Source: Syntrophales bacterium
GTDB taxonomy: Bacteria > Desulfobacterota > Syntrophia > Syntrophales > UBA2210
DNA: 64,000 nucleotides
Direction: 5' to 3'
NCBI GenBank assembly: GCA_963666365.2
Contig: CAXXNF010000001.1
Span: 704,001 to 768,000, forward strand
This document shows positions 1-64,000 of this stretch, piece by piece (position 1 is the first letter of the stretch; each line of letters opens with the position of its first letter). Below the pieces are notes generated by a model. That model was not told the origin of the DNA and did no database searches. It was given only the letters and a program-made list of their open reading frames with translations. Both the position numbers and the translations under genes were made by a program.

Positions 1-3000
1 GTCGAATGTTCCTCCTCGTGGGGGAAGGTGGTTTTGAATCCGCTCAGGGAACGAACCCCGAGCAGCCCGCTGGTCGTCGCTCTGATGTCCGCGGCGCCCG
101 TCTTGTAGATCATGAGATATATCACAGGGCCTATCTTGGGAATGTATTTCAGGTAGGGGAAGATGCTCGCCGACACCTCGACACCGGCGCTGCCTTCGAC
201 GCCGTAAAAGACGGCCTGCTCGCAGGGTCTGTTGGCAGGATCGAATTTCACACTGTAGAGGCTCTGAAATGCGCCTCGCGGCGTCGGCGTCAGCTTTACA
301 TCCAGCCCTTCCACATTCTTCATGAATGAGGGTGTGTAGTCCCCTTTGTTGACACTCTGTGGGGCAATGCCTCCCTTCAATCTCACGTAAAACTCTCTGG
401 CTTCCCCCTTAAGCGTGGCCTCCACACCGCCGAAGAGGCTCAGTCCCATGAACCCCGGCGCCAAGCCGAGGATGCCGCCCAGGGAGTTGGCCATGCCTTC
501 CTTGACCTGCGTGTCAATGCTGTAGATGTAATCAATGCTGTTGGTGGCCCGCAGGATCACTTTGCCCGTGAAGGTGGGAAGCGCGATGATTTTCCCCTCG
601 GGCAGAAACTCTCTCAAGTCTTTATCTATCATGACCTGGGCGCCTGAAACGGCCCCCATGATCTCCGCCATGCCGGCAAAGAAAGGCGGCAGTCGGATCC
701 CTGTCAGCTCCTTGCCCTTCCAGTTGCCCGTGTATTCATGCTGATAGATATGAACCGCGCCCAGAGCAGTCACCACGAAAAAGGCCGGACGAAACTGGTC
801 CGGCGGGAGTTGCCAGAGCTTGACCTGCCCCGTGACCCTGGTAATGTCCGGATTGTCGCCATCGACAGTAAAATCCGTCACACGCCGATAGTAGACATTC
901 TTGAACCCCTCCGCCTGAAGGCGTATATTTTCAAGAAAGGCCCTCGCCTCGAAGGGTTCCGGCGCCGGCGGCGGGGCAAGCATAAGAGGAGGTTCGTCAT
1001 AGCGGTTCTTCGAAAAGCTCTTCATGTCGATCAGCCAGACTTCCTTTACGCTGTCCTTGAGAACGAAGGTCCGGTCCGCACCGGGCGAACCATCGGGGCG
1101 ATCAAAGTCCGGCAGTGTAAACGTGTATTCTTTTTGCCCCAGTCCCACATCGAGGCGCCAGGTCATGGTGAGGGCGCCGGCAGCGGTGAACTCGTTGAAT
1201 AGGTGCTGGTTCCCCGACCTCTTCACTCCCGGAAGAAAGGCGCCCCAGCGGTTCATCGTCAGGGTGTCTGAGGCAATGAGGGGTTTTTTAAGCGGTGTCA
1301 GCGTGAGGGCGTTGTCGCCTTCCAGAATGAACTGGCCTCTTTCAGGATAGTCGGGATAGGGGACGGCATCGCCGGGCCTGAGCAGCTTTCCAAAAGGTTC
1401 GAACCCGTCTGCGCGGACCTGAAGCAGATAGGGCACATTTCGCGACAATCCGAAATCGAAGGTTCCATCCGTGTGTGTCAACGTTGAATATGAGAGTCCC
1501 TGTGCAACTATTTCCACGGTGGCGCCCGGCACATTTTTTCCGGTCTCGCTGTTGACCACGACGCCCTTCAGATAATTGGATCGCTGCATGTAGGCGGTGT
1601 ACAGCAGCATCTGCTTCCCTTCCACGGTGACGAAGGTGAGGGAGTCGTAGCCGGTTACACGGATCCATGCCTTGTGGGCGACCGACGGACAGAGGGAAGT
1701 GGTCCCGAAGGTGATCTCGGCGCCCTCAATCAATTCGTTCGGATTGTCAATATTTCTCACCTCCACCAGCATGTCGTAATAAGGCTGTGGCGGCGGGCTC
1801 AGCGGCGTTCTTTCGTCCCCTCCCTTATAAATCTCATAGGACTCTTGATCAGCATCGTAACGCAGTGAGTGCCAGACATAGCCATCCCCGTCGCGAGGTT
1901 CTTCCCATTTGCCGGCTTCGTACATTGCAGATCTCTTATACCACATCACTATGCCGGTCTCAGAGATGGCACTGGTCCGGAGGCGTGTAAATAATCGATT
2001 CCCCAGATTGCCGTAACTGAAATATTGGGGGTGTGCCACGCCCAGCAGTACGTACTTCCCCAGAGCGGCAGACCATTCATATACATCAATGTCCACCTGC
2101 GAAGCCTTGATTTCCAGTTCCGCGCTGAGGGGATGGTGGGACAGGGGGAAGAGACCCTGGTAAGGACTGTCCCATTCACTAAAGTTTTCCGGAAACTGGG
2201 TGTCCGGGAAGACACCCGGATCGGGAAAGTCATACCAGACAAATGTATCGCTGATCGCGCTATACCACTTTTTTAAACTTCCCGGCTTTATGGTGTAATC
2301 GGGATGGTTGAATTCGACGGTATAGCTGCCGGGTGTTGTGCCCACCAGTGAAGCGAAGTGGGTATACCCCTCAGCACGTTTCATGTCGGGAAAGGCGGCG
2401 CTGATATTTTCGGGACCCTTTAAATTCAGATAATGTTCACCCTCGTTATGAAAATAATAGGACAAATGGCCCGTTTCCCCCGACGTACGGTTTAATAATT
2501 CAAACATTGTGTTCTGCACAGAAACATTCAAGCTGAAGAAGAACTGCTTTTGGGGCAGCAGGAACCATCCTTCCAGACGCTGTCCCGATGAAAGACCTAC
2601 GCCGCCGATGCCGCCCGGCATAGACCAGCCTGAGTCCCATTTGGGAAATGCATACCCCTGCATAAACATCTCAGCCGATTTTTTACTGTAGGGCCACTCC
2701 TGATAATAGGGCCAACTGAGGTGTCTCCTGAAATTTGTTCCATTTGCACAATCTTCCAGGGTCAGTGCGCCGCCGAAATAATCGGTCAAGCCGGGAATGA
2801 CCACGCCATACAGGCCGGGGAGAAGGGATACCGTGAACGCACCCTTGTCATCGGTTATTACCTCAATCAGCCGGCACTCGGCGGGCATGTGGGACGCATA
2901 ATACTGGGAGGCGCGGATTTCCACTTTCTGGCGGGGCGCGGTATGCCAATCGAGACAATCTTGTTGATAATTCTGCGTGAAGTAATTATACGCGCCATCC

Positions 3001-4415
3001 TTGATGCCTACAAGGTGGAGGATGCCGGTAAACGTCATGGGCTCCGGCGTGAGGAACATCTGAATTTCGCGGTGTGCATCGGCGACCGCATCCACATATT
3101 CCACGGAGGTAAAATGCACGGAAAATCGATTCGACGGTCTGAAATCGCGTTTGTTCTGAAGGACGACGTCCTGAATGTCTTCCCCCTCGACCAGTATCGG
3201 AACCGTTTTAATGACACTGTCGTCCACCGTCATGAGGTAATTTCCCGGCAGGAGTTTGTCGAAGACAACCACGGCCCGGTCCTTTTCGGTTTCGTGGACG
3301 ACACTGCGGATCCGATTTATGCCGGCGGTGTTGCTGTCTTTCAGGCCCTGAAGGCGCACTTTAAGGCCGACCAGCATATCCGGGTCGTTGTAGGGACTGC
3401 TGACGATAACGGTGAGTTGCGTATCCTGAAGGGCCATATTGATGCGCACCGCATCGTTCGGCAGGGATTCAACGGTGGTTTCACTGAGCGCATAACCCAG
3501 GCGCTTGCCCCGCAGGCGCCAGTGAACGTGCGGAAGGCCCTCAAACAACACCTTGCCGAACATGTTGTGGTTCCAATTCGGGTCGTTCGCCTTCAAGAGG
3601 CCGCTGATCCCCACCTGGGCGGGTACGAGCACGTTCGTCGGGTCGTCGGGGTGGACTCCCTCGCACTCAACAATTACGGATTCAAGAATCTGGCCATCTC
3701 TTTCGGTGACGGGATTGAATCCATAGACCGACGCGATGATCCGGCTGGTTTCCGGCTTCAGCCGCACCGCAGCCCAGTGAGGGCCGGTCACTTCCTTGCC
3801 CACGTCCTCACTGTAGGATTCCCACCCAAAAATGCGATTGTCGCCCTCGTTAATGGAAAAGCGGTAGGCGCCACGGGGCATGCCCCCGAACTGTACAAAT
3901 CCCAAATCGTCGGTGGCGCCTGTCACCACGACGGCGCCGCTGCCAGATGAGGGCGCCACGGTCACGGCGACGGGGACATGTTTCAGTTTCATGCCTGTCG
4001 TGACGCAGGAAACCTCCACAAATATGTCGAAGAACGCCTCAGTGTCCTTCCGGGCAAGCTCCGCCTGCCAGCGGTTCTGCTGACCGGCGGCAATGGAGAT
4101 TCCGCTCTCGCCATTGGCGAGGTAGGCAGGGTGCCGTGTCTCCACGCTGTAGGTCCCCGGCTCGATGTTGTCCATGCGATACAGGCCGAAACCGTCCGTC
4201 CGGGTTGTATAAGTCCGTTCACCGGAGAGGGCGTTGACGGAAGCGCCGTCTATGGGGAGTTTCGTCTCTTCATCCACAATCATGCCGTAGAGGCTCGCCT
4301 GCTGCGCGTCCTGGGCGAAGGCGGTCTCTCCGATGGCGCAGAGACCCGAGAGAAGCAGCATGCATATAACAGTACCCCACCGAAACCACGTTGTTGTCTT
4401 TGAACCTGACGTCAT
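1..4415 (-). CDS. Very large secreted protein (>1470 aa, 3' end outside window) with carboxypeptidase-regulatory/prealbumin-like domains
   Basis: Manual translation from ATG 4415: MTSGSKTTTWFRWGTVICMLLLSGLCAIGETAFAQ (signal peptide), then SLYGMIVDEETKLPIDGASV...TRTDGFGLYRMDNIEPGTYSVE. Spot checks found no stop in this frame and the ORF track lists nothing in it, consistent with an ORF open to the edge. Confidence 0.8.
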   Translation of the reverse strand, partial: MTSGSKTTTWFRWGTVICMLLLSGLCAIGETAFAQDAQQASLYGMIVDEETKLPIDGASVNALSGERTYTTRTDGFGLYRMDNIEPGTYSVETRHPAYLANGESGISIAAGQQNRWQAELARKDTEAFFDIFVEVSCVTTGMKLKHVPVAVTVAPSSGSGAVVVTGATDDLGFVQFGGMPRGAYRFSINEGDNRIFGWESYSEDVGKEVTGPHWAAVRLKPETSRIIASVYGFNPVTERDGQILESVIVECEGVHPDDPTNVLVPAQVGISGLLKANDPNWNHNMFGKVLFEGLPHVHWRLRGKRLGYALSETTVESLPNDAVRINMALQDTQLTVIVSSPYNDPDMLVGLKVRLQGLKDSNTAGINRIRSVVHETEKDRAVVVFDKLLPGNYLMTVDDSVIKTVPILVEGEDIQDVVLQNKRDFRPSNRFSVHFTSVEYVDAVADAHREIQMFLTPEPMTFTGILHLVGIKDGAYNYFTQNYQQDCLDWHTAPRQKVEIRASQYYASHMPAECRLIEVITDDKGAFTVSLLPGLYGVVIPGLTDYFGGALTLEDCANGTNFRRHLSWPYYQEWPYSKKSAEMFMQGYAFPKWDSGWSMPGGIGGVGLSSGQRLEGWFLLPQKQFFFSLNVSVQNTMFELLNRTSGETGHLSYYFHNEGEHYLNLKGPENISAAFPDMKRAEGYTHFASLVGTTPGSYTVEFNHPDYTIKPGSLKKWYSAISDTFVWYDFPDPGVFPDTQFPENFSEWDSPYQGLFPLSHHPLSAELEIKASQVDIDVYEWSAALGKYVLLGVAHPQYFSYGNLGNRLFTRLRTSAISETGIVMWYKRSAMYEAGKWEEPRDGDGYVWHSLRYDADQESYEIYKGGDERTPLSPPPQPYYDMLVEVRNIDNPNELIEGAEITFGTTSLCPSVAHKAWIRVTGYDSLTFVTVEGKQMLLYTAYMQRSNYLKGVVVNSETGKNVPGATVEIVAQGLSYSTLTHTDGTFDFGLSRNVPYLLQVRADGFEPFGKLLRPGDAVPYPDYPERGQFILEGDNALTLTPLKKPLIASDTLTMNRWGAFLPGVKRSGNQHLFNEFTAAGALTMTWRLDVGLGQKEYTFTLPDFDRPDGSPGADRTFVLKDSVKEVWLIDMKSFSKNRYDEPPLMLAPPPAPEPFEARAFLENIRLQAEGFKNVYYRRVTDFTVDGDNPDITRVTGQVKLWQLPPDQFRPAFFVVTALGAVHIYQHEYTGNWKGKELTGIRLPPFFAGMAEIMGAVSGAQVMIDKDLREFLPEGKIIALPTFTGKVILRATNSIDYIYSIDTQVKEGMANSLGGILGLAPGFMGLSLFGGVEATLKGEAREFYVRLKGGIAPQSVNKGDYTPSFMKNVEGLDVKLTPTPRGAFQSLYSVKFDPANRPCEQAVFYGVEGSAGVEVSASIFPYLKYIPKIGPVIYLMIYKTGAADIRATTSGLLGVRSLSGFKTTFPHEEEHS

Positions 4416-4898
4416 CCTATGAATCCTTTCTTCCGAGAGACGGATTACAGGCGGCACGGGGTCATTCGATCAATAGAACCCTTCTGTCCATCGTCGCGCT
4501 CCCCGGTGTCCTCGCGTTGTCTCGGATAACGTACTACGGTTGGTTGCAAATGTTCTGTTTTATGGGATAGTTATCTACGGAAACTGATTGTTGCGGTGCC
4601 ATTATAAAAGAAGCAAAATTGTACGTCAACAGGAAAGAACAGGGGGAAATAGTGAGGGCTTCTCGGTGGCATTTTTTGTAAATATTATCCGAAGGGGGGT
4701 TATCGGACCGAAAAGCTCAGTCAATTCCTGCCGCACTTCCACAATTGCCCACACCGCTTCGGCGGAAATTCGATGGCCGGACCTTCCCGAGTTTACCCTG
4801 CCTACCCGTCCGCAGCGGTCCATGGCAGCGAGCCTATCGCTGGGCTTCGACCATTACTCGGCAGCATTGTCAAAACAAATACGTCCCATAAATATTGT

Positions 4899-4931
4899 TT
4901 GACATATAAATTTGAAGTTGTAATATACAAC
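4899..4931 (+). promoter_or_regulatory. Sigma-70-type promoter with overlapping palindromic operator for marR-hgcAB
   Basis: TTGACA 4899-4904, TAATAT 4921-4926 (16-nt spacer). Perfect inverted repeat GTTGTA-ATA-TACAAC (4917-4931) overlaps the -10. ATG follows at 4936 with no SD. Confidence 0.6.
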
Positions 4932-4935
4932 CATT

Positions 4936-5418
4936 ATGCGCAACTCGATACACTACTCCCAGGAATTGCTCTTTCTTTTGGCGGAACTTTCCCGGGCTGT
5001 GCGCTTCTGCCGACAGGACGCGGTTTTTTGCGAAGGTGTAAGCTTCACCCAGTTTCTCATCCTCGACACGATCGCTGAGGGTAAGGGTGTTACCATGACC
5101 GACCTCAACACGATTCTTTCCATTGAAAAGAGCACCGGCACGCGTCTGGTAAAACCGCTGATCGACAAAAACCTGGTGGAACGGAAGCAATCGGACAAGG
5201 ATCGGCGGACAGTCCTTTTGGAGCTGACCCAAGAGGGGATCGCAACACACAGGCGGGTATGGGATTGTTTCATCGGTTTCGCGGAAACAATAAAAAAGGA
5301 GATACCGGAAGATAAAAGCGAACAAATACGCAACGCATTAAGAATTTTTGCGCGGGCTGTGCGTACCGCATCATCGGCCTGTACCTGCTGCGATCTTTCG
5401 GAAGAATTAACACAATGA
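4936..5418 (+). CDS. MarR-family transcriptional regulator with Cys-rich C-terminus
   Basis: wHTH motifs TMTDLNTILSIEKSTGTRLVKPLIDKNLVER and DRRTVLLELTQEG; ends ACTCCDL. Confidence 0.9.
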   Translation: MRNSIHYSQELLFLLAELSRAVRFCRQDAVFCEGVSFTQFLILDTIAEGKGVTMTDLNTILSIEKSTGTRLVKPLIDKNLVERKQSDKDRRTVLLELTQEGIATHRRVWDCFIGFAETIKKEIPEDKSEQIRNALRIFARAVRTASSACTCCDLSEELTQ

Positions 5419-6602
5419 AACAATTTACAATAATAGATCCGAAGAGCCTAAAATCGGCCAATGGCGTTCCGTACATGGCGTCGGTCAACGAGAAGCCTGA
5501 ACCAACCTGAGGACCCACATGCGGGGTTCAGGTGAACCCGCTTCCACCGCCGAGGATTGATCAACCTTTTGTAGAAAAGGCTTTTGACACCGCAATAGGT
5601 TGTGTGCCTCAGGTCCTGTCATGCCTCACCTGGCGTGACCACGCAGGAACGCTTCGTGTACGATCGAACATAGGCCGTTTTCGTTATATCGTCGATCCAG
5701 GGCTTTATGCTCTGGGAACACCGGACGAAACTTCTCCCGTTCTGATAACGGCAAATTATAAATTAAGTTTTGACATCCTTCGTTCGTCTCTTCCGGAACG
5801 ACATGCCTGGATTCTTGTCCTGGACACGCGGGGAATCAACGTCTGGTGCGCCGCCGGAAAGGGCACTTTCAGTACCGAAGAGCTGGTCTGGCGGATTGCC
5901 GAAAGCGGTTTAACCAACGTGGTCTCTCATAAAAAAATCATCCTGCCGCAGCTAAGCGCCCCCGGCATTGCAGCGCATCTTGTGAAAAAGCGAAGCGGCT
6001 TTACAGTTCACTACGGACCGGTGCATGCGAAAGACCTTCCCGCCTACCTCGATGGGGGTTTGAAGGCCACGCCCGCCATGCGCCGCATGACATTCTCGCT
6101 GAGAGAACGGGCACTTTTAATACCGGTTGAACTGGCGTTGGCCCTTAAGGTCGGCTGTATCATTGCCGCAGTGTTTGTCCTTATGGGCGGTTTGGGAGGA
6201 CCAGCCCAATACTGGAACAATGTCGCACACTACGGTCTATATGCGGGACTCGCTTTTATCTGCAGCGTCCTGGCCGGAACGATTTTGATCCCCCTTTTAC
6301 TGCCCGTAATTCCGGGAAGGGCCTTTTCACTAAAGGGTATTATAGTGGGGCTGGGAATGGCATGCGCTCTGCTCCTCTTTCGGAATCCCGACATAAATGG
6401 CTGGTCGGGACTTCTGGAAACGATAGGCGTTGTCTTCTTTGTCACAGCCGTCACCGCCTACCTGGCGATGAATTTTACCGGCTCGTCAACCTACACCTCT
6501 CTCTCGGGGGTCAGAAAAGAGATGCGCTGGGCACTTCCCTTTGAAATCATCGCAGGCTCGGCAGGCTTTCTTATCTGGCTGGGCTCACGTTTTACAGCAT
6601 AG
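5415..6602 (+). CDS. hgcA: Mercury methylation corrinoid protein HgcA, with probable Sec-containing N-terminal extension (ORF track starts at GTG 5532)
   Basis: Cap-helix motif NVWCAAGK, TANYKLSFD motif, C-terminal TM helices, adjacent hgcB. ATG 5415 overlaps the marR stop (ATGA) and is in frame, with a single TGA at 5508-5510. Confidence 0.95.
5521..5541 (+). promoter_or_regulatory. Candidate bacterial SECIS hairpin
   Basis: GCGGGGTTC-AGGT-GAACCCGC stem-loop with one bulged G and a G-containing loop, starting 10 nt after the in-frame TGA. Confidence 0.6.
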
Positions 6603-6616
6603 GAGAAGTATGAAAG

Positions 6617-6898
6617 ATGGCACAACTGGCATATTTGAGAAATGTAGCCACTCTCGCTCTCAATGAGAAGAAATGCACCGGCTGCGGCGTCTGTCTCGAT
6701 GTCTGCCCCCATGAGGTGCTCGCCATGAATGGCAGTCGTCGAATCACCATTATAGATCTCGATGCCTGCATGGAATGCGGGGCCTGTATGCGCAACTGCC
6801 CTGCGGAAGCCCTTTTCGTCCAGACCGGCGTAGGATGCGCCGCGGCCGTGATCAATTCGCTTCTGGGCCTGAAAGGTTTCTGCTGCACTATCGAATGA
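6617..6898 (+). CDS. hgcB: Mercury methylation 2[4Fe-4S] ferredoxin HgcB
   Basis: CTGCGVCLDVCP and CMECGACMRNCP motifs, GVGCA, near-terminal CC; directly follows hgcA. Confidence 0.93.
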   Translation: MAQLAYLRNVATLALNEKKCTGCGVCLDVCPHEVLAMNGSRRITIIDLDACMECGACMRNCPAEALFVQTGVGCAAAVINSLLGLKGFCCTIE

Positions 6899-6968
6899 AA
6901 CGAGTGTTCGGGAAAAAAGAGAGTTAACGACTGACTGCTTCCTCACTTCGGAGCATAGGAGGAAAAGG

Positions 6969-8576
6969 ATGCATCTTCTGAACAGGTTGTCGAAAAGAGA
7001 AATCATAGGATTTATTTTTGCGATGTCTGTCCTTCTGTTGACACCTGCCATGACAATGGCGCTCGATTTCGACGGCAATTGGAACGGTTCCTGGACAAGC
7101 GTATACGGAACAACGGGAAGCGTCTACGGATCGATGTATCTGTCAGGAAACTCGGTCAGCGGGATGCTTACCATTACCAATACCGATTGCGGTACGGTGA
7201 GTCTGTCGATATCAGGGACACTGATTAACAACGTCCTTACCATAAATGGCTCAAAATATTGTGGCGGTTCGAACAACGAATTTCGTTTCACCCAGGGATA
7301 CTTCTCGGGAAGCACAATAAACGGAAACTATAACATTATCAGCGATGGGGACTTGTACGATTCAGGCGCCTTTACGCTCGTTCATCAACCTACCGCACCG
7401 ACTGCCAATTTCACGGCGAACACGACTTCCGGGATTGCCCCTCTGACAGTTACTTTTACCGATCAGAGTAGCGGTACCGTCAGCACCTACGCCTGGTCTT
7501 TCGGCGACGGACAGACAAGCACCCTGCAAAATCCCTCGCATATCTATCCGACACCGGGGACTTACACGGTCCAGCTCACAGTCAACGGGCCAGGCGGAAG
7601 TAATACCCAAACGCGCTCCGGCTATATCACCGTTACCTATCCCGCTCCGGTGGCTGGTTTCACTGTCGATACAACGACCGGCAACGCGCCTCTTCAGGTC
7701 AGTTTTACCGATCAGAGTACCGGTACCGTCAGCACCTACGCCTGGTCTTTCGGCGACGGACAGACAAGCTCTCTGCAAAATCCCTCGCATATCTATCCGA
7801 CACCGGGGACTTACACGGTCCAGCTCACAGTCAACGGGCCAGGCGGAAGTAATACCCAAACGCGCTCCGGCTATATCACCGTTACCTATCCCGCTCCGGT
7901 GGCTGGTTTCACTGTCGATACAACGACCGGCAACGCGCCTCTTCAGGTCAGCTTTACCGATCAGAGTACCGGTACCGTCAGCACCTACGCCTGGTCTTTC
8001 GGCGACGGACAGACAAGCTCTCTGAAAAATCCCTCGCATATCTATCCGACACCGGGGACTTACACGGTCCAGCTCACAGTCAACGGGCCAGGCGGAAGTA
8101 ATACCCAAACGCGCTCCGGCTATATCACCGTTACCTATCCCGCTCCGGTGGCTGGTTTCACTGTCGATACAACGACCGGCAACGCGCCTCTTCAGGTCAG
8201 CTTTACCGATCAGAGTACCGGTACCGTCAGCACCTACGCCTGGTCTTTCGGCGACGGACAGACAAGCACCCTGCAAAATCCCTCGCATACTTATCAGACA
8301 CCAGGATGGTACACGGTCCGTTTGAGTATCAGCGGACCGGGTGGAGAGGATACTGTAACCAAGGATTCCCTGATTGGAGCAGCCGATCCTTTATCGGATC
8401 TCAATGATGACGGAACAGTCGATCTGGCCGATGCATTGCTTGGGTTGAAAATTCTAAGCCGTTCCACAGTGTCGACCGGCCTTGACTCTCTTTCACAAAA
8501 AGATATTGACGGTGACAACAGGCTCGGGCTCGGGGAAACCATCCACATACTTCAATGGCTTGCAAAATTATTGTGA
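6969..8576 (+). CDS. Secreted protein with four PKD domains and a C-terminal dockerin-like domain
   Basis: Signal peptide; repeated WSFGDG...NPSHxY..PGTYTV PKD motifs; C-terminal DLNDDGTVDLAD...DIDGDNRLGLGE. Confidence 0.9.
   Translation: MHLLNRLSKREIIGFIFAMSVLLLTPAMTMALDFDGNWNGSWTSVYGTTGSVYGSMYLSGNSVSGMLTITNTDCGTVSLSISGTLINNVLTINGSKYCGGSNNEFRFTQGYFSGSTINGNYNIISDGDLYDSGAFTLVHQPTAPTANFTANTTSGIAPLTVTFTDQSSGTVSTYAWSFGDGQTSTLQNPSHIYPTPGTYTVQLTVNGPGGSNTQTRSGYITVTYPAPVAGFTVDTTTGNAPLQVSFTDQSTGTVSTYAWSFGDGQTSSLQNPSHIYPTPGTYTVQLTVNGPGGSNTQTRSGYITVTYPAPVAGFTVDTTTGNAPLQVSFTDQSTGTVSTYAWSFGDGQTSSLKNPSHIYPTPGTYTVQLTVNGPGGSNTQTRSGYITVTYPAPVAGFTVDTTTGNAPLQVSFTDQSTGTVSTYAWSFGDGQTSTLQNPSHTYQTPGWYTVRLSISGPGGEDTVTKDSLIGAADPLSDLNDDGTVDLADALLGLKILSRSTVSTGLDSLSQKDIDGDNRLGLGETIHILQWLAKLL
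7454..8289 (+). repeat. Near-identical 249-bp tandem repeats (83-aa PKD units)
   Basis: For example ACAGACAAGC recurs at 7511 and 7760; about 3.3 nearly identical copies. Confidence 0.95.
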
Positions 8577-8592
8577 GCAAAAAAATAGGGGG

Positions 8593-8723
8593 GCACTTTC
8601 CGTACAGGCTTGTGTAGGATGCGCCGCTGCCGTAATCAATTCGCTTCTGGGTCGAAAAGGTTTCTGCTGCACTATCGGAGAAAGCGAAATAGAGTCGGAA
8701 TCCGGCGCATCTGGATGCTGCTG
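8593..8723 (+). pseudogene. Diverged orphan copy of the hgcB 3' end
   Basis: Translates ALSVQACVGCAAAVINSLLGRKGFCCTIGESEIESESGASGCC versus HgcB ALFVQTGVGCAAAVINSLLGLKGFCCTIE. Confidence 0.85.
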
Positions 8724-8739
8724 GAGGCTCTGTCTGACC

Positions 8740-10191
8740 TTAGTAATAGTCAGCAAGTCCCTCCGGATAGCGTTCGAAGCGCCTTAGATCTGCTATTTTC
8801 CGTTCCACCTCCTTGGGAACATCGGTGGCAATGCCATTTTCTCCATCTTCATGTCGAGCAAGAAAAATTCTTCCAAACCATTCTATTTCATTTTCCTTTA
8901 AGACAGTTTCCTTACCAAGGGGCCGCCGCTCGACATAAAGTTTTCTTCTTTTGTTCAATTCCACTGTTTTAAAGACATAGCCGTAGGAAAGCTCCGGCAT
9001 TATTGCCGTGACATCGTAGCGGACGCAGAGGGAACCTCCTGTAAAATTGATATATTTCCAGAGAGGCGCCGCAAAGTACAGACGGTCCCTGGCGGCTGAC
9101 AGCGTCCACAGCCCCTGCGCCTCGGGAATACGGAAAAGACGGTCGGCAGACGCACCGATACCCTCGGAACATCCCCGGAGGGAAATAGTTCTGATCAGAC
9201 CCGTCTCCGTCAGGTCTTCATGGGCCTTTTTTATTAACTCCCCCCCTCTGCGCCGGGCCGCTGCTTTCTGATAGGTGTTTTTGTAAATAAAGGAACAATA
9301 ATTGACAGGCAGGTCCACTCCGCGCTCCAGAATCGATCGCATTACCTTCAGGGCCGTCAGTTCCGATTCGAGCACCGTTACCTTGGGACCGTGAAGGAAG
9401 GTATAGTTCCGCTTTGAAAGCTGACTGAAATTGTACGGCGTCAACCGCAGCTGGTGAAGGTTGAGGTAGTCAACGCCGATCTCCTTCATTATACCCGCCA
9501 GTTCGACAAGCCGATCGGCATCCTCCGGCACGGCAGGAATCTCGACGGTTACCACGTCGAAAATGCCTGCGGCAAGGGATATCGGTTCCAGGCGGTACCC
9601 CAGCGCCCCGATGTCGAAACGGACCTCGTTGAGCCCGGCGTCGCGGAGGACGCGGAAACGTTCTTTCGTAGCCAGGCTCCCGTTGGTGTACATCCACAGG
9701 TGGACGCCCTCACCCAGGTGCGTTCGTACCATTTTGAGATAACGGAGTGTCTTTTCATAGGTCATCAGCGGCTCGCCGCCGCTCATGCTGACACCGGTAA
9801 ACCCTAACCTTTTCAGGTAATCCACATAGTCCCGGGGATCGGCAAAGGGTACCGTGTTTGTCTGGGGCACACCTTCATCCGACTGTCCCGCAGGGCAGTA
9901 AAAACAGTGCATGTTGCATATGCCATTGATAAACAGACAGGACCAGTTCCCGCTGCCGCAGGCGCGGCATCCCGGCGACAGACGACGGACGTCAAGTTTT
10001 GTTCCTCCATGACTGAAGAGCGCTCCCTGGGCCATCAGGTCCTTCAAAATTCCGGCACGTTCACTTTCGGCGCGGGCGGCCGTTGCATCATCAACCCAGC
10101 GCACCACAGCGTAGCCTTCGGTATATTCATGCCTGTTCAGTGCAATGATTCCCTCCCGCTCGGAAGGATCAACTCCATGGGAAACCGACAT
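8740..10191 (-). CDS. Radical SAM protein, function unknown
   Basis: CNMHCFYC (CxxxCxxC), SGGEP, YTNG; extra N-terminal CxxC and YC near the C-terminal part of the barrel. Confidence 0.88.
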   Translation of the reverse strand: MSVSHGVDPSEREGIIALNRHEYTEGYAVVRWVDDATAARAESERAGILKDLMAQGALFSHGGTKLDVRRLSPGCRACGSGNWSCLFINGICNMHCFYCPAGQSDEGVPQTNTVPFADPRDYVDYLKRLGFTGVSMSGGEPLMTYEKTLRYLKMVRTHLGEGVHLWMYTNGSLATKERFRVLRDAGLNEVRFDIGALGYRLEPISLAAGIFDVVTVEIPAVPEDADRLVELAGIMKEIGVDYLNLHQLRLTPYNFSQLSKRNYTFLHGPKVTVLESELTALKVMRSILERGVDLPVNYCSFIYKNTYQKAAARRRGGELIKKAHEDLTETGLIRTISLRGCSEGIGASADRLFRIPEAQGLWTLSAARDRLYFAAPLWKYINFTGGSLCVRYDVTAIMPELSYGYVFKTVELNKRRKLYVERRPLGKETVLKENEIEWFGRIFLARHEDGENGIATDVPKEVERKIADLRRFERYPEGLADYY

Positions 10192-10371
10192 CGTTCATTC
10201 TCCTCACAATAATCGAGGCACGCCGTACCGGAGAACAGACTTGCCTCAAGACGGCGGGATTATAGTTCAAAAGCCGAAAATTAAACATTAATTTTTTCTT
10301 GTTCTATTTCAAAATTAGGCATAAAAGGAACCATAATTTATAGAACGGTATGGTAGTATAGAAAGGTATTA

Positions 10372-11787
10372 ATGAAGTCATTTCTTATAGTGACGAAGGA
10401 ACAGGCGGTGTTTCAGCACATTCAGGCCTGCTTTCGATCGAAGCAACGCGTCGATTCGGCTGGGGATATGGCAGGGGCATTGGAGATGCTCCGCCGGCAT
10501 CATCATGATTTTATCTTCATCGACCTCGAGATACTGCGCCGGTCGGCCGCCGATGTCGGCTACAAAGGGGCGCTGCAGTCGCTGTGGGTGGTCTATCCCG
10601 ATGTAGAGATCGTCGTCATGGCCGAACAGTCGATGATCAGAGAGGCCGTGCAGGTCGTAAAAGCCGGGGCAAGTAATTACCTGACCTATCCTCTCAACGC
10701 AGATGAAGTCAAATACGTAACCGACAGCATTTATGAATCGATCATCGTCCAGTCGGCCCTCGACTACCTGCGCGATAAGTTCTGGGAGGGCGAGGCCCTT
10801 GAAATCGTCCAGACAAAAAGTCCCGCTATGATAAAGGTATTTGATAAAGTCCGTTCCGTGGCGACCACCAAGAGCACAGTCCTGCTGGCGGGAGAAACGG
10901 GCACGGGCAAGGGTGTGCTGGCAAAACTCATCCACCGGCACAGCAGCAGGAGAAAGGGACAGTTTATAAGCATTCACTGCGGCGCCATTCCCGACAGCCT
11001 TCTCGAAAGCGAGCTTTTCGGTCATGAGCGCGGCGCCTTTACCGGCGCCGTACGGCGCCAGATGGGAAAATTCGAAATCGCCAAGGGGGGAACGATCTTT
11101 CTCGACGAAATCGGCACCATCACCCCTTCGGCACAAATCAAGCTTCTCCAGGTGCTTCAGGACGGCATCTTCCAGCGCGTAGGCGGTGAAGAAACGATAG
11201 AGGCGGATGTACGGGTCATCGCGGCAACCAATATCGATCTGAAACAATTGATCAATGAAAACCGCTTCAGGCGGGATCTTTATTACCGCCTGAATGTATT
11301 CCCCATCGAAATTCCCCCCTTAAGGGAGCGGCAAGAAGACATTCCGCTTCTCATCGAAATTTTCCTGAGAAAACTGAATAAATTTTCCGCCAGGGAAATC
11401 CATGACGTCCATCCCGACGTGGTAGCGGCCTTTCGGCGCTACAGCTGGCCGGGTAATATACGGGAACTGCAGAACCTGATCGAGCGGGCCCATATCATCG
11501 AAACCTCATCGGTGCTTACCCCCGAAAGCTTCCCAAGCGAACTTTTCGACTCCGACGGCGCCTCGCCGTCCTTTGCAGTCGACACCCTGAAAACACTTGC
11601 AGAAACACGGCAGAGTGCATGGGAAAAAATCGAAAAACGCTACCTGCAGGAACTCCTGACGGAAGAGCGGGGAAGCATCAAAGAGGCATCCAAAAGAGCA
11701 GGTATTTCCACACGTCAGCTTTCCAAGCTGATGCACAAGCACGCGCTGCAAAAAGAGTCTTTCAAGTCCTCCCGGCGCCTGCGGTAG
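10372..11787 (+). CDS. Sigma-54-dependent response regulator (NtrC family)
   Basis: Receiver-like N-terminus, GETGTGK, GAFTGA, LDEIG, WPGNIREL, C-terminal Fis-type HTH. Confidence 0.95.
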   Translation: MKSFLIVTKEQAVFQHIQACFRSKQRVDSAGDMAGALEMLRRHHHDFIFIDLEILRRSAADVGYKGALQSLWVVYPDVEIVVMAEQSMIREAVQVVKAGASNYLTYPLNADEVKYVTDSIYESIIVQSALDYLRDKFWEGEALEIVQTKSPAMIKVFDKVRSVATTKSTVLLAGETGTGKGVLAKLIHRHSSRRKGQFISIHCGAIPDSLLESELFGHERGAFTGAVRRQMGKFEIAKGGTIFLDEIGTITPSAQIKLLQVLQDGIFQRVGGEETIEADVRVIAATNIDLKQLINENRFRRDLYYRLNVFPIEIPPLRERQEDIPLLIEIFLRKLNKFSAREIHDVHPDVVAAFRRYSWPGNIRELQNLIERAHIIETSSVLTPESFPSELFDSDGASPSFAVDTLKTLAETRQSAWEKIEKRYLQELLTEERGSIKEASKRAGISTRQLSKLMHKHALQKESFKSSRRLR

Positions 11788-11826
11788 CATATTTTTCTCC
11801 TCTTCTTTTACCAACCTTCTATTATC

Positions 11827-11961
11827 GGAATTGCCGGTTCGCCTTGCCCTGCAAGGGGAACAACGAGTTCCGCTTTTAAAACATAATTGTTTTCAATACA
11901 TTAGGTCATACCATCGGCACATATCGTATAAGGCCGGGGGAATAGCGGAATCAATAGTTCC
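11827..11961. promoter_or_regulatory. Three putative enhancer sites GGAA-N7-TTC(C/G)
   Basis: GGAATTGCCGGTTCG (11827), GGAACAACGAGTTCC (11857), GGAATCAATAGTTCC (11947), upstream of a -24/-12 promoter. Confidence 0.55.
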
Positions 11962-12015
11962 GATTTCATATCGCCTGCCAAATGATTAATCTGTAATTTC
12001 AATATGTTTTACACA

Positions 12016-12031
12016 TGGCATATTCTTTGCT
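12016..12031 (+). promoter_or_regulatory. Sigma-54 (-24/-12) promoter
   Basis: TGGCATATTCTTTGCT with exact GG-N10-GC spacing, just downstream of the sigma-54 activator gene. Confidence 0.8.
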
Positions 12032-12066
12032 CACTGACACCCGTCGGAGAGCTTTATCTTCCCATA

Positions 12067-12147
12067 GTCATTCCGGGTAAGCGAAGCGCAACCCGGAATC
12101 CAGGAAATATCTGAAAATACTGGATGCCGGATCAAGTCCGGCATGAC
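12067..12147. repeat. REP-like palindromic element
   Basis: GTCATTCCGG..CCGGAATCCAG...CTGGATGCCGG..CCGGCATGAC; nested hairpins with GTCAT/ATGAC ends. Confidence 0.7.
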
Positions 12148-12232
12148 AATATTAAAGTTAAAGGGGATTTTTCAAAACTCTCCCGTCGAAAGAAGACAGG
12201 GCACAGGGGTGTGCAAGGAGGACAGGACAACA

Positions 12233-12568
12233 ATGACCGGCATTATAAAGGTCCCTATTGTGGGGGTAATCGTCGCGGTAATAATCCTGCTGAGTATCGG
12301 CATTGCCGGTGCGGCATTAATCACAGGAGCGATAAATGACGATTTTCAGATCATTTCCGATTCCGGGGAGGCGTACAATATCTACGCCAATGACATGGGC
12401 AACCAGGTGGTCGAACAGGTCGGCCTAAGAATGACCGTAACGGCGGATATCGAAATTGTTGAAGGCGAAAAATGGATCAATGTCATTTCCTATAAAGTGC
12501 TGGAAGAGAGCCAGGACAGTGCCGATGAAGACGATAACAATGACACAAAAGACAAGGATGAGGAATAA
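12233..12568 (+). CDS. Small exported protein with acidic tail
   Basis: AGGAGG upstream of ATG 12233; hydrophobic signal sequence; first gene after the sigma-54 promoter. Confidence 0.7.
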   Translation: MTGIIKVPIVGVIVAVIILLSIGIAGAALITGAINDDFQIISDSGEAYNIYANDMGNQVVEQVGLRMTVTADIEIVEGEKWINVISYKVLEESQDSADEDDNNDTKDKDEE

Positions 12569-12631
12569 CTGAGCACGGCTGAACACATGCAACCGTTCAG
12601 CCTGCCATCGGAAGCGGAGAGGAAGAAAAAA

Positions 12632-13957
12632 ATGGAGCAGGACTACATCATTGAAGAAACGGAGCCTCCTGGTAGTAAGAATGTGTGCGACTGCCAGGGG
12701 TACGAGGCTGCACAACAGATCGTAACGGGGAATCTGATTCTTTCCGCAAGGAAACGCAGTACCTTCCCGAAACTCAGACGAGCTTCGGGCTTTTTCATCA
12801 GCCCGGAAAGGCGATTGTTCAGGAAGACTTTTTTCAAGGGAGTGACGGATGCGGAGTGGACCGACTGGCACTGGCAGGTACGGCACAGCATCTCATCGAC
12901 CATGGAGCTGGAGCGCATCATTCGGCTTTCCGACGACGAAAGAGCGGCCCTCTCCGATCGGAGCGGCAAATTTCCCTTCTTGATCACCCCTTATTACGCG
13001 AGTCTGCTTGATCCTATCGATCCGCAGCACCCGCTGAGAAGGACCGTGGTCCCCGTACAGGCGGAACAGGTCCATTCGCACGGAGAGGAAGACGATCCTC
13101 TTGGAGAAGAAGCAGAAAGCCCCGTCCCGGGAGTGGTCCATCGCTATCCCGACAGGGTGCTGTTTCTCGTCTCCGACTTCTGCTCTACCTACTGCCGCTA
13201 TTGCACACGCTCTCGGCTGGTGGGAAGGTCGAATTGTCATGGAGGTTTCAAAGATCGGCTGAGCAGGGGTATCGACTACATCGCCTCGAACCATCGGATC
13301 AGGGACGTGCTTGTATCGGGTGGCGATCCCCTCATGCTTTCCGACGACAGACTGGAATGGATTCTGGCGCAACTGCGCCGCATCCCCCATGTGGAGGTGA
13401 TTCGAATCGGCACGAAGACCCCCGCAGTGCTGCCGCAAAGGATCACGGCGCCGCTGGTTCGCATGCTGAAACGCTATAATCCCCTCTGGATGAGCATTCA
13501 CTTCACCCATCCGGAGGAATTGACCGAAGAAACCGGACAGGCCTGCGGACGGCTTGCCGATGCAGGCATTCCGCTGCAGAGCCAGACAGTACTTTTGTCG
13601 GGCATTAACGATACCGCGGCCACTATGATGAAGCTCTTTCACGGTCTTGTTCAGAAAAGGGTTCGCCCCTACTATCTCTACCAGTGCGACCCGATCTCGG
13701 GGTCCGCTCATTTCAGAACCCCCGTTGCAACGGGACTTGCAATCATGAAGGAATTGCGGGGCTACACAAGCGGCTTTGCCGTTCCGCTCTATGTGATCGA
13801 TACCCCCGGCGGCGGCGGCAAGGTGCCGATCATGCCGGAATATGTGGCAGGGCATGAAGGCGCCACGCTTCTGCTTAAAAATTATGAAGGAAAAATATAT
13901 CGTTATGAGGACGCACCCGGATTGTCCCGGGCGATTTGCAACGATTCAGAAGGCTAA
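12632..13957 (+). CDS. kamA: KamA-family radical SAM/PLP 2,3-aminomutase
   Basis: HRYPDRVL, CSTYCRYCTR, SGGDPL, YLYQCD, DTPGGGGK. Start 12632 chosen from SD GGAGAGG (alternative 12587). Symbol denotes the family; substrate is not proven. Confidence 0.9.
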   Translation: MEQDYIIEETEPPGSKNVCDCQGYEAAQQIVTGNLILSARKRSTFPKLRRASGFFISPERRLFRKTFFKGVTDAEWTDWHWQVRHSISSTMELERIIRLSDDERAALSDRSGKFPFLITPYYASLLDPIDPQHPLRRTVVPVQAEQVHSHGEEDDPLGEEAESPVPGVVHRYPDRVLFLVSDFCSTYCRYCTRSRLVGRSNCHGGFKDRLSRGIDYIASNHRIRDVLVSGGDPLMLSDDRLEWILAQLRRIPHVEVIRIGTKTPAVLPQRITAPLVRMLKRYNPLWMSIHFTHPEELTEETGQACGRLADAGIPLQSQTVLLSGINDTAATMMKLFHGLVQKRVRPYYLYQCDPISGSAHFRTPVATGLAIMKELRGYTSGFAVPLYVIDTPGGGGKVPIMPEYVAGHEGATLLLKNYEGKIYRYEDAPGLSRAICNDSEG

Positions 13958-13967
13958 GGACGGGATA

Positions 13968-14963
13968 ATGAATATCGGCATGACCTATGATCTGAAGGAC
14001 GACTATCTCCGTGCAGGCTACGACAAGGAAGCCGCCGCGGAGTTCGACGGCGAGGATACGATCCAGGCCATCGAAGGCGCCCTTAAAGAACGGGGCTATC
14101 GGACCGGGAGGATCGGCAATATCAAGGCCCTCACCCGGCGGCTTGCCGCCGGAGACCGCTGGGATCTGGTATTCAATATCGCAGAGGGAATCGCCGGCTT
14201 CGGTCGCGAGGCCCAGGTGCCCGCCCTTCTCGATGCCTACGGCATCCCTTATACATTCTCAGATCCTCTGGTGCTCGCGCTTACACTCCACAAGGGGATG
14301 GCAAAGCACATCGTCCGCGATATGGGCGTCGCCACGCCCGACTTCGCTGTGGTGGAAAGGGTGGAAGATATCGCGCATATCCACCTTCCCTACCCCCTTT
14401 TCGCCAAACCCGTTGCGGAAGGTACGAGTAAGGGCATTGCGGCCACATCGAAGATTAACGGTCCTCAGGAACTGGAGAAGGAATGCATACGAATTCTGAA
14501 TGCCTTTCGCCAGCCGGTCCTGGTTGAGACCTATCTGCCGGGAAGGGAATTTACCGTAGGGATTATCGGCACAGGCCGTGAAGCGGCGCCACTGGGCGTG
14601 CTCGAGGTGCTCCTGAACGGCAACGCCGAGGAGGGCGTCTACTCCTACCAGAACAAGGAACACTATAAGGAGCGGGTTACCTACCGTCTGGTACAGGACG
14701 GCGACGCCCAAAAAGCCGCCCGTGTCGCCCTTGATGTATGGCGCGGTCTGGGATGCCGCGATGGCGGACGCGTGGATGTCAGAAACGACGACAGGGGAAG
14801 GCCCCATTTTATCGAGGTCAATCCCCTGGCGGGACTGCATCCGGAAAATTCCGATCTCTGCATCCTGGCCTCACACAGGGGGATGACCTACGGCATGCTG
14901 ATCGAAAAACTCGTAAACGCCGCCCTGAGCCGGACAAAAATACCGGACAGGGCGCTCGAATAA
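13968..14963 (+). CDS. D-Ala-D-Ala-ligase-like ATP-grasp protein 1
   Basis: VFNIAEG, KPVAEGTSKGI, ETYLPGREFTV, GRVDVR, EVNPLAGL. Confidence 0.88.
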   Translation: MNIGMTYDLKDDYLRAGYDKEAAAEFDGEDTIQAIEGALKERGYRTGRIGNIKALTRRLAAGDRWDLVFNIAEGIAGFGREAQVPALLDAYGIPYTFSDPLVLALTLHKGMAKHIVRDMGVATPDFAVVERVEDIAHIHLPYPLFAKPVAEGTSKGIAATSKINGPQELEKECIRILNAFRQPVLVETYLPGREFTVGIIGTGREAAPLGVLEVLLNGNAEEGVYSYQNKEHYKERVTYRLVQDGDAQKAARVALDVWRGLGCRDGGRVDVRNDDRGRPHFIEVNPLAGLHPENSDLCILASHRGMTYGMLIEKLVNAALSRTKIPDRALE

Positions 14964-14973
14964 GGATTTGACT

Positions 14974-15990
14974 ATGCAGAAACCTCTTATTGCACTGGTG
15001 CACAATATCCCTTCCGAATCGGATGCGTCCCTGGACATCCTCGATCAGGTGGATGCCATCGAAAAGGCGCTGACGGAACGGGGATTCCACTCGCGGCGCA
15101 TTCCCTTCACAAAGGATCTCGATCTGTTTCTGACGCAGTTCAGGAACGCACAGGCGGATGCCGTTTTCAACCTGGTGGAGACGGTGGACGAAGAGGCCGC
15201 AATGGCGGCCCACCCGGCCGCGGTATTCGAACTCCTCCAGGTCCCTTTTACCGGTTCTTCCGCCGCAGCCTTGACCTGCACCACCGACAAGGTGACGGCA
15301 AAGCGATTGATGCGGGCCTGCGGGATCAGGACACCCGATTACATGATCTATGAGGGATCGGCGTCGTTCAATGCCTCTCATCTTACTTTTCCCGTCATCG
15401 TCAAACCCCGATTCGAAGACGCCAGCATCGGCATCGATCAGGATTCTATTTTTGAAGACGAACGGCAATTGCGAAAGGGCATTCAAAACTGCTACGCCCG
15501 ATACGGGAGTCTCCTTGTAGAAGAGTATATCGAGGGAAGGGAGTTTAATATTTCCCTTTTCGGCTACCCCGTGCCGCACCCGTTGCCGCTTGCGGAAATT
15601 GATTTTTCCTCTTTTCCCCATAATCTCTATCCCATCGTGGGCTATCGGGCAAAATGGGACCACTCTTCCTTTGAGTACGCCCACACCCCCCGCATCTTCC
15701 CCGTCGGGGTCCAGCCGTCCCTTGTCAATGAAATCACCAAAACGGCCCTGGACTGTTTTCGCCTTTTCGGACTTCGTGATTACGGGAGGGTGGATATGAG
15801 AATAAACCTGCACAACAAACCCTACATCCTGGAAGTGAATGCAAACCCCTGCCTCAGCCCGGATGCAGGCATGGCGGCGTCTCTGTCCCATGCAGGCATA
15901 GGCTACGCCGATATGGTCGAACGGCTTGTCCACTTCGCCCTCCAACGGGCCCATCATGACGCGTTTCCCGGCACGGCGGGGTGTGCCTGA
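14974..15990 (+). CDS. D-Ala-D-Ala-ligase-like ATP-grasp protein 2
   Basis: VFNLVE, PFTGS, KPRFEDASIGI, EEYIEGREFNI, GRVDMR, EVNANPCL. Confidence 0.88.
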   Translation: MQKPLIALVHNIPSESDASLDILDQVDAIEKALTERGFHSRRIPFTKDLDLFLTQFRNAQADAVFNLVETVDEEAAMAAHPAAVFELLQVPFTGSSAAALTCTTDKVTAKRLMRACGIRTPDYMIYEGSASFNASHLTFPVIVKPRFEDASIGIDQDSIFEDERQLRKGIQNCYARYGSLLVEEYIEGREFNISLFGYPVPHPLPLAEIDFSSFPHNLYPIVGYRAKWDHSSFEYAHTPRIFPVGVQPSLVNEITKTALDCFRLFGLRDYGRVDMRINLHNKPYILEVNANPCLSPDAGMAASLSHAGIGYADMVERLVHFALQRAHHDAFPGTAGCA

Positions 15991-16001
15991 TTATCCATGC
16001 T

Positions 16002-16487
16002 ATGATCACTTCACTCGTTTTAAAGGATATACCGCAGATTCATCGGATCATCAGAAGCACGGGCGTCTTCACCGACGATGAAATTGCCGTCGCTATGGAA
16101 CTCGTCGATCACTACCTTACCGAAGAGGACGGCGGAGGCTACCGGATGTATTGCTGCCGCCTTGAAGGAAACGTCGTCGCCGGCTATGTGTGCTTCGGCC
16201 CCATTCCCATGACCCAGTCCTGCTTCGATTTCTACTGGATTGCCGTCGATCCCTCAATGGGGCGGCGTCATGTAGGATCACAGCTTATGGCATTCATGGA
16301 ATCGGAAATCGCACGGGAAGGGGGACAAAAGATCTTTATCGACACCTCTTCGACGGCACCCTACGAGCCGGCCCGATCCCTTTATCTGAAGAGGGGATAC
16401 AGGGTGGCCGCGAAATTCGACGATTTTTACCGCCCCGGCGATCACAAACTTGTGTTTGTAAAAAATATTATACCACACACACGTTAG
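16002..16487 (+). CDS. GNAT N-acetyltransferase
   Basis: YWIAVDPSMGRRHVGSQLM acetyl-CoA motif, ARSLYLKRGY. Confidence 0.88.
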   Translation: MITSLVLKDIPQIHRIIRSTGVFTDDEIAVAMELVDHYLTEEDGGGYRMYCCRLEGNVVAGYVCFGPIPMTQSCFDFYWIAVDPSMGRRHVGSQLMAFMESEIAREGGQKIFIDTSSTAPYEPARSLYLKRGYRVAAKFDDFYRPGDHKLVFVKNIIPHTR

Positions 16488-16496
16488 AGGAACAGC

Positions 16497-16691
16497 ATGG
16501 ACAAGACTATCAGATGCATTCAGTGCAATTCCGAGTTTCTTTTTACCGAACGCGAGCAGAAATACTACCAGGACCGGGGGTTCAGCATTCCGAAGCGCTG
16601 CCCCGACTGCAGGAAAGAACGAAAGCTGAACCGCGAAACCGCACAGCAGGCGCGAAGGACCAAAAAATTCGAATACGGCGACGAATACTAG
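16497..16691 (+). CDS. Small zinc-ribbon protein
   Basis: CIQC...FTEREQKYY...PKRCPDCR; SD GAGG upstream. Confidence 0.8.
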   Translation: MDKTIRCIQCNSEFLFTEREQKYYQDRGFSIPKRCPDCRKERKLNRETAQQARRTKKFEYGDEY

Positions 16692-16776
16692 CGGAACATA
16701 ATCGCACCCTGCGTTTTTTGATGACTACGCAAATAGTCATATCCCCCCCGGAAGGTTGTGTCACCACTACTGGCTT

Positions 16777-16865
16777 GTCATTGCGAGCGACCGCAGGGAG
16801 CGCGGCAATCTCTCAGCATCAGTGATTTATGAGATTGCCTCTGTCGTGATACTCCCTTGCACTGC
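16777..16865. repeat. REP-like palindromic element between convergent genes
   Basis: GTCATTGCGAGCG..GCAATCTC...GAGATTGCC hairpin arms. Confidence 0.6.
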
Positions 16866-17723
16866 CCGACTCAGAAAGTCGTTGACCACAGCGCGAAATA
16901 TGACCGGCTGTTCAAGGTGATGTAAGTGGGAGGCATTGGGGAGCACCGCCATTTCAGCCCGGGGAAACCGGTCCCGGTATGCCTTGACCGTTCCTGGCGC
17001 GGCTTCGTCGTGTTCCCCGCATATCAGCAATACCGGACACTCGATTTCCGGCAGCCGGGGCATGAGATCGGCGCCCTTCAGGGCGCCGGTGACGGTAAAT
17101 TCGCTGGGTCCCCACATGGTGAGATAGACATCCGCATTTAATTTCCCCAACGCCTCGGTCACGTCGTCCGGCCAGGGATCGAGCCGCAAGACGTGCCGGC
17201 GGTAGTATTCCATCATTGCTTCCTCATAGTCGTCGCCAAACCGGCCCGACTCTTCCGCGGCAGCGACAATCCGGAGGACTTCGGCGGGCATATCGGCCAG
17301 GTAGACGCGCTGATCCCGCTCCCACAGAGGACTGCTGAGCAAGGGCCCGCTGAAGATCAGGCTCTGCACGCCCGCAGGTCCGCGGCGCAGCATATACTCC
17401 ACCGCCAGCATCGTGCCCCAGGATTGTCCCATGATGTGCAGCCGCTCCAGTTGCAACTGCTCCCGCACCAGCGCCAGCTCGTCTACATAGTGCGTTACCG
17501 TGTAGCGGTCGTTGGTCGCCGGCCTCTCGGAACGGCCGCATCCGAGCTGATCGTAGAAAATCACCGGACGTCTGTCGGCCAGATCGCATATTTCGCGGGG
17601 CATGCTCAGGAAACCGGGGCCGCCATGCACCACCAAAAGCGGTATACCCGATTGCGCTTCACCGTAGATGCCGACCCATATCTGTCCATACTCCGTTTCG
17701 ATGTATCGCTCTTTTGCCTTCAT
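16827..17723 (-). CDS. Proline iminopeptidase/amino-acid amidase family alpha/beta hydrolase
   Basis: HGGPG, YDQLGCG, GQSWG nucleophile elbow, GEHDE, SHLHHLE. Confidence 0.9.
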   Translation of the reverse strand: MKAKERYIETEYGQIWVGIYGEAQSGIPLLVVHGGPGFLSMPREICDLADRRPVIFYDQLGCGRSERPATNDRYTVTHYVDELALVREQLQLERLHIMGQSWGTMLAVEYMLRRGPAGVQSLIFSGPLLSSPLWERDQRVYLADMPAEVLRIVAAAEESGRFGDDYEEAMMEYYRRHVLRLDPWPDDVTEALGKLNADVYLTMWGPSEFTVTGALKGADLMPRLPEIECPVLLICGEHDEAAPGTVKAYRDRFPRAEMAVLPNASHLHHLEQPVIFRAVVNDFLSRAVQGSITTEAIS

Positions 17724-17754
17724 GATTGCTCCTCTGCGGTGTTTACTTCCATGT

Positions 17755-17872
17755 GTCCATTTCCCTGGTGGGAGGGGATGAAGAGATGGGGGATCAAAGC
17801 GTTCATAATAACGTTATGAATCACCCTCTCCCCTCAAGGAAATGATAATTTTAGACTTTTTGCATGACCACC
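17755..17872. repeat. Palindromic MITE/REP-like element, related to 54449-54572
   Basis: GGGAGGGGATGAAG..ATGGG...TAATAACGTTA...CACCCTCTCCCCTCA shared with the 54.5-kb copy. Confidence 0.6.
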
Positions 17873-18034
17873 AAAACTGAAATTCTATAAATAGTTCGCC
17901 ATGGAGGTCCGCTGAACGGTCTTTCCGTCATGCTTACCCTCCGGATCTCAATACCTTTGACGGCTTCAACGAACACAAAATATGCCCGCCTGAATAAGCG
18001 ACCTGTCGTACAGGCAACGTCACCACAGTGTGGC

Positions 18035-21000
18035 TCATATCAACCTCCCTACGTTTGTCTGATCTCGCCCCAGAATCTCTCGCACTTTGACAGTCAAATC
18101 ACCCTTTGAGAAAGGTTTCTCAATAAAGTTGACGACTTCATCCAGAACGCCGTGACGGGCAATCACGTCTGCCGTGTACCCCGACATGAACAGGCACCTC
18201 AGATGGGGATAAAAAGATAGAATGTTTTTGGCAAGGTCGCGGCCGTTCATCTCAGGCATCACCACGTCGGAAATGAGGAGGTCTATATTACCGTGATGTT
18301 CGTTCGCCAGACGAATTGCCTCGCCCGGCGTGCCGGCCGCCAGCACGGTATATCCCTCCAATTCGAGTATCATGGTGGTAATTTCCAGAATTGCCGGTTC
18401 ATCTTCTACCAGCAGAACCGTCTCATGACCGCGCGTGCGCGGCCAGTCAGTCCCCTTCTCCGGCATCGGGGACGCCTTTGCACTGTGGCGCGGAAGGTAG
18501 ACCTTGAAAGTCGTTCCCTGTCCAGGCTCACTGTACACATTAATAAAACCGTTGTTTTGTTTTACCACACCATAGACCGTGGCCAGGCCCAGGCCGGTGC
18601 CTTTGCCCAATTCCTTGGTCGTAAAAAAGGGCTCGAACAGGTGCGGCAGTGCTTCGGGATCTATGCCGCAGCCGTTGTCGCTCACGGCCAGCATCACATA
18701 TTCCCCGGGCAAAAACACCCTGTGATCCAGGGATGAGTCCTCGTCGAAAACAACCTTACCCGTCTGAATAGTCACCTTACCGACACCGGCGATGGCGTCC
18801 CGGGCGTTCACGCACAGGTTGGCCAGGATCTGGTCGATCTGGCCGGGATCGATTTTTACCGGCCACACCTGCTCATCCGGAATCCAGACCATTTCAATAT
18901 CTTCACCGATCAGTCGCTGCAGCATATCGGTCATTCCCGCCACGGCATTGTTCAGATCGATCACCTTGGGAGCCACGGTCTGTTTGCGGGCAAACGCCAG
19001 GAGTTGCCGCGTCAGAACGGCAGAGCGCTCACCTGCCTTTCTGATTTCCGTAAGGTTATCATAAAAAGGGTGCTCCTGGGTTATCTGATCCAGTGTTATT
19101 TCCGCATATCCTAAAATAATCCCCAGCATGTTGTTGAAGTCGTGGGCCACTCCCCCGGCCAAGCGACCGATCGACTCCATCTTCCGGGCCTGCTGAAGCT
19201 GCTCCTGAAGCTTGGCCTGTTCCACTTCGAACCGTTTTTGTTCATTGATATCCTGAAATGACCCTTCAACGCGGGTGATCTCACCTTTTTCATCTTTCAC
19301 CGCTCTGCCGATCGTACGCACCCAGACGCGCTTTCCAGTTTTGGTGATGATTTCCATTTCCTCATCGTAGGAAATGCCTCTTTGGGCGCAATCGTTGAAA
19401 ACCTGAGTGATCTTATCCCGCCATTCAGGCGCATAAAATCTGATGCCTTCTTCTACTTCCGGCGCATAGCCGCGGGGCATTTCATGTATATCCGCTACCT
19501 CATCCGACCAGGTACAGGTATAATCACGCATATCGACACTCCACCCTCCGAACCGGGCACTTTCACCAGCTATATGCAAAAGGGCTAATTTCGATTTCAG
19601 TGCTTCTTCCGCTTCTTTTCTGGCGGTAATATCTTGCAGGATTCCTTTCAGTTTAACCACTCTGCCATCCACAATCTGCGGCTCGCACACCGTACGCGTC
19701 CAACGCTGTTTTCCTTTTCCGGTAATAAATCGAAGTTCAAAATCGTATGCCTCTCCCCTTTCTATTGCGCGTTCAATGGCGCCGGCCAATTTACCCCGGT
19801 CTTCAGGATGAAAAAATTCGATGGCTTTCTCTAACGGTGGTTCATAGTCCGACGGCACCTCATGCATACGGTATGTCTCTTCCGTCCAAGTCACTTTCCT
19901 GGTTTGCACATCCAGTTCCCAACCGCCGACCTTGGCAATATTCCCTGTTGCCTTCAGCAGATCTTCTCTCTCCTTAAGCGCTTCTTCCGCTTGCTTGCGT
20001 TCGGTGATATCTCTGAATACGGCGTTGATGCCCCCGGGTCGGCCCCGATCGTCCGTGTTCATATCCAGCGTAATTTCCACAGGCACGCGTCGGCCATCGA
20101 CGGTCAACACTTCAGTTTCATAGCCGGACAAAGTTCCGGCTTCATGTGCGCGGCGCATCATTTCTGTCTGCTCCCCTAGGCGGTCTTCCGGGCAGAAGCG
20201 CGTGACGGGCATGCCTATGGCCTCATCCGCCGTACATCCAAACAGCTTTTCAGCACCGGCGTTGAACACCGTGATGGCGCCGTCCGAATCGCAGGCCAAC
20301 ACCGCATCGCTGGTGGTGGCAAGCACGGCGGCGTATCTCTGGGAAAGGGTCCCCCGCTTTGTTTCTGTTTCGATAGCCCACAGGGCAAAGGCAATGTCAC
20401 CCGCCATCTCTTCCAGCAGGTCATGCTCTTCGGTACTGCGGGCAAATCGGCCCGGGCACGACAGACTCATCCAACCGAAAATGCAGCCCCCGTGTTCGAG
20501 GCGCAGACTCAACCCTGCACGGTCGGCGTAGGTTGCTGACAACGGACACTCCGCGCACTGGACGGACGGGTTGTCCTTTACCTGCACTCCGTCGAAATGC
20601 AGCGCCGTCTTTGCACAGGGAGGAAGATACCCGGCGCGTAACCTCTCGGTCATGGGCGCCAAGTCGCTGTCAAAACCCGCGTGAAAAAACGGTTCCCTGG
20701 GACAATCATTTTCCGTCGGAACGATCCAGACATTGTAATATCCCCGGGTTTCCACCAGCAGGCGGCAGGCTTCATCGAGGAGGCGGATCGGATCCTTTTC
20801 CCGCACAACAAGCTGATTAATATTGCGAATGGCCGCCAGGACACGGTTCCGGTGATCCAGAAGTTCCTGCAGTTCTACACGACGGCGATTTAAGCGTGCC
20901 AGCACGAGTCCCGCAAGCATGGCGGCCGCTACGTACACGGAGCGCATGAACACCTCATGCGCACTTGCCCCATGCACTGCGACAGCCCAGAAGGTTTGCC

Positions 21001-21688
21001 CCTCACAGGGAAAAACGAAACACTGCACCAGCGCGTCCAGCACCCACAGGAGGAGTCCGAAAAGTGCTGCACCTGCGTAGATAACCATGGTGTCGCGCTG
21101 GGCAGGCCGGGAGGGCAGGCCGAAAAAACGTCGAACGGGACCCAGGTTGAGCGCCACATACGCCGCTGTCACCAGGATGTAGGCCGTCACGATGTGCTTG
21201 ATCACCACCGTTTGCAGCCAGGGGACACTCACATAGTTCCAGGCAACTGCGGGATCCCATGGTGGCGGATTTAATGACACAAGCCATCGGAACACCACCA
21301 GGAAGCCCAGTTCCACGACGATACGAAAAGGTACCTCCACGGCGAATGAGGCCAAATACCAGGGATGGCCTTCGTACCGCTGCTCGGCCCACCAGCCGTG
21401 CCAGACAATCCACAGGGTAAAGACCGGAACCGAATAAAGAATTCCCCAGCCGTCGCCGGACCAGAGCCACCACATGGCCTGACACCCACCCGCCAGGGCC
21501 GAAAGGAGACCGTAACGCCAGCCCCAGGCTAGCGCAATCACCAGTGGAAAGAACAGTCCGGCCAGGATGCTGATTTTAAAGGCAGCACCTTCCATGAATT
21601 CGATGTCCAGAAAGTTGACCCCGAATCCGATCAAACCAAATATGACCGCCACGGCTACTCGATAGGCGCGGGTCTCAGGACTGTTCAT
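18035..21688 (-). CDS. Membrane-bound GAF/PAS hybrid histidine kinase with C-terminal receiver domain
   Basis: Multiple TM helices, GAF, three PAS domains, AHDFNN H-box, GTGLGL, receiver LLVEDE...SDVVMP. Start MNSPET with SD GGAG. Confidence 0.93.
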   Translation of the reverse strand: MNSPETRAYRVAVAVIFGLIGFGVNFLDIEFMEGAAFKISILAGLFFPLVIALAWGWRYGLLSALAGGCQAMWWLWSGDGWGILYSVPVFTLWIVWHGWWAEQRYEGHPWYLASFAVEVPFRIVVELGFLVVFRWLVSLNPPPWDPAVAWNYVSVPWLQTVVIKHIVTAYILVTAAYVALNLGPVRRFFGLPSRPAQRDTMVIYAGAALFGLLLWVLDALVQCFVFPCEGQTFWAVAVHGASAHEVFMRSVYVAAAMLAGLVLARLNRRRVELQELLDHRNRVLAAIRNINQLVVREKDPIRLLDEACRLLVETRGYYNVWIVPTENDCPREPFFHAGFDSDLAPMTERLRAGYLPPCAKTALHFDGVQVKDNPSVQCAECPLSATYADRAGLSLRLEHGGCIFGWMSLSCPGRFARSTEEHDLLEEMAGDIAFALWAIETETKRGTLSQRYAAVLATTSDAVLACDSDGAITVFNAGAEKLFGCTADEAIGMPVTRFCPEDRLGEQTEMMRRAHEAGTLSGYETEVLTVDGRRVPVEITLDMNTDDRGRPGGINAVFRDITERKQAEEALKEREDLLKATGNIAKVGGWELDVQTRKVTWTEETYRMHEVPSDYEPPLEKAIEFFHPEDRGKLAGAIERAIERGEAYDFELRFITGKGKQRWTRTVCEPQIVDGRVVKLKGILQDITARKEAEEALKSKLALLHIAGESARFGGWSVDMRDYTCTWSDEVADIHEMPRGYAPEVEEGIRFYAPEWRDKITQVFNDCAQRGISYDEEMEIITKTGKRVWVRTIGRAVKDEKGEITRVEGSFQDINEQKRFEVEQAKLQEQLQQARKMESIGRLAGGVAHDFNNMLGIILGYAEITLDQITQEHPFYDNLTEIRKAGERSAVLTRQLLAFARKQTVAPKVIDLNNAVAGMTDMLQRLIGEDIEMVWIPDEQVWPVKIDPGQIDQILANLCVNARDAIAGVGKVTIQTGKVVFDEDSSLDHRVFLPGEYVMLAVSDNGCGIDPEALPHLFEPFFTTKELGKGTGLGLATVYGVVKQNNGFINVYSEPGQGTTFKVYLPRHSAKASPMPEKGTDWPRTRGHETVLLVEDEPAILEITTMILELEGYTVLAAGTPGEAIRLANEHHGNIDLLISDVVMPEMNGRDLAKNILSFYPHLRCLFMSGYTADVIARHGVLDEVVNFIEKPFSKGDLTVKVREILGRDQTNVGRLI

Positions 21689-21899
21689 GACTGTTCTCCG
21701 CTTCCCTGAATCATAGTACTGCCCATTGTGCAGGGGGCAAGGGGCACGGAGTAAAAGGAGATCTGATTGTGTCCTCCGTGCCCAACACGGCCACCAGCGG
21801 AACGATTTGCGGATGTCCCCTCTAATATTCCATGACAGTATAGTGATTAAATATTTGAACGTCAACCGCTCTTAAAATCAACTTGATATTCGACATAAG

Positions 21900-23720
21900 T
21901 CCAAGCTCAGAAAGCAAGTCGCGCTATAAGTTGCGTCATGGGGCCACAGATGCTGCATAGAGCGTTCTTCGCGCCACGGCAAGGCAAGTAATAGCTTGGA
22001 TAAAAATACAGCGGCTGAGGATGACCGACATTTTTTGGAAAAAACCCGGGATGCTGGAAAAAGCTTGCGGGTCTACAGAAAATACGAGAGAAAAGCATCA
22101 GATGGGAAGCGGAACAAAGGCAGGACGGATAATCCGCCTGGATCGGAACACGCGCAATGGTTAATCAATGCCCCGTTTCTACTCCATATATCTTCCCGCG
22201 TGATTTTGTCGGGAACTCCGCGGGGTTTCAAAACTGTCTTACCGCAGAGGATCAGGATTTCATAGAGATAAAATATGGCGTAGCGATCATGGTGAAAGAC
22301 ACTACATTTGTTGGAGTTTTCCTGCCGCACTTTCTGGCGGAACTTCCTGATACCGGTATCTTCGCCTGCGTCTTCAAGCTTTTCCTGATGAATCATCCAG
22401 TCACGGAAGGCCCTGGTCAGCGCCATGGTCAGAATGGTGAGATAGGCATGGACAAGAAAACCGGCCTTGCTGTTTTCCGGCGATCTTTTAATAAACCATC
22501 CCTGTTTTGATTCCCGGAACAGAGCGTTCTCGATTTCACTGCGGTCGTCATAACCGTCGTAAACCTTCAGCGGCTTGCCGACAGGCCCATTGGTCAGGAT
22601 AACCAGTGTTTGTGGACGTCAGGATTATTTTCCCTGTATGGATCATGCAAATCAACTGCCGCGTTAATGAGATGTGGCATGGAATCGCTTCTGTTTTCAT
22701 GGCGGCTGCTGCCAAGCTCACTGTAAAACCCGGCAGAGGTCAGCCCCTCAAGTCCTGCAACATCCCAAGTGTCGATGATTTGCTTCCTGTTCTTGCCATG
22801 CCCCGTGATTCTTTTACGCTCTCTTGTGACGCGCAAGCCGGTTTCCACCAGCGAAAGGGCATCATCCTACACATGTTGGCTTGATTTTGCCGGGATATAA
22901 AAGATGATTCCCCTGCTATTGAGCCACCATAGCAGCTTGCCGCACATAAAACCGCGATCCATGGCAATAGAGACAATCACGGCATGTTCTCCAAGGTTGG
23001 CAATTGCCTGCTCTATAATCTCTTTTGCAAGCAGCACATCGTGGGTCTCAATAGTGGCAAAACGCATGGCGATGGGAAGACCGCTGTTCGCATCCCAGAC
23101 CACCCATATCTTGAAGCCAAACACCGTGACCCTGATTTTCTTGATTCTTCCCCCTCGTCGCCTGAGCTCAGGCGCTTTTTCCTTGGTCACCGCGCCCCGG
23201 CCCTTGCATTGCTCGGTGGATTCAAGGTCGGAAGCATCAAGCAATGCCTTTATTTTACGAGGGAAAAATGAGTTCGCCGCTAATATCGAAATGATTGTAT
23301 TGAATCCCCGTTCAAGGTTCCTGCCGGCAATGGCGACAATAAACGATGCGATAAATTCCGGACACACCGGCCCTCTTATCTCAGCATTGTTTTTGTCCTG
23401 CCAGTCCGTTTTCGATTTATCAAGACTTCGCCGATTCACACCCTGCTTGATCTCATGGCCATTAAATCCTACGAGATGCATAAGGGATTGAGATTGCAAT
23501 AACACCGGACCGGCATGGTAAAAAAACTTCAACCCTGCGACAATGCGCATTACGTAGATGAGCATAACTGCAGAAAAAGGGACCGGGCTCTGCCGCTGCA
23601 ATGACGCCGCGGGGCAAGCTGTTCAAGAACTTTCATGATGCCGAGTTCGTCCAAAAAACAGAAAAATTCATCGAATAATCCGGCATCGCCAAGACCTTAT
23701 ATTTCTTGGACTTCCTGGTC
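21900..23720 (-). pseudogene. Degenerate, multiply frameshifted DDE transposase (IS4/IS5-like); limits approximate
   Basis: Fragments in different frames: FGFKIWVVWDANSGLP, AMDRGF, YDDRSEIENALFRESKQ, MALTRAFRDW. Confidence 0.75.
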
Positions 23721-23825
23721 ATTGGCAAGGGTTGCAGCGATTCCGGCCTGATCTCTTTTTGCAGTGTGCAAGACAAGCCGCTTGAATATGGTTTCTGATG
23801 CGTTTTTGGTAAAAAAGGGTGGTAA

Positions 23826-24594
23826 AAAAGGGGACAGATTTATTTATTTGCTTTGCTCGGTCTTCCCGGTCCGCGAAATTCCACCCGCCTGGCAATTCTC
23901 TTTGCAATCTCGTCAACAAATCGGGAACTGCCGGTCAACTGTCCCCGTTGAACCGATTGACGGATCAAACTCCATTCACCTTCCGGAATTGTCCCTTTCA
24001 CCCACAACGCATACGCTTTTGAACGATCTTCTTCATTTGCGGTCAGCGCTTTGTAGCAAGGATCAAAATCCAGCCATTCTCTTTCATGCTTGCCTATTTT
24101 GACACCGTAACTGGACCACCGATAGTCGGCGGGATCAGCAACAATTCCTGCTCGCACAGGATTCAATTCAACGTACCGGCAACATGACAAGAGATATTCG
24201 TCTGTGCTGATCGGACTTGATTTATAGCGGCCCTCCCATAAGCATCCGGTCCTCCGTTCAATCTTGTTCACATATCTCGTCTGTCGTCCGCCTACCCGTT
24301 TCATTAGCTGCGCAAGGCTGCCTTCCTCATTGCCGGGATCAACAATGAGGTGAATATGATTCGTCATCAGGCAATACGCATAAACCCGGCAGCACAGCTT
24401 CTCTTTCCATTCCCCCAGATTGTCAAGGTAATACAAATAATCGTCGTCGGAAACAAAGACAACCTGCCTGTTGTGCCCTCGCTGTATTATGTGGTGCGGG
24501 TATCCGCTTATGACAATACGGGATTTTCTGGGCATGTTCCCTTCACCATCACAGCAATTTCTATTTCTAAGAATAAATAAATCTGTCCCCTTTT
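23826..24594 (-). mobile_element. Y1/HUH transposase element bounded by perfect 23-bp inverted repeats
   Basis: AAAAGGGGACAGATTTATTTATT (23826-23848) and AATAAATAAATCTGTCCCCTTTT (24572-24594). Confidence 0.8.
23840..24535 (-). CDS. Y1 (IS200/RAYT-like) HUH transposase
   Basis: MPRKSR..HHIIQRG, YCLMTNHIHL (HUH), RYVELNPVRAG, YRWSS. Confidence 0.9.
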   Translation of the reverse strand: MPRKSRIVISGYPHHIIQRGHNRQVVFVSDDDYLYYLDNLGEWKEKLCCRVYAYCLMTNHIHLIVDPGNEEGSLAQLMKRVGGRQTRYVNKIERRTGCLWEGRYKSSPISTDEYLLSCCRYVELNPVRAGIVADPADYRWSSYGVKIGKHEREWLDFDPCYKALTANEEDRSKAYALWVKGTIPEGEWSLIRQSVQRGQLTGSSRFVDEIAKRIARRVEFRGPGRPSKANK

Positions 24595-24608
24595 ACCTTG
24601 CTTTTACC

Positions 24609-26978
24609 TTATAAAGAGTTAACGCCACGACCAACAGCATTGCTTAAAGCTTCAGTTACAAATATCCCCCTCAGGATGGCCTCTCCTGTCTTTGAATTAA
24701 GACCAGGACCAAAATTTTGATAAAACTGTGAAAATGAGTAGTTGTTATTCAGATGCGGAGAAGCTGCATTGAGTGCAATGTTAGCTGTGAATCCCCCTAT
24801 AAATGTTCCTGGAACGTTTTGCATTATACTCCTTCCTTCTATTACATTGCCTATAATTTTACCTGTTACAGCTCCTAAGCCAGCAATAAATGATTCACCG
24901 ATCACACGGGTACTAACAGAAAGGCCATCACCAAGTATTGAGCCTAAAATCGGTGATGCAGCTACAGAAGCAGCACCGGATCCAAATCCGGTAAAAAGTG
25001 AATTTAGCGTATTACCAAAAGTTATTTCTTGATCAGTAAGGGCACGAAATGCCGTATCAAAATTAGTTGTAATTTGCATTCCTAGATTTCCACCCCGAAT
25101 GATAATAGCCGTACCTTTTGAGATGCCTGCCAAGGTACTAGCCCCTTCAATGGCTGCACCGATTATACGTGTTCCTCCAGCAACACCCAAAATGGAGATA
25201 GTTTCATCTGCGGTCTCTGGAGTCCAAAGTGATGCAAGTACTCCTCCAACAAAATAAAGAGGATTTCCAGTTTCAATGTATTTATCGGCATACCATTGCG
25301 CACCATCTGTACCAAGACCGGTAGTGTAATCCCATGCAGCTTTAGTCATCAGGCCTTCAGGGTCAGTAAATATAATAGGATTATTCCTCACGTAGGCATA
25401 AAGGTTCAACCCGTCCATGTAGCCTGCCGGGTCGCGCTGCATAAAGCGGCCCAGTTTTGCCGAGTACATGCGGTTCCGGTAGTACCAGAGTCCTGATTCG
25501 CCATCCCAACGCCTGCCTGTGTAGCCGTAGGGATTATCGACTGTACTTTCACTGATCGTCACTCCCTGGCCGTTCAAGATCGTCATCAAGCCGAAAGCGG
25601 TGTATTCGTAAGTCTCAACTATGTTTCCGTTCTCATCGGTCAGGGCCGTCACACTGTACTGCCGATCTTTGAGGTAGTAGTAACGGTTCCCGGCATTGTC
25701 TTCCATCATGATCGGGTCGTCGATGTAGATGCCATAAACAAAGGACCGCTGGAATTGGCCATCCTCGTATTCCTCGATCACCTGCCCGCCGTCATAAATG
25801 TAGGCAGTCGTTTGGCCCCCGTATGATTGAGTTACACGCCTGTTCAGGGCGTCGTACCTGTATGTCGCAATGGCGATGCCATCCGAGGTTTTGACCGCAA
25901 CCAGCCGATTTGCCCAGTCGTACTCGTAGGTCTTAGCGCCATCTGAAGTCATGTTGCCCCTTGCGTCATAGCCCGGGGTCATGCCCGTAACATTTGAATA
26001 TTCGTTCACCTCGTTCGGAACCCGCTCTTCCGGACTGCCGTTCTGATTCGTATAGGTCCAGTTTCCCACGGGATCATGCTGCCATTGCACGGTATCTGCA
26101 GTTCCTTTCTGTTCAAATGTCAGACGGTTCAGATCGTCGTAGCCGTATTGTTTTTCGTATTGTTCCGTCGCAAGGGTGGGCGTCGTGGAGATCGCCCGTT
26201 CAATAGTTTCTGAAAATATGTTGCCCATGCCGTCATAGACTGTTTCCATACTGTAAAGGGTAGTGTTGTTAATGTCCGCATAGATCCGATTCCCTTCCAT
26301 GCCCCGGTCATTATAGGAAAGACTCTCTTCTATCCCGTTGCCCAATGTCATGGCGGCAACGCGGCCGTTCAGGTTGTAGGCAAAGCCAGCGATATTGTTT
26401 TGGGATTGGTCCTTGATCGAATCGGGAAGGTTAAGGCCGTTGTACGTGCGGTGAACCACAAATCCTCCCGTATCGGGGTATACAAGGTCTTCCAAGTTTC
26501 CATTATCATCATAAAATTTTTCAATCCGTCTCCCGTCCTGTACCTCAGCCGTCACTTGATTAAATGCATTGTACTCGAATATCACGGAATGCGTTGCATT
26601 TCCTTCATTGTAGTCATCGGCGAGAATCATTCTGGAAAGCGAATCGTATTCAAAATGCTGGGCTTCCTGATTATTCGCATATACATCCGCAAGCCGGTTC
26701 ATACCGTCATACGATTTGGTGATGGCGCTCCCGTCGGGACGGGTTTCCTGAACCATGTTGCCTGCCTCGTCATAATCGTAGGTTGTCACATCGCCTGCCG
26801 CATCTTCCACGCCCACGGGACGGTTCAGGGCGTCGTAATAGGTGCGCGTCTCATTGCCGCGGGGATCTATCACGGCGGTTACGTTGCCGTTCGCATCGTA
26901 CTGATACACCGTTGTTTGCTCTAATGCGTCTATGGTCTTGATCCGGCGCTTGGCCATATTGTAAAAATGTTTTATCAC
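24609..26978 (-). CDS. Orphan RHS module (5'-truncated core) with Gly/Ala-rich C-terminal tip
   Basis: YD repeats, RHS core GYTGRRWD...NLYAYVRNNPIIFTDPEG; near-identical to 36793-38395 (offset 11415); no signal peptide. Confidence 0.85.
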   Translation of the reverse strand: MIKHFYNMAKRRIKTIDALEQTTVYQYDANGNVTAVIDPRGNETRTYYDALNRPVGVEDAAGDVTTYDYDEAGNMVQETRPDGSAITKSYDGMNRLADVYANNQEAQHFEYDSLSRMILADDYNEGNATHSVIFEYNAFNQVTAEVQDGRRIEKFYDDNGNLEDLVYPDTGGFVVHRTYNGLNLPDSIKDQSQNNIAGFAYNLNGRVAAMTLGNGIEESLSYNDRGMEGNRIYADINNTTLYSMETVYDGMGNIFSETIERAISTTPTLATEQYEKQYGYDDLNRLTFEQKGTADTVQWQHDPVGNWTYTNQNGSPEERVPNEVNEYSNVTGMTPGYDARGNMTSDGAKTYEYDWANRLVAVKTSDGIAIATYRYDALNRRVTQSYGGQTTAYIYDGGQVIEEYEDGQFQRSFVYGIYIDDPIMMEDNAGNRYYYLKDRQYSVTALTDENGNIVETYEYTAFGLMTILNGQGVTISESTVDNPYGYTGRRWDGESGLWYYRNRMYSAKLGRFMQRDPAGYMDGLNLYAYVRNNPIIFTDPEGLMTKAAWDYTTGLGTDGAQWYADKYIETGNPLYFVGGVLASLWTPETADETISILGVAGGTRIIGAAIEGASTLAGISKGTAIIIRGGNLGMQITTNFDTAFRALTDQEITFGNTLNSLFTGFGSGAASVAASPILGSILGDGLSVSTRVIGESFIAGLGAVTGKIIGNVIEGRSIMQNVPGTFIGGFTANIALNAASPHLNNNYSFSQFYQNFGPGLNSKTGEAILRGIFVTEALSNAVGRGVNSL

Positions 26979-27199
26979 TCTCCCTTGTTAGTGTCATTTG
27001 TCTCGACGATAAGATGAAAATGGTTGTTCATGAGGACGTAGCCATGAAGCGACACATCGAAGTTTTTCAGGCTTGCACCAAGAATATCGAGAAATTTGTA
27101 GCGATCAACATCATCCTGAAAGATGAGTCTGCGCTCATTTCCCCGGCAGGTTACATGATAAAAGGCACCGGGGTATTCTATGCGAATCGCTCGTGCCAT
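26975..27199 (-). pseudogene. Truncated second Y1/HUH transposase joined to the orphan RHS
   Basis: MARAIRIEYPGAFYHVTCRGN...YVLMNNHFHLIVET, then an abrupt junction with RHS sequence; the catalytic Tyr region is missing. Confidence 0.8.
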
Positions 27200-28546
27200 A
27201 GTGCCTGTATATACACCCCCTTCTCAGTCAATAGTCAACGGCCTGTTGCCCAAATCCCCTATGCCGAATAGACGCGAATAGGATTAAGTAAGTATTCCGT
27301 TGTATTTTTGTTGCGTCAGATGATCGACAAACGCATTTAACACATTGTATTAATTGCCATATTATGGTATATAAGGTCCGTTATATTCTTCAACAGCGAG
27401 GGTCTTGCCATGATGGGTCGCCAACCTGATTTTCAGTCAAAGCTCTTTCACTATCACATCAATCTTGAAGACAGGATTCCACAGGATCATGTGCTGCGGA
27501 AGATGCGGGATCGCATTGATTTCGATTTCGTATCCGATGCTGTGAAGGACACCTATGGAGAACGGGGCAATGTTTCCGTTCCCCCGCCGGTAATCCTTAA
27601 AATGATGCTCCTGCTGATTTTCTATAATGTTCGATCGGAGCGGGAACTCATGAAGACGATTCCCTTGCGCCTGGATTGGTTATGGTTTCTCGGGTACGAC
27701 GTTGACGACGAAGTTCCCAATCACAGCGTCTTGAGCAAAGCCCGCAATCGATGGGGGACTGCGGCATTTAAGCTCTTTTTTGAGCGGATTGTGTGGCAGT
27801 GCGTCGAAGCAGGACTGATTGAGGGCGGCAAGCTTTTTGTGGATGCGAGTCTTATCGATGCGGACGCATCCAATAATTCGGTAGTGGATACCCACAAGCT
27901 CAAAAAGTATCTGAACAAAGGGTACCGGCGTCTTGAAAAGCGATTGGATGACATAGAGGCGTCAAAGACGACCCCCGCAGACAAACGGTATATCTCCACG
28001 ACCGATCCTGACGCTTCCGTTACCCGTCACCGGGGGAGTAAATCAAAGGTACGATACAAGACGCATCGCGCCGTCGATGAAAAACATGAGATCATCACTG
28101 CCACAAAAGTGACCGCCGGGTCCGTGGATGACGGTCACGTTTTGGACGATATGATTGATGCTCACGAGCGGAACACAGACCGTAAGGTGAAAACGGCGGT
28201 GGGCGACAGCAAATACGGGACGATCGACAATTTCCTTCTCTGCCGCGACAGAAAGATAAAGGTGCACATGCCTTCCCTTGAAAAGACCGGCCGCGGGTCG
28301 GGAAGACAAAAAGGCATTTTCCCGAAGGAAGATTTCATCTACGACCCTGTGAAGGACGCCTTCCTCTGCCCTGCTGGTCGCATGCTGCAAAGACGGAATT
28401 ACAACAAGAAACGAAACTACTATGAATACAAAGCTTCATCGGCAATCTGCTCTGCCGTAACCGTACGACCAACTCATCTTTCGCTTGAACGCACATTGGA
28501 TTATAGCTTCCCGTCATGAACACATTTCATGATTGGAGGATGCCCT

Positions 28547-28858
28547 ATGACACAACAAGAACGCACCGCCCACTGGTCGGCCATCGTAGAGCGGCAGATC
28601 GCAAGCGGGATGAGCGGTCTGGCCTGGTGCCAGATGCATCAGATCAATACGGCAAGTTTCTACTCCTGGCGCCGGAAACTCACTGAACCGCAAGGACAAC
28701 AGGGATTTATCGAACTTGCATCCTCGACGGCCGACTATGCCGGCATTCGCATTTGCATGGGGCCGCTTCTTTCCATCGAAGTGGAACGCGGCTTCGATCC
28801 CGTTACCCTGCGCACCGTTATTGAAACGCTTCATAATGGTTCCCCATGTTCGGCCTGA
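28547..28858 (+). CDS. tnpA: IS66 TnpA
   Basis: SGMSGLAWCQMHQINTASFYSWRRKL HTH. Confidence 0.85.
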   Translation: MTQQERTAHWSAIVERQIASGMSGLAWCQMHQINTASFYSWRRKLTEPQGQQGFIELASSTADYAGIRICMGPLLSIEVERGFDPVTLRTVIETLHNGSPCSA

Positions 28859-29187
28859 CAGCATCGGCACGCATCTATCTTTATCGCAGCCCCTGCGACA
28901 TGCGCAAGTCCTTCGACGGCCTGTGCGGCATTGTCCGCGCCGAACTTAGCGCCGATCCCCTTTCGGGATCACTCTTCGTCTTCGTCAACCGGCGGCGGAA
29001 CATGGTGAAGCTCCTGTACTGGGACAGCGACGGCATGGCCATCTGGCTGAAACGTCTGGAGCAGGGGTCCTTCGTGCTGCCTTCCCGGCAGTCCCGCGAC
29101 GGTCATATCGAGCGCCGGGATCTGGCCATGCTCCTTGAGGGAATCGTGCCGAAAAAAGTGGGAAAACGGTACAAAATATGTGCATAA
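28846..29187 (+). CDS. tnpB: IS66 TnpB accessory protein
   Basis: DMRKSFDGL, FVFVNRRR, KLLYWD, KRLEQG. Confidence 0.92.
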   Translation: MFGLTASARIYLYRSPCDMRKSFDGLCGIVRAELSADPLSGSLFVFVNRRRNMVKLLYWDSDGMAIWLKRLEQGSFVLPSRQSRDGHIERRDLAMLLEGIVPKKVGKRYKICA

Positions 29188-29239
29188 AAAATAATATAAA
29201 CACTTGACATTATTATAGTTATGTGCTATACGCCCGCTC

Positions 29240-30850
29240 ATGATATTGACGGAAGCACAAGAGATTATCGACCGAAAAGATGCTGCCTGGATTCTGGAAT
29301 TTGCCGCCCAAAAGGATGCCCAGATCGAAGCGCTTACCCAGAAGCTCGAATCCGCCCAGCGCCAGTTGACCACCCTGCAGCATCAGATGGAACAGCTGCT
29401 GAAACGGCTCTACGGCCGCAAGTCCGAAAAGATCAACCCCGGTCAGCTGATGTTCGACGACATGGTGCTTCAATCATTAGAGCAGAATGCGGCGGTGAAA
29501 GCACAGTTCGAAGACGCTTCTGCCACAGAGACTGTCAAGAAGCCCCGCAAGGCCTCCCGGCATCACGGCCGGGTTCCCATTCCGGAGCATCTCGAACGGG
29601 TGGAGATTCTGCTGGACGTGCCCGAGGATGAAAAGATCGATGCGGACACGGGCGCACCCCTGAAGGTCATTTCCGTGGAAGTCTCGGAGAAGCTGGAATA
29701 CCGGCCGGGGAGACTGATCGTCAACGTCTACAAGCGGCCCCAGTATGCGCTGCCGGAGGCATCGGAATCTACCGCCGGCGTCATCGCCGCCTCGCTGCCC
29801 GATCACCCCATCGCCAAGTGCAAAGCCGACGTGGGGCTGCTTTCTCATCTGATCGTCAGCAAGTACGCCGATCATCTGCCTCTCTACCGACAGAACAGCA
29901 TTCTGGAGCGGGAAGGAGTGGACATTCCCCGGGCCACCCAAACCAGCTGGCTCATGCAGGTCTATGAGAGCATTCGTCCCTTGGAAACAGTGCTTCAAAA
30001 GGCCGTCCTTGAGAGGGACGTGCTCTTTACCGACGATACGCCCGTTCCTCTGCAGGTCAAGGGAAACGGCAAGGTAAAGAAGGCCCGTCTCTGGGTCTAT
30101 CTGCGGGGCGGTCCGGGACCGCCGCTGACGGCCTATGACTTCTCCATTGATCGGAGCAAGACGCGCCCACTGGAGTATCTCAATGATTACCAGGGGTACG
30201 TCCATGCCGACGCCTACGGCGGCTACGACGAACTTTTCAAAAAAGAAGAGATTATCGAAGTGGGTTGCTGGGCCCATACCAGACGGAAGTTCGACGAGGC
30301 GGTTTCATCGCGTCCTCAAGAGGCCACGGACATCCTTGCCCGCATCGCCCGGCTCTATCACGAGGTGGAGACCCCCTGTGCCGAGATGACGCCCGAGGAG
30401 CGGCGCCGTTTCCGGCAGGCGCATGCAACGCCGCTGCTTGAGGGAATCTTTGCAAAGATTGAGGAACTGAGGCCCCGGACGACGCCCTCGGAGCCGTTGC
30501 GGACGGCCATCAACTACGCCCTGAATCAGCGGGAGGCGCTCTGCCGCTATCTGAAAGACGGACGGTTAAGACCCGACAACAACCTGGCGGAAAACGCCAT
30601 TCGGCCCATAGCGGTAGGTCGAAAAAACTGGCTCTTCGTGGGCAGCGAACGGGGCGGCCGGGCGGCGGCCCTTTATATGGGTCTCGTTCAATCTTGCAAA
30701 AACTGCGACGTCAACCCCTGGGAGTACTTTGACGACATGCTTCGGCGGATCATGAGCCATCCCGTAAACCGCCTGCGGGAACTGCTTCCCGATCAGTGGA
30801 AGCCTGTGCCCAGGGATGAACGGGGCCTGATCATCCAGGGAAAACAATAA
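29240..30850 (+). CDS. tnpC: IS66 TnpC transposase
   Basis: KYADHLPLYRQ, CWAHTRRKF, DNNLAENAIRP, ELLP. Confidence 0.95.
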   Translation: MILTEAQEIIDRKDAAWILEFAAQKDAQIEALTQKLESAQRQLTTLQHQMEQLLKRLYGRKSEKINPGQLMFDDMVLQSLEQNAAVKAQFEDASATETVKKPRKASRHHGRVPIPEHLERVEILLDVPEDEKIDADTGAPLKVISVEVSEKLEYRPGRLIVNVYKRPQYALPEASESTAGVIAASLPDHPIAKCKADVGLLSHLIVSKYADHLPLYRQNSILEREGVDIPRATQTSWLMQVYESIRPLETVLQKAVLERDVLFTDDTPVPLQVKGNGKVKKARLWVYLRGGPGPPLTAYDFSIDRSKTRPLEYLNDYQGYVHADAYGGYDELFKKEEIIEVGCWAHTRRKFDEAVSSRPQEATDILARIARLYHEVETPCAEMTPEERRRFRQAHATPLLEGIFAKIEELRPRTTPSEPLRTAINYALNQREALCRYLKDGRLRPDNNLAENAIRPIAVGRKNWLFVGSERGGRAAALYMGLVQSCKNCDVNPWEYFDDMLRRIMSHPVNRLRELLPDQWKPVPRDERGLIIQGKQ

Positions 30851-31111
30851 TCAGTGCACCGTATTCCGGCGGTTGAATCCCGTAATCATATTATCAAAGA
30901 GCACCGGCTGTACCGGTTTTAGGTACAGCGTACTTCATGTAAAATTCTTTTGCTATATGAGTTGGTCGTACGCTTACGCTCTGCCTGTCCGCTGAGAGAA
31001 CAGTGTACGCGGGCAAAGGACGGACGATCGCTTAAACGACACGCACGGCACGTGTCAATGGTCTTTTAAAAATGAGCCATTTTCGGTCGTGAAAACTGAG
31101 CCACTCGCCTC

Positions 31112-31882
31112 TTAACCATGGTCCATTTTTTCCTCCCCTTGCTCAGTGTTTTTCCGAAGTCTGTAACTGTTGCCCCGGATATTTATTATAATGCTGTGAT
31201 GGAGCAGGCGATCCAGAAACGCCGTGACGATGACCGGATCGTGAAACAGCTCGGTCCAGTCGGAAAAGGCCTTGTTGGACGTGATCACAGTGCTGGCCTT
31301 CTCATAGCGGTTGGCAATGAATCTGAAAAAAAGGTTGCATTCCTCTCTGTCGATTGGTGTATAGCCGACCTCGTCAACGATCACCAGTGCCGATTTGTAA
31401 TAGCTTCTTCCTCTGCCTTTGCGTCCTGCCTCGTGATCTTTTTTCAGTTTCCCGATTAGATCCTCCATCGTCGTAAAGTAAATGCTCATGCCCGCCTGAC
31501 AGGCCTTCAATGCGAGAGAGACGGCCAGGTGGGTCTTGCCCACGCCCGGAGGCCCCAAAAAGATGACATTCCCTTTCTCACGGATAAAGGTCAGATCGAA
31601 AAGCGACATGACTTTCTGACGATCCAGCTTGGGTTGAAAGGTAAAGTCGAATTCATCAATGCTCTTGATAAAGGGGAGCCCCGATATCTTCAGCGCCGTT
31701 TCCACCCGTCGCTGTTCCTTGCAGGCGATTTCCTCTTCCAGCAGTTCGTCGAGAAAGGAAAGATAGCTTGCGCTTTTTTCCTCGGCCGTTTTGGTCGCCT
31801 GTACAAGTATGGCGCCCATTCGGGAGAGCCGAAGCCGCGTGAGACTGGACTGTATGCGATCGACAAGCAATGTCTCGTTCAT
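31112..31882 (-). CDS. istB: IS21 helper ATPase IstB
   Basis: GPPGVGKTHLA, IVDEVGY, TSNK, LDRLLHH, GNSYR. Confidence 0.95.
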   Translation of the reverse strand: MNETLLVDRIQSSLTRLRLSRMGAILVQATKTAEEKSASYLSFLDELLEEEIACKEQRRVETALKISGLPFIKSIDEFDFTFQPKLDRQKVMSLFDLTFIREKGNVIFLGPPGVGKTHLAVSLALKACQAGMSIYFTTMEDLIGKLKKDHEAGRKGRGRSYYKSALVIVDEVGYTPIDREECNLFFRFIANRYEKASTVITSNKAFSDWTELFHDPVIVTAFLDRLLHHSIIINIRGNSYRLRKNTEQGEEKMDHG

Positions 31883-33138
31883 AGGCCCATCTCCCCGACG
31901 AGCGAGTCATACAGCGCTGTGGGACGGATTTCAACGTCCATGGTGGCATAGGACGACTTCAAGGGACTGATGGTGCATTTGGCGCGTCCCTTACCGTGTC
32001 TGCCCCGGCCATATTTGCGCTTGTTCATCTCCCGGTCTTTTCTGAGCGCCTCGTAGAAGCGGGGATCTTGGACCAAGTTCCCCTTGCCTTCCGGAATGTC
32101 GTACGTCGCCAACAGGCAATCGTCGTGGAATATCCGCATGCATCTGTCCTTGACCCGTAAAATCAGATGCTTCCCCACCACGGTATGGGGCACTACATAA
32201 CTGTTGCCTTCGAAACGGACCAGGCAGTCCTTGCTGACCTTGCGGTACACGCGGTACGACGTATCGAAAGGGCGGGAAGGCAACGCCTGTAAATGAGGAA
32301 GTTCGCGGGCGAAACGGCACGCTACGACTTCATGGGTGGTGCCGTGCACACGCTCGTCTTTCATTGCAATCCATTGCTGAAGATCTCGATTGGCCGTTGT
32401 GAGACACACATATCCGTACCCCCTCCAGAACCCTTCACGGATGAAATGGTAGGGCCGCTCGACTTTTCCCTTCACCCAGGCGGCATAGGCGGGGGCAACC
32501 GCCGGTTTGAACCCATTATGCAGCGCAAAGGCCATCAGCGTGTCGTTGAATCGATCTTTGCCGGCCAGTTTCCCGATGAACACGTTTCTCATGCGATCGT
32601 AAAGTATCTCCGCCGGGATGCCCCCGAAATGTTCGAAGGCGCGAATATGACAATCGAGAAAGGTGGGCAGGTCGCATCGCTCAATGAATTCGCCATACAG
32701 TTTTCTGGAGTATCCCAGAATCATTGAAAACAGATAGAGCTTCTTGACGCTCCCGTCGGCATTGGCAACCTGGAATTCACCAAAATCCACCTGCGCCTGA
32801 AAGCCCGGCTCCGTCTCAAACCGCATATAGGCCACGCGCTGTTGTTCCGCTTTGAGCTGATGCACCTGCCTTTTCACGATTTCATAACTTCCGGTAAATC
32901 CCATTGCACGGAGCCGATCATAGAGCAGGGTGGCCCTGTACTCGCCGTCTTCCTCCAACCATGCCGCAATATTGTCCCTATAGGGATCTACGAGACTCTT
33001 GCGCTTCGCCTTCTCTCTCGTAACTCCCTGATCCCCTTGATTCTCTATATACTTCTTCACCGTGTTCCTGCTGATCCCCAGCTTCCGTGAAATGTGCCTC
33101 TGGCTCAGTCCTCTTCTCTGTAATAACAATATGTCCAA
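31879..33138 (-). CDS. istA: IS21 transposase IstA
   Basis: N-terminal HTH, RFETEPGFQAQVDFG, KGKVER. Confidence 0.93.
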   Translation of the reverse strand: MDILLLQRRGLSQRHISRKLGISRNTVKKYIENQGDQGVTREKAKRKSLVDPYRDNIAAWLEEDGEYRATLLYDRLRAMGFTGSYEIVKRQVHQLKAEQQRVAYMRFETEPGFQAQVDFGEFQVANADGSVKKLYLFSMILGYSRKLYGEFIERCDLPTFLDCHIRAFEHFGGIPAEILYDRMRNVFIGKLAGKDRFNDTLMAFALHNGFKPAVAPAYAAWVKGKVERPYHFIREGFWRGYGYVCLTTANRDLQQWIAMKDERVHGTTHEVVACRFARELPHLQALPSRPFDTSYRVYRKVSKDCLVRFEGNSYVVPHTVVGKHLILRVKDRCMRIFHDDCLLATYDIPEGKGNLVQDPRFYEALRKDREMNKRKYGRGRHGKGRAKCTISPLKSSYATMDVEIRPTALYDSLVGEMGL

Positions 33139-33666
33139 AACGGTCTCCTTTTTTTCAAATCAGCCACCTCGATTACTCTGAGATAAATAACCATACTTTA
33201 CTCATTCATCTCATTAACTCCACCTCTAAGTGGCTCACTTTTAAACGACCATTTTTGGCTCAGTTTATCACGACCATGAACAGCACGATGATCTCGAAGC
33301 AGCGCTGAGAGAAGCGGGAAGCAAAAAAGCGCGGAAGGATGTGAAGCGCCGTCAGGATTTATCCGAGAGGTCGTTTGCCTGGTCAACGAGATATGGGTAT
33401 AAGAGAGCGAGATGGCGAAATTTGTGGCGTATGGAGATTCAAGACTTTCTTATTGCCGCCGTCCAGAATATTGCTATCCTGATGCGGCAGTCCACGGGAA
33501 AGATGTCAAAGAGCAATGTTCGGACAGGAGAAATGCATCGGGACGATGCAAAATATTTACAAATAGTTGTTATTATTAATATATTTAAAGTCTTTTTCGG
33601 TATCGGTCATGTTTCGCCGAGCCCTGATTGACGGACGTGCAACAATTTCTCCTGGACTCTTCTATA

Positions 33667-35378
33667 CCTAAAATCCCGTTCAAAATATAACTATGCCGGT
33701 GGGCTGACCTCAAAACTTTCCATGATCAACCGTTGAGGTTTTGTTATTTCTGTAAGCATATGACCGTACTTGCCGGAAAAGCGGATCTGGGTAAGGGTTT
33801 CCATCTCCATAAGCAACTCCCGCACGGTGAGCGTTTCCGTCAGTTTCGTTTCCCTCATTTTCTTGCGCAGGGCACTCATGAGAATGAGCGCGATAAACTG
33901 AACGAAGAGCCGACCGTCCATGGCCGGGGAGCTATGAATGCGAAGACGTTTCATGTCCAGGTGGTTTTTCAGGTCATCAAAACATTTTTCTACGGCATCC
34001 TTGTTACGATACACCATAAGCGCCTGAATGGGATCCTTGATATCGTTGGTCAGCAGCGCATAAAACCCGGCATACCGGTTGCGGTGGTTCTCGATGGCTT
34101 CATGGTTGAAAAGCACGCGTCGGCCGCGCACCGGGGTCTCCTTGACGTTGAAAAATGTGGCGTAGGCTTCTTCATGGCCGCTGATGACCAGTCCTTTCTC
34201 CAGCTCTTCCTTGTAGTCCAAGAGTTCTTCGGTGAACCCGTCGGCGTCCGACGCCGCGGCATGGGCGTTGTAGTAGATGTGAAGATAGCAGCGTGTGCGC
34301 TCTTCTCCCCAGGGATAACGCCTGGTGTGCACATAGAGCGTCTCGCCGTCGATCTTGCGGTACCCCTCGGGATTTTGAATGTGCTGGCGGGCCTCGTCAA
34401 TCGCATTGCGGACCCAGGTGGGACGGCCGGGAACGGCCAGGATGAACTTGTCTTTGGCATCAAGCAGGTCGTCAACATTCTTTTTGCTGTAGAACCCCCG
34501 GTCCAGGACAAGATGCAGTTTCGGCGCTTCGAGATATCCGAAGATCTCCAGAAAGTAATGCAGGGTGGCTACGTCGCTTACGTTGCCGGGCAATCGATTG
34601 AAATAGAGGGGCACCTGGCTTTTCTGACCGAAGAGCAGGGCCAGATTGATCTGTTTCAGCTTCTCGCCGTCCCGGTTGTAGCCATATTTGAGATACTCGT
34701 TGAGGGTCCCATAGGAGGAAACGGAGGTAATATCGTAGCAGAGGTAGTCGTGCTCTGCCATCTTCCGGCCCCATTCCTTGAAGAAGGTCTTCTGCCCGTC
34801 AGCGCTCAGGCTTTTCAGAATGTCACTGATGCGCTGGCTGCTGAGGGATCTTCCGTAGGGATGATCATGGTTCTTGCTCCAGGCTTCACAGTAACTCAAG
34901 GGGCCTCCCCGCACGGCGATGTAGTAGGCCATGCACAAAATCTGCCGCCAGGTCTCGGGGAAGGCCTTCCTGAGCACCCTGTCCAGCGCCAGCTCGTCCA
35001 CCACGCGGTCAAGGATCACCGCTGGTCCCACCACCTTCGTGTCGGCTGTGACGGCGGGATCACGGACCGCAGCTTGCTCGGGAGTCAGCCGCTTCGAGGG
35101 AATGAACTCCCCCGTGTCTGGATCGAGCTTACCGATGCATACCTGTCTGTTGCGGGGTTGTTTCTTTTCCTTGTCCCATGCGGACGTGGCTTCATAAACG
35201 TAAGTGACACCAGTGTTCTTGTTCTTGTGGTAGGCACGATATCCCATGGAACACCTCCCTGATACGTAGTTACAAATATAACTACAATTCGGGGGTATTT
35301 GCAAGGAAAAAATTGCCTTAGGCTCCATTTTTATTGAATTTATTTGCTCCATAGTTATAATCTGGACGGGATTTTAGG
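33667..35378 (-). mobile_element. IS1634-like element
   Basis: IRs CCTAAAATCCCGT..ATAACTAT and ATAGTTAT..ACGGGATTTTAGG; TTCTATA duplicated on both flanks. Confidence 0.85.
33691..35247 (-). CDS. IS1634-like DDE transposase
   Basis: YDITSVSSY, GYNRD, GNVSD, DRGFYS, YRNKDAVEKCFDDLK; SD GGAGG before ATG 35247. Confidence 0.9.
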   Translation of the reverse strand: MGYRAYHKNKNTGVTYVYEATSAWDKEKKQPRNRQVCIGKLDPDTGEFIPSKRLTPEQAAVRDPAVTADTKVVGPAVILDRVVDELALDRVLRKAFPETWRQILCMAYYIAVRGGPLSYCEAWSKNHDHPYGRSLSSQRISDILKSLSADGQKTFFKEWGRKMAEHDYLCYDITSVSSYGTLNEYLKYGYNRDGEKLKQINLALLFGQKSQVPLYFNRLPGNVSDVATLHYFLEIFGYLEAPKLHLVLDRGFYSKKNVDDLLDAKDKFILAVPGRPTWVRNAIDEARQHIQNPEGYRKIDGETLYVHTRRYPWGEERTRCYLHIYYNAHAAASDADGFTEELLDYKEELEKGLVISGHEEAYATFFNVKETPVRGRRVLFNHEAIENHRNRYAGFYALLTNDIKDPIQALMVYRNKDAVEKCFDDLKNHLDMKRLRIHSSPAMDGRLFVQFIALILMSALRKKMRETKLTETLTVRELLMEMETLTQIRFSGKYGHMLTEITKPQRLIMESFEVSPPA

Positions 35379-35459
35379 TTCTATAGGGATATGGGAGTGT
35401 CTGTATTTTTAAAAAAATCATTTGGGCAACAGGCCGTCAACGACTGACCCCATTTTCCC

Positions 35460-36173
35460 CTATTCTTTTTTGTTGTCCGACCTCGTTTTTTCTTTAGCAG
35501 TTATTCCGTTTTTAATCCTGCCTTTACGCGTAAATACTTGATTTAATAATTCCTGTACTCTTTTACGATCTTCATTATTATATTCTATTTTTATTCCATC
35601 AGCCGCTATAACAGCAGTTAATTCATTACTAATAAATCTATACGGTATATTTTCTTTATTCATTAACTCTAAAAAATAATCTTTATCATCAGATAATTGG
35701 AAACTTATTGAAGGATTTTCATTTTTAAAACCAATCTTTTTATTAACTTGGCTAATAATTTCTTGCACTTTATCATCGTACTTATATTCCCACGTAACGT
35801 AATCATGCCCCTGTGCATCTAATTTCTTAATTTTATAGGGTATATTAGCATTGTCAAGAAGTCGTAAAAACAATGCCTGGTGCTCTGGGATATAGTAGGA
35901 AGTATTTGGTAGTTTTTGAGAATGCAACTGCTCTACCTTTTTAATAATTCTAAATACCTCTACTTCATCCTTATACTTATAAAACAAATATCCATCCTCA
36001 CTTACTCGATGGGCAATATTACTATTTGAAAGTTCCTCAATAATATCCTTCTGAATCTCATTTGGGCTGTATTTCACTGCCCTATTCAATTGCTCATCTG
36101 AAGTATTGAAGTAAATTATTAATACTAAAACCATGCAGATGAAAGTAAGAACAATAATTACTTTCCTTTTCAT
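35460..36173 (-). CDS. Membrane-anchored AT-rich protein, putative immunity protein of the upstream RHS
   Basis: Starts immediately after the RHS stop; N-terminal TM helix; three internal repeats L..xNI(P/A)(Y/H)(R/K). Confidence 0.75.
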   Translation of the reverse strand: MKRKVIIVLTFICMVLVLIIYFNTSDEQLNRAVKYSPNEIQKDIIEELSNSNIAHRVSEDGYLFYKYKDEVEVFRIIKKVEQLHSQKLPNTSYYIPEHQALFLRLLDNANIPYKIKKLDAQGHDYVTWEYKYDDKVQEIISQVNKKIGFKNENPSISFQLSDDKDYFLELMNKENIPYRFISNELTAVIAADGIKIEYNNEDRKRVQELLNQVFTRKGRIKNGITAKEKTRSDNKKE

Positions 36174-39100
36174 TTAATTATAATCCCTTCTATCTTGATA
36201 AATAGCAGGCAGTGGAAATTGGATTAGGTGCCTTACTGTTGAATCTAATTCATTTAGAGGAACTGTAAGTTGGTAATCTTCTATCGGTCCATACCAAACG
36301 AATTGATCTCTATGATACGGATTTTGATTCACATTCACTGACCAGTACTCAGTTCCTATCCTTATGTCACTTTTTATCCTCAGTCGTTGAAGTGTTCCCA
36401 AATCGTATTTGTAATAAGAATCATACACAGCAAATTGAGGATCGATATATATTGCTCTTTCAATGCTACCAGGTAATGCTACTGTTCTCTTGCCTGGCAA
36501 GCATAGAATATCTAAAATATTTTTCACAAATGCTAGTACTCCATCTGGCTCAAAATTGACACGGATACGGTACACTCCCGTCTCTAAATTTTCAGCATGA
36601 GGCCCATCATAAATAACATTATCATTTTTAATAATCTCGATGTGTTTATCAATTTGCAATTTATCAATTTGTAAGTTTAACCCACTATCAAAAACCATCG
36701 TATCATCTTGTTTTTCTTGATACTCATCATTCCAATATAAGGACTGATATTCGTTTACCGCCGTCAACCCCGCCGGATCCAGGTACCTCAACGGATTATT
36801 CCTCACGTAGGCATAAAGGTTCAACCCGTCCATGTAGCCTGCCGGGTCGCGCTGCATAAAGCGGCCCAGTTTTGCCGAGTACATGCGGTTCCGGTAGTAC
36901 CAGAGTCCTGATTCGCCATCCCAACGCCTGCCTGTGTAGCCGTAGGGATTATCGACTGTACTTTCACTGATCGTCACTCCCTGGCCATCAAGGATCGTCA
37001 TCAGGCCGAAGGCGGTATATTTGTAAGTCTCGACGCTGTTCCCGTTCTCATCAATCAGGGCCGTCACGCTGTACTGCCGGTCTTTAAGGTAGTAGTAACG
37101 GTTCCCTGCATTGTCTTCCATCATGATCGGGTCGTCGATGTAGATGCCATAAACAAAGGACCGCTGGAATTGGCCATCCTCGTATTCCTCGATCACCTGG
37201 CCGCCGTTGTAAATGTAGGCGGTCGTTTGACCCGCATATGATTTAGTTACGCGCCGGTTCAGGGCATCGTACCTGTATGTCGCAATGGCGATGCCATCCG
37301 AGGTTTTGACCGCAACCAGCCGATTTGCCCAGTCGTACTCGTAGGTCTTAGCGCCATCTGAAGTCATGTTGCCCCTTGCGTCATAGCCCGGGGTCATGCC
37401 CGTAACATTTGAATATTCGTTCACCTCGTTCGGAACCCGCTCTTCCGGACTGCCGTTCTGATTCGTATAGGTCCAGTTTCCCACGGGATCATGCTGCCAT
37501 TGCACGGTATCTGCAGTTCCTTTCTGTTCAAATGTCAGACGGTTCAGATCGTCGTAGCCGTATTGTTTTTCGTATTGTTCCGTCGCAAGGGTGGGCGTCG
37601 TGGAGATCGCCCGTTCAATAGCTTCTGAAAATATGTTGCCCATGCCGTCATAGACTGTTTCCATACTGTAAAGGGTAGTGTTGTTAATGTCCGCATAGAT
37701 CCGATTCCCTTCCATGCCCCGGTCATTATAGGAAAGACTCTCTTCTATCCCGTTGCCCAATGTCATGGCGGCAACGCGGCCGTTCAGGTTGTAGGCAAAG
37801 CCAGCGATATTGTTTTGGGATTGGTCCTTGATCGAATCGGGAAGGTTGAGGCCGTTGTATGTGCGGTGAACCACAAATCCTCCCGCATGGGGGTATGCAA
37901 GGTCTTCCAGGTTCCCGTTTGCATCATAAAATTTTTCAATCCGTTTCCCGTCCTGCACCTCGGCCGTCACTTGATTGAATGCATTATACTCAAATTCCAC
38001 TGAGTGAGTTCCATTGCCTTGATTATAATCCTCTGCCAGGGTCATTCTGGAAAGCGAGTCATACTCAAAATGCCGGGCTTCCTGATTATTCACATATACA
38101 TCCGCAAGACGATTCATACCGTCATACGATTTGGCGACGGCGCTCCCGTCGGGACGGGTTTCCTGAACCATGTTGCCTGCCTCGTCATAATCATAGGTTG
38201 TCACATCGCCTGCCGCATCTTCCACGCCCACGGGACGGTTCATGGCGTCGCAATAGGTGCGTGTCTCTTTACCGCGGGGATCGATCACTGATATCAAATT
38301 ACCGTTCGCATCGTAGCGCCATGCCGTTGTGTGTTCCAATGCATCGACGGTCCTGATACGGCGCTTGGCGCCGTCGTAAAAATGTTTTGTCACTCCACCC
38401 TCTTGATCCGTCTCCATAACCAGGTTGCCAACCAAATCGTATGCGTAATTAATGCAATTGCCCGCGGGATCACATTCGGCAGTCTTTCGGCCTAGTGCAT
38501 CGTATTCGAATAGCCACTCTCGCCCTTCGGCGTCTTTTCGCTTTTTTAGCAGATTGCGTGAATCATATTCGAAGGACTCCTCTGCTATTTTTGTATCATC
38601 ACTCTCGTATACTTCGATTTTCGTCTTATTTCCGTTTTTGTCATAATGATAATAAATATAATTTTGTTTGGGTTTGATTATTTTTTTAAGCCTGCCTAAC
38701 GGATCATACTGGTATTGATAGGTCCGAGCGCCGGTGACGCCATAGTCGAGAGTCTTGGCAACAGGACGGTTCAGGGTATCATATTCATAGTGCGTTACGA
38801 TAGGAATGTCGCCGCTCCCATCCTTCAAGGTTCGTATTTCATCGGTCAGGTTGCCGTTGGCATCGTAGAGATAGCTGGTGGTGGCGCCTTCCGCATCCGT
38901 AATGCTTGTCTTCCGGTTGGCCGCATCATAGGTGCAAATCGTCGTATTGCCCCTTTTATCTTCTTTCGCCACGAGGTTTCCGTTCCCGTCACAACTATAG
39001 AAGATGGAGTTCTGGTAAGGATCCATCTCCTCGATGAGCCGGTTCATCCCGTCATAGAAGTATCGGAATACGTTGCCGTTTTTATCTGTTTTTCTGATCA

Positions 39101-42100
39101 GGTTGCCAGCTTCGTCGTAGTCGAAGTATTCGCTGCTTCCGAGGGAATCGATCTTTTCGATGACCTGTGCCCCTGAAACGATGTCCCGGGCCGTATCGTA
39201 GACGTTTTCCATAACGGCGCCGTCGGCCGTGACTGTTCTCAGAAGTTTACGGTTTATATCATACTCGAAAGTCGTCTCATTGCCCAACGCATCGATCACC
39301 GCCGTTTTCTGATTGTAGTTGTCATACTCGTAGGTTGTCGTGAACCCGGCCGGATCTGTTTTGCTTATCAGATTGCCATACTCATCGTAAGTGAAGTATG
39401 TCACTTTTCCGTTCTTGTCACTGTAGTAGTAAATATTTCCGGAAGAGTTGAACGCTTTATATGTCGAGGTGTACTCATATCCGTAATCGATATAGTAATT
39501 ATTGCCGTATGAATCGTAGGAAAGAGTCGTTATGTTGCCGAGCGCATCGGTTATTGTCGTCGGACTTCCTTTGTCATTGTAGGCAAGCGATGTGGTGATG
39601 AGTTTCGGATCGGTAACGGAAATTGGCTTGTTGATCGTGGTGTCGTATACATAGGTCCAGGCTTCCCCCAGTGCATTGGTTTTTGAAGTCATGTTCCGGT
39701 TTGCATCGTACGTAAAGACGGTGGTATTTCCGTTCGCATCGGTATGGGAGATAACATTGTGGTTGTCGTCATAGTCGCTGCACTCGATCGTCCCGTTTTC
39801 ATTGGTCACTCGGATCACGTCATGCGAGTCATTCCAGAAAATCTTACGGTAATAGCCCTTTTCGTTCCAGGTCTCGGCATAGCGGTTGAATCGGCTGTAC
39901 TGGAAGTTGAAGGTATCTCCTTTGGCGTTGGTGTGATAGGCGACCGTATCGTTCTTGTAGTATCCGATTTCCAGATAGTCCCCTTTGGGGAGGATGTACC
40001 TGCGCATGTTGTGGTTGTTCGACGCGGTTTCCTCATTCTTTAGATACTGATACTCGGTGGTGTTTTCTTCCAGATCAACAAAAAACCGTAGATCGTCGCC
40101 ATTACCGTAGGCATCCACGTTATAGTAGTAATAACAAGATCGCCCCGTGAAATCGGTCACGCATTCAATCTTTCCCCGAGGATTGTAGGCAAAGGTCAAT
40201 GTGCGGTTAAGAGAATCCTTTATTGCCGATAACCGATCCGGATGCGCCGCATTGTTATATTCAAAAGACAGCGAATTGCCATAGGAATCTTCCTTCTTCA
40301 CCAACAACCCATCGACGCTGAACCGATACTTAATCATTGATTTAAAGGCGATCTCAAAGGTACTGTCGGCATTTTTTACGAGCCTGAAGGTAGTGCCGGC
40401 CGGATAGGTATAGCTTCCATCTATAGCCACGGTGCAATAATGGGGTGCAAGATCCTCATCAAGATACACGACATCGCCATTATCCAGCAGAATCAACTTA
40501 TCCGCATGATTCCAGGCCCACCCGTAACCAAATGGTCCATTGTAGATGAGCTTGCTCATATATTTTCTTTTCACGGAGAGATCAAAACCACGGGATTTAA
40601 TTTGTATGTCTGGCTGCTCTTCCTGGTAGAATTCGCCGGTAACGAGATCGACGGGATCGCCCCAGGGCGACTGCAGGGCTTCCACATTTTGATTTTCCAT
40701 ATCCATTTTCGCAATGTTTGTGCAATCCTCAATCCCGTGTATATTCAGCATATTTTCATACAGATCTAAAATTTCCATATCATTATAAAAGATGCCTTCG
40801 CCATTGACAATTTCAACGGGTTCAGCCTCATAGCTTGAATCATAAAAATAATCATTTCCTAATAGATTGGTATAATCGGGGAAATACAAATCATTCCCGG
40901 CCCCTCCGCCGTTATCGCCGCCAAAATTATAAGAATCGTAATCGGGTCCGTTGCTTATAAAAAGATACCTGTCAATCCCGTTGCAGGAGACAGTCTGCAC
41001 GGGAGTCGTCACTGTGGCCCCTCTTTGCAGTTCCGAAGTTATTGCACCAACGGCCTCTAATTCTGCTAAGGTACGCGTACCATTTTCGTCATAATCATAA
41101 AAATGCGGGATCGAATTCACCTGATTCACATCCGTCAGCTCGACGACCTGAATCCCCTGCTCCCGGGCAAGCATGAGTCCCTTTACCGTGCTCAGGCTCG
41201 GAGTGTCCTGCCAATCCTCAAAAATACGCGCTTCATTATAAGAGGAAGGATACATGACGAGATCACGAAAAAAACGATTGAGAGGATCGTCCCAACAAAT
41301 CTTTTTATAATCCATTATCTTTATCATCTTTATCGGCCATCCGGTGTTTACGTCAGGGATTTCGGTTAATTCAGCCTTATAAAAATTCCCAAACGATTGG
41401 ACATCTATATTCCACCGGGGGTGTATAAAAAATTTGGACTCGTCATCGAAAGAAAATGAACCGGGGGACACATAGATCATGGTTGGGAAAAAAGACCAGG
41501 AAAAGCCTCCATGGAGCAATCCGGTCGCTTTCACGACCGCTTCCCGATGCCGCAGGAGGTATGTCTCCGCCAAAATCGCCCCGGCGCGCCCCAAAAATGC
41601 TTCCCGCATACTCCCCAGTAATGTACCGGAGGCAGACGCTTGAAGAGAGGAAACGGTTTCAAGACCTTGTTTTAATTTTGTGACAGTTTTTTCAGATGCG
41701 GCGAGCGGATCGAAGGCCAATGTCATAAAAGTTCCGGCTTTTCTTGCCGGCCTGGGACAAAATGCATTGTTATTGTGATCAGGCCAATTACAGCCGGGCA
41801 CAAAAGATTCATTGGATGAAATAGGCTGCCCGTCTGGATCCTGTTTTTCACCATCAACCATCAGAACAGGTTTGAGTTGGGCTACTGCCGCCAAATCGCC
41901 ACCACTGAAGGTCGCATGAATTCCTGAGATTCCTCCATACCATGTGATCAGATCTGCATCATTTTGAGTCGCAGGAATAAAGTCAAGGCAAAGGCGCTTC
42001 CCGGCAATTTCCGGAAGATGGAAGGTTTGTTGCACTAGAGGGTTCGTGTAACTGGTATCACTCAGGCGATATATGGAGAACGTTATGTGGACACGATCAT

Positions 42101-42965
42101 CATTCCCGATAACCTGTAAATCTTCTTTATTCAAATTATAATTGAAGGAAAAAGGTAAATTACCCGGCAGGATAGATGACAGTCGTTTCTCTACATTTTC
42201 TTCATAACCTAGATCGGCCAATGTTTTACCAGGATGATTTGAGTTCAGGTAAGTCTGAATCTGTTCTTCATAACATTCAAGGGCATTCTTTTGATAATCA
42301 ACCTCGCCTGCTTTTACCGACCAGTCGCTGTTGAACCCGAGATATCCCTTAAAGTCGAAGCCGACATCTGCGGGAATGTTCCAGCCTGGAGGGGTGGCCC
42401 AGACGTTTTGGTCCTGTGTCTCTATCAGTGTTACCGGGAAAAGGTCGATTCCTTGCCCATACCGGATTCTTTTATACCATGGCGCCAGGGGAACCCAGCC
42501 TTTTCCCTTGTCTCCACCGTCATCAATCCCTCGATAATTTACCAGTGAAACCCAGGCAATCGCATACGTGCCGCAATAGACAACTGAGCCGCTTCCATCA
42601 AGAAAGGTCATTTTTACATAACGAGCCGGAATATTTGATATACGGAGAAGAGTTATAATGAACGAGGAAATATCCCAACTGTTACCCTTCCTGGTGAGAT
42701 ATGTTCCGTAAGCACCCAACCGCGAATAATCATATCCATCTTCATATGCTATATTTTCATAGACCCAGTTATAAATCTTGACGGGATCATTTTCCAATTC
42801 CGCAGCCAGCGCTTCAAGTTCCGGGGTAAATTGGCACTCTAGGGTTTCCTGAGTATCGGCAGCATCAGGAGGCAAAAAGGCGAAGACCATTGACGGCATG
42901 AGACATATTACTAATAGAAGCGCCACGATTGATACCATTTGTGCATGCAGAAAAAGTTTCCTCAT
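36174..42965 (-). CDS. Signal-peptide-bearing RHS protein: transglutaminase-like domain, YD repeats, AT-rich unknown C-terminal tip
   Basis: Sec-pathway signal peptide; KIYNWVYENI..GNSWD..LLRISNIPARYV; GDPVDLVTGEF; YD repeats; NPLRYLDPAG cleavage motif. Confidence 0.92.
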   Translation of the reverse strand: MRKLFLHAQMVSIVALLLVICLMPSMVFAFLPPDAADTQETLECQFTPELEALAAELENDPVKIYNWVYENIAYEDGYDYSRLGAYGTYLTRKGNSWDISSFIITLLRISNIPARYVKMTFLDGSGSVVYCGTYAIAWVSLVNYRGIDDGGDKGKGWVPLAPWYKRIRYGQGIDLFPVTLIETQDQNVWATPPGWNIPADVGFDFKGYLGFNSDWSVKAGEVDYQKNALECYEEQIQTYLNSNHPGKTLADLGYEENVEKRLSSILPGNLPFSFNYNLNKEDLQVIGNDDRVHITFSIYRLSDTSYTNPLVQQTFHLPEIAGKRLCLDFIPATQNDADLITWYGGISGIHATFSGGDLAAVAQLKPVLMVDGEKQDPDGQPISSNESFVPGCNWPDHNNNAFCPRPARKAGTFMTLAFDPLAASEKTVTKLKQGLETVSSLQASASGTLLGSMREAFLGRAGAILAETYLLRHREAVVKATGLLHGGFSWSFFPTMIYVSPGSFSFDDESKFFIHPRWNIDVQSFGNFYKAELTEIPDVNTGWPIKMIKIMDYKKICWDDPLNRFFRDLVMYPSSYNEARIFEDWQDTPSLSTVKGLMLAREQGIQVVELTDVNQVNSIPHFYDYDENGTRTLAELEAVGAITSELQRGATVTTPVQTVSCNGIDRYLFISNGPDYDSYNFGGDNGGGAGNDLYFPDYTNLLGNDYFYDSSYEAEPVEIVNGEGIFYNDMEILDLYENMLNIHGIEDCTNIAKMDMENQNVEALQSPWGDPVDLVTGEFYQEEQPDIQIKSRGFDLSVKRKYMSKLIYNGPFGYGWAWNHADKLILLDNGDVVYLDEDLAPHYCTVAIDGSYTYPAGTTFRLVKNADSTFEIAFKSMIKYRFSVDGLLVKKEDSYGNSLSFEYNNAAHPDRLSAIKDSLNRTLTFAYNPRGKIECVTDFTGRSCYYYYNVDAYGNGDDLRFFVDLEENTTEYQYLKNEETASNNHNMRRYILPKGDYLEIGYYKNDTVAYHTNAKGDTFNFQYSRFNRYAETWNEKGYYRKIFWNDSHDVIRVTNENGTIECSDYDDNHNVISHTDANGNTTVFTYDANRNMTSKTNALGEAWTYVYDTTINKPISVTDPKLITTSLAYNDKGSPTTITDALGNITTLSYDSYGNNYYIDYGYEYTSTYKAFNSSGNIYYYSDKNGKVTYFTYDEYGNLISKTDPAGFTTTYEYDNYNQKTAVIDALGNETTFEYDINRKLLRTVTADGAVMENVYDTARDIVSGAQVIEKIDSLGSSEYFDYDEAGNLIRKTDKNGNVFRYFYDGMNRLIEEMDPYQNSIFYSCDGNGNLVAKEDKRGNTTICTYDAANRKTSITDAEGATTSYLYDANGNLTDEIRTLKDGSGDIPIVTHYEYDTLNRPVAKTLDYGVTGARTYQYQYDPLGRLKKIIKPKQNYIYYHYDKNGNKTKIEVYESDDTKIAEESFEYDSRNLLKKRKDAEGREWLFEYDALGRKTAECDPAGNCINYAYDLVGNLVMETDQEGGVTKHFYDGAKRRIRTVDALEHTTAWRYDANGNLISVIDPRGKETRTYCDAMNRPVGVEDAAGDVTTYDYDEAGNMVQETRPDGSAVAKSYDGMNRLADVYVNNQEARHFEYDSLSRMTLAEDYNQGNGTHSVEFEYNAFNQVTAEVQDGKRIEKFYDANGNLEDLAYPHAGGFVVHRTYNGLNLPDSIKDQSQNNIAGFAYNLNGRVAAMTLGNGIEESLSYNDRGMEGNRIYADINNTTLYSMETVYDGMGNIFSEAIERAISTTPTLATEQYEKQYGYDDLNRLTFEQKGTADTVQWQHDPVGNWTYTNQNGSPEERVPNEVNEYSNVTGMTPGYDARGNMTSDGAKTYEYDWANRLVAVKTSDGIAIATYRYDALNRRVTKSYAGQTTAYIYNGGQVIEEYEDGQFQRSFVYGIYIDDPIMMEDNAGNRYYYLKDRQYSVTALIDENGNSVETYKYTAFGLMTILDGQGVTISESTVDNPYGYTGRRWDGESGLWYYRNRMYSAKLGRFMQRDPAGYMDGLNLYAYVRNNPLRYLDPAGLTAVNEYQSLYWNDEYQEKQDDTMVFDSGLNLQIDKLQIDKHIEIIKNDNVIYDGPHAENLETGVYRIRVNFEPDGVLAFVKNILDILCLPGKRTVALPGSIERAIYIDPQFAVYDSYYKYDLGTLQRLRIKSDIRIGTEYWSVNVNQNPYHRDQFVWYGPIEDYQLTVPLNELDSTVRHLIQFPLPAIYQDRRDYN

Positions 42966-43054
42966 CGCTTACCTCTTCGTGATGTTATTGGTTTTGATCA
43001 TTTTTTAAAGATAACTTCTTATATTCTCATTGGTTTGTAGATGATGTTATTTAA

Positions 43055-46000
43055 TCAAATTGCCGACAAAAGGGCTTCGAGGCAAAGGCTCGTCACATAA
43101 GAGTCATTGTTCCAACTGCCGTTTAAATCTTGATGAGCGATCAAGTAATTGCAGGCATAATTTTTTTCATAATGATCGAGATCGATGATCCATGAATATA
43201 AAGACAATAGCTCGTTATCACTTAATGGAGGATCGGGATTCATCATGGCGCTTACTATGTCTGCCGGTCCCTCTGTTACTAAATATTTAATCCACAAAAG
43301 CACTGCTGCGGTATCAATCAAAGAGGTCGCAGAGTTTACTGCCTCCTCGCTGCAATAGTATATCTCCGTAGCGGTTACTTCGTGCTTTTGATTTGCTATC
43401 CATGCATCAATACCTGTTAACGCCGAGAGTACCACATTTCCTATCAGCCCGGAAACCAGTGAAGTAACATATACACTGGGGGCATCGCCGGGCATCCAGC
43501 CGTAACAGTCTGGTTCGGTGCTTTCCAATATATTTTGGACCATATTGAACCGGAAATAATCAGTATGTTCAATATCCCGTGAAGTACACTTAAGGGCCAT
43601 CGATGCCAGAACCGTATCGATCGGATCCGGGGCAAAATGTATCTGCGTTCCCCATACCCGGGTCGGTAGAGGATCGGAATCCGGAATATGGACATTATGT
43701 AGCTGACCCATCGACTGCAATCGATAGACAAAGTCATCTACACTCTGCCCGTATTTGTGGAGTGTTAAAATCTTTCTTGCCAAATAGTCGTTGTTATCTG
43801 CAGGGGCTCCCCTTAAGTAGAGGAGGGCCTGTCGCAGGGCAGGGCTGATTGACCCAGTTACCTTGAATGCATTCAGCGCCTGACTGGTACTGAGCAGCCT
43901 TCTGCTCTCTTTTTCATCCCAGTATCCCTTCTTGTTCTGAGTCATCTCCAGATAGGCCCTTGCTCTTGCGATTGCCTCATTACAAGTCTGTGCTGGGCTG
44001 GCTGCGTCTATAGAAACACTGACCAGTTCAGATAGAGGGCTTTCGATGCCGCCATCGGTTACATAGGTAGCGCCATACCAGTACGTGACACCAGCCACTG
44101 CAGTCCCATCAGAAAAGCTGGTTCCGGCTAAAGGGTTCTGAGATATTCGCAGACGTGACGGTGGCGCATAGCCGCCCTGATGGCTCTTGTTCAGGATTTC
44201 ACGGTCGAAATCGCTTATGCATCGGTAGATATAATAGCCGGTAACAGTAGCGCCAGTGTAATCCTCAGGAGTCGTCCAAGTAAGGTCGACCTGGTGCGTT
44301 TGTTCGTTGTATATGGACGCAATGATGGCAGCCAGCCACTCCGGCTGTCTTTCACCAACCAAATATATTTCGCTCTTGATATTTTCCCTGTTTCCGGCTG
44401 CATCCAACGCAAAAAACTGAAGATTGGTGCACTTATCAATCACCAGTTGAATAGGTCCTTTAAAGGCAATGGTGTTCGGGGCACCCTCATAGGGCGGATC
44501 GCCATTCGTTGAATAGCAGATTGTAGCATCTTCTGAGCAGGACAGTTCCACCGTCAAGGGAGGCGAATATTCTCCCGAGGCGACGCTCGCCGTGGTAACA
44601 GGTACGGTCGTGTCGGCCGTAAAAAGGAAATCGTAGGTGTTCGTATTTCCGGTAGTGTCCAAAACATTGAGGGTGTAGTGATATTCCTTCCCGTCTATGG
44701 GGGATGTTATCGTTAATATAACCGCACTTGGCGTTACCGTTGCCTGGCTCGTGATATCTAAGCCATCCCCATCTCGGAGCGTTACCGAGGAAATTCCGGC
44801 GCCGCCGTCAGGGAGATTAATCGTGAACGTTATCTCTCCCGACCCGCCATCGTCCGATTTTACAAGTGATCCATAGCCTGGAGTGCTGTTGCTCAGGGTA
44901 ACGGGTACGGTGATGCTGTCCGACGCACTGCCGTATTGACCGATCGACGATATAGTATAGGTCATGGTCTCTTCCGGCGTGACGACCGCCGAGCCCGTTC
45001 CGTTGGGCCCGACTGTCCCCACATCCTGATCAATGGTAGTTGAGGTAGCATTGACGGACGACCATGTCAGCGTGGCGGACTCACCTTTAGTGAGTACCTG
45101 CGGTACAGCTTCCAGACTGGCAACGGGATGATAATAGGGCGATTCGGGCGGCAGAAAGCCGGCGCTTCCGATTCGGTAGAGGAGATCGCTCTGATTCTGG
45201 CTTCGCGCAATCCCCTTCGATATCCGAATTTCGTCGATATAGCCTTTGAAATAATTCCCCCCATATTGGTCTACTCCGATCCTCAGGTCACGGTCTCCAT
45301 AACTAAGAGGGGAAACGGTGGTATATGCATACGTTTGATATATATTAGAACCATTTAAGTATATTCTAAAAAGACACATCATGCGGTAATAGTCAAGGCG
45401 GAACAAACCTACACGTTCAATTGTTAGATGTCCCAGCGCACTATGAGCAATCGTGGGGCAGATTCCACTCTGCACAAGAGTAACTGCATATTGAAATAAT
45501 CCAAAACTGTAAATACCACTAGACGGCTCATAGAATGCTTTGATTTCAAACCCATCAGGATAGTATCGATTTCCCTTGCTTATAAGACACCTTGCCGAAG
45601 TATCGTCATCAGAGCGAAACCATAAATCAATTGTGTAATTGAATGCACTAGGAGAACTCATATCACCAATAAAATCAAAGTCGGATGAATAGGGTATTCT
45701 TAGGCAATCTCCCTGCCCATCAAAATAGATCGAACTATGTCCATACTTTGCCTTGGTAGTCGAATGGTGCACATCGCCATACTTATATATCGGATGTCCC
45801 TTTATATCAGTAAATGCGGTGCTGCCCTCCGTGTTATCGGAATGAATAAGAAGTTTTGTGTAAGAATCGAGAACCGGCGCTGTTACGTATACTGTTTCGG
45901 AGTCTTGACCCGGCGGATCTGTATCCGCAGCTGTTAGACTGTAGGTAGTTGTGGCTGAGGGATAAATGAGAGCAGTTCCTGATGCTTCTGCTGATGACCC

Positions 46001-47137
46001 TTGCCCGGGTTCTTCCTCCGGCCCGATAGCGGGGTCCGCAGGTTGGATATAGCATACTTCGGAATTGGTGGCGCTCCAGATCAACCTAGCAGGCCCGCCT
46101 GATCGGGCATTGCTGCACCTGAGATTCACGGCAGGAATAAGTTTAACCTCTACGCTCTCCGTTGCCGTACCGCCGGGGCCTCGTGCCGTAATTGTGTATG
46201 TAGTTGGCTCTGTTATCGATACCGTATGCGAACCGCTGGCATCGACTTCGCCGATTCCAGGTTCGATTGAACATGAAGTTGCATTTGTTGCGCACCATGT
46301 CAGGGTTGCCGAACCACCTGATGACACAGCTTCCGGGTACACAGCCATGTTCACCGTCGGCGGCAGTTTCACCATCACCGATGCGGTTGTCGTGCCACCG
46401 AGGCCTGTCGCGGTTATTTCATAGATAGTATTTTCCATAGGGGCAACATTTATTGTTCCGCCTGAAACAGGGGTCAATGCTGTAGTTCCGTTAATAGCGG
46501 GTTGAATTGAGCATGACTGGGCATTTGCAGTATTCCAACTGAGTTCAGCCGAACCGCCAGGCTGAATGATTTCCGGATTGGCGTTAAGAGTGACAGTGGG
46601 AACAACTGAAACTGTTGCTGAGGCTGTCGCCGTTTCGCCGGAGGCACAAGTTGCTGTTATTGTGTAAGTCGTATTGAATGTTGGCGAAACTGCTTTACCA
46701 CCGATCATTCCAACGGCACCTATGCCATGATCTATATCGCAAGACGCGGCATTTTCGCTTGTCCACTTTAATAGCGCCGATTCTCCTGGTTGAATAGCTG
46801 ACGGTTCGGCGTTAAGGGTAACGGTGGGCGGGGGAAGGGAAAGAACTGTGACGGTTACACTTCCCAATTGACTGGTGCAATAGTTCCAATCTATTCCTTC
46901 TGCTATATATGTTGTGGTTTGCAAAGGAGTTACAACTTCTGAACCATTAGTCGCACGAACGCCAAGAGGATAGATGAAGAATAACAAATAACTATTGGGA
47001 TAGTTCCAAGTTATTGTAGCAGATTCACCAGCGTAAATAGTTATGGAGCTGGCACTTATGCCTGCAACAGCACTGTAGGGGAAAAAAAAGAATAAAAATA
47101 GTACCAAGAAAAAACCTGATATCTCTTTTCTAGTCAT
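43055..47137 (-). CDS. Large secreted multidomain protein (Ig-like repeats, LamG-like, Fn3-like, prenyltransferase-repeat-like C-terminus)
   Basis: Signal peptide; repeated GESATLTW..NA.SC.I..TTYTITA; YFKGYIDEIRISKG; YLEMTQNKKGYW and LIAHQDLNGSW. Confidence 0.85.
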   Translation of the reverse strand: MTRKEISGFFLVLFLFFFFPYSAVAGISASSITIYAGESATITWNYPNSYLLFFIYPLGVRATNGSEVVTPLQTTTYIAEGIDWNYCTSQLGSVTVTVLSLPPPTVTLNAEPSAIQPGESALLKWTSENAASCDIDHGIGAVGMIGGKAVSPTFNTTYTITATCASGETATASATVSVVPTVTLNANPEIIQPGGSAELSWNTANAQSCSIQPAINGTTALTPVSGGTINVAPMENTIYEITATGLGGTTTASVMVKLPPTVNMAVYPEAVSSGGSATLTWCATNATSCSIEPGIGEVDASGSHTVSITEPTTYTITARGPGGTATESVEVKLIPAVNLRCSNARSGGPARLIWSATNSEVCYIQPADPAIGPEEEPGQGSSAEASGTALIYPSATTTYSLTAADTDPPGQDSETVYVTAPVLDSYTKLLIHSDNTEGSTAFTDIKGHPIYKYGDVHHSTTKAKYGHSSIYFDGQGDCLRIPYSSDFDFIGDMSSPSAFNYTIDLWFRSDDDTSARCLISKGNRYYPDGFEIKAFYEPSSGIYSFGLFQYAVTLVQSGICPTIAHSALGHLTIERVGLFRLDYYRMMCLFRIYLNGSNIYQTYAYTTVSPLSYGDRDLRIGVDQYGGNYFKGYIDEIRISKGIARSQNQSDLLYRIGSAGFLPPESPYYHPVASLEAVPQVLTKGESATLTWSSVNATSTTIDQDVGTVGPNGTGSAVVTPEETMTYTISSIGQYGSASDSITVPVTLSNSTPGYGSLVKSDDGGSGEITFTINLPDGGAGISSVTLRDGDGLDITSQATVTPSAVILTITSPIDGKEYHYTLNVLDTTGNTNTYDFLFTADTTVPVTTASVASGEYSPPLTVELSCSEDATICYSTNGDPPYEGAPNTIAFKGPIQLVIDKCTNLQFFALDAAGNRENIKSEIYLVGERQPEWLAAIIASIYNEQTHQVDLTWTTPEDYTGATVTGYYIYRCISDFDREILNKSHQGGYAPPSRLRISQNPLAGTSFSDGTAVAGVTYWYGATYVTDGGIESPLSELVSVSIDAASPAQTCNEAIARARAYLEMTQNKKGYWDEKESRRLLSTSQALNAFKVTGSISPALRQALLYLRGAPADNNDYLARKILTLHKYGQSVDDFVYRLQSMGQLHNVHIPDSDPLPTRVWGTQIHFAPDPIDTVLASMALKCTSRDIEHTDYFRFNMVQNILESTEPDCYGWMPGDAPSVYVTSLVSGLIGNVVLSALTGIDAWIANQKHEVTATEIYYCSEEAVNSATSLIDTAAVLLWIKYLVTEGPADIVSAMMNPDPPLSDNELLSLYSWIIDLDHYEKNYACNYLIAHQDLNGSWNNDSYVTSLCLEALLSAI

Positions 47138-47557
47138 GAACGTCCCCTTTGTGAATGAGTTGAACTATCTTTTTTCTCTAATTATATTATTGTACCATGA
47201 CACACTAACACGGCATCTTTATTAAAAATTCCAAACCATTACTTTAAATTTTCTTGATTTTTTGGTCTTAGCAAAAGAAGTGTCGGCGTAACAGTCTCAA
47301 GGAGATCTGTTAGATAGGTATAGGAATGAATTATTTAAAAGCCCTTTCTTTTTACCACAAAAACCTTCACGTTGAAATACTAGAAAAATACGTGTAAAAT
47401 ACCTTTATTTCCAAGTAGTCAAATGTTCGATATATTCATCTTAGCTTATTGATTTTTGAGCGACATAACTCCAAAATTGATATTTAAGTCCCTTTTCGGG
47501 TTACAATCGAAATCGCCTGCGCATAGCAAAAATAATCAATAGGGAGGGAGGAGAAAG

Positions 47558-48643
47558 GTGTTTAAAAAAGCGGTATTCCCGGGCAAATATATTCAGGGCA
47601 CAGGGGCGCTGGGAGAGTTGCCGGCACTGATTGCACTCTTCGGCACGAAGGCGCTGATACTTGCATCTCCCACAGTGATGAAAACGGTCGTTCCTGCCTG
47701 TGGCATTGAGGGACGGGCAGACTCAGTCCTCACCGAAACATTCCGGGGGGAGTGCTGCGAAAAGGAATTGTCGCGTCTGGAAGACGTGATCGACCGGCAC
47801 CGCATCGATGTCATGATCGGCATGGGGGGTGGCAAAACCATCGACACGGCAAAAATCGCCGCGGACCGGGCGCATGTCCCCGTAATCATCGTTCCCACCA
47901 TCGCCTCCACCGACGCACCCTGCAGCGGCTGTGCGGTGGTCTACTCCGCAAACGGCGTTCACGAGCGGGAATACTACCAGCGGTCGAATCCCGCCGCCGT
48001 CCTGGTGGATACTGCTATCATTGCCGCGGCGCCCGCCCGTTTCCTGGTGGCGGGCATGGGCGACGCTCTGGCGACATGGTTCGAGGCCGAATCCTGCCGG
48101 CGTACGCAATCGAAGAACGAATGCGGCGGTCTAAGCACCATGGCGGGACTGCATCTCGCCAGACTCTGTTACGATACACTGCTGGCTTACGGGACGGCGG
48201 CAAAACTCGCCTGTGAGCATCATGTGGTAACTCCCGCCCTGGAGCGTATTGTGGAAGCGAACATCCTGCTGAGTGGAATCGGGTTTGAAAGTTCCGGCCT
48301 CGCGGCGGCCCACGCCATCCATAACGGCTTGACCGCCCTCGAAGAAACCAACGCCTACTACCACGGCGAAAAGGTAGCCTTCGGCGTGCTGGCAGGACTC
48401 CATCTTACTGATGCGCCTCCGGAACTCTCTGAAACCGTGTTCACTTTCTGCAAGGAAACGGGATTGCCGACCACACTGGCGAACATCGGATTAGACAACG
48501 AGGACCGGCTCAGGCTTATGAAGGCGGCGGAAAAGACCTGCGCGCCCGGCGCAGCCATTCATCACGAAGCGGGAACCATAACCCCCGAAAGAGTGCTCCA
48601 CGCCATGATCACAGCGGATGCAATGGGGCAAAAGACGAAGTAA
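47558..48643 (+). CDS. gldA: Glycerol dehydrogenase
   Basis: GGGKTIDTAK, PTIASTDAPCS, AGMGDALAT, GLAAAHAIHNG, YHGEKVAFG. Confidence 0.92.
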   Translation: MFKKAVFPGKYIQGTGALGELPALIALFGTKALILASPTVMKTVVPACGIEGRADSVLTETFRGECCEKELSRLEDVIDRHRIDVMIGMGGGKTIDTAKIAADRAHVPVIIVPTIASTDAPCSGCAVVYSANGVHEREYYQRSNPAAVLVDTAIIAAAPARFLVAGMGDALATWFEAESCRRTQSKNECGGLSTMAGLHLARLCYDTLLAYGTAAKLACEHHVVTPALERIVEANILLSGIGFESSGLAAAHAIHNGLTALEETNAYYHGEKVAFGVLAGLHLTDAPPELSETVFTFCKETGLPTTLANIGLDNEDRLRLMKAAEKTCAPGAAIHHEAGTITPERVLHAMITADAMGQKTK

Positions 48644-48729
48644 GCCAAAAACATTACCTGTTGCACTTATTGCACCTTGATCGCATACATGGTAGTTTGT
48701 TGTTATTGTCAGATGCAACGGGGGAAACC

Positions 48730-49566
48730 ATGCAGCGACTCACCGTCATAAAAACGGTGGCATCGGGCGATCCGAAGGGCGTCGTCGAATTTCTGGCGGA
48801 GGCTTCCGGTCTTTCCAGAATGCGGATCAAGGACGCCATGAAAAAGGGAGCGCTCCGGCGCACCAGGAAGGGGGGAAAGGCAACCCGGCTTCGTAAAGCG
48901 ACTGCATCGCTTCACCCGGGGGATCGCATAGAATTTTACTACGATGAGGCCCTTCTTGCCACAATTCCCCCGCAGGCGGCCTTGGTGCATGACGAAGGGC
49001 ACTACTCGGTCTGGAATAAGCCGGCGGGCCTGCTCACCCAGGGCACGCGCTACGGCGACCACTGTGCGCTTCTCCGTCAGGCGGAACAGTACTTCGTCCC
49101 ACGCCGCGAGGTCTATCCCGTCCACCGTCTCGACCGCGAGGCCTCGGGACTGGTTCTGATCGCCCACAGCAGCCGGGCTGCCACCAAACTCTCGGAGCTT
49201 TTTCGACAGGGGCAAGTGGATAAGATATACCGTGCCGAAGTGCGGGGCAATCTAATGGAAACGAAACCTGAGGGGATAATCGACACTCCGCTCGAAGGTA
49301 AAGAGGCTCGCACCGAATACCGGGTGCTCCGCTATCGGGAGGACACCGATACCACCATCGTCGAAGTGAGGATCGGCACGGGCCGCTTTCACCAGATCCG
49401 CCGCCATTTCGACGGCATCGGCTTTCCCGTTATGGGCGATCCCCGCTATGGCAAGGGAAATAAAAACACCGACGGCCTCAAGCTTTCGGCCACAGAACTC
49501 CGCTTTACCTGTCCCTTCAATAACCGGGCAATGGAGTTTTCATCACAGATTGCGCACAAACTGTGA
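48730..49566 (+). CDS. RluA/C/D-family pseudouridine synthase
   Basis: NKPAGL, HRLDREASGL, TGRFHQIRRH, GDPRYG. Confidence 0.92.
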   Translation: MQRLTVIKTVASGDPKGVVEFLAEASGLSRMRIKDAMKKGALRRTRKGGKATRLRKATASLHPGDRIEFYYDEALLATIPPQAALVHDEGHYSVWNKPAGLLTQGTRYGDHCALLRQAEQYFVPRREVYPVHRLDREASGLVLIAHSSRAATKLSELFRQGQVDKIYRAEVRGNLMETKPEGIIDTPLEGKEARTEYRVLRYREDTDTTIVEVRIGTGRFHQIRRHFDGIGFPVMGDPRYGKGNKNTDGLKLSATELRFTCPFNNRAMEFSSQIAHKL

Positions 49567-49841
49567 TCTTTTTCACACAAGACTGTTTCTCCTAGTTGTC
49601 CATTTCTGTTGACAGTAATTTTACAATGCATATATTAATGATAATTATTGACTTTGATACTTGGGTAATTGTGCATACTCACACCCTGTTCTTGTCATCC
49701 CATACTCAAAACAACCCTCAATGATTACATTGTTTTACGTCAAAGGGGATGGTCGATTCCGAGAACCGCATCCGTTGTGGATTACCCTTCCCTTGCCCCA
49801 GAAAGAAAAGCGCGCCATTACCGTTCTTCAGGAGACTTGCG

Positions 49842-52800
49842 ATGAAGCTGAAAAAAATAACCCTGGTGGTTTCTCTCGTTTTTGTTTTTTTACTGCCGCT
49901 GGCAATACCTGCTTATGCTGAAGATTACACCATAGAAGTAATAAAGGAGTACTACGACGACGGTGTAACTGTATCAGTGGAATATGAGGCATATCGCACC
50001 CTAGGAGGCAGTTACATAAGGCATGGATACTACAAGACCTTCTATTCGGATAGCACGCCAGAAATCGTCGGTCGGTATTATGAAGACAAGAAGGATGGAA
50101 GCTGGACCCGCTACTTTGCAAATGGGAAAAAATCCTTTGAGGGTTCTTATAAAAATGGCCTCGAAGAGGGCACCCACACCTATTGGTGGTCCGACGGGAC
50201 CAAAGCCTCCGAAGGCGCCTATTCGGCGGGCCTTGAGATAGGAATTCATAGGGAGTGGTATTTCGATGGTCAAATTGAGCGGCAGATCGGCTACAGCAAC
50301 GGAATTTACCAAGGGACCTGGACAGAATGGTACGAAGACGGCCAGATGAAATTTCAGGGAGAATACCGAAACGGCAAGGAAGAGGGAATACACCGGTATT
50401 GGTACGACACCGGATATATCTCGTATGAAACCTCTCATAAAGAAGGGGTATCTCACGGTCTCTGGACTAAGTGGTACAATTACGGCAATCAGATGGAGTG
50501 GCAGGAATCGTTCAGCAACGGCATTGAATGCGGAACCTTCAGGATGTGGAGTTCCTACGGCGAACTGCTCTATGAGGTACCCACCGGTATCTCCTGCAGC
50601 GCGTACGAGGTAAAGGAGGATCCCTATCCCGATCCCGAGGTGGTCCCCAAGGAGCTTCGCGGATATGTGCGCGATTGGACAACCGGGACGCCTCTCAAAG
50701 GGGCATCGCTTCAGGCAGGGGATTATCAGACCACCACCGATGCGGAAGGCTTTTACCGCCTCGAGCTGGGAGAGACGGATGTCTATACCGTCACCTGCTC
50801 CAATGAAGGCTACTACAGCCGCACCTCCACCTTCGATCTTACCGGCTACGACTACAAAACGGTCAACTGCAAGCTGAAACCGGTCCTGGATGTCTCTATT
50901 CCGGCCATTACCGACGTCACCTCGAAATACGGCAACACCTTTCTCTCGGGACTCACGGTGATGAACGAATACACGGTCTCGGTGGACTGGAGGGGAGAGC
51001 CGGGCACAGTGAAGTTCGAATTGAACGGCACGGTCTACCAGTCACCGGGAACGGCCACCGGCGCGACGCGCACTTTCAACATGGGAACCGATTTTATCGC
51101 GGGGACGGGCGCCAGGACCAATATGCTCAAGATCACCGCCTACAACGCTGCCGGTGGCGAATCGATACCGGCGGTCCTTCGGCCCCTGGTAGTTCCCATA
51201 CCGGGATGGGCCACCGACCTGGGCTCCTTCGGGAAAATCAAGCCCGACAAGGGACTGCTTGTCTATACCCTGGATGCCTCCTGGCCCTCGGAACCTATCA
51301 AGATTCAGATAGACGAGGAAACGTTGGGCTCCACCTTGTGGACCGCCTGGAACCTGGTGCCCATCGTAGGGGGAAGAGTTTTCGGCATCCCGCCGACCCA
51401 GACAATTCTGGCGGTGGAAGCAAAAACGGACGGTTCCGGAAGCGTGCTGCTGGGAGGATCGACGGGTTTCAAAGCGGCAGGGCAGGAAATCACCGGAAAA
51501 ATCGGCGGCAAGGGAAATCTGGAATACAAGATCGGCGAGGGCTTTGCGTGGAAGGGAGCAAGCCTTGTCCTGGGAACCGAAGGAACGATAAAGAAGGAAG
51601 TCGGGCCTGTCACCCTTATCCCCGCTTTGGAAAAGACCGTTTCTCTTCCAGTAATAGGAAGACCCCTCAAATGGTTCAACGAGAAGGCCAAAATCGAGGG
51701 AACCGTCAAGATCGGCGGCGAGCTCGACCTTCAGGTAATCAGCGAAACAGGAAAACTGGGCTTTCATAAAACGGAGGGAACGCTTACCGACGAAGTAGGA
51801 GTGGGACTGTCATGTGGGGTTTCAAAGCTCAAAACCGAGGTGTCGGGAGGGGGCACGGCAAAGATCACCTGGCAATTCCCTGCCGACCCCGGCTATCTCA
51901 AGCAACTGGAGTCGGAAATTAAGGCAAAAATAAGTATCACCACCTGGCTTTTCACAAAAGATTTTGAAGCGTCCCAGCCCTTCAGCTACCCGGAATCGGC
52001 TTCGGCATCGTCACTTTTAAAAAGCCCCGAATCGGCAACGCTCGATCTTTCCGATTTCAAACCGGTTTCCCGGGATTTCCTGAACAGCGCCTCCTACAGC
52101 CGATTCCTGCCCGAAAGCGGCAGAGCGCCCATGAGCGTTGAAACACAGGCCCTCATCGCCGAGGGGATTCTGGTCCAGAATGTCTACCCCTATTCGGAAC
52201 CGGTGATTGCAGAACATGACGGAAAGCTGGGAATCGCCTATGTCTACTTCGACCCCGCCGACACAACGCTTCAAGCAACGGAAATCTATTTTACCTACTA
52301 CAACGGCGAGACCTACAGCGAACCACATCCAATAAAGAATGACAGCCAGGCCGAATTTGCCCCGACGCTTGCCTTCGATCAGGACGGAAAGATCGTGGCA
52401 GCATGGGAACGTGTCAGGAATGAAAACTTTACAGGGGAAACCATTTTGGAAATGGCCCAAAATCTCGAGATCGTCTTCTCAGTTTTCGACCCCTCCACTG
52501 GCCAATGGACAGAACCGCTTCCCCTTACCGACAACAGCTACCTCGACCACAGTCCCATGGTGAAAAGGGGGACCGACGGAAGCCTTCTTCTTATGTGGCA
52601 AAGCAACGAAGGGGGAGAACTGATCGGAACAAGCGACTCCCCTTCCCGCCTGCACTATGCACTCTGGAACGGCACACACTTCGGCGCGGCACAGACAATC
52701 TCACAGTCATTCCAGGATTGTATCAGTTTTTCCGCTGCCTACAGGGGACCCGATGCCATTGTCGCCTATGCGAGGGATATGGATGGAGACCTGAGCACGG

Positions 52801-54446
52801 ATCAGGATCAGGAGCTTTTTTATCTTTCCTTTGACGGTTCCCTCTGGAGTGTGCCGGTCCGGCTCACCGACGATGAGATTCCGGACGTGAATCCACGCGT
52901 TCTCTACCGAACGGACGGCATTGCCGAACTCATCTGGCTGAAGGGGACCTCGATCACAAGGCTTGACGACTGGACGTCGGGCGCATACGAAACCATTCGG
53001 GACGGGAGTGTCTCGGTCACTTTTACCGATTTTGCCGTCACTGCCGACTCCCAGGATCGCCTGCTTGTGCTCTGGCAGGACCGGGACGAAAAAGGTTCCG
53101 ATCTCTTCTTCAGTCTCTACGACCGGGAAGCCGGTCTGTGGAGCGGAGATCTGAGGCTTACCGACGACAATATAATGGAAAAGGATTTTTCCGTACTTTT
53201 TTCAGCGGATGGAAAGCTTCACGCGGTCTATAACGGTGAAAATCTCGATACATCCGCAACTGATCTCTATCATAGCATATACGAACTGTCGCAGAATCTG
53301 ACATTACCGGCAGCGGGTCTGCGGGTGGAGCCGGCAAATCCGTCGCCGGGCGAATCGGTCACCCTTGTCGTCACCGTGGAAAACAGCGGAGACATCGCCC
53401 TGGCCGGCGTGGGGGTGAATTTTTACCTCGGCGACCCCAATGCATCGGGACAGCTCATAGGCGCCGCCACCGTCACACCCACACCGCTTGCGGCGGGAAA
53501 ATCGGGCGAAGCCTCCCTTGCCTGGACGGTACCGTCCTCAGGGGAACAGATAACGGTGTATGCCATGATTGATCCCGATGGGCTGATTGCTGAGGCGGAC
53601 GAAACTGATAACCTCGTCTCTCTTTCCGTAGTCAACCCTGATCTGGTGGCCATCCAGTGCCGCCTCGAGGAACAGGCGGATGGATCGGTAAATGTGATTG
53701 CAGTGGTCGACAATGCCGGCGAAGCGGCCGCTGACGATGTGGAAATACTGTATCGGGCCAACGGCGTCGATGTGGCCCTGCGCAGTGTGCCTAGAATACT
53801 GCCGGGCGCCCGGGTCGAAGTAATGTACACAATGTGGCGCAACATAGATTTTTCGGGCCTGCAATCGTTGATGGAAATCGCTGTCGATCCGGAAAATACA
53901 ATTACGGAGGCAAATAAAGATAACAATACCGCTTTCGCCTCGATTTCACAGATATCCCTCTCCACTGCAAGTGAAGATTTTGGCGGCATTGCTGTCGGCA
54001 CTCAGTCTCGCCAGCACACTTTGGTAATTACCAACACAGGGGTCTCGGCCATAACGCTCGGCACCATTACCATTACGGGGGATAAGGCGGCATTCTTCAC
54101 CATTCTGAACGATGCCCTGTCGGGCGTTACCCTCGAGCCGGGCGAAAGCGGAACTATCGATGTTTCCTTTTCCGCGCTCGAATCGGGAGCACAGAGTGCA
54201 TCTCTCATCATCCCCTGTGAAGGAACAGAAACCGACACCATCGCTATACCTCTCGCAGCAACAGGCATTGTAAAGGGGGATGTGAACGGCGACGGGACAG
54301 TCGATATTTCGGATCTCATTGCAGTACTCGCACTACTGACTGACGGCACAGGGAACGTTGTGTACACCGCCGCCGACAGCAACGGTGACGGCAGGATCGG
54401 CAGCGCCGAGGCCATATTCATTCTTCAGGCCTTGTCGGGAAATTAA
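49842..54446 (+). CDS. Large secreted protein: MORN-variant repeats, carboxypeptidase-regulatory domain, CARDB/Ig domains, C-terminal dockerin-like domain
   Basis: Signal MKLKKITL...AYA; G.WT.WY..GQ repeats; DPDGLIAEADETDN; GDVNGDGTVDISD...ADSNGDGRIGSAE. Confidence 0.88.
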   Translation: MKLKKITLVVSLVFVFLLPLAIPAYAEDYTIEVIKEYYDDGVTVSVEYEAYRTLGGSYIRHGYYKTFYSDSTPEIVGRYYEDKKDGSWTRYFANGKKSFEGSYKNGLEEGTHTYWWSDGTKASEGAYSAGLEIGIHREWYFDGQIERQIGYSNGIYQGTWTEWYEDGQMKFQGEYRNGKEEGIHRYWYDTGYISYETSHKEGVSHGLWTKWYNYGNQMEWQESFSNGIECGTFRMWSSYGELLYEVPTGISCSAYEVKEDPYPDPEVVPKELRGYVRDWTTGTPLKGASLQAGDYQTTTDAEGFYRLELGETDVYTVTCSNEGYYSRTSTFDLTGYDYKTVNCKLKPVLDVSIPAITDVTSKYGNTFLSGLTVMNEYTVSVDWRGEPGTVKFELNGTVYQSPGTATGATRTFNMGTDFIAGTGARTNMLKITAYNAAGGESIPAVLRPLVVPIPGWATDLGSFGKIKPDKGLLVYTLDASWPSEPIKIQIDEETLGSTLWTAWNLVPIVGGRVFGIPPTQTILAVEAKTDGSGSVLLGGSTGFKAAGQEITGKIGGKGNLEYKIGEGFAWKGASLVLGTEGTIKKEVGPVTLIPALEKTVSLPVIGRPLKWFNEKAKIEGTVKIGGELDLQVISETGKLGFHKTEGTLTDEVGVGLSCGVSKLKTEVSGGGTAKITWQFPADPGYLKQLESEIKAKISITTWLFTKDFEASQPFSYPESASASSLLKSPESATLDLSDFKPVSRDFLNSASYSRFLPESGRAPMSVETQALIAEGILVQNVYPYSEPVIAEHDGKLGIAYVYFDPADTTLQATEIYFTYYNGETYSEPHPIKNDSQAEFAPTLAFDQDGKIVAAWERVRNENFTGETILEMAQNLEIVFSVFDPSTGQWTEPLPLTDNSYLDHSPMVKRGTDGSLLLMWQSNEGGELIGTSDSPSRLHYALWNGTHFGAAQTISQSFQDCISFSAAYRGPDAIVAYARDMDGDLSTDQDQELFYLSFDGSLWSVPVRLTDDEIPDVNPRVLYRTDGIAELIWLKGTSITRLDDWTSGAYETIRDGSVSVTFTDFAVTADSQDRLLVLWQDRDEKGSDLFFSLYDREAGLWSGDLRLTDDNIMEKDFSVLFSADGKLHAVYNGENLDTSATDLYHSIYELSQNLTLPAAGLRVEPANPSPGESVTLVVTVENSGDIALAGVGVNFYLGDPNASGQLIGAATVTPTPLAAGKSGEASLAWTVPSSGEQITVYAMIDPDGLIAEADETDNLVSLSVVNPDLVAIQCRLEEQADGSVNVIAVVDNAGEAAADDVEILYRANGVDVALRSVPRILPGARVEVMYTMWRNIDFSGLQSLMEIAVDPENTITEANKDNNTAFASISQISLSTASEDFGGIAVGTQSRQHTLVITNTGVSAITLGTITITGDKAAFFTILNDALSGVTLEPGESGTIDVSFSALESGAQSASLIIPCEGTETDTIAIPLAATGIVKGDVNGDGTVDISDLIAVLALLTDGTGNVVYTAADSNGDGRIGSAEAIFILQALSGN

Positions 54447-54448
54447 TA

Positions 54449-54750
54449 ATGATGGACTCGCAAGAAGTCACAGTCCACTCCCTTGGCGGGAGGTGATGAA
54501 GGGGATGGGTATGTTCAACTACCTGTAATAACGTTACTTATAACCCTCACCCTAACCCCTCTCCCCTCAGAGGCTGTGTCATAATAGGTACACAGAGAGG
54601 AGGGGCCTTCGCGGAGGGTATGAAATCCCCCCTGCCACCCCTTTGTTAAAGGGGGGATTTTTAAGGAATAACAAATAGATGCCAAGACGCAGAGAAAAAC
54701 AATTTTTATTTCCTCTTGTCCTCAGCGCCCCTGCGCCTCTGCGCGAAATT
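54449..54750. repeat. Cluster of palindromic REP/MITE-like elements between convergent genes
   Basis: Copy related to the 17755 element, hairpin AAATCCCCC...GGGGGATTT, and CGCAGAG...CTCTGCG arms. Confidence 0.6.
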
Positions 54751-54840
54751 CTGTTTTTTCCAGTACGCTGCCCAAAAAACGGTGAGTTACTTTCCATTAT
54801 AATGCCGATCCGTCGGTATATGGAGTTTTTTACGAAACTA

Positions 54841-55344
54841 TCAAAATTCCCCTATCAGCACTTCCGGAAGGGGAATGCGATCCGACGACTGGCTGCGGTC
54901 AGCGGGATGCCCCACGGCAAGCACCGCCATCAGTTCCAGATTCCCCGGTGCATCGAGAAGACTGCAGACCTCTTCGGCCCTGTTCAATATTTCACCGAGC
55001 CATACAGCGCCCAGGCCCAGGGCATGGGCGGCAAGGAGCATATTCTGAAGACAGGCGCCCATGGCCTGGTGATCCTTGGTCTCGTGATACATGGCCCTTC
55101 GATCCAGAAATACGGCAATGCAGGCGGGCGCCTTTTCTATGACGGCACGGTACTTCGTCAGCACCGAAAGCCGTCGGCGCATGGCGACATCGGCAACTAT
55201 CACAAAGCGCCAGGGCTGATTATTGAGCCCCGACGGCGCCCAGGTTCCCGCCTTTATAATCTCCAGAAGATCATTTCTGGTCACGGGAGTTTCAGTAAAG
55301 TTCCGCACACTTCGCCTGGAATAGAGTCCCTCGATAAGTTCCAC
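54841..55344 (-). CDS. Nitroreductase family protein
   Basis: RRSVRNF, APSGLNNQPWRF, QNMLLAAHALGLG; GTG start with SD AGGAG. Confidence 0.92.
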   Translation of the reverse strand: MELIEGLYSRRSVRNFTETPVTRNDLLEIIKAGTWAPSGLNNQPWRFVIVADVAMRRRLSVLTKYRAVIEKAPACIAVFLDRRAMYHETKDHQAMGACLQNMLLAAHALGLGAVWLGEILNRAEEVCSLLDAPGNLELMAVLAVGHPADRSQSSDRIPLPEVLIGEF

Positions 55345-55366
55345 CGGTTCTCTCCTGTTCCTTGTG

Positions 55367-56188
55367 TTACTTTGTATCCGCCTGGTGCAGATGGACATCG
55401 GTCTGGGGGAACGGAATGGCAATGCCCTCGGCATCGAAGGCGTTTTTCATATTTTCGATCAGATCAAACCGAATCGGCCAGTAGTCGGTCCCCTTCACCC
55501 AGGGGCGCACGGCGATATTGACGCTGCTGTCGGCGAGCTCCAGTACGCCGATAGTCGGCGCCGGCGCCGCGAGAATGCGTGTTTCGGCCGCAAGCACCCG
55601 TCCTATCACCTCCCTGACCTTTTTGAGATCGTCGCTGTAACTGACGCCGAAGACCAGATCAAGCCGGCGATCCGGTTTTGCGGAGTAATTGATGATGTTG
55701 TCCGACGTGAGCTTCGCATTGGGAACAATAATCGTCCTGTTATCGGGGGTTTTCAGCTGCGAGGTGAACATCTGAATCGACTCCACGGTACCCGCCGTTC
55801 CTGCGCCTTCAATGTAGTCTCCCGCCTTGAAGGGGCGAAAGATGATAATCAGTATGCCGGCGGCAAAATTCGCCAGTGATCCCTGCAGGGCCAGACCTAC
55901 GGCCAGACCGGCGGCGCCGATGATGGCGATGAAGGAGGTCGTCTGCACGCCGAGCTGATTGAGGGCAGCAATAATAATCACCAGAAGAAGGAGGGTGTAG
56001 AGCAGATGCCCTACAAAGGTAATCAGCATGGTTTCCACGCCCCGTTTTGTCATCATCTTCTCGGTCAGGTTCGTAAGAAATCGCGCAATCCACCGTCCCA
56101 CCACGAAAATAATGATGGCCGCGATGATTCGAAGCCCGTACAGGGCCGCCCATTCCTGCAATGTTACCCACACCGCCGATGAATCCAT
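55367..56188 (-). CDS. mscS: Small-conductance mechanosensitive channel
   Basis: GAAGLAVGLALQGSLANFAAG, RPFKAGD, IPFPQ. Confidence 0.95.
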   Translation of the reverse strand: MDSSAVWVTLQEWAALYGLRIIAAIIIFVVGRWIARFLTNLTEKMMTKRGVETMLITFVGHLLYTLLLLVIIIAALNQLGVQTTSFIAIIGAAGLAVGLALQGSLANFAAGILIIIFRPFKAGDYIEGAGTAGTVESIQMFTSQLKTPDNRTIIVPNAKLTSDNIINYSAKPDRRLDLVFGVSYSDDLKKVREVIGRVLAAETRILAAPAPTIGVLELADSSVNIAVRPWVKGTDYWPIRFDLIENMKNAFDAEGIAIPFPQTDVHLHQADTK

Positions 56189-56418
56189 AGTCCATTCTCC
56201 TTTTCGTTCAGTATAAAGTGCTATGTTACCGGCAAACACCCTCTTGCAATCCCCGCTTTCACACAAAATAGCCGAACCTGTAAAAATTATCAAGCAAATG
56301 ATTCTGCAAAGTTACAGCGCAGGAGAAGCGACAGGCGATTTGATGTACCTGCACGAATGTGATACAAAAAGGTTGTTCTGTTACCGTAACCGTTCAGTCA
56401 CGACCCCTGGAGGCATTC

Positions 56419-58060
56419 ATGAGGAAAATTCTCATTCTGTGGATATATGTTGCCCTCATATGGGCCGTTCCTCTTCAGGTGTATGGGTCCGGCGACAGCA
56501 CCGCCGGCGCCCTGACGGAAAAGATTCGCGAGAAGATGCGCACTCCCCGGAGTTTCTGCATCCGCGAAGGTCTTGCATGTCCTTCGTTGCTGACCCGTTT
56601 TTACGCTGCACGGAAGTATCGTCCCGCCTGGTGTGCCGGTCCGGGGCTCAATGCCGAAGCGCTCGATCTCATCGCCTCCATAGGGAAGGCGCCCGAGGTG
56701 GGACTGAGGCCGGCGGACTATCATCTGGATGCCATCGAAACCCTGGTCCAAAAGGTATCGAAGGACCCGGCGGCAGGCGCCGATCTGGATCTTGTGCTCA
56801 CCGATTCCTTTTTTATCTATGCGTCCCATTTACAAGCGGGGCGCATCGACCCTGAAACCATCCACCCCCAATGGAGCGGCCATACGAGAAGACTCAATCT
56901 GACTCGAACCCTCGAGAGCGCCCTTGCCAGAGGCGCCGTCGCTGAATCGCTTGGCCGGCTTCACCCCCCTCATTCCGAATACGCCCGGCTTCAACAGGCC
57001 CTTGGCTTCTACCGCGCCATCGCACAAAAAGGGGGATGGGAATTTATCCCTCGCGGCACAATGCTGAGGAAGGGTGACCGGGACAGACGGGTGGCGCTTT
57101 TACGCCGTCACCTGGAAATGACGGGAGATCTGATCGAGTCAAGGAGTGAAGATACACTTCTGTTAGATGCTGCGCTGCAACGGGCCCTGATGAAATACCA
57201 GCAGCGCCATAACCTCAGGATCGACGGTATTCTGGGGCCCGAATCCACACATCGCCTCAACGTTCCGGTGGAAGGGCTCATCGGCGCCATTGAATTGAAT
57301 ATGGAGCGCTGGCGCTGGCTCCCTCACAATCTGGGGACACGATACATTCGCGTCAATATCGCCGATTTCAGCCTCGATGTAATGGAAAAGGACGAACCGG
57401 TCCTCTCCATGAAGATCGTCGCGGGAAAGAGCTACCGCAAGACTCCCGTATTCAGCAGTAATATGACCTACCTTGTGATCAATCCCTTCTGGAATGTCCC
57501 CACCATCATCGCAGTAGAGGATATACTTCCGCTGCTGCCCCGAAACCCGGCCTACCTGGCCAAGCAGAAGATCAAGGTCTATGAGAGCTGGGATGACAAT
57601 ATGCCCGAAATAGATCCGGGGCGCATCAAGTGGAACAGGCTCGACAGGGACACATTCCCCTATTATTTCAGACAGGCGCCGGGACCGGATAATCCGCTGG
57701 GACGCATTAAATTCATGTTTCCCAACAGATTCGACGTCTACCTTCACGATACGCCCCCACCGGGACCTTTTCAACCGGACAATGCGCGACTTCAGTTCCG
57801 GCTGCATCCGCATAGAAAAACCGCTTGACCTCGCCGCCTACGTACTTCAGGAAGATGAGCGCTGGAATCGTCATGCCATCGAGGAGGCCATGCAATCGGA
57901 AATCACGCAGACGGTGCCGCTGCCCCGCTCCATACCGGTCCACATACTCTACATGACCGCCTGGACCGATCGGGAAGGTCGGACCCACTTCCGTCGCGAC
58001 ACCTATGAGCGGGACATCGTACTCCATGCCGCGCTCATGAAAAAGCCGCCTCCCCTGTGA
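56419..58060 (+). pseudogene. ldtD: L,D-transpeptidase YcbB/LdtD family, +1 frameshift at C-run 57754-57758 (real or sequencing error)
   Basis: PG-binding domain, NMERWRW, NPLGRIKFMFPN, YLHDTP. Removing one C gives HDTPHRDLFNRTMRDFSSGCIR. Confidence 0.8.
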
Positions 58061-58194
58061 CCCCGACGGGCTTCACTCATTGCGCATGATAAACTTGCTT
58101 GTTTTCATCACCCCTTTTCTGCTATAAGACTTCCGATTGTCTGCAGAGGGAAATTAAATACATACACTGTTCATAAGGAGGCAGACGCCGTTCC

Positions 58195-58758
58195 ATGACC
58201 ATTTTTCAGCACCATATGAACCGCCGCTCCTTTCTCGGATGGACCCTTTCGCTTGCCGTTACCTCTCAGATTCCGTTCAAGGCCTTGGGCGCGCCCGCGC
58301 CCGTGCAACCACCGGCAGAACGCTCGCTCTATCTCTTTCACAGATGTACCCATGAGCACTTCAAGGGGGTCTACTGGGCTGAAGGAGCCTACCTCCCCGA
58401 GTCATTGAAAGCCATTAACACGCTCCTTCGCGATTATCGGACGGGCGAAATCAAACCTATCGACAATGGATTGCTCGACCTGCTCTATATGATTCAGATG
58501 CATGGATCAAAGAAAGATCCCCTCCATATCTTCTCGGGGTATCGATCCCGCCGTACCAACAATCTGCTCAGAAAGAAAAACCGCGTAGTCGCCCGCAACA
58601 GTTTTCATCTGAGGGGAATGGCAGCCGATATAACCATGCCTCAGGTTCCCCTGAAGACTTTGAGAAAAATCGCCTCTCAGATAAAGGCCGGCGGCGTCGG
58701 ATACTATCCGCGGTCCCGGTTTATTCACGTCGATACGGGGCCGGTCCGCTTCTGGTAG
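58195..58758 (+). CDS. mepK: YcbK/MepK (DUF882, peptidase M15) family protein with Tat signal
   Basis: RRSFLG, SGYRS, SFHLRGMAADI, GGVGYYP, FIHVDTG; follows ldtD as in ycbB-ycbK. Confidence 0.88.
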   Translation: MTIFQHHMNRRSFLGWTLSLAVTSQIPFKALGAPAPVQPPAERSLYLFHRCTHEHFKGVYWAEGAYLPESLKAINTLLRDYRTGEIKPIDNGLLDLLYMIQMHGSKKDPLHIFSGYRSRRTNNLLRKKNRVVARNSFHLRGMAADITMPQVPLKTLRKIASQIKAGGVGYYPRSRFIHVDTGPVRFW

Positions 58759-58931
58759 GGTCTGCATTTTTAGAAGACTTTTTCCTTGACATTTAAAAAG
58801 AATAAGTATTCTATTATGTTCTCTTGTTACATCACTTTTCACATAGATGTTCGCCCGGGGAGCAGACTCCGCGGGTGAAAATAGGGGGGGAGTGGGACAG
58901 TGCCGGCATATGAGGAAAGGAGGGACATTTG

Positions 58932-59134
58932 TTGGCTGAAGGGGTAGTAAAATGGTTTAGCGATAAAAAAGGATATGGATTTATCGAGGGGGGAAAACGG
59001 TCAGGATCTTTTTGTTCATTTTTCCTTCATAAACTCACCGGGATTCAAGACTCTCTCCGAGGGGGATCAGGTTACCTTTGAAATCGAAGATGGGGATCGA
59101 GGACCGGTCGCAAAAAAACGTAACAAAGTGTTAG
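58932..59134 (+). pseudogene. Cold-shock protein with two +1 homopolymer frameshifts
   Basis: TTG start, [18 protein letters not shown]; extra G in 58988-58993; then [11 protein letters not shown]...GDRGPVA; extra A in 59112-59118; corrected end KNVTKC-stop. Confidence 0.8.
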
Positions 59135-59254
59135 TGCAATCTCTTTCCTGCCTGTAGTGCACTCATGCAGGAAAGCTCATTTCGTGTAAGGCGACGCATC
59201 GCCGCATATGCTGCGTCCCCTCATTGCAGACCCTCCCGGATTGCACCCCGTGAT

Positions 59255-59284
59255 AAGGCGGGAAATTTTATTCCCGCCTTTTTC
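59255..59284. terminator. Intrinsic terminator between the csp gene and gspE
   Basis: AAGGCGGGAA-loop-TTCCCGCCTT followed by a T-tract. Confidence 0.7.
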
Positions 59285-59285
59285 T

Positions 59286-60971
59286 TTATATCCGGGTCAC
59301 CCTGAAAACCTCTTCGATGGTGGTAAGTCCCTGGAGCACTTTTCCGGCGCCGTCCTGCACCAGGGTGACCATCCCCGCCTTGACCGCCTGGCGCCGTATC
59401 TGGTTTGAATCGGAAGTGGTAAGCATCAATTTTTTCAGCTCGTCGTCGCAGAGCATCATTTCGAAGATGGCGCTTCGGCCTCGAAAGCCCGTGTTCATGC
59501 AGGCGGAGCAGCCGATGCTGCGATACACCGTGGGCCTCTCCCTTTCAAAAGATCCGAGCCCTATTTTCTTCAGCGACTGTTCATCGGGCACATAGGACTC
59601 TTTGCAGACGGGGCAGAGGACCCTGACGAGCCGCTGTGCAATAACAGCGATCACCGACGATGACACGAGAAAGGGTTCAATCTCCATATCGATGATGCGG
59701 GTGATCGCGCTGGCGGCGTCATTGGTATGCAGCGTGGAAAACACAAGGTGTCCCGTCAGCGACGATTGAATGGCGATTTCCGCCGTTTCTTTATCCCGGA
59801 CTTCTCCTACAAGGATCACATCGGGGTCCTGTCGGACAATGGAACGAAGCCCCCGGGCGAAGGTGAGATCGATTTTGGGGTTCACCTGAATCTGCCCGAT
59901 GCCCTCCATCTGATATTCCACGGGATCTTCAATGGTGATAATGTTGATCTCCGGTTTGTTGATGGTCGAAAGCGCCGCATAGAGCGTGGTCGATTTTCCG
60001 CTTCCCGTCGGTCCCGTGACGAGAATGATTCCGTGGGGCGATGAAATGAGATCGGTAAAGAGCGCCAGCCTCTGATCGTCCAGTCCCAGGTCCTTCAGCT
60101 CGAAGACCATCCCCGTCTTGTCGAGCAGGCGCAAGACCACCCGCTCGCCGAAGGAGGTGGGGATGACCGATACGCGGATATCGATGGATTTGTCGCCGAT
60201 CTTTATGTCGATTCTGCCGTCCTGGGGAAGCCGCTTTTCGGCAATATTTAATTTTGCCATCACCTTCACCCGGGATACCAGCGACGACTGAATCCGTTTG
60301 GGCAGGTTGAGAATGTTGTAGAGGATGCCGTCAATGCGGTATCGGACAATTAATGAATTATGGTAGGGCTCTATATGGATGTCGCTGGCCCGCTCCTTGA
60401 CGGCCCGCGACAGCATGACATTTACCAGCTTGACAAGGGGCGCGTCGCTGGTGTCGTCGAGCAGATCCGCCGTTTCCTCGATCTCGGAGATGATGCTGTC
60501 GGGAGATTCCTCGTTGATATCCTGTATGAACTCGTCGGCCGATTCGCCACCCTGATCGTAGGCGTGATTGATGGCCGAGAGTATCGCCACCTGGGGCGCC
60601 AGCACCACCGGCGCGTCGTCCCAGTTCAACAGATGGCGCAGATCGTCGATGGGTTGAAAATCGGACGGGTCGAGGACGGCGATATATCTGCCCTCCGGAG
60701 TGTCCAGGGGAATCATTTTGTGTCGTTTCAGATACTGAATGGACACCTTTCTGGTAAAGTCGACCTTTACATCCCCCAGGGGAAGTTCATGGCGGAGAGG
60801 AATGTCGAGCCGCCGGCTCACGGCCTCGAGAAAATCGGCCTCGGAGAGGCTCTTTCGCGCAAGCAGCGCCTCGGCGACGCCGCCGCCGTGGTCGCGCCGC
60901 AGCTCCTTCGCCTCTTCAATCAGGGCATCGAGCAGTTTCCCGGTATTTTTTGAATCGGCCGCTTCCGCCAT
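59286..60971 (-). CDS. gspE: Type II secretion ATPase GspE
   Basis: ASDIHIEP, RLPQDGRI, GPTGSGKSTTLY, RQDPDVILVGEVRD, TLHTND; adjacent to secretin. Confidence 0.92.
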   Translation of the reverse strand: MAEAADSKNTGKLLDALIEEAKELRRDHGGGVAEALLARKSLSEADFLEAVSRRLDIPLRHELPLGDVKVDFTRKVSIQYLKRHKMIPLDTPEGRYIAVLDPSDFQPIDDLRHLLNWDDAPVVLAPQVAILSAINHAYDQGGESADEFIQDINEESPDSIISEIEETADLLDDTSDAPLVKLVNVMLSRAVKERASDIHIEPYHNSLIVRYRIDGILYNILNLPKRIQSSLVSRVKVMAKLNIAEKRLPQDGRIDIKIGDKSIDIRVSVIPTSFGERVVLRLLDKTGMVFELKDLGLDDQRLALFTDLISSPHGIILVTGPTGSGKSTTLYAALSTINKPEINIITIEDPVEYQMEGIGQIQVNPKIDLTFARGLRSIVRQDPDVILVGEVRDKETAEIAIQSSLTGHLVFSTLHTNDAASAITRIIDMEIEPFLVSSSVIAVIAQRLVRVLCPVCKESYVPDEQSLKKIGLGSFERERPTVYRSIGCSACMNTGFRGRSAIFEMMLCDDELKKLMLTTSDSNQIRRQAVKAGMVTLVQDGAGKVLQGLTTIEEVFRVTRI

Positions 60972-60976
60972 ATATG

Positions 60977-63175
60977 CTAGTTGCCCTCTCTCTTGCGCCG
61001 CAACGACTTGATCACCCCTTCTTCCAGCGTATCGATTCCCTCCTTTTTGCCTTCGTAGATCGCCTTCGCCTCGGTGGGATTTTCCACGATGTGGGGAGTC
61101 AGAAATATAAATAGATTCCGCTTCTCCTTGCTCTCCGTTTCGTACTTGAAGAGCCACCCCAGAAAGGGGATGTTCCCCAGACAGGGCACCTGGTAGGTGG
61201 TGTTGGTGATGTCGTCGCCGATGAGGCCGCCGATGACGATCGTATTGTTGTCCTTGACGGTCACCGTTGTTTTCGCGGTCCGCTTCAGCGTCGTCGGTCG
61301 ATAGGCCACGCTCTCGCCCGAAGAGACCACCTTGGTGATCTCCTGGTAGATGTTGAGCCTTACGAAGCGCTCTTCGCTGATCTGGGGCGTCAGCCGCAGC
61401 GTCACGCCCACATCCTTGTACTCGTAGGAACTGTAATCTATATTAATCGAAGAGGTTTCAGATCTGGTCTGATAGGGAATGTTTTCACCCACATAGATCT
61501 CCGCTTCCTCGTTGTCCAGCGTCATGAGCTGGGGCGTGGAGAGAATATGAACGTCCTGGTCCTTCTGATAGGCCTGAAAGACGGCGCCCAGATTGGGGAA
61601 CAGGAAATCGCCGATCTTGATCGTCTCTCCCAGCACCCCCAGCGAAAATCCCTGGGGAAAACTGACTACACCCGTCTTATCAGGTGCAGGAATGATGCTG
61701 CCGCCTCTGAACCCTCCTCCATAGACCTTGGTGCGGCCGTCACTGGAGCTGATATAATCCCCGCCGGTCCATTCCACCCCCATATCGAAGTTCTTGGTTA
61801 TGTTGACTTCCATGATAAGCGCCTCGATGTAGACCATGGGACGGGGAATATCGAGTTTTTTGATCACCTCCTCGAGGACGAGATAATCGTCACGGTCGGC
61901 GGTAATGATAAGGGAATTGGTCGCCTTGTCGGAAACGACATTCACGTTTTTCGACACCACCGGCGCCGTTCCCTTTTCGGTCGCCGCCTTTTCATCCTTT
62001 TTCGAGGGAAGGTTCATGAGTACCTTCGTCAGCTCCTCGGCATCGGCGTTCTGCAGGCGGTAGACCCGGATTTTATCCTCCCCCCGGGGAATTTCCCTGT
62101 CCAGGAGGCTCAACAGCTGCTTGATCCGTTCCGTGTCGTTCTCGCTGGCCAGGACAATGAGCGAGTTCGTTCGTTCGTCCGCCACCAGCTTGACGGGCGG
62201 TTCGATTGATCCCTTCTGATCCTTGGCCGTTTTCTGAAATATCTGACCGAGCGATTTGGTGACCTCGGAAGCCGACGCATATTTGAGCGGAAGCACCGCA
62301 ATTTGTTCCTCGATGCCCTCGATATCGAGGGCGCCGATGATAATGAGCAGCCGCTTGATATTGGAGAGCAGATCGGTCACCACCATCATTCCCGTGGGCG
62401 GGTAGGAAAGAATCACGCTTTCCCTGGACACCAGCGGGGTCAGCACCTTTTTCATCTCATTGGGGCTCGCATACTTCAGAGAGATAATCTGTGTCACCAC
62501 CCGGTCTTCCGGGGTAATCGCCTCTTCCCTGATGCGGGTCTCCACGTTTTTTTCCCTGGCGTCCTTGGTGGGGACAATCTTCGTGATGTCCCCGGCGTCG
62601 ACCACGGTATAGCCGTGCACCTCCAGCACCGATTCGAAGACCTTGTAGGCCTCGCTGACGGAGATCTTCCGGGGAGAAATAATGGTCACGTTCCCCTTCA
62701 CGGCCTTGTCCACGACAAAGTTTTTCCCCGCAAGCTCGCTCATAAATTTAATGAAGACGCGGATATCCACATCATCGAAATCGATGGTCACATACTGCTC
62801 TTCCTTCGGGGAAACCCCCGCCTTTTCATCGGCCGTTTTTTGCACGTTCTTGACATCGGCGTCGGCCGGTCCCTTCGGCGCCGGGGATGTCGCAGCCTGC
62901 GCGATTGGCGGCGCCGGAGGCGCCGCTGGCCTTGCTGCGGGCGGCCTGGCCGGCGCTGACGGCCGCGGCGGCGGCGCCATGGGGCGCACAGTCCTGCCGG
63001 GAGATGGGGCTGGTTGTGCCGCCGGCGCGACAGGCGCGTTTTTCTGCGTCGTGGTCACAACGGCGTCATCTCCCGTCACCCGCGCCGCTTCTCCCGTTCC
63101 CGCACACACAAGCAGGGCGATAGACAGCACTACGCCATAGAACAACAAATTTTTTCTCGTCACGTTCCTCACCAA
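60977..63175 (-). CDS. gspD: Type II secretion secretin GspD
   Basis: N0 domain IDFDDVDIRVFI, ADERTNSLIV, LDIPRPMVYIEALI, YKDVGVTL, VPCLGNIPFLGWLF. Confidence 0.95.
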   Translation of the reverse strand: MVRNVTRKNLLFYGVVLSIALLVCAGTGEAARVTGDDAVVTTTQKNAPVAPAAQPAPSPGRTVRPMAPPPRPSAPARPPAARPAAPPAPPIAQAATSPAPKGPADADVKNVQKTADEKAGVSPKEEQYVTIDFDDVDIRVFIKFMSELAGKNFVVDKAVKGNVTIISPRKISVSEAYKVFESVLEVHGYTVVDAGDITKIVPTKDAREKNVETRIREEAITPEDRVVTQIISLKYASPNEMKKVLTPLVSRESVILSYPPTGMMVVTDLLSNIKRLLIIIGALDIEGIEEQIAVLPLKYASASEVTKSLGQIFQKTAKDQKGSIEPPVKLVADERTNSLIVLASENDTERIKQLLSLLDREIPRGEDKIRVYRLQNADAEELTKVLMNLPSKKDEKAATEKGTAPVVSKNVNVVSDKATNSLIITADRDDYLVLEEVIKKLDIPRPMVYIEALIMEVNITKNFDMGVEWTGGDYISSSDGRTKVYGGGFRGGSIIPAPDKTGVVSFPQGFSLGVLGETIKIGDFLFPNLGAVFQAYQKDQDVHILSTPQLMTLDNEEAEIYVGENIPYQTRSETSSINIDYSSYEYKDVGVTLRLTPQISEERFVRLNIYQEITKVVSSGESVAYRPTTLKRTAKTTVTVKDNNTIVIGGLIGDDITNTTYQVPCLGNIPFLGWLFKYETESKEKRNLFIFLTPHIVENPTEAKAIYEGKKEGIDTLEEGVIKSLRRKREGN

Positions 63176-63192
63176 AGGGGCTCCTTACCGCA

Positions 63193-63882
63193 TTAATGCG
63201 CTGATCTTAACTCCATAAGCGCGCGAAATTGATCTGTCCCGCGCAATCCCTCCAAGTCTCTATCATTTTTTGCCCAGTTTTTCACATCATTATTCAAACG
63301 CAGCGCTTTTTCAAGATATTCCAGCCCTTTTACCCTGTTCCCTTCGCGGGAGTAGAGACAGGCCAGATTATAGTAGGGATCAACATAGTCCATTTTATGG
63401 GCGATCGCCCGTTCAAAATGCGTCCGCGCACGGTCCATGTCCTTCTTTGCAAGAAATATCACCCCCAGGTTGTTGAGCGCAGCCGCGTGAGAGGGCGCTT
63501 CTTTCAGGATGTGCCCGTAGATGTCTTCGGCCTTATCGAGGAGTCCTTCTTTTTGATACCGCAGGGCCTCGCCATATAAGGCGCCGAGGGCAGGGACTTT
63601 GTCCGCCTTCCCTTTCTGTGCCTCCCCTCCGGGTCCCGTGGAAAGGGTGTGCGTCTTCAACGCCCTCCTGTCATCCTCTTTCGCACCACCGGGCATTTCT
63701 TCTTTCAGGAGCCATGCCCCGGCAAAAATAATTAGAATCAGCGCCGAGACCAGCAGTGCCGGCCGCAGCAGACGGCGGCGGACGGCTGCACGCTCCGGCG
63801 CCCCTATCACGCCGCCGTAGTGGGCATAAAGACTGTCTTTTTCCTGCTGTGCCTTTTTTAATGCATCGTGAATATGGCTCAC
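63193..63882 (-). CDS. Membrane-anchored TPR protein with GspB/ExeB-like N-terminus
   Basis: SHIHDALKKAQ, TM helix, ALNNLGVI and YYNLACLY TPR motifs. Confidence 0.8.
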   Translation of the reverse strand: MSHIHDALKKAQQEKDSLYAHYGGVIGAPERAAVRRRLLRPALLVSALILIIFAGAWLLKEEMPGGAKEDDRRALKTHTLSTGPGGEAQKGKADKVPALGALYGEALRYQKEGLLDKAEDIYGHILKEAPSHAAALNNLGVIFLAKKDMDRARTHFERAIAHKMDYVDPYYNLACLYSREGNRVKGLEYLEKALRLNNDVKNWAKNDRDLEGLRGTDQFRALMELRSAH

Positions 63883-64000
63883 GACCACCCCCGCAGGAAG
63901 ATGAATGAAAGCCCCTCACGAATCGTGTCGTACAATGCGGTGTAGACAAGAATGCCCAGAAGCACTGCAAGAACCGCGAGCAGCATCAGTATGTCCCTGC
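63879..64000 (-). CDS. 3' end of an upstream gene with a C-terminal TM segment (partial)
   Basis: ...RDILMLLAVLAVLLGILVYTALY...RGWS-stop; TGA overlaps the next GTG. Confidence 0.6.
   Translation of the reverse strand, partial: RDILMLLAVLAVLLGILVYTALYDTIREGLSFIFLRGWS

Follow-up and report, generated by a model that had tools for sequence, protein, structure and literature searches.

The hgcA gene in the window, by which we mean the whole stretch of 64,000 nucleotides of Syntrophales DNA analysed here, very probably encodes a selenoprotein. Judged from sequence comparison, translation would begin at ATG 5415, or possibly at ATG 5475, and the in-frame UGA at 5508–5510 would be recoded as selenocysteine (Sec), giving an HgcA of a Thr-Sec lineage within the Syntrophales. 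An earlier note on this DNA had proposed a selenoprotein HgcA with an N-terminal extension and a SECIS-like hairpin, and the proposal is borne out by the Sec machinery of the genome, the alternation of TGA and Cys codons among relatives, and a hairpin specific to the TGA-type genes. Sec-containing HgcA is itself already published; the sequence variant that is new here is Thr-Sec with a Cys at position +4.

The work of Haft and Gwadz on Sec-containing HgcA reportedly appeared in the Journal of Bacteriology in 2023, following a preprint. In the available passages of that preprint (Haft and Gwadz, bioRxiv 10.1101/2022.07.06.499078), the majority of HgcA proteins are described as selenoproteins whose CU motif lies ahead of the start predicted before; 20 of 20 genes examined were extendable through a single UGA, with complete conservation of PCUGP among them. 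The mention in the earlier note of a prior proposal with a Cys-Sec pair was correct in this respect. A 2026 review enters HgcA (NF040863) with the motif CU (PMC13188914), and the available passages of a 2024 PNAS paper contain a mention only, to the effect that some homologues may be selenoproteins (PMC11588087).

Locus and reading frame of hgcA

Three genes on the same strand, marR, hgcA and hgcB, span positions 4936–6898. The features referred to below are the following, in window coordinates:

4899–4926, + strand: sigma-70-like promoter match TTGACA-16-TAATAT, 10 of 12 consensus positions (a consensus match only)
4936–5418, + strand: gene for a MarR-family regulator (Pfam MarR, 48.8 bits)
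5415–6602, + strand: full-length hgcA, 395 codons including putative Sec32, plus the stop codon (translated with TGA as U; NF040863)
5415–5531, + strand: N-terminal extension of hgcA, 39 codons ahead of GTG 5532, missed by ordinary ORF calling
5508–5510, + strand: in-frame UGA, putative Sec at residue 32 in the motif P-T-U-G-P-T-C, unchanged in contig X4
5520–5522, + strand: TGC codon of Cys36, the +4 Cys of U-x-x-x-C (from the translation)
5521–5541, + strand: SECIS-type hairpin with the apical loop AGGU at 5530–5533 (from folding, covariation and conservation)
5532–5534, + strand: GTG taken by ORF finders as the hgcA start, made up of SECIS loop positions 3–4 and the first base of the 3' stem
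6617–6898, + strand: hgcB, encoding a 93-aa dicluster ferredoxin (NF040864, 110.3 bits; cut-off 99)

The promoter match ends 9 nt 5' of the marR ATG and is a possible promoter of a marR-hgcA-hgcB operon. Homologues of marR lie directly 5' of hgcA at 31 of 98 related loci, and the MarR protein of the window has a Cys-rich C-terminal tail (..SSACTCCDLSEELTQ). The closest relatives of the HgcB protein have a longer tail, ..CC, which is missing here, where the protein ends in ..GFCCTIE. Beyond the PKD gene lies a 95-nt sequence that is a diverged copy of the hgcB 3' end.

The coupling of ATG 5415 to the marR stop, as read in the earlier note, is confirmed: ATG 5415–5417 overlaps the marR TGA as ATGA. 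With TGA translated as U, the frame from this ATG runs MKQFTIIDPKSLKSANGVPYMASVNEKPEPT-U-GPTCGVQVNPLPPP..., also given as MKQFTIIDPKSLKSANGVPYMASVNEKPEPT-U-GPTCGVQVNPLPPPRIDQPF..., and continues into HgcA. The UGA reported to lead into HgcA is indeed in frame, as codon 32, and apart from this TGA the frame is open to 6602, with no further stop or frameshift. Two in-frame ATGs, at 5415 and 5475, lie 5' of TGA 5508. The second is an alternative start that a promoter-like match at 5407–5434 would favour, and UGA 5508 is included whichever of the two is used. ORF calling places the hgcA start at GTG 5532.

The identity of the gene is well supported. HgcA scored 433.7 bits against NF040863 (cut-off 275), with the profile covering residues 64–393, and the cap-helix motif NVWCAAGK with its Co-ligating Cys, of the form N(V/I)WCA(A/G)GK, occupies residues 142–149. 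N142–K149 are invariant across an alignment of 69 sequences, all 42 invariant columns of which are retained in the window HgcA; the adjacent dicluster ferredoxin gene hgcB likewise marks it as a member of the HgcA family. An AF2 model built on the same 69-sequence alignment (mean pLDDT 87.7, pTM 0.82) has five long C-terminal helices (229–257, 266–295, 304–323, 330–357 and 363–394), which match the transmembrane domain expected of HgcA as far as the model indicates.

Recoding signature and candidate SECIS element

Eighty related hgcA loci with 44–61% identity, mostly from MAGs of Syntrophales and other Thermodesulfobacteriota, were compared. Two of them (L045 and L078) were excluded for runs of N, which left 79 usable loci, namely the window and 78 relatives. 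A stop codon was found 104–114 codons before NVWCAAGK at 42 of the 79; it was TGA in 41 (one of these, L082, being doubtful), TAA in one and TAG in none. At the other 37 loci the nearest upstream stop was mixed (19 TGA, 13 TAA, 5 TAG). The Sec column contains U or C in 68 of 69 alignment rows, L050 alone having Ser (TCA); Cys-type homologues contribute to this column the second Cys of their CC or CGC pair. The comparison of relatives that the earlier note had suggested thus yielded TGA or TGC/TGT at the homologous codon.

The TGA is not an assembly error, since it is kept in an independent metagenome contig from another study (run X4). This contig is 97% identical to the window over 5300–5800, with TGA and hairpin unchanged and zero differences between 5492 and 5646; of the four DNA runs used, X6 covers the stretch only up to 5498, and X3 yielded no contig on it. 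Within the extension, the X4 strain differs at three residues, and because all three differences are non-synonymous (Q3E, Y20H and E26G), the first 26 residues of HgcA look weakly constrained.

A search for the Sec machinery, also proposed in the earlier note, was positive for every component. The genome examined (4.0 Mb in 2 contigs, 94% complete) encodes selA (608 bits), selB (361.5 bits), selD (382.8 bits) and tRNA-Sec (76.3 bits), each above its cut-off. In-frame TGA codons are also present in selD itself and in four fdhA genes (formate dehydrogenase alpha) of this genome. The presence of selA does not distinguish Sec-type from Cys-type lineages, as it was found in 39 of 41 related genomes.

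The stem-loop at 5521–5541, described earlier as starting 10 nt after the UGA, was recovered as a local structure in a 71-nt fold, with the sequence GCGGGGUUC AGGU GAACCCGC. It can be folded with a contiguous 6-bp stem (5524–5529/5534–5539) or with 5 bp, a bulged G and 3 bp; the AGGU loop begins about 19–20 nt 3' of the UGA. The earlier claim that the stem sequesters GTG 5532 did not hold: G5532 and U5533 are loop positions 3–4, and G5534 alone is paired. A consensus of Zhang and Gladyshev from 2005 reportedly defines bacterial SECIS elements as stem-loops that follow closely on the UGA within the ORF and whose apical loop contains a G and lies at a fixed distance. By its G-containing loop and fixed distance 3' of the UGA, the element at 5521–5541 qualifies as a bacterial SECIS-type stem-loop, as judged from primary sequence and predicted pairing.

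The archetype of bacterial SECIS elements is that of E. coli fdhF. In the genome examined, the SECIS loops of fdhA1 and fdhA2 (GGUCU) start 19 nt after the UGA and that of selD contains GGU, so that the comparison with other SECIS elements of the genome, as envisaged in the earlier note, revealed similar loops. The hgcA hairpin resembles these elements in its location within the ORF just after the UGA and in a GGU loop about 19–21 nt from that codon. It differs in its shorter stem (6 bp, or 8 bp with a bulge, compared to at least 8 bp in fdhA1) and in having the tetraloop AGGU rather than the fdhA pentaloop GGUCU. The hairpin goes beyond what chance would give: genome-wide, only 260 of 144,315 TGA triplets (0.18%) have at that distance a 6-bp or longer stem closed by a 4–5 nt GGU loop, a criterion set post hoc after the hairpin had been seen.

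Folding energies did not single out the element: the 71-nt fold was not more stable than shuffled sequences (z −0.36), and mean z values for 60-nt folds of relatives were −0.66 for TGA-type and 0.02 for Cys-type genes. Because the hairpin is too short for such a test, folding energy was replaced by covariation and by a uniform hairpin criterion (a stem of 5 bp or more and a 3–6 nt loop that has G in the first two positions and begins 13–27 nt after the codon). By this criterion a hairpin was found in 39 of 41 TGA-type compared to 3 of 28 Cys-type genes, where the three include L050, with TCA at the Sec codon, and the 28 include L096 through a one-column misalignment. Of the 41 TGA-type genes, 33 have the loop at +19. 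In an alignment of 40 DNA sequences (L082 omitted), 26 sequences have UA at stem pair 27–34 and 12 have CG, and the stem covariation score of 0.278 (shuffled mean 0.176) was reached by none of 500 shuffles, with all slid controls lower. The coded peptide, A/V-Q-V/L, could account for part of the hairpin conservation; a purely peptide-driven cause is countered by the Cys-type genes, which mostly lack the hairpin. Curated RNA models cover bacterial SECIS elements poorly, and for this reason little weight is given to an Rfam scan of 5350–5700 at E ≤ 10, in which no family matched.

The Thr-Sec variant and the position of cysteines

The window motif, P-T-U-G-P-T-C, contains neither the CU dipeptide nor PCUGP. 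The window HgcA shares with the Sec-HgcA proteins of Haft and Gwadz a single in-frame UGA 5' of the annotated start, a short extension, the sequence U-G-P, the alignment of Sec to a Cys of CC-type homologues and the Sec machinery in the genome; unlike their PCUGP, it has Thr before Sec and a Cys at +4. Cys-type HgcA (CC or CGC), which occurs in most Syntrophales, e.g. Smithella and Syntrophus relatives, likewise has its reactive residue about 15 residues before DQPF, and many Cys-type loci have the gene order marR-hgcA-hgcB, as in the window. The differences from the window are TGC or TGT in place of TGA, the hairpin being mostly absent, and two adjacent thiols versus one selenol.

Among the 41 TGA-type loci, the residue before U was Cys in 33 and another residue in 8. 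Genomes of the same order were also searched for hgcA, 41 and then 339 in number; the gene was found in 192 of the 339 and was mostly Cys-type among the matches listed. Taking the related loci and the matches listed from this search together, 21 TGA-type sequences, the window included, had Sec without a preceding Cys. A Cys at +4 was present in nine of them (the window, L113, L023, L115, L116, L120, L136, L139 and L140), in which Sec is preceded by T, N, Q or M, and a Cys at +1 in two (L088 and L096); ten had no Cys within five residues (L118, L119, L126, L024, L048, L077, L132, L133, L134 and L144). The variant U-x-x-x-C motif emphasized in the earlier note is present in the window, with Cys36, but its spacing is common to just 9 of the 21 non-CU Sec relatives. 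A few relatives that have Cys only (L137, L151 and L117) retain the +4 Cys alone.

The family of the window carries a distinct hgcA lineage, in which T, N or L preceded Sec in 11 of 11 sequences from that family (Asn or Leu in two), and Gln, Met or Thr was found at this position in a few other Syntrophales families. A genome of the same genus (G001) carries a different hgcA lineage, with 49% identity and the classic PPCUGP. A quick tree, for which the N-terminal 49 residues had been left out, placed the window with 7 other non-CU sequences of its own family, with an SH-aLRT support of 90, which is not strong.

Across these alignments, what stays constant is the Sec, or the Cys that replaces it, some 15 residues ahead of DQPF; the vicinal Cys does not. 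Since Sec follows Thr in this group, and only some of its members have the +4 Cys, a vicinal Cys does not appear to be obligatory. No mention of non-CU Sec-HgcA was found in the texts consulted, although the supplementary HgcA alignment of Haft and Gwadz (Fig. S7) may show such sequences. It is conceivable, if on balance somewhat doubtful, that the vicinal Cys is dispensable. The arm would then need no more than one soft ligand and, instead of chelating Hg(II) in bidentate fashion through Cys and Sec, would act together with the HgcB cysteines as a monodentate selenolate shuttle. The absence of a vicinal Cys in one lineage constrains models built on a Cys-Sec chelate, and the natural variants (T-U-x-x-x-C, T-U without Cys, and Cys-only) offer themselves for mutagenesis.

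Alternative readings and possible role of the Sec arm

Ordinary ORF calling yields a different reading, in which the UGA genuinely terminates translation: an upstream ORF of 31 codons, either a leader peptide or untranslated, would end at 5510, and a 356-residue HgcA would be made from GTG 5532 without selenium. A G-rich stretch at 5523–5526, 6–9 nt ahead of this GTG, would suit such a start, but this would-be Shine-Dalgarno (SD) sequence lies inside the hairpin stem, and the GTG itself falls within the conserved SECIS loop. At codon +8 after the TGA, GTG or TTG occurs in 21 of 41 TGA-type genes, with GGC, GCA or GAC in other species; together with the peptide A/V-Q-V/L, this is best explained, on comparison of the relatives, by a loop consensus A-G-G/U-U. 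All 41 TGA-type genes have an in-frame start upstream of the TGA, and since 11 of the 41 have no ATG, GTG or TTG from the TGA to the conserved QxF motif, many relatives must start translation 5' of the TGA. In the clade of the window, ATG starts are found 25–31 codons before the TGA, preceded by AAGGA- or GAGG-type SD-like sequences. That HgcA residues 1–70 retrieved only three candidates from a set of 5.8 billion proteins, none of them significant, is also in keeping with a genuine stop, but the missing match indicates that gene callers do not extend through a TGA, and nothing more. Given in addition the count at this exact position (41 TGA vs. 1 TAA and no TAG) and the alignment of the codon with the Cys of Cys-type homologues, termination at 5510 as the sole outcome is very unlikely.

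Somewhat less improbable, though still unlikely, is that both products are made, with the Sec form arising when selenium is available and, otherwise, a stop at 5510 followed by a start or restart at GTG 5532 giving an armless HgcA; this would extend the selenoprotein reading rather than exclude it. Release factor competes with SelB for the decoding of UGA, which favours such a dual outcome, as does the GTG or TTG at codon +8 in about half of the TGA-type genes. The latter is accounted for by the loop consensus, and with no start at +8 in 20 of 41 genes and none before QxF in 11, a dual product could not be a family-wide design. If it applied here, selenium supply would tune the form of the enzyme. 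N-terminally His-tagged ND132 HgcA, produced with HgcB in E. coli, gave Hg-methylating lysates (PMC11588087), a result that can be cited for a genuine stop as well as for two products. The available passages of that paper are silent on whether the construct included a Sec extension; a construct lacking it would mean that catalysis does not strictly require the arm. Decay of the locus, with the TGA as a nonsense mutation in an hgcA-hgcB pair heading for loss, is scarcely credible. The missing terminal ..CC tail of HgcB and the diverged copy of the hgcB 3' end would fit it, but dozens of species, as well as an independent strain, share the TGA and the hairpin, hgcA is otherwise intact with every invariant column kept, and HgcB, which still exceeds its cut-off, retains C74 together with a CC pair that lies four residues from the C-terminus.

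Under the preferred reading, that of a selenoprotein HgcA, ribosomes would start at ATG 5415, possibly at ATG 5475, and, as known from bacterial Sec insertion, a complex of SelB, GTP and Sec-tRNA would bind the hairpin at 5521–5541 and decode UGA 5508 as Sec. This would yield an HgcA of 395 residues whose flexible N-terminal arm bears Sec32 and Cys36. The extension is predicted to be a disordered arm because pLDDT is low (37–52) over residues 1–40 of the AF2 model. Methylmercury is the product of HgcA, and the Sec arm, as a soft ligand, might capture either Hg(II) or this product. HgcB and Mer proteins have a flexible Cys pair, as described in the available passages of Cooper (2020), and by analogy the arm selenolate may bind Hg(II) or CH3Hg+ and exchange it with the corrinoid site or with HgcB thiols. 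The Sec arm is a published candidate for the delivery of Hg(II) to the methyl-corrinoid.

If the UGA is read as Sec and there is no efficient restart, full-length HgcA would need selenium, and this requirement could tie selenium availability to methylation potential. On the preferred reading, standard hgcA gene calls in this genome are 39 codons too short and miss the Sec, and survey primers, profile models and abundance estimates derived from truncated hgcA genes would overlook such a selenium requirement.

If the arm is a monodentate shuttle that works with the HgcB cysteines, the U-x-x-x-C arm in combination with an HgcB that lacks the terminal CC tail could represent a compensated variant of that hand-off. 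The hgcB stop (TGA 6896) was also considered as a second Sec codon, with U-N-E-C as the resulting sequence, and rejected: the fold contains no comparable hairpin, relatives have Pro at this position, and the downstream frame ends without a CC tail. At the position equivalent to C73, HgcB has Cys rather than Sec.

The marR gene upstream of hgcA

Of 98 related loci, 31 (L023, L115, L117, L118, L029, L041, L057 and others) have a MarR-family gene immediately 5' of hgcA, its product ending in a C-terminal tail rich in Cys; in this count L023 and L114 lie on one contig and one of the 31 matches is weak. These neighbours accompany Sec-type hgcA (TGA at the Sec codon) and Cys-type hgcA (TGC/TGT) alike, and the tails take the forms ..ACTCC.., ..YTCCS and ..CNCCK. 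An adjoining marR has already been noted in two cultured methylators (PMC10349881). marR-hgcAB is possibly a conserved unit in Syntrophales, and the Cys tail of the hgcA-linked MarR could possibly serve as a metal sensor. The corresponding features of the window are:

within 4899-4935: promoter-like TTGACA-16-TAATAT, ending 9 nt 5' of the marR ATG
4918-4930: inverted repeat TTGTA-ATA-TACAA, overlapping the -10 box
4936-5418 (+): marR
5407-5434: second promoter-like match, TTAACA-16-AATAAT (10/12 matches), spanning the hgcA ATG at 5415

Because the first promoter-like match ends so close to its start codon, marR may be nearly leaderless. The inverted repeat is a candidate MarR operator or, its arms being only 5 bp long, may have occurred by chance. 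If the second promoter-like match were used, the transcript would start near 5441 and translation at ATG 5475, with the UGA still downstream of the start.

A probable rearrangement at the 3' end of hgcB

The terminal 95 nt of hgcB are duplicated, with 83% identity, immediately 3' of a gene with PKD repeats:

6809-6903: terminal 95 nt of hgcB
6969-8576: PKD-repeat gene, with four 249-nt tandem units at 7393-8439
8593-8687: copy of the hgcB 3' end

The working hgcB ends in ..GFCCTIE-stop, without the longer ..CC-ending tail found in all seven aligned clade relatives. The sequence beyond its TGA stop is still homologous to that tail. The downstream fragment retains ..SGCC followed by TGG at the position of the relatives' stop. 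Together with the position of the copy, this suggests that a rearrangement placed the PKD gene at the 3' end of hgcB.

Variation in hgcA and other selenoprotein genes

There is just one other genome in the window's genus, and it has an hgcA (L128) from a different lineage, 49% identical, with the classic PPC-U-GP motif followed by a Geobacter-like ..VPGFIDWL.., which implies horizontal exchange of hgcA within the genus. At another related locus, L050 (1444-2604), the Sec codon is TCA (Ser), with the preceding Cys retained and the SECIS-type hairpin intact (GGCUC-AGUU-GAGCC); the TCA reflects a recent mutation of TGA or else an error in sequencing.

In the window's own genome (contigs C1 and C2), selD is itself a selenoprotein gene (in-frame ..VRGAG-U-ACKIG..), and four fdhA paralogues also contain an in-frame TGA (positions for the five genes jointly: C1:483557-484486; C2:981096; C1:230207; C2:1988696; C2:586647). 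The SECIS loops of the fdhA paralogues are GGUCU in two and UGG-type in two.
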